From contig NC_043005.1 of assembly GCF_006345805.1 (NCBI RefSeq), positions 89,652,001 to 89,716,000 of the forward strand: a stretch of DNA of 64,000 nt. Direction: 5' to 3'. The translations under genes were made by a program, and so were the position numbers. Under the pieces are notes generated by a model. That model was not told the DNA's origin and did not search any database. It saw nothing but the letters and a program-made list of their open reading frames with translations. Positions 1 through 64,000 of the stretch are shown here, in pieces. Within the stretch, counting starts at the first letter, position 1. Each line of letters opens with the position of its first letter. This DNA is from Octopus sinensis (Eukaryota).

Positions 1-2157
1 GGAGATCTCTGGGTGTGTGTGTCAGTGAGGCACAACCTCTTAGTCATCCGAGACCAGTCTGCAAGCTTGGTCTCCAGGCTAAAACTTTTGGAAGGATTGG
101 GAAGCTAAGAATGCAGATGGCGTCCCTTGGTGTCTGCGAAGCCTGTAGCAAGACAGGTTGGATGCTATGTACAGCATTCTGGAATTCAGCCTCACCATAG
201 CTCACGTTTAAATGCCTCTTTTTTAAACTTTTGTTCATGTGAGACGAATTCACACTCTGTTTTTGTTGCTCATTACAACCCCTAATTTTTAGTTTTGGGA
301 AATGAGTGTCTCCTCAAACTTTTTGTATCCCGCTCTGTACAAGACCTCATTTATATTGGAGGTCATGACGCTCAATAACTGAATTGTTTGTCAACCACAA
401 ACGTGTCTCGTCCTGTTTTCAGACATCTCCCCCCTACTTGTGTCATTGAACCAACCTAATTAAGTTTTTAAATTAAAAACTTAATTAGTCCTAATGAAAG
501 ATTCCTCCAACCATCATATAAGTTTTCAATGGATTGATTTTATGGTTTGGTTTTGGTCATCCTGCTGGGTACCCACACCGTTTAGCTTTTCCTTTGATCT
601 GTAATGTGTGTGTATGTGTATACACACGCACATGGATGTGAAGTGAAGATGCTATATAATTTTACAATTCAAAAGCACCACCCCCCACCACTTGTGTGTT
701 GCCTTGGAAATGGTCCATGACTGCTGGCTTCAGTTCTCTGGGTTGACAAACAGGTTCCACCTTATTGAGTAGTAGTGAGATCATCATCAAACGGAAGGAA
801 CCTACTGTTGACCACCAACATACACAAGTTTTCTGTTATGGATGTTCATATCTCTGAGAGGCTTTTCTCTTCCTTGTTGCATCAGATTGATCCAGCTTCT
901 TTTCATAGAATTCATTTCGCTTGTCTCTTTTAGCTGAGAATATCAAAACCATACACCATTGTAGTTATTGCAACTTGTTACTATTTGAAATTGTTTTTAT
1001 GGTCTTTGAGCAGAGATTTGCTGAGGAAATGCATCTTGTTCCTTAACTCTACTCCTTTGTAACACTTGGCACTTTAAGAATGCTGCTCCTCTTTTCACCA
1101 AAGTGAATACGTATTTCACCTTTTGACATAAAATACAAAACTTTACTTTAATTTGGTGAGAAAATTTAGTGTAAATAGCAAAATGCAGGTAACTCTCCCC
1201 CACCCCCCTTTTTCCAGTTTTATTCATCTTTGCAGTATAATTATGATTGGATTCATGTGTGGGTCATGGCCCAGGGGCCTCTTCAGCTCAGAGAAGCCTA
1301 AATCTTGGAGTTAAGAATTTAAAAAAATTATATTTACAGCAATCAAATAATTTGAATCTTTTTAAAATTCCAAAGATTTCTTTTGAAATTTAGTCCTATT
1401 TTGATTTATTGGGCCCTTTTAAGTTTTGGTGCCTCTTCAAATTGTCTGGGGCTCTCTTTATTATCTTTATCTTATGCTTTGAATTAGCAAAATTGTAGGG
1501 GCCCAGGAGCTCTACTAGGTTTGAATCCAGCCCAGTATGCATGCATTTGTATATGCTTAAGGGTATGGATGCTGTAAGTATGTTTAGCTATGTGTGTGTG
1601 TGTGTGTCTCCTTGTTTCTTTCTGTGGAAGAGTGTAGGCTCGAAACGTTAAAGACTTTTTCACTTCCTGAGCATTATACTAATACATCTGTTTGTTGCCT
1701 ACACCACCTGTCTTTGGCTTTTGTTTTCTTTGTGAATTCTCCCCGTATGTATGTATGTATGTACGTATATATATATATATATATATATATATCCTCTGTC
1801 GTGTTTTTGTTCCCAACTTTGACCCTCTATAAATCCTAAATTTCATTTTAGATTTTTATGAGAACTGTCTTTAAAGACTCATATTGTCGTTGAATGCTTG
1901 AAATGAGGAGTAGACAGGCAGCTGACAACTGATGAAGGGTCCTTTCCCTGTGTTTACTTGTCCTGTTTTCCATTTTTTTTCTTGTTGTTTACATATTTAA
2001 CTCACTTGTTTACATATTTCATGTTGTTTGCACTGTTGGTGACGTCCTGTATCCATACATGTATGTATATATATCCTTGCATGTATGTGTTGATAGTAAT
2101 GATCCAAATAAACATTGTGTTTTTCACCATTTCTGTCTGTCTGTGTGTCCATTCCAG

Positions 2158-2235
2158 TTTAAAGCTTACAAAGAATTTGAAAGAAACAAATCCAATATTG
2201 CTGTATTAACAGATGAAGATAAATTTATGTTGCAA
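2158..2235 (+). CDS. FMNL: Formin-like protein, FH2 exon (first in window; gene starts upstream)
   Basis: ccag|TTT...CAA|gtaagt; 78 nt encoding FKAYKEFERNKSNIAVLTDEDKFMLQ, matching the FMNL FH2 'EDRFM' segment; phase 0/0. Confidence 0.9.
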
Positions 2236-3350
2236 GTAAGTGCACCATCTTTACACTTTAATAACTGATGTTGGGGGTTTTTGGCTTTGAATGAATATCA
2301 CAACATCCCCCCATAAACAATATTGGTTTCATCATCATCCTTTCCGCCTATAATTGCCACAGGTATATGTAAGTGATTGCCTTCAGGCATTGGTCTGGCT
2401 GGGTCACATCAGTGCCAGTGTGTTGCTTGTTTGTTGTATGAGAGACAATATTATGAATGGCATCTAACATGAACCACATCATCATCATCACCACTACCAT
2501 CATCATCATCGTCATTATTGAAACCACTACTGAAGAAAATTCCAAGGTTGTGAAAGAGTTCTCATGTAAATCACATCACTGACTGGAAATGACTTTGATA
2601 TTTAATTGAAGATTTTCTCTACCATTTTCTAGCGATGCCTAATCAAAATATTTGGTCTTAGACTGAAATCGGTTTTAAAAGTGATGTGTTAAACCAAGCT
2701 GGTTCTTATTCTGCAGACCTACACATTATTACTGTTCATGTCAGGCATACATTACGGAATACATTACGGGATGTGTCTTCCCTTTTTTAAAGACAGGTGA
2801 TATGTGCTATAAGTTTAGCTATTGTTTCTAGCAAGTCAAGCATCCATTATAGAAGCTTCCCCCCTTGGTCAAATGTTCACATTTTCACATGATGTGGTAG
2901 TGAGAAATTTTTTGGTGAATACAGGGAAATAATCCTTTAATACTTAAGTCACACCCCTTATTTGTCTTTTTTATTCTTAACTGAATGTAGAAGGTGAACG
3001 TGCATGGCTTTGTGGTTAGGGTGTTGAACTCAGGATCTCACAATTGTGGTTTCAATTCCCAGACTGAGTGCTGCATTGTCCTCTTGAGCAAAACCCTTTA
3101 CATTGGTCCAGTTCACTCAGCTATGAATGAGCAGCAACCTTATGGCAGCCTGGGGCAGTGTGGTGACCTTGGTCACTCATGCACCAGAGAAACTGGCTAA
3201 CTGACCCCATGAGTTCTAAGACTTGAGACAAGAATGTCCTCATGTTGATGATGATGATGATTGGTTTAAAAGGAATATTTTTAGTAATTTATGTCACAAC
3301 AAAATGTATGTTTTTACTTATTTATTTCTCTCTCTGCATTTCTTTGAAAG

Positions 3351-3437
3351 CTTTGCAAAGTCGAGCGTCTATCCCAGAAGTTACAGATCATGAGTTTTGT
3401 GGGTAACTACCACGATAACATTCACCATTTGCAGCCA
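3351..3437 (+). CDS. FMNL: Formin-like protein, FH2 exon
   Basis: aaag|...|gtaag; 87 nt encoding LCKVERLSQKLQIMSFVGNYHDNIHHLQP (FMNL 'KVERL..M.F.GNF' motif); not in the ORF track. Confidence 0.92.
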
Positions 3438-4175
3438 GTAAGTTGATTTACTTCCGTTTCACTTGGTTTTCAGATCCTTTCACCAGAATCATGGCTTCTT
3501 TTTCAGCAAGAGTTGTTAATTTGTACTGATTACAAATAATTAACAATGGACTTTCGTTTGTAGCAATGTTTTAATTGAATCATTTACGTAAAACGGAGTA
3601 ATTTCAATCAGTAAATGCAGTTCCTTTGTCTGTCCACTGTTGGTGGGGCAACCAAAGTCATTAACATTATTTGCACTTGTTGGAAAAAAAGTCAATTCAA
3701 ACATAATTTACATCAATTCAGTCCTTCAGCATTCAGATTATTTTCTCAAATGTAATGCTTATTTATTCACATTGTTTTGGAATTAATCGTGTGTTAGTTT
3801 ATAGCTTTGAGATTTTGATGTAGGGTTGGTGTAAGAGGCCAGATCTGGCCAATTTGAACATAAAACACAATATTTTGGCCAGATATGGCTGGATTAAGTG
3901 CTAAATTAAAGTTATTTTTTTCTTTATTCTTGTTTACAAAACCCAGAAAACCTTATTTCTGTCCTCACCTCCAACTTTATTCTATTTTTGTGATATTTCT
4001 CTTTCTCTGATTTCCCAACTTGCCAAGTTTTAGTCATAACAGATTTTTTGCAAGAAAATCTTGCAAATTGGATTCCTTTTTTTTTTGTTCCAAATCCTAA
4101 TCACTAATAAAAGTTTTTTTGTTATTTTTGTTTGTTTTTCTAATCAATTTTTTGTTTTGTTTTTCTCTCTTTCAG

Positions 4176-4244
4176 CAACTAAATGCATTGATTGCTGCTT
4201 CTATGTCCATAAGAAACTCTCAGAAGGTCAAGAAGATGCTGGAG
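4176..4244 (+). CDS. FMNL: Formin-like protein, FH2 exon
   Basis: ttcag|...|gtaagc; 69 nt encoding QLNALIAASMSIRNSQKVKKMLE. Confidence 0.93.
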
Positions 4245-4387
4245 GTAAGCCTCCACCCAATTTCTCTCTCTCTCTCTCTCTTATTTTGCATTCTTTATTT
4301 TTCTGAAGACTGCCACTTAACTCTCTATTATTCTTCATACAAAAATATTTCACAAAGGACATAAAAACATTTATTTTCTGTCCACAG

Positions 4388-4468
4388 ATTATTTTAGCAT
4401 TTGGTAACTACATGAATAGCGCGCGGAGAGGTCCAGCATACGGATTTAAATTGCAAAGTCTTGACATG
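4388..4468 (+). CDS. FMNL: Formin-like protein, FH2 'GNYMN' exon
   Basis: cacag|...|gtaag; 81 nt encoding [27 protein letters not shown], the FH2 signature GNYMN...GFKL.SL. Confidence 0.96.
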
Positions 4469-5192
4469 GTAAGATGTAACATTTTTATCAATATTCATTG
4501 GTGTGTGAAGTATCTTCTGTAGATGAAGAGAAGGACCAGTCATTAGGATAAGAGCCAAGCCATTGTCAAGGGTTTTTCCATCTTGAGAGATCTTCAGTGA
4601 TTGTGAGATGCTACAACTGAAGTGAACCTGAGGGTAGGAGGTGAGTGAGGGAGGGGTGTGGGATATGAGGATGTTTTCTTTGTATCAGTATTAGTGTTTC
4701 AGTTTTGTTGCTGCTGAAGGAGACAGAATTGGTGTGTCCCCACTGGAGGATACTTTTCTGGTCCATGTTCATGGGGTCAGCGTGGGTTTGTTATGAAGTG
4801 TCTAGATTGTGAGTGGATGATGTGAGCATGTCTGTGTGTGGGAGGTAGAGAAGAAAGAAGTGTAGTGTTTAAAGGTGGGTGCTGTTTGATGTAGCAGCAA
4901 GTAAGTGATTGAGGAGGACAAAACCAGACCTTCATTTGGGAATGCTGAAGATTTTATAATGAAAGACTCTTTTGAGTCCTATCAACAGACACAATCCAAA
5001 AGACTATAGTAAACATATTATAGAATTTGGAACATTATAGAATTTGGAACGCATACCTTTATTCTGTGTACTTTTCAAAAACAAGTTCCTTTGGGAAGCT
5101 TTTAGAAGACAGTTACCTTTGCTTGTAACAGAAGAAGATTTAAATATTTTGATGGAGATTGTCTATATTTGAATGTTTGTTTTATTTTCCAG

Positions 5193-5322
5193 TTGTTAGA
5201 CACAAAGTCCAGTGATAAGAAAATCAACCTCATGCATTTCTTAGTTCATACAGTTCAAGAGAAATTCCTTGACATTATAAACTTTGAAGCTGAGTTGAGA
5301 TTTATTGAAAAGGCTGCTCTTG
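5193..5322 (+). CDS. FMNL: Formin-like protein, FH2 exon
   Basis: ccag|...|gtaagt; 130 nt encoding LLDTKSSDKKINLMHFLVHTVQEKFLDIINFEAELRFIEKAAL, ends phase 1. Confidence 0.94.
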
Positions 5323-6965
5323 GTAAGTCTATAAGTTTTCTCTCATTTACACTGCTGTCATTATTGTACAAAGGCTGAAGTCTGCTCTACTCATGAACAC
5401 ATCCATAGCAAATGCCTCCTTTCAAGTATCATTTATTTGACATTTTACTAATTACCATCCATCTTCAAATAATTAATCTAGGATGAAAATGTCTCATTTT
5501 ATAGATAACGAAGGACATTTTACTCTGTTTTGAGAATCTGATGCATTGAATTCAGGCAAGTTTAGCATGTACAATAAATCAAACAGGATATTTTGTTTTA
5601 AAGATCAGGGTATGAATTAGTGCTTTATTTTTTTTTAAGAGGAATGGAGTGAAATATTCTGGGGAATAGAATCAGTCAGATATATCAAATTTTAAGAATT
5701 TTTGATAGGGGCTAGAATTCTTGGAATATACTGTAACATCTGTCTTAAACCCCTTTCAAATATTCTTATCTAAAAGTGGTAAATCATTGGGTATTGGAAA
5801 ATGAATTGCATTGAAGCTAAATATAACAATATATAGTAAGATTGCAAATATTAAAAGGGGTTTTGTTGTGAGATGAAATAATTAACCAGAATGATTAAAT
5901 GGGCTAAGTAAAAGAAAGGAAAAGAGAACAATGCATGGAATCTCTCTCTTGAAGACCTGCTATCATCAGGAAGTGACATTGAAGTGGAACATTTTACTCT
6001 CAAAAAAGAAGGAAAAAGCTGAACATAGATGAACAGAAGAGGCTCATTTGATTCTTGTGAGAATTTTGGTCTTTCTTGAAAATGGACTTCATATCTTAGC
6101 TTTCCTCATCAAATTGTTTTCCCTTTTTAGAAATACACAGTAGAAATACTTAATAGGTGACATATTCTTCTTTGGTAAATGTACCAAGTTGTACCCATGC
6201 AGGACCATTTGGTCATTACTTAGACACAACAAACAATATACAAAAGGTATCTGAAGATCTGTTGGAATATAGAACTACAGTATCTATCAATATTAAAAAA
6301 AAAAATTATTACTAATTTATGTATTAAAAGGAAACAATCTTAGATACATTCAACCATAAATATATAATTGTCAGGAACTCCTTAGCAATGAGTAGTTAGT
6401 TTCACACATACCATCTGCTTCTTATTTTTTCACTGCATTGAATCACTATGCAAGTCATTGACAGTTTCTGTGTGGTTTAACATTCCATGAGAGAATGTTT
6501 TATGTCATAACCAGTGTGTTTTAATACCAAATTACCTATTAAATATTTGTTTTCCTTACATTCTCTTCTGTTAAGTGATTCCCAGCATTTTCCTACTTTT
6601 ACTCTAACCATAGTGTAATAGGAAGTTCTTGACAAACTAAACTGCCATGTCTGCTCCAGTTTCTGTACACTCGTGTTTCTTGAAGAAGATCAAACACTCA
6701 CTTCAAGTACTTGTAAATAAATACCACGGGGAGGTATACCATGACTTCTAGTTCTTCATATAAATCAGTGAAATCTATTTTGATAGCTTGCCATGTTGGT
6801 TCAAATCTTCTTTAAAGGAACTAGTCTAAAGTCCAGTCTGTCTTCATTCTACAAAATGTTCCGTAAATTCATAGAATGTCATAACAACTCTTGGATTTAA
6901 TGGGAGTTGAAAATTACTCTTTCTATTTTGTAACTTCAGTAAATATTTTAATTTTATATTTTTAG

Positions 6966-7138
6966 TGTCATTAGAAAACATCATGACAGATGTTCATGAG
7001 CTTGAGAAAGGAATGGAAATATCTAAGAAAGAATACCAGACCCGGAAGGAGCGAGATGCTCCAATTGTATTGAGAGATTTCTTGGGAAGTTCTGAAGAAA
7101 AGTTAAAAAAACTTATAACTGATGTCAAAACAGCAAAG
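6966..7138 (+). CDS. FMNL: Formin-like protein, FH2 exon
   Basis: tttag|TG completes V; VSLENIMTDVHELEKGMEISKKE...LKKLITDVKTAK|gtttgg; phases are compatible with both neighbours. Confidence 0.93.
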
Positions 7139-8502
7139 GTTTGGATGAGGTTTCTTTTAATCATGTCTCATTTGAGATTCCTTCTACAAATGTCTTTCAT
7201 ATTCTTCATTAACTTTGTTACCGTTATTATTATTAAGGAGGTCAGCTGGCAGAATTGTTAGCATGCCAGACAAAATGCTTAGTGGCATTTCAAATTCTGA
7301 GTTCAAATTCTGCTGGCATCCGCTTTTGTCTTCCATCTTTACAGAGTTGATAAAATAAATACCAGTTGAACCCTGGGGTTGATCTAATCGACTTCTCTCT
7401 GCCCAACAAATTTCAGGACTTAATCCTACAACTGAAAGAATTATTATTATTTTAATATAACCAGCATCTGTAGATGTATCTCCTGATGTTTATGTGTGGT
7501 GATGCTTGTCACATTATTGCTTCGTTTTTATGACTCACCAGGACCACTTTTCATAGCCTCAGTGTCCATTCTGTCTTCACAGATTCCAATGGAGACATGA
7601 ATCATTTTGTTAACCGGCCAGTTCCATACTCTGTTGCCCTTATGAATTAAATGTTGAGTCTGATGGAATCCTTTTTTTCTTATATTTTGTTGCATAGAGT
7701 TGAGACCTTTAAGAGCTAAGCATTTTTGTTAGATTTTGAACATTTCCATAAATAATTTGGTTGAAAGTTTTTCTAACAAACTGTTTTTGAAATGGCCCAA
7801 ATTTTTCTTGTGAGTGAAAACTACATTTGAATTTAAGTTGATTAGATAATTAGAAGTCATTCATTAAAATCTAAAACAAATCAGTGGAACATATCTGTGG
7901 ATAAAAGGCTTTACCTAAATTATTTTTCAAATTGACTTTGAGAAAGTTGACCAAGAACTGCTTTCTTTCTCATTCTAAGAATTTTCTGTCCAACTACATT
8001 CAACTACGACACCCACCAGTTAAATATTTATGCTGAACTCCTGTAGTTGTAGGCACCGAACCGCTTGCTCAGGGTAACTTGTGAACACAGAAACCAATTA
8101 AAAATAAGGTCTTGATATTTCAAAGAAATCATTATTTCCACTTTCACGTCTCTCTCAGATCATGGAAGAGGTAATAAGCTGTGCTGGATATGTTACTGGT
8201 CCTTCAAAGTTCCAAGTTTACTTAAAAATCCATCTTTCATTTTTGCAGGATTAATAAAATGCCAGTAATATTGATTTGGTATAAAGTTTAGAATAAAAAC
8301 CATCTCCACCTCTTTTAGGAATAGAAGTTAAGAGATTATATATTAAGATCAGAAATGGAACACAAGTTTTGGTAGATACATTGAGAGAAGAAATGGATAT
8401 TTTGCTTTGACTCTGTAATTAGTTGACATGTTAATTATTTCAAGTTATAAATTTCACCTATGTGCGTTTTTTTTTGCCTTTTTTAATGTTTTCTATTTTC
8501 AG

Positions 8503-8604
8503 GATGCCTATCATCGGGTTGTGGAATACTTTGGTGAAAACCCCAGGATGGTTTCACCAACAACATTTTTTTCCCAGTTTGTGCGGTTTGTGAATGCGTT
8601 TAAG
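8503..8604 (+). CDS. FMNL: Formin-like protein, end of FH2
   Basis: ttcag|DAYHRVVEYFGENPRMVSPTTFFSQFVRFVNAFK|gtacgt; conserved YFGE and FF..F..F motifs. Confidence 0.94.
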
Positions 8605-9048
8605 GTACGTGACCCGTATCATTTTTTTCTTTGCATTGGCTAAGGATATTTAAAACAGTCATAACTGATTAAAGAAGTAATTGGAATCAATATATTTTGT
8701 GTTATTGATCTAGTTGACCAGTTGTAAAGTGACGTTTAGTTAAAATTTGGAAAGCTATGTTATTTACCTCCCTTTGCTTCTTATAATAAAGGATTCAACG
8801 CAGTTACGTCCCTTGATAACTTTTCTAATTACCTGATTGTACTTTATCACTGATATGCAATCTTATTTGCCGGTGGCTCCACCCTTAAATTATGTAAATC
8901 TTGATCCAATACATGACAAATATATAATTTCTTTCTTTTGGAACTTGAAACCGAATGATTTTCGTTTTATCAGGTTTCAAAACTACATAAGTTAGTATTA
9001 TAAACTGTTGGTGTTAATTTATTAAAAGGGTTTTTACACAAACACACA

Positions 9049-9128
<80 letters not shown>

Positions 9129-10117
9129 AGAGCCTGACTGTTTAACATTTGTAGAATATTACTTATTCAATATTTTATTCAGTAAGTATTAAACATGGCA
9201 GTGCAACTTCTCCGTATTAATTTAACAACTCTTTTTGTTGCCACATAAAAAAGATTAATGTCAGTGCCACGTAAGAAGCACTGGTGCCATATAAAAGGCA
9301 CACAGTGCATTGTGTAAAGTTGTTGGCGTTAGAAAGGGCACCCATCTGTAGAAACCATGCCAAAACGGACAATGGAATCTGGTGCAGCTCCTATCAAACT
9401 GTCCAACCAATGTCAGCGAGAAAAACGGATGTGAAATGATGATGATGATGATGATGATAAACCTCATTGGATTGACCTTATTGACCTTCCCTTCTGTCCA
9501 TCAAAGATTGATAAAACCAGTGTCAGTCATTTAGTGACGTTAATTCCTCTCCAACAAATTAGTTGCCTTGTTTGTAATGTTGATGCAACCAATCAATTTG
9601 GAGCTCTATATCGGAATTATCCAAGACCGATTAGGCTACCAAGAGTTTGCCAAAGTACTTTCCACTAAAGCTTACTTGATTTTAATACAATTTAGTCAAA
9701 TAAAAAGAGGCAGGCCCATAACCTTTGCAATCCCTTCTAAACTGACGAGAGATTCATCTGGTTGATATTCAGCCTGAACATCACCATTTGTTGTAACCTT
9801 CGAACAAAGCAGTTTCTAGTTTTGTAAACTAACAAAGCATTCAACAGTTGATTAGTGCTCCTACTTGAATCCCTGTTTTAAGAGATAACTTGATGTGTTT
9901 TTTTTTTTTTACCTCTTCATGTGTCATTTGAGATCTGTTGAAGAAATATCTTTAGTTTGCTGTTTTTAATTTAATTCTCATTTTTATTTGGTATAAAGTC
10001 AGGTTTTTATTAATCGTCTCATTTTAAACCACAAACGAAATATAGATGTATTTTTTTTTGAAAGAAACCCTAATATGAACAGTCTTTGTTTTAATTGAAA
10101 TAATTCTCTCTTTACAG

Positions 10118-10222
10118 CAAGCAGTGATTGACAACGAACGACGGAAAAAGTTAGAATTTGCTGCTGTTGATGATGTCTTACCACCAACTCTGCAAAAGAA
10201 GAAGGAAAAGCGATTAAAAACA
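10118..10222 (+). CDS. FMNL: Formin-like protein, post-FH2 coiled-coil exon
   Basis: tttacag|QAVIDNERRKKLEFAAVDDVLPPTLQKKKEKRLKT|gtgtgt; the donor is weaker but keeps phase 0. Confidence 0.8.
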
Positions 10223-10932
10223 GTGTGTATCATTATTATCATCATCATCACCATTAGTAGTAGCAGTAGTTAACCCAGACACAATTTCCTTTTCCCTCCC
10301 TCCATCTGTTTTCTCTCCTCATTCCTTTCAGTTGAAGAGCATAGGCTCGAAACATCAAACACTACTTCCATTTTTCCTGAACATCAAACTAATACACCTT
10401 GTTTGTTGTTCCCTCACCTGTTACTGTCTTGTGTTTTTGTTTAATTTTGAATCATAATAGTAGTTGTAGTAGTTGTCAGGGTGTGGGCATTGGTAGAACT
10501 CAACTACTCTTTTTACATAACTCTGACTCCATTAACAAACCTGTTAAATGAAACTGCCTTGGGGCAGACAGAGGCTAAGGCTGGAAAGCTTTGGGTTAAA
10601 AACTGAAATAGAAAGCAATACCAATGCCTTGTTATGAATAATTACAAAAATAGAACAAAAAAAGATGTTTACATTTATTAATATTGTGATATTAAAAATA
10701 ATATCTGTAATAATTCGAGCAGTTGGTTGGACAAAAAAAATATGGAAAAAAAAACAAAAACCATACAAGGTGTAGTGCATGGCTGTGTGGTCAGAAGTTT
10801 GTGTCCCAACTACATGGTTGCAGGTTCAGTCCCACTGTGTGTCACCTTGGGTGTCTTTTACTGTAGCCTAGGGTTGACCAAAGTTTCGTGAGTGCATTTG
10901 GTAGATGGAAACTGAAAGAAACTTCTTGTGTA

Positions 10933-10976
<44 letters not shown>

Positions 10977-11607
10977 CACACACACACTCACACAGATACA
11001 CACATATATATAATCATTTAGCATCCACCATGCTGGCATGAGTTGGAATGGTTTGACCAGCGTTGGTAAAACTGGAAGGTTGCACCAAACTCCAGTCTGA
11101 TTTGACACGGTTTTCTACAAATAGATGCCCTTCCTAATGCCAACTACTCCGAGAATGTAATGGGTGCTTTTATGTGCCACCAGCATGGGTGCCATTTGTG
11201 TGACATCGGTATCTGTCATGACTATGGCTTTGCTCAGCTCACCATCTGACAATGGGACACACCACCACCACCATATACCAGACACCAGACTCCAGTTGTT
11301 TGATTTGGCTAGGTTTCTTCTACAGCTGGATGCCCTTCCTAATGCCAACCACTCTGAAAGTGCAATGGGTACTTTTTATGTGACACCTGTACCAGTGCTT
11401 CATACGTGGCACCAACACCGGTGCTTTTATATGGCACCAGTACCAGATATGTAGTCCAAGGATGTAATAATGAAATAATGTAATTCAAATTGTATGTAAG
11501 AGAAGGGACCCGAAAAGAACTTGAGAAACCCCAAACACGAATCCCACAACAAGACAAAAACTGATGTGCTATTGTTATCATCAGCATCATCATGTGGTAT
11601 ATGATGG

Positions 11608-11835
11608 CAGCAAGCTGGCAGAATCGTTAGCACGCCAGGTGAAATGCGTAGCCGTATTTCGTCTTCCGTTATGTTCTGAGTTCAAATTCCACCGAGGTTG
11701 ACTGCTTTTCATCCTTTCGGGGTCGATAAATTAAGTACCAGTTATGCACTGGGATCGATGTAATCGACTTAATCCGTGTGTCTGTCTTTGTTTGTCCCCT
11801 CTGTGTTTAGCCCCTTGTGGGTAATAAAGAAATAG
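11608..11835 (+). mobile_element. tRNA-derived SINE family A (best copy); degenerate copies at ~7236-7440, 13490-13690, 35630-35850 (+) and 53790-54010 (-)
   Basis: gctggcagaatcgttagca (A box)...gagttcaaattcc (B box)...tttcatcctttcggggtcgataaattaagtaccag central domain, recurring across the window. Confidence 0.8.
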
Positions 11836-12087
11836 GTATATGAACATAATTTTACATTTTTTAAAAGACAATGTTGCATATATCTCTGGGACATTGAAGT
11901 GCACCTGATGGCGGTGGTGGTGCAGCAGGAACTTTCAGAAAACTGTTGAAAGTGTTAAAGATAATAATAATAATCATTGAATGTCTGTTTTCCATGCTGG
12001 CATTGGCTGGATGCCAATAATAATAATAATAATAATAAAAAGTGAGGTTAGCATGGTAAGTAACTGTTACTTTTTGGCTTTTAATAG

Positions 12088-12196
12088 GAGGCAGCTGCTG
12101 CAGAAGGAACTAAAACGAGGACCAGACAAATCAAAGAGAAAAAACTTTTAAACAAAGACGAAGTGTATCATGGCGCTCTGGAAGATATTCTTTTAG
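12088..12196 (+). CDS. FMNL: Formin-like protein, DAD core exon
   Basis: aatag|EAAAAEGTKTRTRQIKEKKLLNKDEVYHGALEDILL+G|gtaagt; GALEDILL is the DAD core seen in Drosophila Frl; ends phase 1. Confidence 0.9.
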
Positions 12197-13692
12197 GTAA
12201 GTCTGCAATTAATTTATTAATTAATTTTGCAATGATGTTTAATTTAGTCGTTTTATTGTTGTTGGGATTGGCAGAATTGTTAGAACATAGGGGGAAAAAT
12301 GCCTTGTGGTGTTTGGTTTGGCTTTTTCTGTTCTTCAAATTGAAGTCCTGTAGAGATCAACATTGCATTCATTGTTCTGGAATTGATAAAATTAAGTAGC
12401 ACTGAAGGACTAGGGCCAATGGTATGAATTAAAGCCCTTCCCCTCAAGAATTGCTGGTGAAACCCTTCATGGCTGAGTTTCTGGAGTGTATTGATAAAGA
12501 AACTGGAAAAACTCAAGATTTTATTGCCATGACTTGATGATACAACCTCAAGTGTTTTATATAAAATCCCTTAATTAAAGGTCTCAACATTCTGGGATAT
12601 TTTTTTCCTATACTTTTCCCTTTTTATAGACAGATTTCTTTCTATGTATGTGATGCTTTGAATGGGGAAATACTCACAGACAAAATTCAAATATTAAGTG
12701 TGTCATCTGGGTAATCTGATGTTAGAATAGTTGAGGGTAGAGATGACAGTTTTGTGTTGATGTGGAGGAGTTTTGGTGTTGTGAAAGGAATGTTAAATGC
12801 TAATCCAAAATACCAAAGTATTAATATTGAAATAAAACTTTGTTTAAATTGTGATTCTGTGGCAAAATTATGTTAGCATATTGCCCTACAAACAAACTAC
12901 TATCAGAATTAACTCATTTCTTCACATATTCCTTAATTAAAATTGTCTTGATTAACACAGTTATATTAGCCATGTTATGTCTGTATTGTTGCTACACTGA
13001 CTTTGTGCTGTGTTGATAAGGTACTCTGTTAACAAAGAACATGTATTTGACATGACAATGTTACCATGGCTGTTGGCTTGCATGGTGTTATGTCAACACA
13101 TTTTAGTGATAAATCCAGTGGTTTTATTCATACCAAACTGACTTGGTTCTTCTCTTCCTCAAATGGTAGATTTTTTTTGTCTTTAGAACTTTGGGGATTG
13201 CAATGAAAACCTGTTCAGGAAGCTAATGTCAAAGAGATAATTCAGTTATAGTTTCAACATTGAATGCATAGAATTATGGAAATGGCATTTAGACACAGCA
13301 GTTCTTTCAAATGTTCTGCTTCTAAGATTCAGTTGATTTGCTTATACCTTAGTTTGTAATTAATGGTTTCCCTTGAAAAAAATAATTTGAAAAATTTTTA
13401 TATTCTATTTTTCTCACCCCTCTACACACTCCTACTCAAGGCTGACTGTCCATAATGGTTCTTTCTCTCTTGTATAGAGAGTAAGAATAATTATTAGAAT
13501 GTCGGATAGAATGCATTACAATGTTCCAATACTTGACCTTTTAAGTTCAAATTCTGCACTGGTCAACTTTGCCTGTCATCCTTCTGGTTCTTTGACAAAA
13601 ATAAAGAACCAGTCAAGCACTGGAACCAATGTAATCAGCTTGCCCCATCTGTCCCAAACTTGCTGGCCTTGGGCTTAAATTAGAAACAGTAT

Positions 13693-13731
<39 letters not shown>

Positions 13732-15765
13732 TTTTCAAATCTTATTGACCCCCTCCCATCAAAAGGACAAAAAGTAAAGTCCACTAATGATAATTATAAT
13801 TAATATGAAAGAGAGGCCACAATTGATTAGACTTTGAGAAACATCCAAAATCAGGGTTAGAATGAATGGATTGTTAGAAACTGGTTAATGCTGAACAAAA
13901 CTGTTTTGTAGTATTTAGTGACATCCTTTTTATGTTTTAAGTTCAAATCACACTGAAGTCATCTAAACTCTTCTTCCCTTGTTCCCCTCCAAATGTTTGC
14001 CATTTCTATTAGAAAGCATTATTATTGCTCATTTTCTTTTCTATGTTTGGGATAACATCTCAAAATTTTGTTTGTCCCTGTCATTGTCAACCGTACTTGA
14101 AACTGTGCTTTTATTGATAGCCACAAACACTATATCTAGCATGAATACCCCTGCTGTTGTGGTAATGTACTCCTTCAATCGACTCCCCAAGATCATTATT
14201 ACTGCATGATTACTCATTCTTAATTTTTACATCGTTTACTCTAACGAACATTTATTGGTTTTGCATGAATTCTTAACTCTTTACAAAATGTCATCTTATT
14301 TTCTTACTAATTATTTGTTTTTTTCACACAAGTTGAAAGTATTTCCTTTCTCTGTTCTTGACAATTTTACCATTTTCAGGCTGTAATTTACAAAACAGCT
14401 CTGTTATGGCAAGCTGTCTGCAGTAATTCCTTCAAGACAAATGGCTTGAGACTATTTGGCATTATTTCCAATTTCTTCCCCATAGAACCCAAGTGAATTA
14501 ATTTCAAAGATATCTCTTGAAGAAGAAATAACCGAAATGGTTGCATTAGTCCAACTCTTAACTCAAATGTTGTACCTGCAGTGTTTGTTCTGGCTTTTTC
14601 TGAGATCAAATCCTGCCAAGATCAACTTTATCGGTCATCCTTGTAGGGGTGATGAATTAAAGCACCAGTCAAGATCTGAGCTCAATTCAATCTGGTAATC
14701 AATATTCCCCAAATTTCCTTCCTCGTAAACCAGGTTAGAAATGATCCTCAGACAAAACTCCTTCATTGTTGCTCTTTACATTATGAGTTCAAATCCTAGT
14801 GAGATCAGATTTGTTTTTCATCTCTCTGGGGAGTCAGTTAGGCCCCAGCCAAGTTCTGGAGTTGGTATAATCAATTAAAACTGTCCTCTCCAATTTGTGC
14901 TTAAATTAGAAATTTATTATTATTATATGAAAACTCACAGCTTATTTTGCTGGGTATGATGGAAAGTGTCAGCTGTCCAGAATTGCTGGTGTCAGACAAA
15001 ACCCCACCACCTGGTCCTTGGGTACCCATAACTGTTCCGCATTCAGATTTCTCTATGAAGGACTTCTTTATTCACATTGTTTTTAATTAATCATGCATCA
15101 TCTCATAATTTCAAGATTTAAAAAATGTGATTGTATATTTTTTTAATGACATTGTAAGATAGGTTCAAGAGACCAGATCTGGTCAGTTTGGACATTAAAC
15201 AGGTAGAACAGTTTAGATGCTAAATAGTTAATAGTCCACTCAGTATTAGGGTCAATTCTTGAATTTCAGGAAAATTCCTTCTACCCAGCAGCTTTAGTCC
15301 CCACCCCCAATGAAGGAAAGAGTGTAGCTGCTGCCCTCTTGTCCTTCATTTTGAAAAAAAAATGGGTTTTTTTTTCCTGCATGTTATTTAATTCTAACAA
15401 TTTTCTTTTCTTTGTTTTGTTGTTGTTTTCCCTCACTAATTCTTGTCTTCACAAGTAAACTTTTATTTTTCAGTAAACTAAATCAAACGAAACACATAGA
15501 GATCCATTGAATCTCACAAATGAAAGTCTAAGGTTTGGTCCAGAGCTTATTCTGTCACTGAGGGTTTGTCGGCTGGTTTGGTGGTTGGTCAACCATGTAG
15601 CATTGTTACTGTCACACTTGGTGGCAATAGATGGCATGATGTGGGGGCTTTCATCTATATTTCTATATATATTTCTCTTTTATCATAGATATTTTTCAAC
15701 ACATTACACAAACAAACAATTAGTTAGATATTTAACCAGTTGACTAATAATAAAGGAGTGAAATT

Positions 15766-15812
<47 letters not shown>

Positions 15813-18141
15813 GACCCTCCCATGACAAGATTTGTTTGAACACACACATTCACTTCAGGAGTCTTGCAAACCAGACACAAAAACAAAATAATTCTTTGAT
15901 GTTTTCCTTTATTTCAGTGATAAGTTCCAAAGTTGAAACTCTCCTGTAGTTGCCAAGTTGTGTCTGTTAATCCGGCTTGCTTTAATCTGCCTCCATCCCA
16001 GCTTAAGACTCTAGAAGAGTAGAGTAAAAGACATACAAAATTCAGACATTTGATCAACAGATTCTTGTCTTAATAATCAAATCTTCAAAATTATCTGTCC
16101 ATTTTAGAGTGATCATGAGAAAAAAACCAAAAAAAGCTAAAAGCAAAAAAGAACAAAAAAAGCTAAAAGAGAAAAAGTTGTTTTTTCTTTTTTCTTTGCT
16201 GCTCTTCAAGGGATGGGGGGTGGGTAGAACCCCTGACTCTCATAGACCCTTTGTTACTGGTGAGAGAATGATGGTGTTAATGGTCAGCCTTTTAGATGTA
16301 ATCTGATTTATTTTAAGGTTGTGCTTTCACCAGAACCCTAACCCTCAGTGACAGTGAGGCCCAGCATTTAGAGTAGCTGTAAGGGTTGTGATGTCGTACC
16401 AACATGTTTAGTGGGTGGTGAAGGGGTATTTTCTTGATAGTGTTTCAGGTTTTTTACTGTTAAGAGACAAGGTTGTTGTGGTTGGCCCTGTTAGAGCATG
16501 GTCCCAGAATGTCTTTTCAGGGATTCAATGCAGGTTTGATGTTTGGTGTCTAAGTTGTGTGTGGTGATGTCTGTTAAGAGAATGCTTAGGTGGAATGAAG
16601 GGTCATGTTGTTTGGATGAGAATGTTGTTGGAAGTTTTGGCATTGATGTAGAGGAGGGGGTGGGGAAATGAGGGACAGAATTGACCCCCGAGCATGGTTG
16701 AGGGTCGGGCAGATAGCATGCCATCAACACATGACATAACAGTGCCTTCTGATTTCTACTCGACAAAATATCTTTGTAGGCAGCAAATTTCCTTAACAAG
16801 GACAAACCCTGAAATCATTGACTCTGTATGTCAGCAGTCTTTTGCTCCTTTGAAGTGATCAGTGTCTAAAAGACTTTCTCAACCCCAGAGCTCATTAATT
16901 TCTTGTTATTGGATCCTGTTGAGTTAATTAGCACTGTCTAATTTGGGGCCAACTATGGAACTGTGTATACGTTGAATCTCCAACTACATTCTACACTCAA
17001 CCAATTTTGACCTGTTGACTCCCTTTGATCCCTATTTCACTCTAATGAATTCTTGGAACCATTCACTGTTTAAAAAATTCCTCTTATATTTTTATAATTA
17101 AATATTATATAAAAATATTTAAAATATTTTTTTTTATTGTAGAATCAAGACCAATTTATTATTTATTAATTTTATGCCCCCCCCCCCCAGGTCATATGAA
17201 CTTTGGCTGAGAATCCCTGCTCTTAATCTTTGCTATAAGTTTACCTGAAAAGTTAAGATTATGCTATTATTTATACAAGGACAAACTCAAAACAATGGGA
17301 ATATGGAGTTATTCATTCCATTATAGATTGTATTCTTTGCACCACAACAAAAGTTTCTCCATTTTTTTCTTCTTTGTTGTCTCAATTATCCTTTCTATCA
17401 ACTTTCCCACACAGCCATTTTTTAAAAAAACTGCTTTCTTTCTTCCAAATTCTTCATTTCATTCTTTTGAACTCCTTCTTCAAACTTATTTTTTCGTTCA
17501 CAATATCCAATTTCGACATTTTTTTTTTTACTTTTTATCTTAGAGTAAAATAGGTTCTTTCTTTCTTTCCTTTCTTCCTGGCAATCCCCACTACCACCAC
17601 TCTCCATCCAAAATTGAACTGGCCCTGGATTAATCCCTTGCATGTGGTATTAAAATAAATCTTTATTCTTGGGTTTACTCACATGTGTCAAGACACATGT
17701 ATGTACAAAGGGCCACTTTTATCTATCTTATTACTTTGTCATTTGATTGGGAAAAGGAATTAATTCTGCTCTTTAGGACCTAATTTTACTCTTTCAGTTA
17801 AACATTCAAACCAGACTTTTCACGTGTCTTAAAAACAAAAGATTATATCTTTTATTGTTTGTTTTATTTAGTTAATAAAGTCAGTCCCATGAATTTTCCT
17901 TTTTTTTTTTTTTTTCGTTGAATACAAATGGTAAATTGTTTGCAAAAGACAAATATTTCTCCTGAGTCTTAATCTTGGAAGTGTGGAGAGAATTAAAATG
18001 ACATTTAAATTTCAGTGTTTTCTAAAAGTTATTACTATTTGTGTGATAATTGTAATCATTAAAAAACAAATTGCATTTAAAAATTAACTGTTGCCTTAAT
18101 TTCTCATATTGTGTATTGTAGAATTTACAGTCTTGCAAATA

Positions 18142-18689
18142 TTAGGTTGTCCGGAAAGTTCTGACCTTTGTTTTTAATTTGCGGAAAGTGATATATTTCA
18201 TGAACCATGCTTTTAGAAATTTCCAGCTCCTCTGCAAGTTCCCTCATTGTCATATTTGAGTTTCCTTTGATTTTTGCCATCAAAACATCTTCATCCCATT
18301 TTGAAGGTCTTCCTCTCTGCAACTGTCATCTTCCAAGCCAAACTCTCCAGCTTGAAATTTTGCAAACCACCTTCAAACAGTTAATTCACCTACAACATCA
18401 TCATCACCGTAATCTTCACAAATGTTTTTGCAAGTCTTTGCAACATTTTCTCCTTTTTTAAAAATGAAAAGCATTACAATGCGAATATGAAATTTTGGGT
18501 TCTCCATTTCAAATGTCAATAAAGGGGAATCAGAATGAAGGATAAATCTGTTTTTAATCAAGAACAAAGAAGAGATGCACCACCACTTCAAGCAATGCCA
18601 AAGTTTTAACTGTGTTACGTTTCAGGTGTGTTCAATGAAGTGTTAATGGATTTAGCTTGAAAACACTCAGAACTTTCCGGATAACCTAA
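18142..18689 (-). mobile_element. Internally deleted mariner (Tc1/mariner) element
   Basis: 23-bp TIRs ttaggtt(g/a)tccggaaagttctga with one mismatch, TA on both sides; broken ORF encodes mariner N-terminal HTH regions (MENPKFHIRIVMLFIFKKG..., RGRPSK...TMRELAEELEISKSMV); no DDD domain. Confidence 0.9.
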
Positions 18690-18880
18690 TACAGTGTAAA
18701 GATCATTTATTCAAATATGCTTAACACACACACAAACACTCACTCATTTTCAATAATGGTTGAAGTAATTGTTCTCTGATCTCTTGTGTTTTGAAGAATT
18801 AGTGAGTTTCAAAGATGTCCACTACAATATATTCTTGCATCTTAGTCCATCATCTTAATTTTTTTCTGTCTTTTTTGCAG

Positions 18881-18981
18881 ACCTGAAGAATGAACCTTAC
18901 AGACGAGCGGATGCTTATCGACGGAGTCAGAGGCGCCGTGTGGAGGGCCTTATGCCATCTGGAAGAAGTGATGCATGCTGA
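18881..18981 (+). CDS. FMNL: Formin-like protein, terminal coding exon (DAD basic region)
   Basis: ttttttgcag|AC completes D; DLKNEPYRRADAYRRSQRRRVEGLMPSGRSDAC-TGA, closely resembling the Frl 'LKSEPYRRADAVRRSQRRR' tail. Confidence 0.92.
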
Positions 18982-19272
18982 TCAGTAAATAATTTGTAGT
19001 CATTATCACCACTACCACAGTAACAATAATGCCGGGAGGAGGAGAGGGGACGCCGATGATGATGATGATGACAATGATGATGCCTGAGGCATTTAGTTTG
19101 TTTTTTTTGTTGTTGTTGTCTTCATCGTCACAACTTTTTTTATTTTAATTTGAACCATCATCACCAAATTCATATTTCTGTGTTTAAACTCGTTAAGGCA
19201 AACTCATTAGTCGTCTTGATGAGACACTCATATATGTACATACACACACCGACATATATGCACATACATAGA

Positions 19273-19310
<38 letters not shown>

Positions 19311-22300
19311 CATACACACACACACACGCACAGATGTGTATGTGTGTGTGTGTGTGTGTGCATATATATGTGTGTATGTGGATGTCCCCACAGCATGGGA
19401 GTGTTATGTTCCTGAAAGTCTTACCTTAATGTGTAATTCCCTAATGAGAAATAGATTTAACATTGTGGAATTAGGCGCTATGGCAAGATTTTCTGCTATG
19501 CAACTCTCCCCTGCTGCAGGGGGGGAATGCTTGTTTAAACATACACGTGTATGTGAGTGTGTGTGTGTGTGTGTATGTATATATATATATATGTATATAT
19601 ACATACATACACACGCACACACATACACCTATTATACATACATGCACATACCCATTACTTGTCATTCTTTATTTTCATTTGGAACTAAATGACTACTCAT
19701 ACACCAGAAGATCGCCATCTGGTCCAAAATATACCCTCCCACAAACACACACACACATATATATACATTCACCTTTAATAACTGTCCTGTTTGTGATTTC
19801 TGTAATCATATACAATTAGGTCTCTATTCTGGTCAAACTCACCCTCGTAGGTGTCCTTCGTGATTTTCTCTAGTCAAGTCACCCTAGTCAATGCGATTTC
19901 AGCTTGTTTTTTTGAAACAGGCTTGATTCTTCCTTTTCTGTGGCCGGATGCCTCTCCTTAATTCGTGTCAGTTTTCCATTTGAAATCCTTGTCTTTTCAA
20001 ACATGGCTCTCACTACTGACAACTACAAACTTTTTCTGCTTCATTTGTACGACGTTTTAAGAAATCCATATTAATTTATTTTTTACTAGCCAACATTTTC
20101 TTGTTCTCTGTCTGCCATTTCAAGCTAGTACTGCAGGAGACCAAATTCTGCCCTGGAAGAAATTTGCCTGTGTATATACTTTGAAATGTAATGAAGTTTA
20201 CCATTAAAATGCCAAAAAAATAAATAAAACTGAAAAAAGAAACCAACCAACTCAAAAAAAAAAATGGATTCTGGTAATAACATCAGCACAGAACGTCTTT
20301 GGTTTTGTGATTTCATTCATTCTTCCATATCTTTGTTGTTGTTTTTGAAATTTTTTGCTTTTTCAAGGAATTCTAAGAATTGAATAGTTTTGTTTTTGTT
20401 TTTTTTTTTGAAGTTTTTGTTTTGTTTTGTTTTGTTGTTTTGTATTTCGAAAGAGAAGATCTTGATAAATATTTCCTTATTGTATTATTATTATTATTAT
20501 TCCATCTCGGTTTGATGCCGCCAGACCTTGAAAAGGTTGTCCTCTTGAAATAGTTTCCTTCAATGTAGTAACTTCTTTTTTAAACTTCATTCCAGACATT
20601 TATTTATTTTTAATTATTTTTTGTTACTTTGTTTTGTATATTTTTATCCCCCCTCCCCAAATTCCTAATATCAATCTGTTTTCCTAGCCCCTAATCCTCC
20701 CCTAATATCAATGACAATTGTATGGTTTTGATCTTCCTTTCATCCCTGCCATTTTTTGCTTCCTTTTGTTTTTTTTGTTTATTTTGTATTTATGTCTCTC
20801 TCTCTATGTTATAAAACATCAGCTGTTTGTGACAAATACATTTATTGTGAGGATCCAACTCGTGTTTTTTTTGTTTTCTTCTCTCCAAAGATTTTGCTTT
20901 TCTTTGTGTCCTTTCAATTCCAGTAGCTTTTTTTTTTTTTTTTTTTCTGTGAATTTTCGTTTGCTTTCATCTTCATCACTGCCAACCAACAGTCCCAGAG
21001 TTTCAGAAATTGTTCTTTCGAAATGTCTCCAAATAATATGGGGCCATTCCAAACTCCAAACACCTTACCACCAACACAACTAGTCAACTGAAAAACTCTA
21101 GTTTAGGCAGATCCCGAGAAAGGGTTGGTTATTTATTGCAGTACCTGACCACATTCTGGTATGAACTAGTCAACTAGTAACCTTCAGGTAAAACTGTTCT
21201 TTACAAGCGTCTCGTTGTCACATCTGCCAGTGGAATAGCTTAGATAGACGCATCCAATAAAACACCAGTCTGGTTGTCACCTTGTTTTAACAGGATTAGA
21301 TTAACAGGAACCCTTAGCCAGAGATGTGTCACAATCAATAAGACATCTTCTTCCAGGAACTTTGAGATCCCTTAATCAACAGAGACCAATGTTTAGAATA
21401 TATTTTTTTGACAACATTGAAGTAAATATGGTCTCCATGAAACATTGTGACCTCTTCCCTTCAAAACAGAAGAAGACGGAACTAGAATCGGTTCATTTGT
21501 CTTGGTTGGGAGAAATTTCTTCAGGTAAATGAAATTCTCCAAAAGCTGGAATGGAAACAAAACATTTCTTTTTTCACTTTGCTTGCTCTCTTGTGTGTGT
21601 TTTTTAAAATTTCTGTAGAAAACTTGCCCCTCCATTTTTTTTTGTCATGTTAGTGTTTTAATTAATGTTTTGAAATTAAGTTTAGCTTGATTGAATGTTT
21701 TGTGTTGCTTTCAAATTAACACCAGATTTCTGGTGGTTTGTCTCTTAAATTCTGGTGCAAAATGCCATGGTGCAACCATTTTTGCATCAACTGCATGCTG
21801 TGTTTATTCCAGTTGTTTGTCAATGTTGTAAACATTACATAACAAAGTTATTAACATTTAATCAAGAATTTTTAATGTCTTTACTGTTGTTGTTATTGTT
21901 GTCTTAATTACAGCATCTTGATGCTGTGGCGGAAACCATTCTTCTGCCTTTAACTCTTTGCTTGGAAATAATGTTTTAGCAATAATAAGTTTTATATACA
22001 ACAGTGAGTATGTAGGAATTTCAGAAAGCTTTATTTATCTCTGGAAGTTGCACCTGAGTTTAGAGAATGGCCATTAGCACCAGGAAAGGCATCAGCACCC
22101 CAACTTCTACTCTTGTCCTTCGTAAACCTGGAGTTTCCTGTTAAAAAAGAGAGAAAAAGATATTCTAGTTTTTAGTTTTGATGGTGGTGGTTACAGTAGG
22201 CACCACTGGAAGTGATAAACTGAGTCTAGAACTCATTTTTTGATTCTGTTGTGACTGTTTTGACTTCTGATGAAAGTAGAATGTCAAGATCGGAATTTTT

Positions 22301-25300
22301 TTTTTATTCCATAAAACTTTGGTTTACAGATATTCTGGTGTGAGGAAATGGTGGATGGACCATTGCACATCTGAGAATGAACCTTTTAGGAAATACCTAG
22401 AAAATGTAGACAAAAAATAATTCTATATATTATTATAAAAATGATTATTTGTTACTTTGAAATAATGAATTTATCTGTTAATTAAAAATCTAATATTCAT
22501 TAATCTGGTTACATGTATTTTGGGTTTTGAAATTGGAATCTTAACCTTTGAGTGTTTGGAAGTGGTTCTGAGATGAATTATTTGTGGGGTGGGGTATTAG
22601 GCTGTTTAAGTGTTTATGAATAATTAATATTTCACTGCTAATGAAGTCTTTTTTATTGGTTACAATTAACGAACTTGTTTTTCCTTGCTTCATTCTACAA
22701 AATTAGACACAACCAACCAAGCATTGTTTTCTAATTTTGGTAACTTTTAAGTAATTGACAACTGAATAGTCCACCAAATTAACTTCAAACTACTTCTTTC
22801 AGACAACAGTGTTTAACTGAAAGTGGCTTCAATTGTACAAATGCTAATCTGTTGACTACATGGTCAAGAGTTCAAACCTTACTGTAGCCATTGTGCTGTG
22901 CCCCTAGTTAAGGGACATCAATCTGTCTAACCTTTTAGCTTTCAGATTACTCTGTCAAATGATGCTTATTTATTCACACTGGTTTGTATTCATCAAGCAT
23001 TATCTCATAGCTTCAAGATTTCATTTGATGTGATTGCTTTATCCTGAAAATGACATTGTAGGGTAGGTGTGAGAGGCTGGATCTGGTCAGTTTGAATGCA
23101 AAGTAGATTGAGTATTTTGGCCAGATATGGTCAGTTTAAAGCGCTAAAGGGCAAAAGTTGTTAGATATACAACAACAATAGAAGGTGGTGTCTTATTATT
23201 TGTCCTTTCAGCAAAATAAAGTTAACAAAGTTTAACTTTCTTGTATTATCAGGAAACTTTCATAACTCTATAAATTTTCTAGATCTTTCCATCCAAAGTT
23301 CTCAAATTAAAAATTTAAACTGATGATAATTGAAATGAAGGGGAATTGTCAGTATTAAACTCTGAACCCTTTATATAACCCGGTCTCAGCTTGTTGGCCC
23401 TCATTTTTCTAGTCCAGGCTCTTCTTAGCTTTATAGTAATATTTTTTTCTTTTAAACTGACATAGGAAATGGTCTGAATAGACTGTCTTCTTCCAGTCGA
23501 AGTGTTTCTCTCTTCTCTTTCCATATTTCTAATGGGATTCTCTGTGTTTCAGGGAATTTTGAAAATCAACCATTTGCAATTGGGATTTAATTAAATGACT
23601 TTGTTCATTTCGTGCTACATTAATCTGATGTTTAGAACTTAACAAAAGATCTTCACATAAAAATATGAACGTTAGGTGAGGGGTTTTTTTATCAAAAGAA
23701 CCTGGGTGCCACGAGGAATTATTCTGCCATTTTTTTCTTTCCACCAGTCAGTTAGTTCTATTTATTTCAGAATGTGGCATGAAGGATTCCTAAATTGTCA
23801 TTCTTCTGAAATCTCTTCTTTGCTTCTCTCATTTTCTGTTCTGTTTTACATTTAATCTATATTTTGCATTTTTGTGGTTAGACTCTCAGACAGAATTGTG
23901 ATCATCTTTGCTGCCAAATGAAATTCGTTTCCATTGATCTGGCTCAGTTATTTTCTCAGTTATGTTAGGACTTGTTCTCAAATCTCTGAAATTATTCTCT
24001 GTGAAAGAGAAAAGAAAATTGACAAAGTTCCTTCTGTTGATTATTTTTTTCATTGTTTTCATTCATCAAAGAATTTTGTTTCCATCAGTATTATTGCTAT
24101 GATTATGAGTGTCATGATTATCATTAGTGTTGAAGGGGAAATGAAGAAATATTATTGCAGTAACACACCTGATTCCTTTCAATTGCCAATTTCCATGGTA
24201 AAACCATTCCCTTCATTTGCTAAGCGTCTTGGTAAAAAAAGAAAAATAACCCTTCATTATTTCCATTCCTGTTTTTCTTTTGTAAATTACAGGTTTGTGT
24301 CTCCATATCTAAGACCTCTTTTTACTGGATCTGATACCCTCCCCCATCACACAGTATTACAGCTCTCTGATGCCAAAATTTTCTGTCTTGTCTAGCATCA
24401 AAGACCTTTTGTTCTCTTCTCAATGTACAAGTTCTGATTCTTTTGTCAGTATTATCTCACCAATTTGCATTTAGTTTCTTGATGACCAAACAATGTTGGC
24501 AGCTACCCCCAACCCTGTCTCACACTGATAAACTGGATCATCAAGATCTTCATTAAACCCGCAAAAGTTCATCTCTTCAAATGGAAATCAAAACTAAAGA
24601 TTAAAAAAAAAAAAAATTTTCAAAATTTTATTTTTAAAAAAATCAAATTTTTTAAAAATTAAATTTTGTTTCAGAGAGAAAAAAAAAAGCAAAACTTTAT
24701 CTTTTCTCAAAACTAAATATATGTGTATGTGTGTGTGATTCTATGCTGGGATATGTCTCGTTCTCTTGGCTATCCATTTCTATATTACTTTTTCATGCTT
24801 AATTATCTGTAAAATTGTGATATTATTACTATCATTATTATTACTGTTATCATTATTATTATTGTTGTTGCTGTTCGTAGTGGTGAAATGGGGAAACAGT
24901 TGTGCAGCATGGATGTATTGTGGAGTTACTGTTTGTTGCTACGCATGGTGTTGCCATTGCTCATGGGCTGACATGGTCTTACTCTGACTGCTGCTCTTGC
25001 TTTATCTAGAGAAGGTAAGCTCCCCACCCCCAGACCCCTACATGTCACATGTAGCCATGAGTAAACTCCAAAGCCACGGCAGTAACTACATTAACAGACA
25101 AAGCTTCACAGAATGGCTCCAATTTAGAAACGATGAGAGTGCCACCACCTCAACACGCTGCCTTCCTGGCTCTGTATGTAAGTCCTGCGACCTAACAAAC
25201 AGCGTAGACATCTAATACAGACACTAGCTCTGACCTGTTCCACTCCACAGGCCTAGTTAAATGACACTATATTTGTCGGCCATAAGGTGAGCTGCTCTTC

Positions 25301-26499
25301 TACAATTTCCTTTAAACTCTCCCACCTTCTTATCTTCTCTCCCTCTTTGGCTATTTAACATCACTTTGATTTCTCTTAAACAACGACAAAAATATAAAGA
25401 AAACCTGTTTTTTCTTTACTTATCCTTGACCCTTATTTATCAACTTTTATCTTAATTTCTTCTTCTTTGCCAAAATCTTCTTTTTCCAAATAAACTAAAC
25501 ACATCTCTCTCTCTCTCTCTCTCTCTACTTTGGGTCTAAAATGTTCACCTCTCTTTCTGTGTTTCCTTCCCTCAAATGACCAATTCCTGAATTCCTTACC
25601 TAATTCTTCCTTAATTGCTTCTCCTTGTCATTTATTCCTTTTCCCATAAAACTGCACATTTTTTCTTGTTTTGCTTTTCTAAACAGTCATTTGTTTTACC
25701 CAAACCTCTTCCAATTCTTTACTTTCATGATTTAAGGACCATTATTACTCTTTCCCTTTTTCTCCCATTTTTTTTTTGTATTTAATCTGTCTCTCAGTAT
25801 TGGTTATAGAACTTATTCTCTGGTGCTGAACTCTAACATAATGGTCAGCTTTAATTGTAAGACGATAACAATGAGAATTGTCTCAACTAATCACAAATTT
25901 ATTTTCTTTGTTTTCAACCAGTTTCGTCTTCCTCAAAAAATAATTTTTTCTCTTTTCATCGATAGAAATGTTATCTTTTAGTTGGCAAAGTAATTTTAGA
26001 ATCAAATTCTTGTAGCAATTTGATTCTGTGATTGGTTTTGATTGTTTAAAATCATTTCACTTCTATTACTAATGCTCCAGGGGAAACCCAAATTCCTATT
26101 TCTACATAAAATGGTAGTGCCAGGATTTGGAGAAAATAGTGATTTCCTGTGAAAATTTGTTATCATCATCTCCATCTGAACAGCTTGAAGGATTGGAGGA
26201 GTTTTTTGCCTTACCACAATTTGATTGCCTTATTGGAGTCTTATTTTAAAATACAATCCTCCTTTGTCCTGTTGAAGAATTCTGGGCTTCCAACTCCTTA
26301 TTTTTCTGCTTAGTGAATTCTGTAATATTCCTGGTCTTTCCAATGAAAGACTAAATAGTCATCCATTTGGCAAAAAAATTGTTTGCTAATTGTTTTACTA
26401 AGTAAACACTATCATTATTATTATTATTATTATTTAAAATTCTGCTCTAGATTATTTTCCTCTCTTCATTTCATTGATGAATGTCTTTCTAGTCAACAA

Positions 26500-26780
26500 A
26501 TTATTTACAATTGACGGACATTTGTCCTCATCTTGTTTGTTGTTAACTCAATGTTTCAGCTGATATACCCTCCAGCCTTCATCAGGTGTCTTGGGGAAAT
26601 TTCGAACTTGGGTTCTCATTCCTAAGGTATTTTTTGATGTTATTATTATTATTCAGGTCACTGCCTGGAATCAAACTCGTAATCTTGGGGTTAGTAGCCC
26701 GCACCCTTAACCACTACACCATATGCCCCTAGATAATGTAAATAATGTACATAATTCCTATCTCTTAAATATAGAACTGT
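26500..26780 (-). mobile_element. Penelope-type pLTR relic with a decayed hammerhead motif at 26545-26590
   Basis: Minus strand gacac-CTGATGA-aggctgg..tcagct-GAAAC-att; helix III and the cleavage site are mutated. Confidence 0.55.
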
Positions 26781-27004
26781 AGTCAACAAATGTTGCCCAT
26801 TTCAGAAGTTTCTCTGCCAAACTTCATCAAACAACCAAACACTTTCTTCACTCATTTGGTTAATTTATTAATTATATCACCTCATAATTAATTGCTGTAA
26901 CACATCTTTTACAGCAAATAGTTTTGGCATTGAATTCCTGTGGTTTTGATGCCTCCTTTCAACCACTCAAGTTGCTAAGATGGGAAACTTCAGTGTTTTC
27001 GACG

Positions 27005-27038
<34 letters not shown>

Positions 27039-27220
27039 AACACACACTTACACATATATACATAGACACAGATAATAGAGCTAGATATGTTCAGTATAGA
27101 AAACATGTGGTAGTGCTCAAATTGTGTTTATCTACATCATTACTTTATATATATATTTCGTTTTTGGATTTGGTTTGCAAGATTCTTTATTTGAGTTCGT
27201 GTGTTGAAGCATATTCTGTT

Positions 27221-27502
27221 GTGTCTGGGGAGAGTCATTTTCTTTTTGTGCCTTATAATGTAACACACTCACCGATAAAATTTCCACTTATTTCTTATTT
27301 TTATTTTCCTAAAATTTTCATTGCATATTGCAACCTTTTTAATTATCTTGCAAGTTGATCAGATCAACCCCAGTGTGAAGACTATTGAATAGGTTACAAG
27401 ATGCAACGAAAATTTTAGGAAAATAAGAAAATAGTGGAAATTTTACCAGTGAGTGTGTTAAATAATAAGGCACAAAAAGAAAATGACTCTCCCCGGACAC
27501 AA
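27221..27502. repeat. Imperfect inverted repeat, ~125-bp arms
   Basis: gtgtctggggagagtcattttctttttgtgcc... versus ...ggcacaaaaagaaaatgactctccccggacac. Confidence 0.85.
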
Positions 27503-27504
27503 AA

Positions 27505-27557
<53 letters not shown>

Positions 27558-27670
27558 GTGAGTGTGTGAATATATATTTATATAAATAACGATAAGATCG
27601 TTATTTAAAACACTGATCATATCAAGTGGCTAGCATGGGAATAAAAAATCTCATAGGTAATATTTATTAT

Positions 27671-27825
27671 TAAAATTATAATGAAGGGTATCTAAAAGAT
27701 ACCAACATGCTAGAATAGCAGCCAAAACTTGACTCTAAAATCACATTAATGTGGTTTTAGAGTCAAGTTTTGGCTGCTATGTCTAGCATGGTGGTATCTT
27801 TTAGATACCCTTCATTATAATTTTA
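27671..27825. repeat. Near-perfect 155-bp palindrome
   Basis: taaaattataatgaagggtatctaaaagatacc...cacattaatgtg...ggtatcttttagatacccttcattataatttta. Confidence 0.92.
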
Positions 27826-28930
27826 TATATATATATAACCCATGCTAGCATGGAAAGCGGATGTTGAACGATGATGATGTTATATATATATATATATATG
27901 TGCATATATATGTAATGTGTTCATGCATGTGTGTTTATGTCTCTTTTGACCGTTTGATTTCTTTGTGTAAAGATGCTAATTTCTTGATGGCATCATTGCC
28001 CAGCTGCAGATGACAAATGTCTTCCACAGATACACAACAGCAACATCTTCAGTTCTTCAGTTATATCTTCAGTCGTTCACTAATTTTCGGAACCATAGTT
28101 AATATACAAGCTTATAATTCTTGTTAGTGAGTGGGTTTTGTATTCAGATTAACCGATGCCGGTCTGTGTGAGGTCTTCCAGCACTTGAAAACCATTCACT
28201 ATTCTTCTTTCAAATTGTAGAATTGGTCCTTTTCCCCTAAAAGCTTTGGTTGGAAGATTCCATCAATTCTAATGTCCATCCGCTGTTTCTAACCCTGGTG
28301 TCAAATGAATTAGATGTTACCTCATTGGGGCCCTTGGTTTTGATTGCTTCTAATCTCAACAGACATTGCAGATTGTTCGTGTTGAACTGATACTGGGACC
28401 ACACACAAATCTGTTTAGGAATTGAGAGAAAATTAATATTCGATAAGGATTGGTTCCAAATTTGGATCTGATGAAGTGAAATTTATTTGTAAGAAGAGTC
28501 TGTTATGCCACACCAGTTATCTTCTGGAAGGTGGTGATGCTTCACATCAGGAGAAAGGAAAGGAAATCTCAGTTCTTGACAAACTGAGAATAAAATGGAT
28601 CATGACTGGAATGGTTTTGATGGTTGGTCTGCAGAGATCCAGAGGACTTGGGACTAAGCAACCATCTGGAAGAAAACCAGACGGTTGTTTTAATTTGTAA
28701 ATCTTGAGGTGTGTTTTATGATAAAAACAAGAAAACTGTGACCAGAATAAAAGTTTGTGGAAGACTCTGTTGGACTTGCAGCTTCTGTGTTATTGGTTGG
28801 TTAAAGGAAAAAAAGCACCTTGTTTTGTGGAATAACAGCAATAAGAGAACTGGACATTCAAGAGCTGCCATTTCTTCATAAGCACCTTTCAATGTTTATC
28901 ACTCATACTGGAGCAATTACATGATGAAAT

Positions 28931-28968
<38 letters not shown>

Positions 28969-29212
28969 CTGTTTCACCTCTCTCTCTTTCTCTCTTCCAT
29001 TGGCTCTTCCTCTTACAAACAAACACACACCTCACTCTGTAAAAAGACAAACACTGTTTCATTTCTCACTCCCCCTCTTTTATGACTGTTAAAACCCTTT
29101 TAGATCGTTCCAATGAGATACATCACAGTTTCAAATTTTGTTCCCTTAGGTTTTGAGTTTTTAAAAAATTAAAATAAAAAGGACAAACTAATTGAATTAA
29201 TTTTACTTTCCC

Positions 29213-29327
29213 TTCTCTCCCCACACCTCCCAGTCTTTCCATTCTCTCCCCACACACCTCCCAGTCTTTCCATTCTCTCCCCACACACCTCCCAGTCTTT
29301 CCATTCTCTCCCCACACCTCCCAGTCT
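29213..29327. repeat. Minisatellite, ~30-bp unit, about 4 copies
   Basis: ttctctccccacac(ac)ctcccagtctttcca repeated. Confidence 0.9.
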
Positions 29328-30860
29328 TCTCCTGGAGTAAATTAAATTAATTTTACTCCTGAGTTAATCACACAATACCTTCCATTTCTTCAGTTGTTGT
29401 TTTTATCTTGTTTTGGTATCAGTTTTTTAGTTTGGCCACTACACTGACCATTGCCCGTCTTAATCTGTACAATGCAATAGTGTTGTAGTGTTTGTGTTTT
29501 TGTTGTCCTCATGGCAATTAAAAGAAACAGCTGTTATGGTCCAGCCATATGTTGTTTCAATGATCTGATGTCTCTAACAAACCTATTATAATTCTCTTCA
29601 AGCCCTTAGCTTCATTATTACAGTCAAAGAAATCATGGTCTCGGATCAAATGCTTTGCAGTATTTAGTGAAAGTCCCTTTACTTTGTGAGTTCAAACCCT
29701 AGCGGAGTGGACTTAATCTTTCACATTTCCTGGGATCAAGGCAATAAACACTGGTCAGGTCCTGAAGTGAGAGGGGAAACCGCCTTGTACGTGCACCCCA
29801 CCCACTCCTGCCCAAAATACTGTTGCCATTCAATATAAGAAATTTTATTTTCAAGACTTTTTAATATCTTTCCAAGTTGATCTCTTACCCCCTCCCCTTC
29901 TGCCATTCCAATCTCTCAGCCCATCCAAAAGGAACCTTATTTCTTAATATTATAAGAACTGAAGAGAAGGATCGATCCTATGTATCCTTGGAATCGGGGA
30001 AACGGCTTAGCTTTTTATTTATTTTAACCTCTCCTTTAGCTACTAATTTCATAATAATAATAATAATAATAATGTTTGAATCTTAACTAACCCCTTATAC
30101 CTGCTTTTTTTCTTTTTGGCCTCTCCTAACTCCTTGCTATTCAATCCTGCCATTCCCACTCACACATCTTCACTCTGTATTGATCCGGTGCACACTTGCA
30201 TGTATGCATGCAATAACTCCTGCTCGTTGCAGTTTATCTTATGGCTTGCTAATTTTGAGCTGCCATCTGTACATATAGAAAACAGTTACGTGTATGTATG
30301 CACATGTACAAGTGTACTTATGTATACATGCTATTGTGCAGGTGTGTATATGTTTATATATATATGAGAGAGGTGTGGTGGTGTAAACTGGAAAAATTAC
30401 TCAAAATGTGTGTATATATATTAATATTTAGCAGAAGTAACTAACTCAAGGGCCAAGAGTTTTGTGTGTTGGTGCTTATCAAGCTTCAAGCTAATGCATG
30501 GAATTCTCAGCTCCCAAGTCACTTAGTTGCTTCTGCTAAATATCAATATGTGTGTGTGTATGTGTGTACACTTAAACATTCTTGGGGATTGATTTACTAA
30601 AACCAAACTGTTACAAAGGTTTAAAATTTCATAGAAGTTGTTTAATCATATATCCACCCTCCTTCAAGAGGCCATAACCAGTTCCCCACCACCATTGCTG
30701 ATGAAGACAATTGGCACCCCTTTATCAGAGCAAATTCTTTCTGTGACATCACTGGAACCAAATTCTCCTTTCAAAGAAAATTTAGAATTGTTTTTATAGA
30801 ACAAATTGCTGCATTATTTACTTCAAAAGGAGAAGGAGGGGAAGAACCAAGATATTTGCA

Positions 30861-30909
<49 letters not shown>

Positions 30910-32386
30910 GTGAATGGTAAAGTATGATGGCGGCAGCTCATTTATAGTGATTTTTCATGGAGTATTAGTTGTTTACACTCAGAGTTGTGACAGGTTTTGA
31001 CAGGTGTGTCCATAGTGTTAATCAAGGTGTTAATGTCAGGTGAAAATTATCTGACTTAATGAGAAAAACAGTTTTTTATTGTGAATGTGTGCATGAAGTG
31101 TGAGAAAGAGAAGGGGGGTGGGTATGTAAACATGGGTCCAAAATTTTAAATTTTGCCCAATTTGGGAGGGGGGGACTGGAAAATACAATTGGAATGTTTT
31201 TTTTATTTCCATGAAAGTCAGAAATAAATTATGGTAAAGAAAAAAAAACATTGATCAAAGCATGATTCACATTTATATGAAATCTTAAAATAAATAAAGC
31301 AAGAAATGAACCCTAAATTATGCAGAAACCCTTAATAAGAAGCAAGGTCTGATGTTTTGACTTTTGGAAATTTCAACTCAACTGCTGCTTTGTCTTATTT
31401 TTTACTTTTTGTTTTGTTTTGCGTTTTTTTATGCTTGTTGCCAGGAATGAAATGGTTGCCTTTGTAAAAGACCGAATATCACCAAAGATAGCATCGATTT
31501 GGAAGGAGGCTGGAGCTTTCTTTCTAACACCAAACTGTCGACAGGTTCTAATCTGCCAGACGGCATGCTTGCTTGTTTGCTTTTATTTCATTTTTTAAAC
31601 TCTTTGAAATACTTTAAAAACTTTCTTTGAAACAAGTGAAAATAAACCTAAATTCATAAATATCAATTTATATTTAATTTTTCACCCTGGAATTACAATT
31701 ACAATTTTCACTTAAGAAGCAACAGTGGATTGTGAATCCTGTTAAGTCTTTTACAGAATCTAGTTCAGTGCTTTATACTTCCCTGTCTAGGGCCATAGCT
31801 TACCTTCTAAGGATGTTATTAAAGTTGCTGGTTGAACAGTCCTATGCAGCCTTTACCTTTTAAAGAGGCCCTGTACAGCCTTTTTACCTTTTTAAGGCAG
31901 CCATATGCAGCCCTTATCCTTTAAAAATCTCAGTATCACCCTTTTATCTGTTAAGGTCACACCATACATCCCTTATCCTTCTCCAACGAAAGGTCTTCCT
32001 TCTTCCCTTGCCATCTTTAGGGCTACTCTCTATAAATAAACAGTCAACAGCCACAGCATCACGGGTTGTAGAGGACCGACATGGGAAAATTGCTCTTCTT
32101 GTGTTGTATATGTAGAACAAATCAGCTGAACTGAGGCCAACCTTTGCCAAGCTAGAACCACACCTGGAATTGAACTTGGCACTACAAGTTAATGAAACAC
32201 TTGTCCATTTCACAGTGCTGCCACTTCTTACTGCCAGTATGTCGTTCTTCTGCTTTCCTTTTTACAATTATTACCCCCTGTTCCCAGGCTTGCATGTATA
32301 AAGAGGATTTCATTCAACCAGGAAATACCATTTTATTTGGTTTGAATCTCTTTCAAATGCACATACATACACAGGTGTATGTATGC

Positions 32387-32423
<37 letters not shown>

Positions 32424-32947
32424 AAGGTGTTTATGCATATATAGGTATACAAGTGTGTGTATATATGCAAACATATTCCTTTTCTTCAGGTAACTGAATC
32501 TAGCTTTTCTTCATTATGTATATACTTGTGCAGCATTTCCTTCCCCCCTCTCTCTCTTTCTCTCTCTCTCTCTCCCCCCCTTCTGTTAGGGTCTCCATTC
32601 ATTTTCAAATCTCCATGCTATCTTAAATGGTGTTAAGTTATAAAGGCCTCTGTTATTATCTTTATTATTACTTTTATTATTAGTATCGTTATGCATTTAT
32701 TTTCTTTTAAATTTATTTTCATATTTATTTTTAATTCTTATGTTCCAATGTGCAATTAAAGTGTAAAGTTCTGTGGAAAATAGAATCAAAAGACAAAACA
32801 AAAAGATTTGGGGGAAATGAATAAAAAGAGGAAACCATTCTTTGGGGAATTTTGGAATGGTTTGAGAAACTTTCCATCATTAAAACATTAGGGTTTTTCA
32901 TTATTCATGTATATATATACATTGGTATATATATATGTGTGTGTGTG

Positions 32948-32988
<41 letters not shown>

Positions 32989-34719
32989 TATGTATATAAG
33001 GGAACCATTTTGATTAAATTCATTTACACACACAAAAAAAAAATAAATAAAATTGCATGATTCTAACTAATTTGGTTTTTTTTATTGTATTTTTTGTTTG
33101 GTTGTTTTATTTTGATTGTTTACAAAAAATCTCATTTTGTTTTTGCTTGACCTTAGATGCAGGGTGTGTGTTTCCTGTGATTCTACTAATCCAAAGGTGG
33201 TTGATAAATGGTGGTGTTAGAGGGTTAGACAAAGGGTGTTGCAGTGTCTGTGTTGAGTTTTGACATTCTGAGACGAAAGGGATGTCAAGTTGTATCAGGA
33301 CAACACTGGTGCCAGAGAGAGAGAGAGAGCTGACTGCTAGTCTTACACCCTGCCCCCTCATCCTTGCCCATCCTGTACATTCAGGTACAGATGCACTGAC
33401 CACTAAGCCATGCACCTTCAACAGGTAAATTAGAATAGCAGACATGAGACAGAGACTCCATTGTAGTCATTAGTAAAGTGAAGGTAACTGTTAATGTTGT
33501 GGGTCAACAGAATGTGAAGGTGAGGAGTCATTTTTAAGTATCAGTGGCAAGAAGTGCCACAACAAGGTGAACAGGTTGGTGGAACCCAGTTAAAAATTGC
33601 AGGGAGTCTATTGTAGGAGTGAGAAATGGGGGAGAGAGAGAAAAAAATGAATAACCCTAACCCATGAAATATAATGAGTTGATTTCATCAACCCTGACTC
33701 TCTTTCCTTCTCTCTCCAGAAATTTCTTTGTGCAATAATAGTGGATCATAGAATAGGTAGAGCACCATAGAAAATGTTTTGAGATTCTAAAGGTTTTTTT
33801 TTTTACATTCTGAGTTAAAATCAGATGTTTTGCTGATATTAATTAAAAATTCTCTAATTACATGTCATATGATCTCAGTTTCCCAGTTAAGGAGAGTTAA
33901 CTGCTAAGAATGGAAATAATTCTGAATTAAAACTCGAGTTTTAAATCTAAATGATGTAAGACTCACACAAGCGCTTGGTATTAGGGAGGGTATCCAGCAA
34001 TAGGAACAATGCCATAAGTGAGACATTAGAAAAATATTGTCCTCTGACCCATTTGATCCTGTGGAGCCGTCCAGCCCATGCCAGAATGGAAGACAGACAT
34101 GTCTTTGGCAAGGTAGAACTTGTTTATATCAATAAAACCTTTATATGGTTTAATTTGACCGAGATAGACAGCAGATGCTCTGTGGTGTAATTGGCAAGAT
34201 TCACCTGGAATGCACTAAATACAAAGTTCATATTTTGTTTGTGCTTTTGGTGGAGATGATGATGAGGGCCCTGCTTATCCATGTGACACAGAAATATAAG
34301 AAGTGAATAGATTCCAAGATTTTGCTAAAATGACTTTATTTGGAAATTTAGAGCATTGTATCAATTTTAAACATTGCTTTAATAATCGCCTGAAGATCAA
34401 CAACTTGGTCTAAGTAGAAGGTATGAGTTTTGAAATAGGAACTTGATACGTTTCTTGGAACCCTTGCCACCCGCCTTTCTTAATTTATAATTCAACCATT
34501 CTGGCCATATTGCTGGATTGTTGGTCCTTTTAAGGGGTTCGTAGGAGACTGACTTAGTCAAAGAAATTTGGTGTCATTTTAGCTCTTCTTTCGTGTGTGA
34601 GTTCTGAAGCTCCATCTTTCCATTACAGCTGCTGCTGCTGTTTTTTGCTCTTGCTTGAAAGGGTTGGGGTCATCCCAGATTAGTGGTCCCAGAGATGGCA
34701 TCATGTGTAGGGCTGACCA

Positions 34720-35160
34720 AGTCCACCAGTGCCCTCCACTGTAGGTGGTCCTATGACGGTCCCTGTGCATCCTCTAAGGTGATGTTGAGCTATTGGAGAC
34801 CTTCTCCAATCACGTCCAGCCATCTGGTGTGGGGTCTGTCACGAGGCCTCTTACTGCCCATAGCTTCTGCATTGAATGAGAGTAAAGCTCTGCTAGGATG
34901 ATCTAGTGGGGGGATATGTCCATGCAGGCACATGTGACAGCTATGAGGTAGGAGGCTGCAGGCTGATGCTTGCTGCAAGGAGTTCTTTGTTGGAAATGTG
35001 ATGGTAACATCCGATGTTCTTGATGATTCTCAGGGTTTTGCTATTGAAGCCATCAATCCTCTTTCCCAGGGTCTTTGAGAGAGTTTCTGCTCCATAGAGG
35101 AGAATGGAGAGGGCTGATGCATTGTAGATGTAGAGCTTCAGCTTCCAGGAGATAGAGCAT
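34720..35160 (-). mobile_element. Old RTE-type LINE fragment
   Basis: Minus-strand KLKLYIYNASALSILLYGAET...RPRDRPHTRWLD. Confidence 0.65.
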
Positions 35161-36894
35161 TAAAAGGCTCCACATTTAAAAAAAAATCAATTTGATCACT
35201 TGAGAATTCTGGTATGTCATCATCATCATCATCATCGTTTAACGTCCGCTTTCCATGCTAGCATGGGTTGGATGATTTGACTGAGGTCTGGCGAACCAGA
35301 TGGCTGCACCAGACTCCAATCTGATCTGGCAAGGTTTCTACAGCTGGATGCCCTTCCTTACGCCAACCACTCTGAGAGTGTAGTGGGTGCTTTTACGTGC
35401 CACTGAGAATTAATGTTGCCATCCTTCCAACCCATGACAGGGACACAACCTGTTTGACCATTGATTGTAATCTGTTTATATCGAACTCTCCAGATCTTTA
35501 TTCATTGATTGCCAAGAAATCGATCAATTCCTCATTGCCAAGACAGAATTGTTCTGAGCCAAAAAGCCAGACATTTGTTGTTTATTTGATCAATAAGTTC
35601 ATTTTTTCTTCTTAATTTTAGTTGAAATTGAAGGTGGTCAAAGCTGGCAGAACGATTAGCAAGTCGGGGCAGAATGCTTTGTGGCATTTCTTCTGCCTTT
35701 ACAGAGTTCAAATTCTGCCAAAACCCACTTTCCTTGTCATTTTGGGGGTCAATAAAACAAGTACCAGATGAGCATTGGGGGTTGATGTAATCAACTTACC
35801 CCCCCCCCCCAAGATTGTTGGCCTTGTACCAAAATTTGAAACCCTTATTAGTAAAAGTTCCAGGTAACGAGATGCAAGAATTAGACAAAATGTTTAACTG
35901 CATCTCTTCTGGCTCTTGATGTTCTGAGTTCAAATATTGCCAAGGGCAAGTTTGGCTTTCATGCTTTCGAGGTTGATAAAATGCTGTACCAGTCAAATAC
36001 TGGGGTTGATGTAACTGACTAATCCCCATCCCCACTAAAATTGCTCTCCTTCTGTCCCCTGTTCCAAGAACTGTTGAAGTTATCCTGCTGAGGTCAGCTC
36101 TACAGTTTATCCTTCCAGGATTGATAAAATGCACAAAGTACCAGTAATTAACTGGGTGTGGCTGATGTTATTGATTCTGACGAAACTACAATGTAGATAA
36201 ATAAAGGATATTCTTTTGTTTATTTCAGTCATCAGAGTGTGGCCATGCTGGGGCACTGCCCTATGTTATTAAAAAACTACAAACCTCTACCGATTATGCT
36301 ATATCACCCCCCCCCCACCGGTGTAGCTCACAAATACATCGACAACTGATACACATGAGCAAGGAAGATATTTCTTTATTTCTTAGCTTTTCTGCCAAGC
36401 TGCAGCTTTGTAACATTGAATTCCTGTCTCTGAGGTCTTCAGCTCTGGTGAGTCACAAAGATAAAAAGTCAGTTTCAATCAGCCATATACTCTACAATAT
36501 GTATTGAGCACTCCTCATTCACTTGACACAATGTTTGTATAAGCACAGGAGGTGGTTGTGTGGTTAGGAAGTTCACTTCTCAACCATTTGGTCCTGAGTT
36601 CAGTCCCACTACATGGTCCCTTGGCTAAGCTTCTTCTAGTATAGTCCTGGGCTGGCCAAAGCCTTGTGAGTTGATTTGGTAGACAGAAACTGAAAGAAGC
36701 CTGTTGTATGTACACATATACATACACACTCATATATAGGTGCAGGCGTGGTAAGGAAATTTGCCTCCCAACCACATGGTTTCAGGTTCAGTCCTACTGT
36801 GTGGCACCTTGGGCAAGTGCCTTCTACTATAGCCACACTGACCAAATGCTTGTGGGTGGATTTGGTAGATGGAAACTGAAAGAAGCCATATATA

Positions 36895-38140
36895 TCATCA
36901 TCATCATCATCGTCGTTTAACGTCCGTTCTCCATGCTAGCATGGGTTGGACGGTTCGACCGGGGTTCTGGGAAGCCAGAAGGCTGCACCAGGCTCCAGTC
37001 TAACCTGGCAATGTTTCTACAGCTGGATGCCCTTCCTAACGCCAACCACTCCGTGAGTGTAGTGGGTGCTTTTTACGTGCCACCTGCACAGGTGCCAGGC
37101 GGGGCTGGCAACGGCCACGGTCAGATTGGTGTATTTTATGTGCCACCGGCACGGAAGCCAGTCGAGGCGGTGCTGGCATCGGCCACGAGTCGGATAGTGC
37201 TTTTTACGTACCACCAGACCAGGGATCCTGGCTGGTTCAATTCGATTTCGATTTCGCTTGCCCCAACATGTCTTCACAAGCAAAGGGGGTTGGCAAGGGT
37301 GCCTGTCGTACGGTCGCATTGGAGTATTTTACGTGCCACGGCCACGAGTCGGATAGTGCTTTTTACGTACCACCAGACCAGGGATCCTGGCTGGTTCAAT
37401 TCGATTTCGATTTCGATTTCGCTTGCCCCAACATGTCTTCACAAGCAAAGGGGGTTGGCATGGGTGCCTGTCGTACGGTCGCATTGGAGTATTTTACGTG
37501 CCACGGCCCCGAGTCGGATAGTGCTTTTTACGTACCACCAGGCCAGGGATCCTGGCTGGTTCAATTCGGTTTCGATTTCGATTTCGCTTGCCCCAACATG
37601 TCTTCGCAAGCATGGGGGGTTGGGATGGGTGTCTGTCGTCGGATGAGGTTCTATATTGACTTCGCTTGCCTCAACCGGTCTTTGTGTCCAAGGGAGGAAA
37701 GGCATTCATAAGTGGGCTGGGCTCACTTGTCCTGCCTGGTCTTCTCACGTACAGAATATTTCCAAAGGTCTCGGTCTCTGGTCATTTCCTCAGTGAGGCC
37801 TAAAGTTCGAAGGTCGTGCTTCACCACCTCGTCCCAGGTTTTCCTGGGTCTACCTCTTCCACGGGTTCCCTCAACTGCTAGGGATTGGCACTTTCTCACA
37901 CACCTATCTTCATCCATTCTCGCCACATGACCATACCAGCGCAATCGTCTCTCTTGCACACCACAACTGATGCTTCTTAGGTACAACATTTCTCTCAAGG
38001 TGCTAACGCTCTGTCGAGTATGTACACTGACATTACACATCCATCGGAGCATACTGGCTTCATTCCTCACGAGCTTACGCATGTCCTCAGCAGTCACAGC
38101 CCATGTTTCGCTGCCATGTAGCATGGCTGTTCGTACACAC
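36895..38140 (-). mobile_element. RTE-clade LINE, 5'-truncated 3' end
   Basis: ORF 37723-38140 AMLHGSETW...RRLRWYGHVARM...GRGRPRKTW; 3' UTR ends in a (GAT)n tail; internal ~160-bp triplication at 37181-37640. Confidence 0.9.
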
Positions 38141-38602
38141 GGAGTAAATCCAAACTTACAGGGAATATATATATATATATATTTGTGTATCTGTGTTTGT
38201 CCCCTCACCACCATTGCTTGTCAACTGATGTTGGTGTATTTATGTCCCGTAACTTAGCGGTGAGGTAAAAGGGATCAATAGAATAAGTACTGGGGTTAAT
38301 TTGTTCAACTAAAAGTGATGCTCCAGTATGGCCACAGTGAAATGACTGAAACAAATAAAAATATATATATATATATAATAGAAATATTAAAATTACTAAG
38401 TCTCTCTAAAGGAGATTACGGCAGCGTTACTGGATATTAATAGTTATCGCCATACTAATATGGCAGTCTATAAATAAGACTAAAGCTGTCGCTGATTAGC
38501 TCCAAGAGGCCATTGCCTCTAGCTAGCTATTTGACATGAACCTGCGTCCATTACAACCTTCGAACAGGGGAGGTCAGCCGCTTCACCTTGCTAGTCAGAC
38601 AT

Positions 38603-38643
38603 CTGCAGACATGTTTCAGGGTTGTTGCCCTTTATCAATGCAG
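38603..38643 (-). ncRNA. Minimal type I hammerhead ribozyme, copy 1
   Basis: Minus strand ctgca-TTGATAA-aggg caacaa ccct-GAAAC-at-GTC-tgcag: helix I ctgca/tgcag, helix II aggg/ccct, palindromic helix III acatgt, GUC site, U3-A8 core variant. Confidence 0.8.
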
Positions 38644-38670
38644 CGTAGCCAGAACCAGCAGGTGTCGCTA

Positions 38671-40225
38671 TTATCTTTATTATAGGCACGATGGCCCGAA
38701 TTAAGAGGGGACATTACAAAACAGGACGTGGGGTACATAAATTAAAAGAATCGAAAAATATGATATGAAAATGAATTAAATGGAATGGCTTACGAGCCCC
38801 CCAAAACTCGTAGTTTCATTTAAAATACAGTTCTGCCATACTGGGCGTTCGTCTGTAATGTATTCTATTAACTTCTCCTGGTCTACAATCGCTGGCAAAC
38901 TGTCGTAACAGATATATTGCATTTCACAAACAGTCGAAAACTCACTTTTCAATTTCATAAATGTCTCTTTCTCTACAACCGCCGACTTCACTTGGTCATC
39001 AAATATTTTTGGGTTCAGCCTAACCCTGATTAAACCTTTCTTACCTGCCAGTCTTTTTTCGATTTCTTTGTCTTTCATATACAATATTACTACCTTAAGA
39101 TTTTTTCCTTCGGGTCTTCTTCCTTCCTTACATACTTTTAACTTCTCTTCCACTCTGCTTCCCCATTCTTGGTCTGCCGTTAAATTTGCCGGTTCTCTCG
39201 CTTTCGCTTTTGTATTCTTATCTTCGCACGTCCGATCTGCCATCTCGTCTGTAGTCTTATTTTTCGCTTTTTTCTTTTTTTGAACTTTAGGTGGTGATTC
39301 CACCCTCGCTCTCTTTCTATCTTCTTTTCCTTCTGTTTTTTCCATTTCGTTCTCCAACTCGTCACCACTTTCCACTTTCCACATTTTCTGTGTTTACACA
39401 TTTTTCATCTGCCATTTGCAATATCTCTGTCCGAGCTTCCAATGTTCTTGTCGGACACACATCTTTCATGTGGCCTCTAATTTTACACTTGTAGCACACT
39501 GGTGGTCTCCCCTCCACCACGACTCTGAGTCGAGTCTCGTCGGGGAACACCAACTCCTCTGGGATATTATACAGGTCTGGTATGGTTATATGAACCAAAG
39601 CCTGCACCGCATAACCCCACCACTGTACATCTTTCGATTTTTCTACTTTCAATATTTCAACGCTTTCTTTGCAGTTGAATACCACTGCCGCTAAGATTCT
39701 TTCCATGTTCAGCTCCGGCGAAATCTTACTGATTCGTATTCTTACTGCCCTTTTTCCATGATAACTTGGTAATAACATCCATTTTTTTCTGTTTTCAGTA
39801 TATGCTTCGTCTTCGTTTTTAAAATGAACGACCACTGTTACATATTTTCTACCTCTATTATAGAAGGTAGGTTCTCCTTCAACTCCATTCAGACAGCGCT
39901 CAATTTCCTCTATCGGTGCCACTTCTACTTTCTTTGAAGCCACGTTCCATGTTCTGTATGTTATAATACGTTTCTCTGCGTCTTTCGCTTCTTCTTCAGG
40001 TGGTGTGATCTTCACACAGTCACCTTCTCTCTTCAAGCTGTCGAAATAATTCTTCAAAATCTCCTTCTCAACTGTAACTTCTTCCAACTGTAGCTCGCTC
40101 GCAGCCAGGCCCTTGCCTGCCGCTCCCGCATACGTTTGGGTTTGCATTTTTGAGAAAAAAATTCCCAACGCTGCAACCGCTTCCACCAACGAATTCGATC
40201 TCACAACCGCAACTCAACAATAACG
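38671..40225 (-). mobile_element. ORF1-only (HAL1-like) non-autonomous element of the L1/Tx1 group
   Basis: Short 5' UTR, Gag-like ORF, short 3' UTR ending ...ggccatcgtgcctatAATAAAga, similar to the 3' end of the Tx1 copy near 46950; no RT. Confidence 0.65.
38776..40147 (-). pseudogene. Tx1-type ORF1/Gag-like nucleic-acid-binding protein with CCHC zinc knuckle (one frameshift)
   Basis: ATG at 40147 (MQTQTYAGAA); VVVEGRPPVCYKCKIRGHMKDVCP = CX2CX4HX4C; the two ORFs (39362-40204, 38776-39384) join into ~454 aa if a 7-nt tandem duplication (gtggaaa x2 near 39375) is removed. Confidence 0.75.
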
Positions 40226-40435
40226 TTTTATTTACCTAGGAGATTACGGCAGCGTTACTGGAAATTAATAGTTATCGCCATACTAATTTGGCAGTCTTAT
40301 AAATATAAGACCAAAGCTGTCGCTGATTAGCTCCAAGAGGCCATTGCCTCTAGCTAGCTATTTGACACACGAACCTGCGTCCATTACAACCTTTGAACAG
40401 GGGAGGTCAGCCGCTTCACCTTGCTAGTCAGACAT

Positions 40436-40476
40436 CTGCAGACATGTTTCAGGGTTGTTGCCCTTTATCAATGCAG
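40436..40476 (-). ncRNA. Minimal type I hammerhead ribozyme, copy 2
   Basis: Identical 41-nt motif to copy 1. Confidence 0.8.
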
Positions 40477-40793
40477 CGTAGCCAGAACCAGCAGGTGTCG
40501 CTACTGACCGTCTGTTCGAAAATTTTATTTACCTAGTTACAGTGGAATACATCCACTTGTTTTCAATAATAGAAATATTAAAATTACTAAGTCTCTCTAA
40601 AGGAGATTACGCCAGCGTTATTGGGTATTAATAGTTATCGCCATACTAATATGGCACTCTATAAATAAGACTAAAGCTGTCGCTGATTAGCTCCGAGAGG
40701 CCATCGCCTCTAGCTAGCTATTTGACACGAACCTGCGTCCATTACAACCTTCGAACAGGGGAGGTCAGCCGCTTCACCTTGCTAGTCAGACAT

Positions 40794-40834
40794 CTGCAGA
40801 CATGTTTCAGGGTTGTTGCCCTTTATCAATGCAG
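40794..40834 (-). ncRNA. Minimal type I hammerhead ribozyme, copy 3
   Basis: Identical 41-nt motif, 358 nt from copy 2. Confidence 0.8.
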
Positions 40835-41507
40835 CATAGCCAGAACCAGCAGGTGTCGCTACTGACCGTCTGTTCGAAAATTTTATTTACCTAGTTACAG
40901 TGGAATACATCCACTTGTTTTCAATAATAGAAATATTAAAATTACTAAGTCTCTCTAAAGGAGATTACGCCAGCGTTACTGGGTATTAATAGTTATCGCC
41001 ATACTAATATGGCACTCTATAAATAAGACTAAAGCTGTCGCTGATTAGCTCCGAGAGGCCAGCGCCGCTAGCTAGCTATTTGACTCACGAACCTGCGTCC
41101 ATTACAACCTTCGAGCATAAATGTGTGTGCATCTGTATGCATGCCAGAGTGTATTTATTTTTTTACCCTTGTCTTGATGGCTGTAAACAAGCATCCCTGT
41201 TATACAAGCAGTGTTGTATGTGTTCCAGTCTGGTGTGGGAAAATACCTGGCCAAAAGGAACAATTATTTTGCCTATAGGTGACGGTTGGCAATGAATTCC
41301 ATCTGAGCCATGCAATTATGAAATGGTGGGGTTCGTTAAATGATGATGATAATGTGTCTGTGTGTACACAAGCATAGATATACATTAGACAGGAAGGTCA
41401 GATTCAATGATAATTTAGCTACTATCTTTAGCAGGTCAAGATAGAATCTGCAAGATTAAAATCATTGAAATTTAATGAATGCTTTAAACGCCTGCCATTT
41501 GCAATGG

Positions 41508-41950
41508 GGGCGGGTGTGGCTGTGTGGTAAGAAGATTGCTTCCCAATCACATGGTTTTGGGTTCAGTCCAACTGCATGGCACCTTGGGCAAGTGTCTTTT
41601 ACTATAACCTCGGGAGTCAATCAGATCTTCGTTAGTGGATTTGGTCGACGGAAACTGAAAGAAGCCTGTCGTGTGTATATATATATATATATATATATGT
41701 GTATATATTTACACATATCTATGTGTGTGTGTGTATTTTTATGTTGCTGTTTGTAACCTCCCCCCACCACCACTTGACCACTGGTGTTGGTGTGTTTATG
41801 TCCCTGTAACTTAGCAGTTTGGGAAAAGAGACTGATAGAATAAATACCAAGCTTGCAAAAAGAACCAAAGAAGTCCTGGGGTTGATTCATTTAACTAAAA
41901 GTACTTGAAAGCAATGCCCCAGCATGGCCACAATCTACTGACTGAAATAA
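41508..41950 (+). mobile_element. tRNA-derived SINE family B with internal microsatellite; other copies at ~10770-10930, 36546-36890 (two in tandem) and 51845-51995 (-)
   Basis: tggctgtgtggtaag (A box)...ggttcagtcc (B box)...ccttgggcaagtg...ggaaactgaaagaagcc; tail gccccagcatggccac..actgaaataaaa. Confidence 0.8.
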
Positions 41951-42088
41951 AAGATGGAAGATAAATAGCAATAAAAATGCAAACAAACCAACACCGTTCT
42001 CATTCTCGCCATCACTATATCTGCCTCATTTCCATTACTTGTGATTGCTTCCCCCTCCTCCTCTCATGTTATATTTCTTACTGTTCTG

Positions 42089-42123
<35 letters not shown>

Positions 42124-43890
42124 TCTTTTCCAAAGAGAAAGATAAGAAACACTGAATAAAGAAGAAAATAATATCTTTCTTTCTTTCTTTCGGTGCCATG
42201 TCCTGAATGTAGGACATGGGCAATCTTGTCCCTCCACCCTCCACGATTCCCTGTTCTTGGTTTTCTGTATAACCGTTCCACTTCTTCCTGATGTTTAACG
42301 TCTCGTTCTTCCAAACCAGTTCTTCCAGCTTCACATCCATAACATTCTTCTCCTTCTTCGCCTTCTTTTCCCTTCAATCTTTCCAGTCATCACTAAATTT
42401 TCCCTGGGCCCTCTTTCCTCATCACATGACCAAGAAGTCTCTGTTATTTGGCCCTTATCTCATGAAGCAGCATCCTATTTACTGCAGCCTCACTCGTCAC
42501 TTCTTCATTAGATACTTTGTCCGTGCTATCCTCAATATTTTCCTTAAGGATCACGTTTCACAGCTCTCCAAATACCTTAAACCATGCCCCCCCACAAATG
42601 TATTTTCCTGTTTTGCATTATCGACACCAACACTTGTTCACAAATTCATACATCTCTAATTTCGCGAAAGCTACTCTCACTCAACTATTTGTCTTTCTCT
42701 AACTTTGTCACTGACAGGCGATGGGTGCAGTTTGAGGGAGATTCGGTTCTTTTTTCTGAAAATAAATTCACAATTCTTCCTTCTACACCATTCTCTTTTA
42801 TATTTCGTTAATTAACATATTTTTACAGAATGAAAAGAAAAAAAAAAACATTAAAATTTATAAAACCTCAAATTATCAAGAGAGAAAAAAAACTCATAAC
42901 TCCCTCACCAAGAAAACAAAGAAAAGGAAACAGTGGTGATGGTGGGGGATTAAGCAGCAGAAAATGGTGGGTGGGGAGTAATAGGTTGTACATCCCAGAC
43001 CAAATGGCGTGTTTAGCCATGCCTGGTGGACATGGTTGCATAGAATTTTTTGCTACCCTAAAATTTATTAATTAATGTGTATATATATATATATATATAA
43101 ATACATATGTAAATTAAGATTTTATATCCTTGCAGATTGTCTCGGTTTCATTGGGTGAGTTTCTTCCTTTAGAATTGCATCCTTTTTAGTACTGGAAGGG
43201 AAGAAAGAAAGAAAGAGGAAAGAGCCAATCAGACATTTAGCAAAATAATGGTTAATAGTTGAAATATGATGATAATAGTGATGATGATGAGGAGGAGGAG
43301 AACGATATTGCTGTGGCTGATGATGCAGATGATGATGGGCAAGATGATGCAGATGATGATTAAGGTCCTAATTAAATCAATGATGTCATTGTTGCACAAA
43401 CTTTCCCTTCCACTGCTGTTGCTCCCGGGAGTTAGCTAGTCTCAGCTCACGTCCATCCAGGTATCACTGACTCACTCGTTTACCCCTCCTCTTTTCACTC
43501 CTACAGTGTCCACCCTTCATTGCCCTGCATTAAACTCTAGTGGCATTGCAAGGGCAGCCAACAAAAGGGGTCAAAGCAATCACATTGTGAGTAAGTGGGG
43601 AAAATGTGCTACTTTTATTTTTATATCTGTTATTTCTTAATTATTTCAAACATGAGAGTGTGGCCATGCTGGGGCAATGCCTCGAAGAATTTTAGTTGAA
43701 TGAATCGAACCCCGGAGTTTTTTCTTTTCTAGAGTCTGGTACATATTCTGTTGGTGTCCGTTTGTTGAACCACTAAGCAATGAAATTGTAAATACACCAG
43801 TGCTGGTTGTCAAAGAGTGGTAGAGGCGGGGGCAGAAACACAGACACAAACACACATACATATTCATATACATACATACATACATACATA

Positions 43891-43935
<45 letters not shown>

Positions 43936-44105
43936 TTTTAAATCTTTGAAATGTCTCAGCTTTAAAGCTGCACTCATGCAGACATACTTTGTAAATCCAA
44001 TAATGGTAGTCAACCAAAAACTACCCCATCTCTCTCGCTCTTTCTCTCTCTCTCCCCTCTCTTTCTCTCTATGTATATATAAATACATATATACATACAT
44101 ATATA

Positions 44106-44990
44106 TGGACCTAAGAAGCATCAGATGCGGTTTGAAAGAGAGACGACTGCACTGGTATGGTCATGTGGCGAGAATGGATGAGGATAGCTGTGTGAAAAAG
44201 TGCCACACCCTAGCGGTTGAGGGAACCTGTGGAAGAGGTAGACCCAGGAAGACCTGGGATGAAATGGTGAAGCACGACCTTCGAACATTAGGCCTCACCA
44301 AGGAAATGACTCACGACCGAGACTTTTGGAAATATGCTGTGCTCGAGAAGACCCGGCAAGCCAAATGAGACCTGTGGCCTATGCCAGGAGCGTAACCAGC
44401 CCGCTTATGCATACCTTTTCCTTCTTTGGTCACTAAACTCTGCTTGTGAAGACCTGTTGAGGCAAGTGAAATCAAAATCAAAATCAAATTCGACGATTGG
44501 CATCCATGCTAGCCGGGGGCAAGAGGGTGATCGTTGACAGAGTGGCTAACCGGCTTCCGTGGCAAGGCACATAAAAGGACACCATTCGAGTATGATCGTT
44601 ACCAGCGTCGCCATACTGGCACTTGTGCCCGTGCTAGTAGGGTACCAAGAGCACCATCAGAGCGTGATTGTTGCCAGAGCAGCCAACTGGCTCCGTGCTG
44701 GTGGCACGTAAAAGGGCACCATTCAAGCGTGATCGTTACCAATGTCGCCTTACTGGCACCTGTGCTGGTGGCATGTGTAAAAAGATTCGAGTGAGGTCAT
44801 TGCCAGTGGCACGTAAAAAGCACCCACTACACTCTCGGAGTGGTTGGCGTTAGGAAGGGCATCCAGCTGTAGAAACTCTGCCAGATCAAGATTGCAGCCG
44901 TCTGGTTCGCCAGCCCTCAGTCAAAATTGTCCAACAACCCATGCTAGCATGGAAAGCGGACGTTAAACGATGATGATGATGATGATGATA
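44106..44990 (+). mobile_element. RTE-clade LINE, 5'-truncated 3' end
   Basis: MDLRSIRCG..RRLHWYGHVARMDED..GRGRPRKTW; same 3' UTR family ending ggacgttaaacgatgatgat. Confidence 0.9.
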
Positions 44991-45015
44991 TATATATGTA
45001 TATATATATATATAT

Positions 45016-45208
45016 ATTAGTAATGCAATACTAGAGTATTGCTTTCCAGTAAAGAATAGCCCGTAAAGGAAAAATATACAAAGAAGTAAATATATGGCAC
45101 AACGAAGTACAGATTGCTTCGTTGTGCCATATATTTACTTCTTTGTATATTTTTCCCTCATGGGCTATTCTTTACTGGAAAGCAATACTCTAGTATTGCA
45201 TTACTAAT
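45016..45208. repeat. Inverted repeat, ~92-bp arms with a 9-nt loop
   Basis: attagtaatgcaatactagag...ggcacaacgaag tacagattg cttcgttgtgcc...ctctagtattgcattactaat. Confidence 0.92.
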
Positions 45209-45698
45209 TTATTGAAACTTCTTCACCGTTCTCGTGCTGTTAGCGTTTCGGCGTTTCAGTCGAGTGTAATGGCATTAATGTGGTAACATCTGAAATGTTG
45301 TCGTGGTATATGTTTGACTGATGAAGATAGATCAAGTTTATGGGTGCAGACATATCTTGAAAAATCTGAAACCTGCGCAGGTCCCACATCCTTTTCCAGG
45401 TATTTCATCTTTCAGATGTTCTCCCTGGAGGTAAGACAATTTCTTCTAGTTTGTTGCACACACGCATTTTTGCTAGTACATACGCGGTGAAGCTATACAT
45501 TAGCGTCGTATTATTACGTTCGCTATTTCCAGTAAATATCGGTACTTCGTTGTGCCATATATTTACTTTGTATATATATATATATATATATATACATACC
45601 ATATATCTTCCCATACAGATATCTATCTCTGTCTATCTATCTATCTATCTGTCTGTCTGTCTATCTTTTATCTATCTGTCTGTCTGTCTGTCTGTTTA

Positions 45699-45729
<31 letters not shown>

Positions 45730-45739
45730 TGCAGCTCGG

Positions 45740-46958
45740 CACCTGGAGAAGCAAGCCCATGCCACCCAACAGTGTCTCCATCGTGGGACACTGGACCGAC
45801 GGGCTAGTTAAATTGTTCAGGGTCTAGTTCGGACCTCAAAATGGAGAAGAACTGGGATGAGATAACGAGTAGGGTGGCCACTCTCACCCAACAGTGGGCT
45901 GAAAGGAAGCTATCCCTCAAGGGTCGGGCGGACCGTCATCTATTACCATCTGACCGTCATGCCTTGACCCTACCATCACCAAACTGGAACGCATACTCTT
46001 CCGCTTTTTGTGGAAGGGAAGTGTTCTGATGGTTATGCGATCCATTTGCTGTCAACACCCGCTAAGTGGAGGGGTGGGCATGCCGTGGTTGATGATGTGC
46101 AGACATGCGCTGTGACTGCAACATCTCCGGCGCTTCATAGGCGACGGTGAACAGCTGTGGTTGCCATTTGTGAGGCGCGCTTTCCCGAAACTCGTTTCTT
46201 TGGCCAAACTGCAGTCATGGATCAAACAGAGACTGAGGTTAGGTGAATGGCACCGCGAATGTCGCGTTGCTCTCAAGCAACTCTACCATCCAGGATCAAA
46301 CTTGTGCGACTCCATCACAACAAAGGCATTCTATAGAGAATTAGTGGAGGGAAGGTGCAACGACGTTCTCGAGGAGAATCTGGGCATCGACGAGGAACAC
46401 CTGACCCGCTTGTTCAGGACAACTTTCGGGCTGGGACCTATGGACAATCACCAGAGATCCCTGGCCTGGCAGTGCTATCGAGAAGCATTACCTGTTCGGG
46501 ATAAGCTCTACAGGCACGGTTCGAGATACACCGGATCGAGTTGCCCGAGATACGGTCAGAGCCTCTGGCCAATCGCTCATCATGAGAAAAAGAGGCAAGT
46601 TTTGTCTCCTGAGGGATTCAATAAAAGGTGGAAGAATGTAACAAAGATGGTACGCGTGATTGACGAAATCACTTTGAGCATGATCCTGTAAATCAAAAAA
46701 CACAGAGAGAGAGAGAGGGGAGGGCGCTTTGCTCTCATGTCTTTCTTTCCCTGCCCGAGGTTGCCGTGGTCTTTTTCGTAGGCTTTTCTTTCCACGGGTA
46801 AACCTAATCAGTTTTACATTTTCACTCCCGCTTATTTTGCTGTTTACACGCCCCAAACGCTTTCGATCCACTTTGATCGTATTTTTTTTCTTTCGAAAAG
46901 AAAAGTTCTACATTATATTGTCCCCTCTGTGTTCGGCCCTGTGTGGCTAATAAAGAAA
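45740..46958 (+). mobile_element. Tx1/L1-clade LINE ORF2 3' fragment inserted in a (TCTA/TCTG)n microsatellite
   Basis: NWDEITSRVATLTQQWAERKLSLKGRA; SLAWQCYREALPVRDKLYRHG..CPR (zf-RVT-like); ends ggctAATAAAga; tetranucleotide repeats on both sides. Confidence 0.8.
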
Positions 46959-47277
46959 CCTGTCTGTCTGTCTGTCCATCTATCTATCTGTCTGTTCGTC
47001 TGTCTGTCCGCCCGTCTGTCCGTATATCTATCTATCTATCTATCTATCTACCTTACGATCTAATTTTTTAAAAAAATTGGAGTCAACAAGAAGGAGCATA
47101 GCTGTGTTTCCTCAGGCGAAAGGTAAATATTGCCTCCACAAGTCCAAATTCTCAGCTTCAGGAGATCCTCACTCTCTGTCGTGGCCTGAAGTTAGTAGTA
47201 GCCAGTGAGTTTATCAAAAGATGTGTTTTTGCTGAAGGATCATTGGCAAACTTGCAAACGGTCCTACGTCAACAAAA

Positions 47278-50045
47278 TATCATTATCATCACTTAACGTC
47301 CGTTGTCCATGTTGGCATGGGGTGGACAGTTTGACCAGTGCTGCCAAGGCTCCACCAGGCTCCAGTCTGATTAGGCATGGTTTCTACAGCTGGATGCCCT
47401 TTCTAATGTCGACCACTGTAGAAGGGGTGCTTTTACGTGGCACCAGCACAGGTGCCATTTGCGTGACACCAGTATCTACCATTTTGCCTCTGTGAGGCCC
47501 AACGCTAGAAATGTGCTTTTTACGTTCCACTGGCACAGGTGCAAGTTATGTGGCACTAGTAGCGGCCACAACTACGATTTCACTTGGCTAGCTGATTATA
47601 TTGCCAACGTTCTCGGTCACCTGTCATTGGCTCTGTGAGGCCCAAACTTCAAAGATCATGCCTCACCACCTCGTCCCATGTCTTCCTGGGTTCCCTCCAC
47701 ACTTAGAGATCGGCACTTTTTATACAGCGGTTTCCATCCTTAAGCATCACATGATCATACCAGTGCAGTCGTCTTTCTTGTACACCACATCTGATGCCTC
47801 TTAAGTCCAACTTTTCTCTCAAGATGCTAACGCTCTGTCCAACATGAACACTGATGCTTCACATCCTGCGAAGCATACTGGCTTCATTTCTTTCAAGCCT
47901 ACGCATGTCCTTCGTTGTCGCAGCCATGTTTCACGGCCGTGTACCGTAGTTGTTTGCACACAGACATCAGAAAATCTGCTTTCACTCTGAGAGAGAGGCC
48001 TTTGTTGCTAGCAGAGGTAGGAGCTCTCTGAACTTTGTCCGACCTATTCTTATTCTCACAGCTACACTCTTAGAGCATCCACCTCCACTACTAACTTGGT
48101 CAGCTAGATAACGGAAGCTATCTACAACCTCTAGCTTACCCCCGATAGCTGTTGATGGAGTCTATTTTCTGTGCTTATTGCGCCTGTGCATCTTCCACAC
48201 ACAAAAAACCATTTTTCCCTGTTAACCTCCCCCCTGATATTGCTGCACCTCCTATGTGTCCATATCTCACATCAGGTACCCCTTATGCAGTTTCTACCCA
48301 CACCTTTCCTAAAGATTGAGCGGGGCCATCTACCTGAAGGGATTTGCGATATGTCTACCTTCCTTCTTACTAAGACTTTGGCTTTTGCCCGGTTAACTCT
48401 AAAGCCCTTCATTTCCAGTTCTTGCTTCCATGTATGAAACTTCTCTAGTTCTGGTAGTGATTTAGCTATAAGAACAAGGCTAGCATCATAGAGGAGCTCA
48501 CAGGGGCAGTCTGCCTAAAATTTCTCTGTTATTGCTTGGAGAACTATTGAATAAGAAGGAGCTGAGGAACGAATCTTGGTGACCCCCTACTTGTAGCCTG
48601 AATTCTTTGTTGTACTTGTTGCTAACTTTCACCTTACTGATAGTGTCCCTGTACATGGCTTGTACAGCTCACACCAACCACTCATCTGTCCCTAGTTTCT
48701 GCATTGACCACTAGATAAGGGATCAGGGGACCCTGTCAAAGGCTTTCTCCAAGTCAACGAAATCCAAGCCCAGATGTTTATCGTTGGCTATGCATTTCTC
48801 TTGCAGCTGCCTTACCAAAAATATAGCATCAGTAGTAATTCTGCCTGACACAAAACCAAACTGCATCATGTCTAAACTAACTCTCCCCCTAATTAGATGG
48901 GCTATGACTCTCTCCAGAACTTTCCTCACCTGATCCAACAATTTGATACCTCTGTAATTATTTCTAAAACGCCACCCTTTGCTTTGTAGCAGTTGACTAT
49001 GGTGCTGCTACACCAGTCATTGGGTATGACTCCTTTGTGAATCACCTGATTTTCAATATGGGCGACTAAACCATAACCCACACTGCCAGATATTTTAAGC
49101 CTCTCAGCGTCGATTCCTGATGGCTTTCCCTATTTTCATATGCTTAATTGCTTTATCTACCAAGGTACCGTCGATTCGGATTGCTGGTCCCTCAGTTGGG
49201 TCAACATTTGGTAGACTTTCCTCTTCCCATTCATTCTCCACATCAGTAGTCTTCCATAATGGCATTTTCAAGCCTTTTTCCTTCGCACAATCGCTAAATG
49301 CAAGTGAAGCATCATCCATGCAGACACATTTCTCTCCTATGGCATCCACAATTTTCTCTCACACACTGTCTTGCAATCCGAAACATCTCAAGTCTTTAAT
49401 CCTCACGTCGCTGAACATAGGCAAACTTCTTCTCTGCTTCTCTTCTGGCAAGATATACCTGTCTCCTAGCTTCTGGTTATTTCATACAGTTCTCTGCTAT
49501 CCCCACCCACTCTTCCAGGCCTGTTTCTTTGCTCTGATAGCCCTGTCAGCAGCATTATTCCACCACCGCGTCACCCAAAGTCTAGATAGGATTTTGCCCC
49601 AGCCGCAGATTTGGTCTCTGGCACTCAATAAGCTGTCCCGCAAGAATTCCCAATTGCCCTCTTTGTCACAAGTCTGTAATTCCTTCTTCCTTTCATCAAA
49701 TTTCTTAATTAGGATGATCATACGAAGGGTCCTTAAGCTTCCAGATCCTTCTTTTCCAGATTTGTCTTCTTCTTGGCATTCGTCTCACTTGGAGTCACTA
49801 ATGACTACTTTATGCTGGGGGGTACATTCTTCACCAGGAATGGTCTTTGCATTTAAGAGAAACCATGCACCCCGCTGTCTGATGAGAATATAATCGATCT
49901 GGCTAGCACAGTCACCTGATTGATAAGTTATCAGGTCGCTGGCTCCCTGAAATTGGTGTTGCAGATCAATAGGTTACTTGCATCGCAGAACTCACCTCTG
50001 CATTACAGGAACCGATTCCTTGACCACCATGTACACCATGGAAGG
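47278..50045 (-). mobile_element. Degraded RTE LINE (RT region plus 3' end)
   Basis: QFGFVSGRITTDAIFLVRQLQEK...FVDLEKAFDRVP (48723-48941); many frameshifts; RTE-type 3' UTR near 47280-47550. Confidence 0.88.
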
Positions 50046-50379
50046 CAAACTCAGTGGCCAAGACAGACAGATTGGAAGCTCTTAAAACTAAGAATTTTAA
50101 CTTATGGAGACAATATTTACATATCACCTGAGGAAACACAACTAGATCTCATAATGCAAGGAACGGTTGGCTAATCAATTACCAACACCTTTGGAAAACT
50201 ACGTTGCATGGTTACAATTGTAGTGATTGAAAATAAATGTACAACCGTACACCTTCGTTTTTCAGTTATCTATTCACACATGACAGATGCCCAAATGCAA
50301 GCCTAGAATTACGTATAATACTAGTACGGGATAGGACAGGGAGAAATCTGAAGGTGGACGAGCTTTATACTGTACTCTA

Positions 50380-50872
50380 CTATAACGAGTATAGTGAAGA
50401 ATTCCGAGTAGAAGTAGGGGTCCACCAAGTTTCAGTCCTTAGTCCCCTTCTATTCATCATAGTCCTCCAGGCAATAACTGAGGAATTCAAGATGGGTTGC
50501 CCCTGAAAGCTCCTCTATACTGATGACCTGGCCTTTATAGCAGAATCACTACCGGAACTAGAAAAGAAATTTCGGGTGTGGAAGCTAGGTTTAGGATTCA
50601 AAAGGCCTTAGAGTAAATGTAGCAAAGACCAAAGTTATAGTAAGCACAAAGGCGAACTCATCACCCCCACCTCAGGTAGGTGGCCCTGCTCGATCTGTAG
50701 AAAAGGTGTAGGTAGAAACTCCATACGAGGTACCCAGTGTAAGCTATGGACGCATAAGAGGTGCAGCAACATCAAAGGAAAAATTAACCTAGCTTTCGTG
50801 TGCAGCAGATGCACAGGGCCAATAGACACCATTGATACTCAGAAAACAAATTCTATCACACTCCAGGGGGAG
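50380..50872 (+). mobile_element. RTE LINE RT fragment
   Basis: YSEEFRVEVGVHQVSVLSPLLFIIVLQAITEEF..LLYTDDLA. Confidence 0.85.
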
Positions 50873-50939
50873 GTACTTTGGATGGGCTGGGGCTGCTATG
50901 TGAAGCTGGTGCAGGAAACAGCCATGAACTCACGTTATT

Positions 50940-51765
50940 TGTGGGTCTTCGCAGTCACAACATATCTCCAGAGATCTTGGTCTATCGTCATTACCTGTGT
51001 GGTCCAACGTTCGAAGGTCATGCTTGACCACCCCATCCAATGTCTTCCTGGGTCAACCTCTACCCTGGATTCCTTCAACTGTTTGGGAGTGGCACTTCTT
51101 CACATATCTCTCCTCATCCATCCGTAGTACATGACCATACCAGCGCAAGCGTCTCTCTTGCACGCCACATACAATGTTTCTTAGGTCCAGCATTTCTCTC
51201 GGGACGCTTACACTCTGTCGTATGTACTCACTGACATTACACATCCAGCAGATCATGCTAGCTTCATTTCTCTCAAGCCTACGCATGTCCTCTGCAGTCA
51301 CAGCCCATGTTTCACTACCGTGAAGCATGGCAGTTTGCACACATGCGTCGTACAATCTACCTTTCACTCTGAGCGAGAGACCCTTTGTCACCAGTAGGGG
51401 TAGAAGCTTTCTAAACTTTGTCCAGGCTATTCGTATTCTAGTGGTGACAATCTCTGTGCATCCACCTCCACTACTAACTTGGTCACCTAGGTAGCGGAAA
51501 CTATCAGCTACTTCTAGTTTCTATCCCTGGAGTGTGATGGAATCTGTTTTCTGAGTATCAATGGTGTCTATTGCCCCTGTGCATCTGCCGCACATGAAAG
51601 CTATCTTCTAGGTTAATTTTTCTTTGATGTTGCTGTACCTCTTATGCGTCCATAGCTTACACTGGGTACCTCGTATGCAGTTTCTACCTACACCTTTTCT
51701 ACAGATCGAGCAAGGCCACCTACCTGAGGGGGGCGGTGGTGATCAGTTCGCCTTCCTACTTACTA
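50940..51765 (-). mobile_element. RTE LINE C-terminal fragment
   Basis: LSLRVKGRLYDACVQTAMLHGSETW...RRLRWYGHVLRM. Confidence 0.85.
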
Positions 51766-51773
51766 GAACTGTG

Positions 51774-51845
<72 letters not shown>

Positions 51846-52254
51846 CAACAGGCTTCATTCAGTTTCCATCTACCAAAACCATTTATAAGGCTTTAGTTGG
51901 CCTGAGGCCACAGCAGAAAACACTTTCTCAAGGTGTCATGCAGCGGGACTGAACCTGAAACCATGTGGTTGGGAAGCAAACTTCTTACCACACAAACATT
52001 TCATTTGATTTTTCTTTTGGAATTTTGTGTCTCTAAGGACTTTGAGTCGAGAGCAACTGTCCTTTGGTCTTGCTCATGCTACAGCATTGCTAACCACAAC
52101 AGTTAATCTTTCCTTCCCAGGACGTTGTTCCAAAGCAACCTGCTTTGTTTTCTGGCCATTATCCCTCAATATTCAATTTGTCCTTCCGTTTTCTTTAAGG
52201 TGACAGGCTGTAATTTCTAGCAGGTCGAATGATTGATTCAGGGCTTGCTTCTTG

Positions 52255-52516
52255 GCTCATGATGATGATGATAATTACTACGTTACTGATGGTGATGGTT
52301 ATGATGATGATTATCACGACAACAATGATGATGATGATGATGGAAATGATGTCGAAAATGATAATGATGATGATGATAATTATATTGGCGATGGTAATAT
52401 TGATGACAATGATAATAATGATGATAACAAAGATGGTGATGATGATATTGATGATGATGATGACAATCACGATGCTACTATTGATGGTGATGATGATGAT
52501 GTTGACAAGGATGATG
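52255..52516. repeat. Degenerate (GAT)n trinucleotide tract just downstream of the SLC22 stop
   Basis: ~260 bp of gat/gac/aat triplets. Confidence 0.9.
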
Positions 52517-52537
52517 TTTAAATCACATGAGAGACAC

Positions 52538-52705
52538 CTACGCGAACTCCAGTTCTCCAGATTTGGTCAAATCACTGAAGTTGTCCATCATTTTCCGGTT
52601 GTTTGTTTCGGGTAACAACAATGACAATAGCCCCGCGATTATGGCAAGTGTTCCCATAAGAACCATCGGCAGTATTCGACCAAGCTTGCCAGAAACCAAA
52701 TCTGA
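52538..52705 (-). CDS. SLC22/Orct-like transporter, last TM exon (probably terminal)
   Basis: tttcag|SDLVSGKLGRILPMVLMGTLAIIAGLLSLLLPETNNRKMMDNF...ELEFA-TAG; LLPET signature. A gtaggt donor overlapping the stop could instead lead to one more short exon. Confidence 0.85.
   Translation of the reverse strand, partial: SDLVSGKLGRILPMVLMGTLAIIAGLLSLLLPETNNRKMMDNFSDLTKSGELEFA

Positions 52706-64000: not shown

Follow-up and report, generated by a model that had tools for sequence, protein, structure and literature searches.

The open reading frame (ORF) that lies between two hammerhead ribozymes at this octopus locus is, we hold with considerable confidence, a decayed relative of a LINE that retains ORF1 alone. 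Its family inserts at one fixed position, which is found in hammerhead repeats and at the start of U2 genes and is likely to be a promoter start. The unit that the element forms with its flanking repeats is present at four loci and was probably re-copied by Penelope-type machinery.

Organization of the Locus

The window (the whole 64,000-nucleotide stretch of Octopus sinensis DNA analyzed here) belongs to contig C9 of the 2.72-Gb genome assembly that was searched. Its features are collected in Table 1. Positions in the 358-bp repeat unit are given as q, read on the minus strand, with q1 at window position 40953. In minus-strand order, the insertion begins with q197-358, continues through unit A (q1-358), unit B (q1-353) and a 16-nt junction into the 1550-bp ORF element, and ends with unit C (q93-358), q1-30 and (TA)n. 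The point at which unit C stops in (TA)n is the fixed 3′ end of the repeat family, and most stand-alone copies have the identical end point.

Table 1. Features of the composite insertion in the window, in minus-strand order.
Feature	Positions	Strand	Remarks
5′-truncated unit (positions 197-358)	40954..41114	-	5′ end of the entire insertion
Unit A, complete (358 bp)	40596..40953	-	with hammerhead copy 3 (40794-40834; C17 at 40799)
Unit B, upstream (positions 1-353)	40238..40595	-	
Match to snRNA proximal-element-like motif	40549..40560	-	divergent; about 55 bp upstream of the target; putative function
Unoccupied target site in unit B	40494..40505	-	likely transcription start, putative +1 near 40505 (+/-2)
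Hammerhead copy 2	40436..40476	-	predicted cut after C17 at 40441
Composite junction	40222..40244	-	unit position 353, then 62-73, then the end of the element's leader
ORF1-only retroelement	38672..40221	-	most of the T-rich 5′ leader absent; AATAAA at 38681-38676; no poly(A); ends set by the flanks
Degraded ORF1	38776..40147	-	two predicted RRMs, CCHC knuckle, charged linker, extra alpha/beta C-terminal domain
CX2CX4HX4C zinc knuckle	39455..39496	-	Pfam zf-CCHC E = 0.011, under the curated cut-off
7-nt tandem duplication	39365..39378	-	frame-shifting; private to the window locus
Unit C, downstream repeat copy	38375..38670	-	positions 93-358 plus a 30-nt tail
Hammerhead copy 1	38603..38643	-	type I, U3-A8 core; predicted cut after C17 at 38608

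The 5′ junction of the window copy is without q354-358, q1-61, q74 to about q105 and most of the leader. The 66 bp missing at the composite junction include the tail and the promoter-like motif, and the target duplication was lost as well, through two deletions. The earlier note on this DNA held that the element replaces about 19 bp of the unit and has no clear target-site duplication. The replacement stands, with 66 bp more absent from the upstream unit; the lack of a duplication is true of the window copy and untrue of the family, most relatives having one. Besides the unoccupied target site in unit B, the window has a second copy at 40852-40863, and the same sequence is duplicated around insertions in other copies of the unit.

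Three other features of the window may be recorded. At 56544-56649 (plus strand) is a copy of U6 snRNA whose 5′ end is altered; it has no upstream motif in the 120 bases read and is likely a retrocopy. A 165-bp tandem repeat (37180-37639; 2.8 copies, 95%) adjoins the 3′ end of a LINE at 37723-38136 (minus strand), which we take to be RTE-like.

The ORF1-Only Element and Its Partner LINE

In a search for the ORF element family, 56 matches came from the 40 candidates scored out of 392. Full-length copies start with a T-rich leader and end directly after AATAAA, without poly(A). The window ORF opens with the ATG at 40147. Its knuckle, its 7-nt duplication, the AATAAA that follows it and the absence of a reverse transcriptase (RT), all seen in the earlier note, were found as described there; the claim that the duplication is the only break was not, since two further lesions are present. 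One is a 17-nt deletion with a 2-nt insertion (about 39805-39788; net loss of 15 nt, or 5 codons). The other is the loss of the stop codon at 38838-38836, the last ~20 of the ~454 residues being read-through. The window copy is a dead relic.

Contigs from two other runs match the window locus yet keep the 17 nt missing at 39788-39805, so that this deletion may be allelic or an assembly error. Ungapped contigs also cross the 7-nt duplication in runs labelled as two different organisms, and the insertion may thus predate their split. A different account of the ORF, as a spliced-out intron, was rejected: the predicted junction is absent from the genome, and the acceptor is poor.

The protein, described earlier as Gag-like, is a LINE ORF1 with tandem RRMs and one knuckle. 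HMMER found 355 relatives at E<=0.001; a word-indexed protein search found no relative. The CX2CX4HX4C knuckle is present in 25 of 60 aligned relatives, and a feature search returned CCHC and ZCCHC3-type RNA-binding domains. The structure prediction proposed earlier agrees with tandem RRMs, the model being that of an unbroken natural relative; with an alignment of 60 sequences it reached a pLDDT of 80 and matched tandem-RRM proteins, and a single-sequence fold gave a pLDDT of only 35. A retroviral or LTR-type Gag, with capsid fold and LTRs, was considered and rejected: the model fits tandem-RRM proteins, and the nucleocapsid match covers the knuckle only.

The search for intact frames and the dN/dS estimate that had been proposed were both informative. 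Among the natural copies, four have an unbroken frame, of 440-448 aa, and in a comparison of 15 open stretches most of the pairwise dN/dS values between subfamilies fall at 0.15-0.35. ORF1 is under purifying selection in the source lineages.

The same genome has an autonomous partner, a LINE with APE, RT and zf-RVT domains, whose relatives of ~1150 aa have the same domains. It combines a CCHC-bearing ORF1 with an ORF2 of the form APE-RT-zinc finger, and from this architecture we take it to be a Tx1 element. The window ORF matches its ORF1 with a probability of 99.8% (E 6e-28, 29% identity), the knuckle region aligning too. Its leader and tail are related to those of the ORF element (0 and 1 of 500 shuffles were as good), and its 3′ end has 2560 candidates in the genome. 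The ORF element has a single ORF homologous to a LINE ORF1 and no ORF2; as a family it is multicopy, with fixed ends of its own and with target duplications (lost in the window copy). It is an ORF1-only (HAL1-like) derivative of an L1/Tx1-type LINE of the same genome, and the shared ends and target suggest that it was mobilized in trans by the partner LINE. At another locus (L063, 2268-5564, minus strand), the neighbour of an ORF element is an APE-RT LINE of a second family, which is more distantly related and has a homologous ORF1.

The Hammerheads and the 358-bp Repeat

The three hammerheads of the window, one in each of units A, B and C, are co-oriented, of type I, and built alike: a U3-A8 core, a 5-bp helix I, a 4-bp helix II and a helix III that is a 2-bp palindrome. 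The U3-A8 variant is known from Penelope-like elements, and a short palindromic helix III is described as the dimer-dependent type, which needs a second ribozyme close by (PMC4209133). Among 15 distinct related motifs, 93% of cells are paired and 10 of 13 pairs have two-sided changes. Kinship among the motifs inflates a shuffle test of such covariation, and slid controls, in which 28-49% of cells are paired, are the better guide. Rfam at its gathering scores did not detect the window hammerheads, and their folding energy is no better than that of shuffles (z -0.3 to -0.5). Cleavage is predicted from the sequence. As the earlier note had it, two of the ribozymes bracket the ORF; cuts at copies 2 and 1 would release a piece of 1833 nt (40440-38608).

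A first look at the whole genome gave 2477 candidates for the 358-bp unit. Like non-LTR retrozymes, the repeat is built of short units in tandem, every one of which has a type I hammerhead and no ORF. Its copies form partial tandems, in many of which a 5′ piece is inverted; they have a one-sided tail, and their fixed 3′ ends, at q30 or q328, lie for the most part in (TA)n. Such tandems, 5′ inversions and tails are among the hallmarks of Penelope-like insertions (bioRxiv 10.1101/2021.04.23.441226), and two internal initiation sites account for such tails in work with purified Penelope protein (PMC11167929). A query with one GIY-YIG family gave 13,732 candidates; of the 150 loci listed, 70 were examined, and these had neither a hammerhead nor similarity to the 358-bp unit. 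With no Penelope partner in these 70 loci, the Penelope re-copying step is argued from structural hallmarks.

A Single Target Position

Thirty ORF-element loci were examined, 26 with a 3′ end and 4 without, and their flanks were classed by eye. The 3′ flank is the start of a hammerhead unit in 19 of the 26 (from at least four families), a duplication plus another copy in one, U2 +1 in one and other sequence in five. For the partner LINE, 30 flanks divide into 24 hammerhead units, four duplications plus another element, one U2 and one other. One homologous position is abutted by 21 of the 26 ORF-element 3′ ends and by 29 of the 30 LINE ends, and this position lies in several ~350-bp hammerhead repeats, in a tandem insert there, or at U2 +1. 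Target duplications of 14-18 bp are usual at both types of element.

A pattern search for the element end joined to the target of the window unit gave 16 exact matches (control 0). At nine places in the window-type unit the order is plain: intact upstream unit, duplication, leader, element, duplication, downstream unit. Three of the nine have stacks of two or three elements. At several insertions, the two flanks have locus-specific variants in common; in other pairs of duplications the 5′ copy is consistently different, as if carried by RNA. On the ORF-element tree, target labels are interleaved, and one subfamily switches between target families.

The first of two options in the earlier note, that a HAL1/Tx1 element targets this ribozyme repeat, is thus upheld and widened to several repeat families and U2, with an autonomous partner in the genome. 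The flank survey suggested there finds recurrent junctions at one position, and a one-off chance insertion, the outcome that would have spoken against targeting, fails.

Some insertions depart from the common pattern. At L030 / L217 (C4:74.93 Mb), one of the five ORF-element ends classed as other, an ORF element with a 17-bp duplication lies just behind a GIY-YIG ORF, in an abundant Penelope-type family in which we saw no hammerhead and no promoter motif. At L010 (1440-1510) and L011 (C20, a duplicated segment), past the LINE 3′ end, a hammerhead unit ends exactly at the predicted cleavage base and is fused to the 5′ end of an ORF element. This join is possibly a cleaved RNA end fixed in DNA, and represents one event only.

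The Target as a Likely Promoter Start

Either ATCAGT or ATCATC is present at -56 to -61 in every one of the 48 U1 and U2 genes examined (of 50 loci fetched, two U2 loci, whose upstream DNA is foreign, were set aside). With a position weight matrix (PWM) built from the 8 distinct upstream types, 19 of 22 target flanks, that of the window unit included, have their best hit in 200 nt between -51 and -60, although the repeat families are related and the 19 amount to about four independent cases plus U2. The exceptions are L015, L030 and one LINE flank. The copy of the motif at 40549 in the window has the best PWM score in 200 nt, equalled in 3 of 300 shuffles; a second divergent match lies at 40907-40918. 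Because the target position lies 55-60 bp behind the U1/U2 upstream motif, a PSE-type spacing, if with a divergent motif in the window copy, it is likely the point at which snRNA-type promoters start transcription. A hammerhead repeat with an snRNA-type Pol II promoter has been described in newt satellite 2 (cited in PMC2220036).

Insertions were found in 0 of 20 U1 loci and 1 of 30 U2 loci. At L287 (G000:C3:19723500-19731800; 2450-7900), a full-length LINE lies within a U2 gene of a U2 cluster, and the order is upstream motif, U2 +1 to +14, the first 12 nt of a hammerhead unit and the LINE leader. From this 12-nt head, it is likely that the donor RNA started at the target site of a hammerhead unit.

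Element 3′ ends at L289 (1841 onward) and L003 (3042 onward) are followed by sequences that start, like U1, with ATACT; the one at L289 adjoins a U2 gene. Rfam, run on the odd flanks, named U2 alone and nothing at these two, which are possibly unannotated snRNA-type RNAs.

Four Copies of a Composite Unit

The composite junction occurs at exactly four genomic loci, two on C1 and one each on C9 and C16 (in searches for exact matches and with <=2 mismatches; control 0). The four composites are 96-98% identical and form a shallow clade with modest support (0.74). They are unlinked, on three contigs, and their outer flanks, 5′ truncations and inversions differ. Three of the four stop at a repeat end point in (TA)n and two have a 5′ inversion. 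Both the window copy and L002 run into (TA)n at q30-31. The copy on C16 is chimeric, part of it belonging to another subfamily; (TA)n bounds it on either side, and its 5′ unit is inverted. The 5′ unit of L003 is inverted too; contrary to the scheme, this copy stops at the 3′ end of the ORF element and not in the repeat. Since this one junction is found, together with Penelope-type ends, at four unlinked loci, the composite did move as one piece, most probably as cargo of Penelope machinery.

Three loci without the composite junction look like further cases of Penelope-type re-copying. In L212, the inverted unit and the 3′ unit have 16 differences in common; in L208, a truncated element is joined to q33; and L216 (G000:C26:104500-113500), apparently an instance of large cargo, is a whole 5.4-kb LINE between two hammerhead units, of which the 5′ one is inverted.

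The second option of the earlier note was a composite whose self-cleaved, possibly circular 1833-nt RNA encodes its own chaperone or packaging protein. Half of it survives: repeat, ORF and repeat were copied as a unit to four loci. A self-excising, coding RNA of 1833 nt as the mobile form is not supported. The piece is without unit positions 354-358 and 1-61 (66 nt), and positions 354-358 plus 1-30 form the end of two of the four composites, namely the window copy and L002; hence the 1833-nt circle was not the sole template, though the RNA could still contribute through template switching. A retrozyme monomer should hold all the integrated sequence and recur in tandem; the 1833-nt composite does not, and a head-to-tail tandem of it was found at none of the four loci. 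An apparent skip of 1833 nt in contigs from other runs was dismissed as ordinary unit sequence mapped across two copies of the unit.

Mechanism and Alternatives

The course of events that we favour starts from a high-copy, retrozyme-like repeat with fixed (TA)n 3′ ends, partial tandems and 5′ inversions. In each unit an snRNA-type promoter would start transcription ~65 nt before the ribozyme cut. The ORF1-only RNA, transcribed from the host promoter, would use the endonuclease and RT of the LINE, with its own ORF1p acting in cis. One insertion lost its duplication and 66 bp of the upstream unit, a loss that may have fused it into a read-through unit resembling pLTR-ORF-pLTR. Uncut or partly cut RNA of this unit, with template switches, would then have been reverse-transcribed from the 3′ initiation sites of the repeat, and the copies decayed.

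Could the four composites be accounted for more simply? Segmental duplication of one locus would explain their exact common junction, and is contradicted by the three contigs and by the differing outer flanks, truncations and inversions; we consider it negligible. Scarcely more credible is that a single chance insertion, or a handful of them, multiplied by hitch-hiking on the repeat and so produced all cases of an element in a repeat. Hitch-hiking does happen, as the composite, L208, L212 and L216 illustrate. However, at least four repeat families and U2 are involved, each with its own duplicated sequence; the duplication recurs between copies in tandem stacks; labels are interleaved on the tree; and U2 insertions with an intact upstream motif contradict the idea. 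A protein-coding retrozyme, in which the ribozymes free the 1833-nt RNA, which circularizes, is translated into its own chaperone and serves as template for new copies, has more in its favour and is still improbable. Two co-oriented, covarying hammerheads do bracket the ORF of a composite found at four loci, and units B and C of the window have private variants in common, as from repeated copying of one template. Among the composite ORFs, 30 of 79 substitutions are synonymous (21 expected, p 0.02, omega about 0.6), but this mild excess counts 9 recurrent changes more than once; it would fit an open-frame source copy, and function is not thereby shown. Against such a retrozyme are the segment that its RNA lacks and two copies end in, the want of head-to-tail monomers, and the private lesions or truncation that affect all four ORFs. 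Moreover, helix III is of the type described as dimer-dependent (PMC4209133), whereas the partner ribozyme is 1.8 kb off. A self-sufficient coding circle of 1833 nt is unlikely, and re-copying of the composite as a Penelope passenger is the reading that we retain.

The chances are more evenly poised on how the site is found, a matter on which the alternative is compatible with the rest of our explanation. The elements may be the same and the LINE endonuclease may simply read the target DNA, an AT(C/A)G...CC/GG-like site common to U2 and the repeats, the promoter motif being a bystander; we give this an even chance. Target choice is generally credited to the endonuclease (PMC4494074), the targets are loosely alike, L030 has no motif, and U1, with the same promoter motif, was hit at none of its 20 loci. 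Yet the duplicated sequences vary widely with target family while the distance to the motif stays at 55-60 bp, and the tree includes an ORF-element subfamily that changes from one target family to another. We put forward more tentatively, and as less likely than not, that the LINE and its ORF1-only satellite dock, possibly by ORF1p, on factors at the +1 of snRNA-type Pol II promoters, that retrozymes serve as landing pads, and that a coding, retrozyme-like unit arose that travels on Penelope machinery.

Relation to Known Systems

HAL1 (half-L1) is a non-autonomous LINE derivative that encodes ORF1p alone (PMC5753468). The octopus element is likewise LINE-derived and encodes only ORF1p; it differs in being of an invertebrate, RRM-RRM-CCHC in build, site-specific, without poly(A) and, in ORF1, only ~29% identical to the co-targeting LINE examined. 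Target-specific LINEs of the Tx1 clade include Tx1L in Tx1D, Keno in U2, and Tx1-Mar, with SINEU, in a Mariner (PMC4494074, PMC4640811), and their known targets thus include other transposons (PMC4494074). The partner LINE resembles them as an APE-RT LINE with target duplications, tandem stacking, multicopy RNA genes or transposons as targets and, likely, transcription from the target, but its chief targets are hammerhead repeats. Keno and Utopia are described as inserting before U2 nucleotide 39 and leaving U2 from 39 on downstream (PMC4640811), whereas the duplication of the partner LINE in U2 spans about -4 to +14, which is not the Keno site.

Metazoan non-LTR retrozymes are described as non-coding tandem repeats whose AT-rich units, of ~350 bp, all have a type I hammerhead, and Penelope-like movers have been proposed for them (PMC7229834; bioRxiv 10.64898/2026.07.22.740005). 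The 358-bp repeat is like them in unit size, tandem form and ribozyme content; unlike the retrozymes described in those sources, which have no coding cargo, its units are a LINE target with inserts of 1.6-5.4 kb. With Penelope-like elements, as their published descriptions go, it shares partial tandems, a 5′ inverted copy, a tail at one end, two 3′ end points, (TA)n targets and the U3-A8 variant, but it has no RT or GIY-YIG ORF, and 60 nt separate its end points, against 30-40 in theirs. Newt satellite 2, as described, is a precedent only for a promoter in a hammerhead repeat, and we know of no LINE that targets it. Ty3 and the Dictyostelium TRE5 integrate position-specifically at the starts of Pol III small-RNA genes via promoter-bound factors. 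The octopus LINE would be alike if tethering applies to it, although those elements target Pol III genes.

In the literature searched (Repbase and the supplementary tables of Tx1 targets lay outside the search), no LINE is reported to target retrozymes or snRNA-type start sites, and the main text of an octopus repeat annotation does not mention hammerheads, ribozymes or snRNA (PMC13282606). Each part of the system has precedent; the combination was not found in that literature.

Implications

If the analysis is right, animal retrozymes carry promoters and are copied Penelope-style with kilobase cargo, on genomic evidence, and LINEs have a new kind of target, the start site of snRNA-type promoters, those of retrozymes included. 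With this system one could test cleanly whether promoter-bound factors, and not the DNA sequence, can direct an APE-type LINE to its target, and also what ORF1p does for an element that has nothing but ORF1. Docking on promoter-bound factors, if true, would account for the conservation of a bare ORF1. It would make thousands of retrozymes safe, self-multiplying landing pads, and it would join two classes of retroelements in three nested layers of parasitism.
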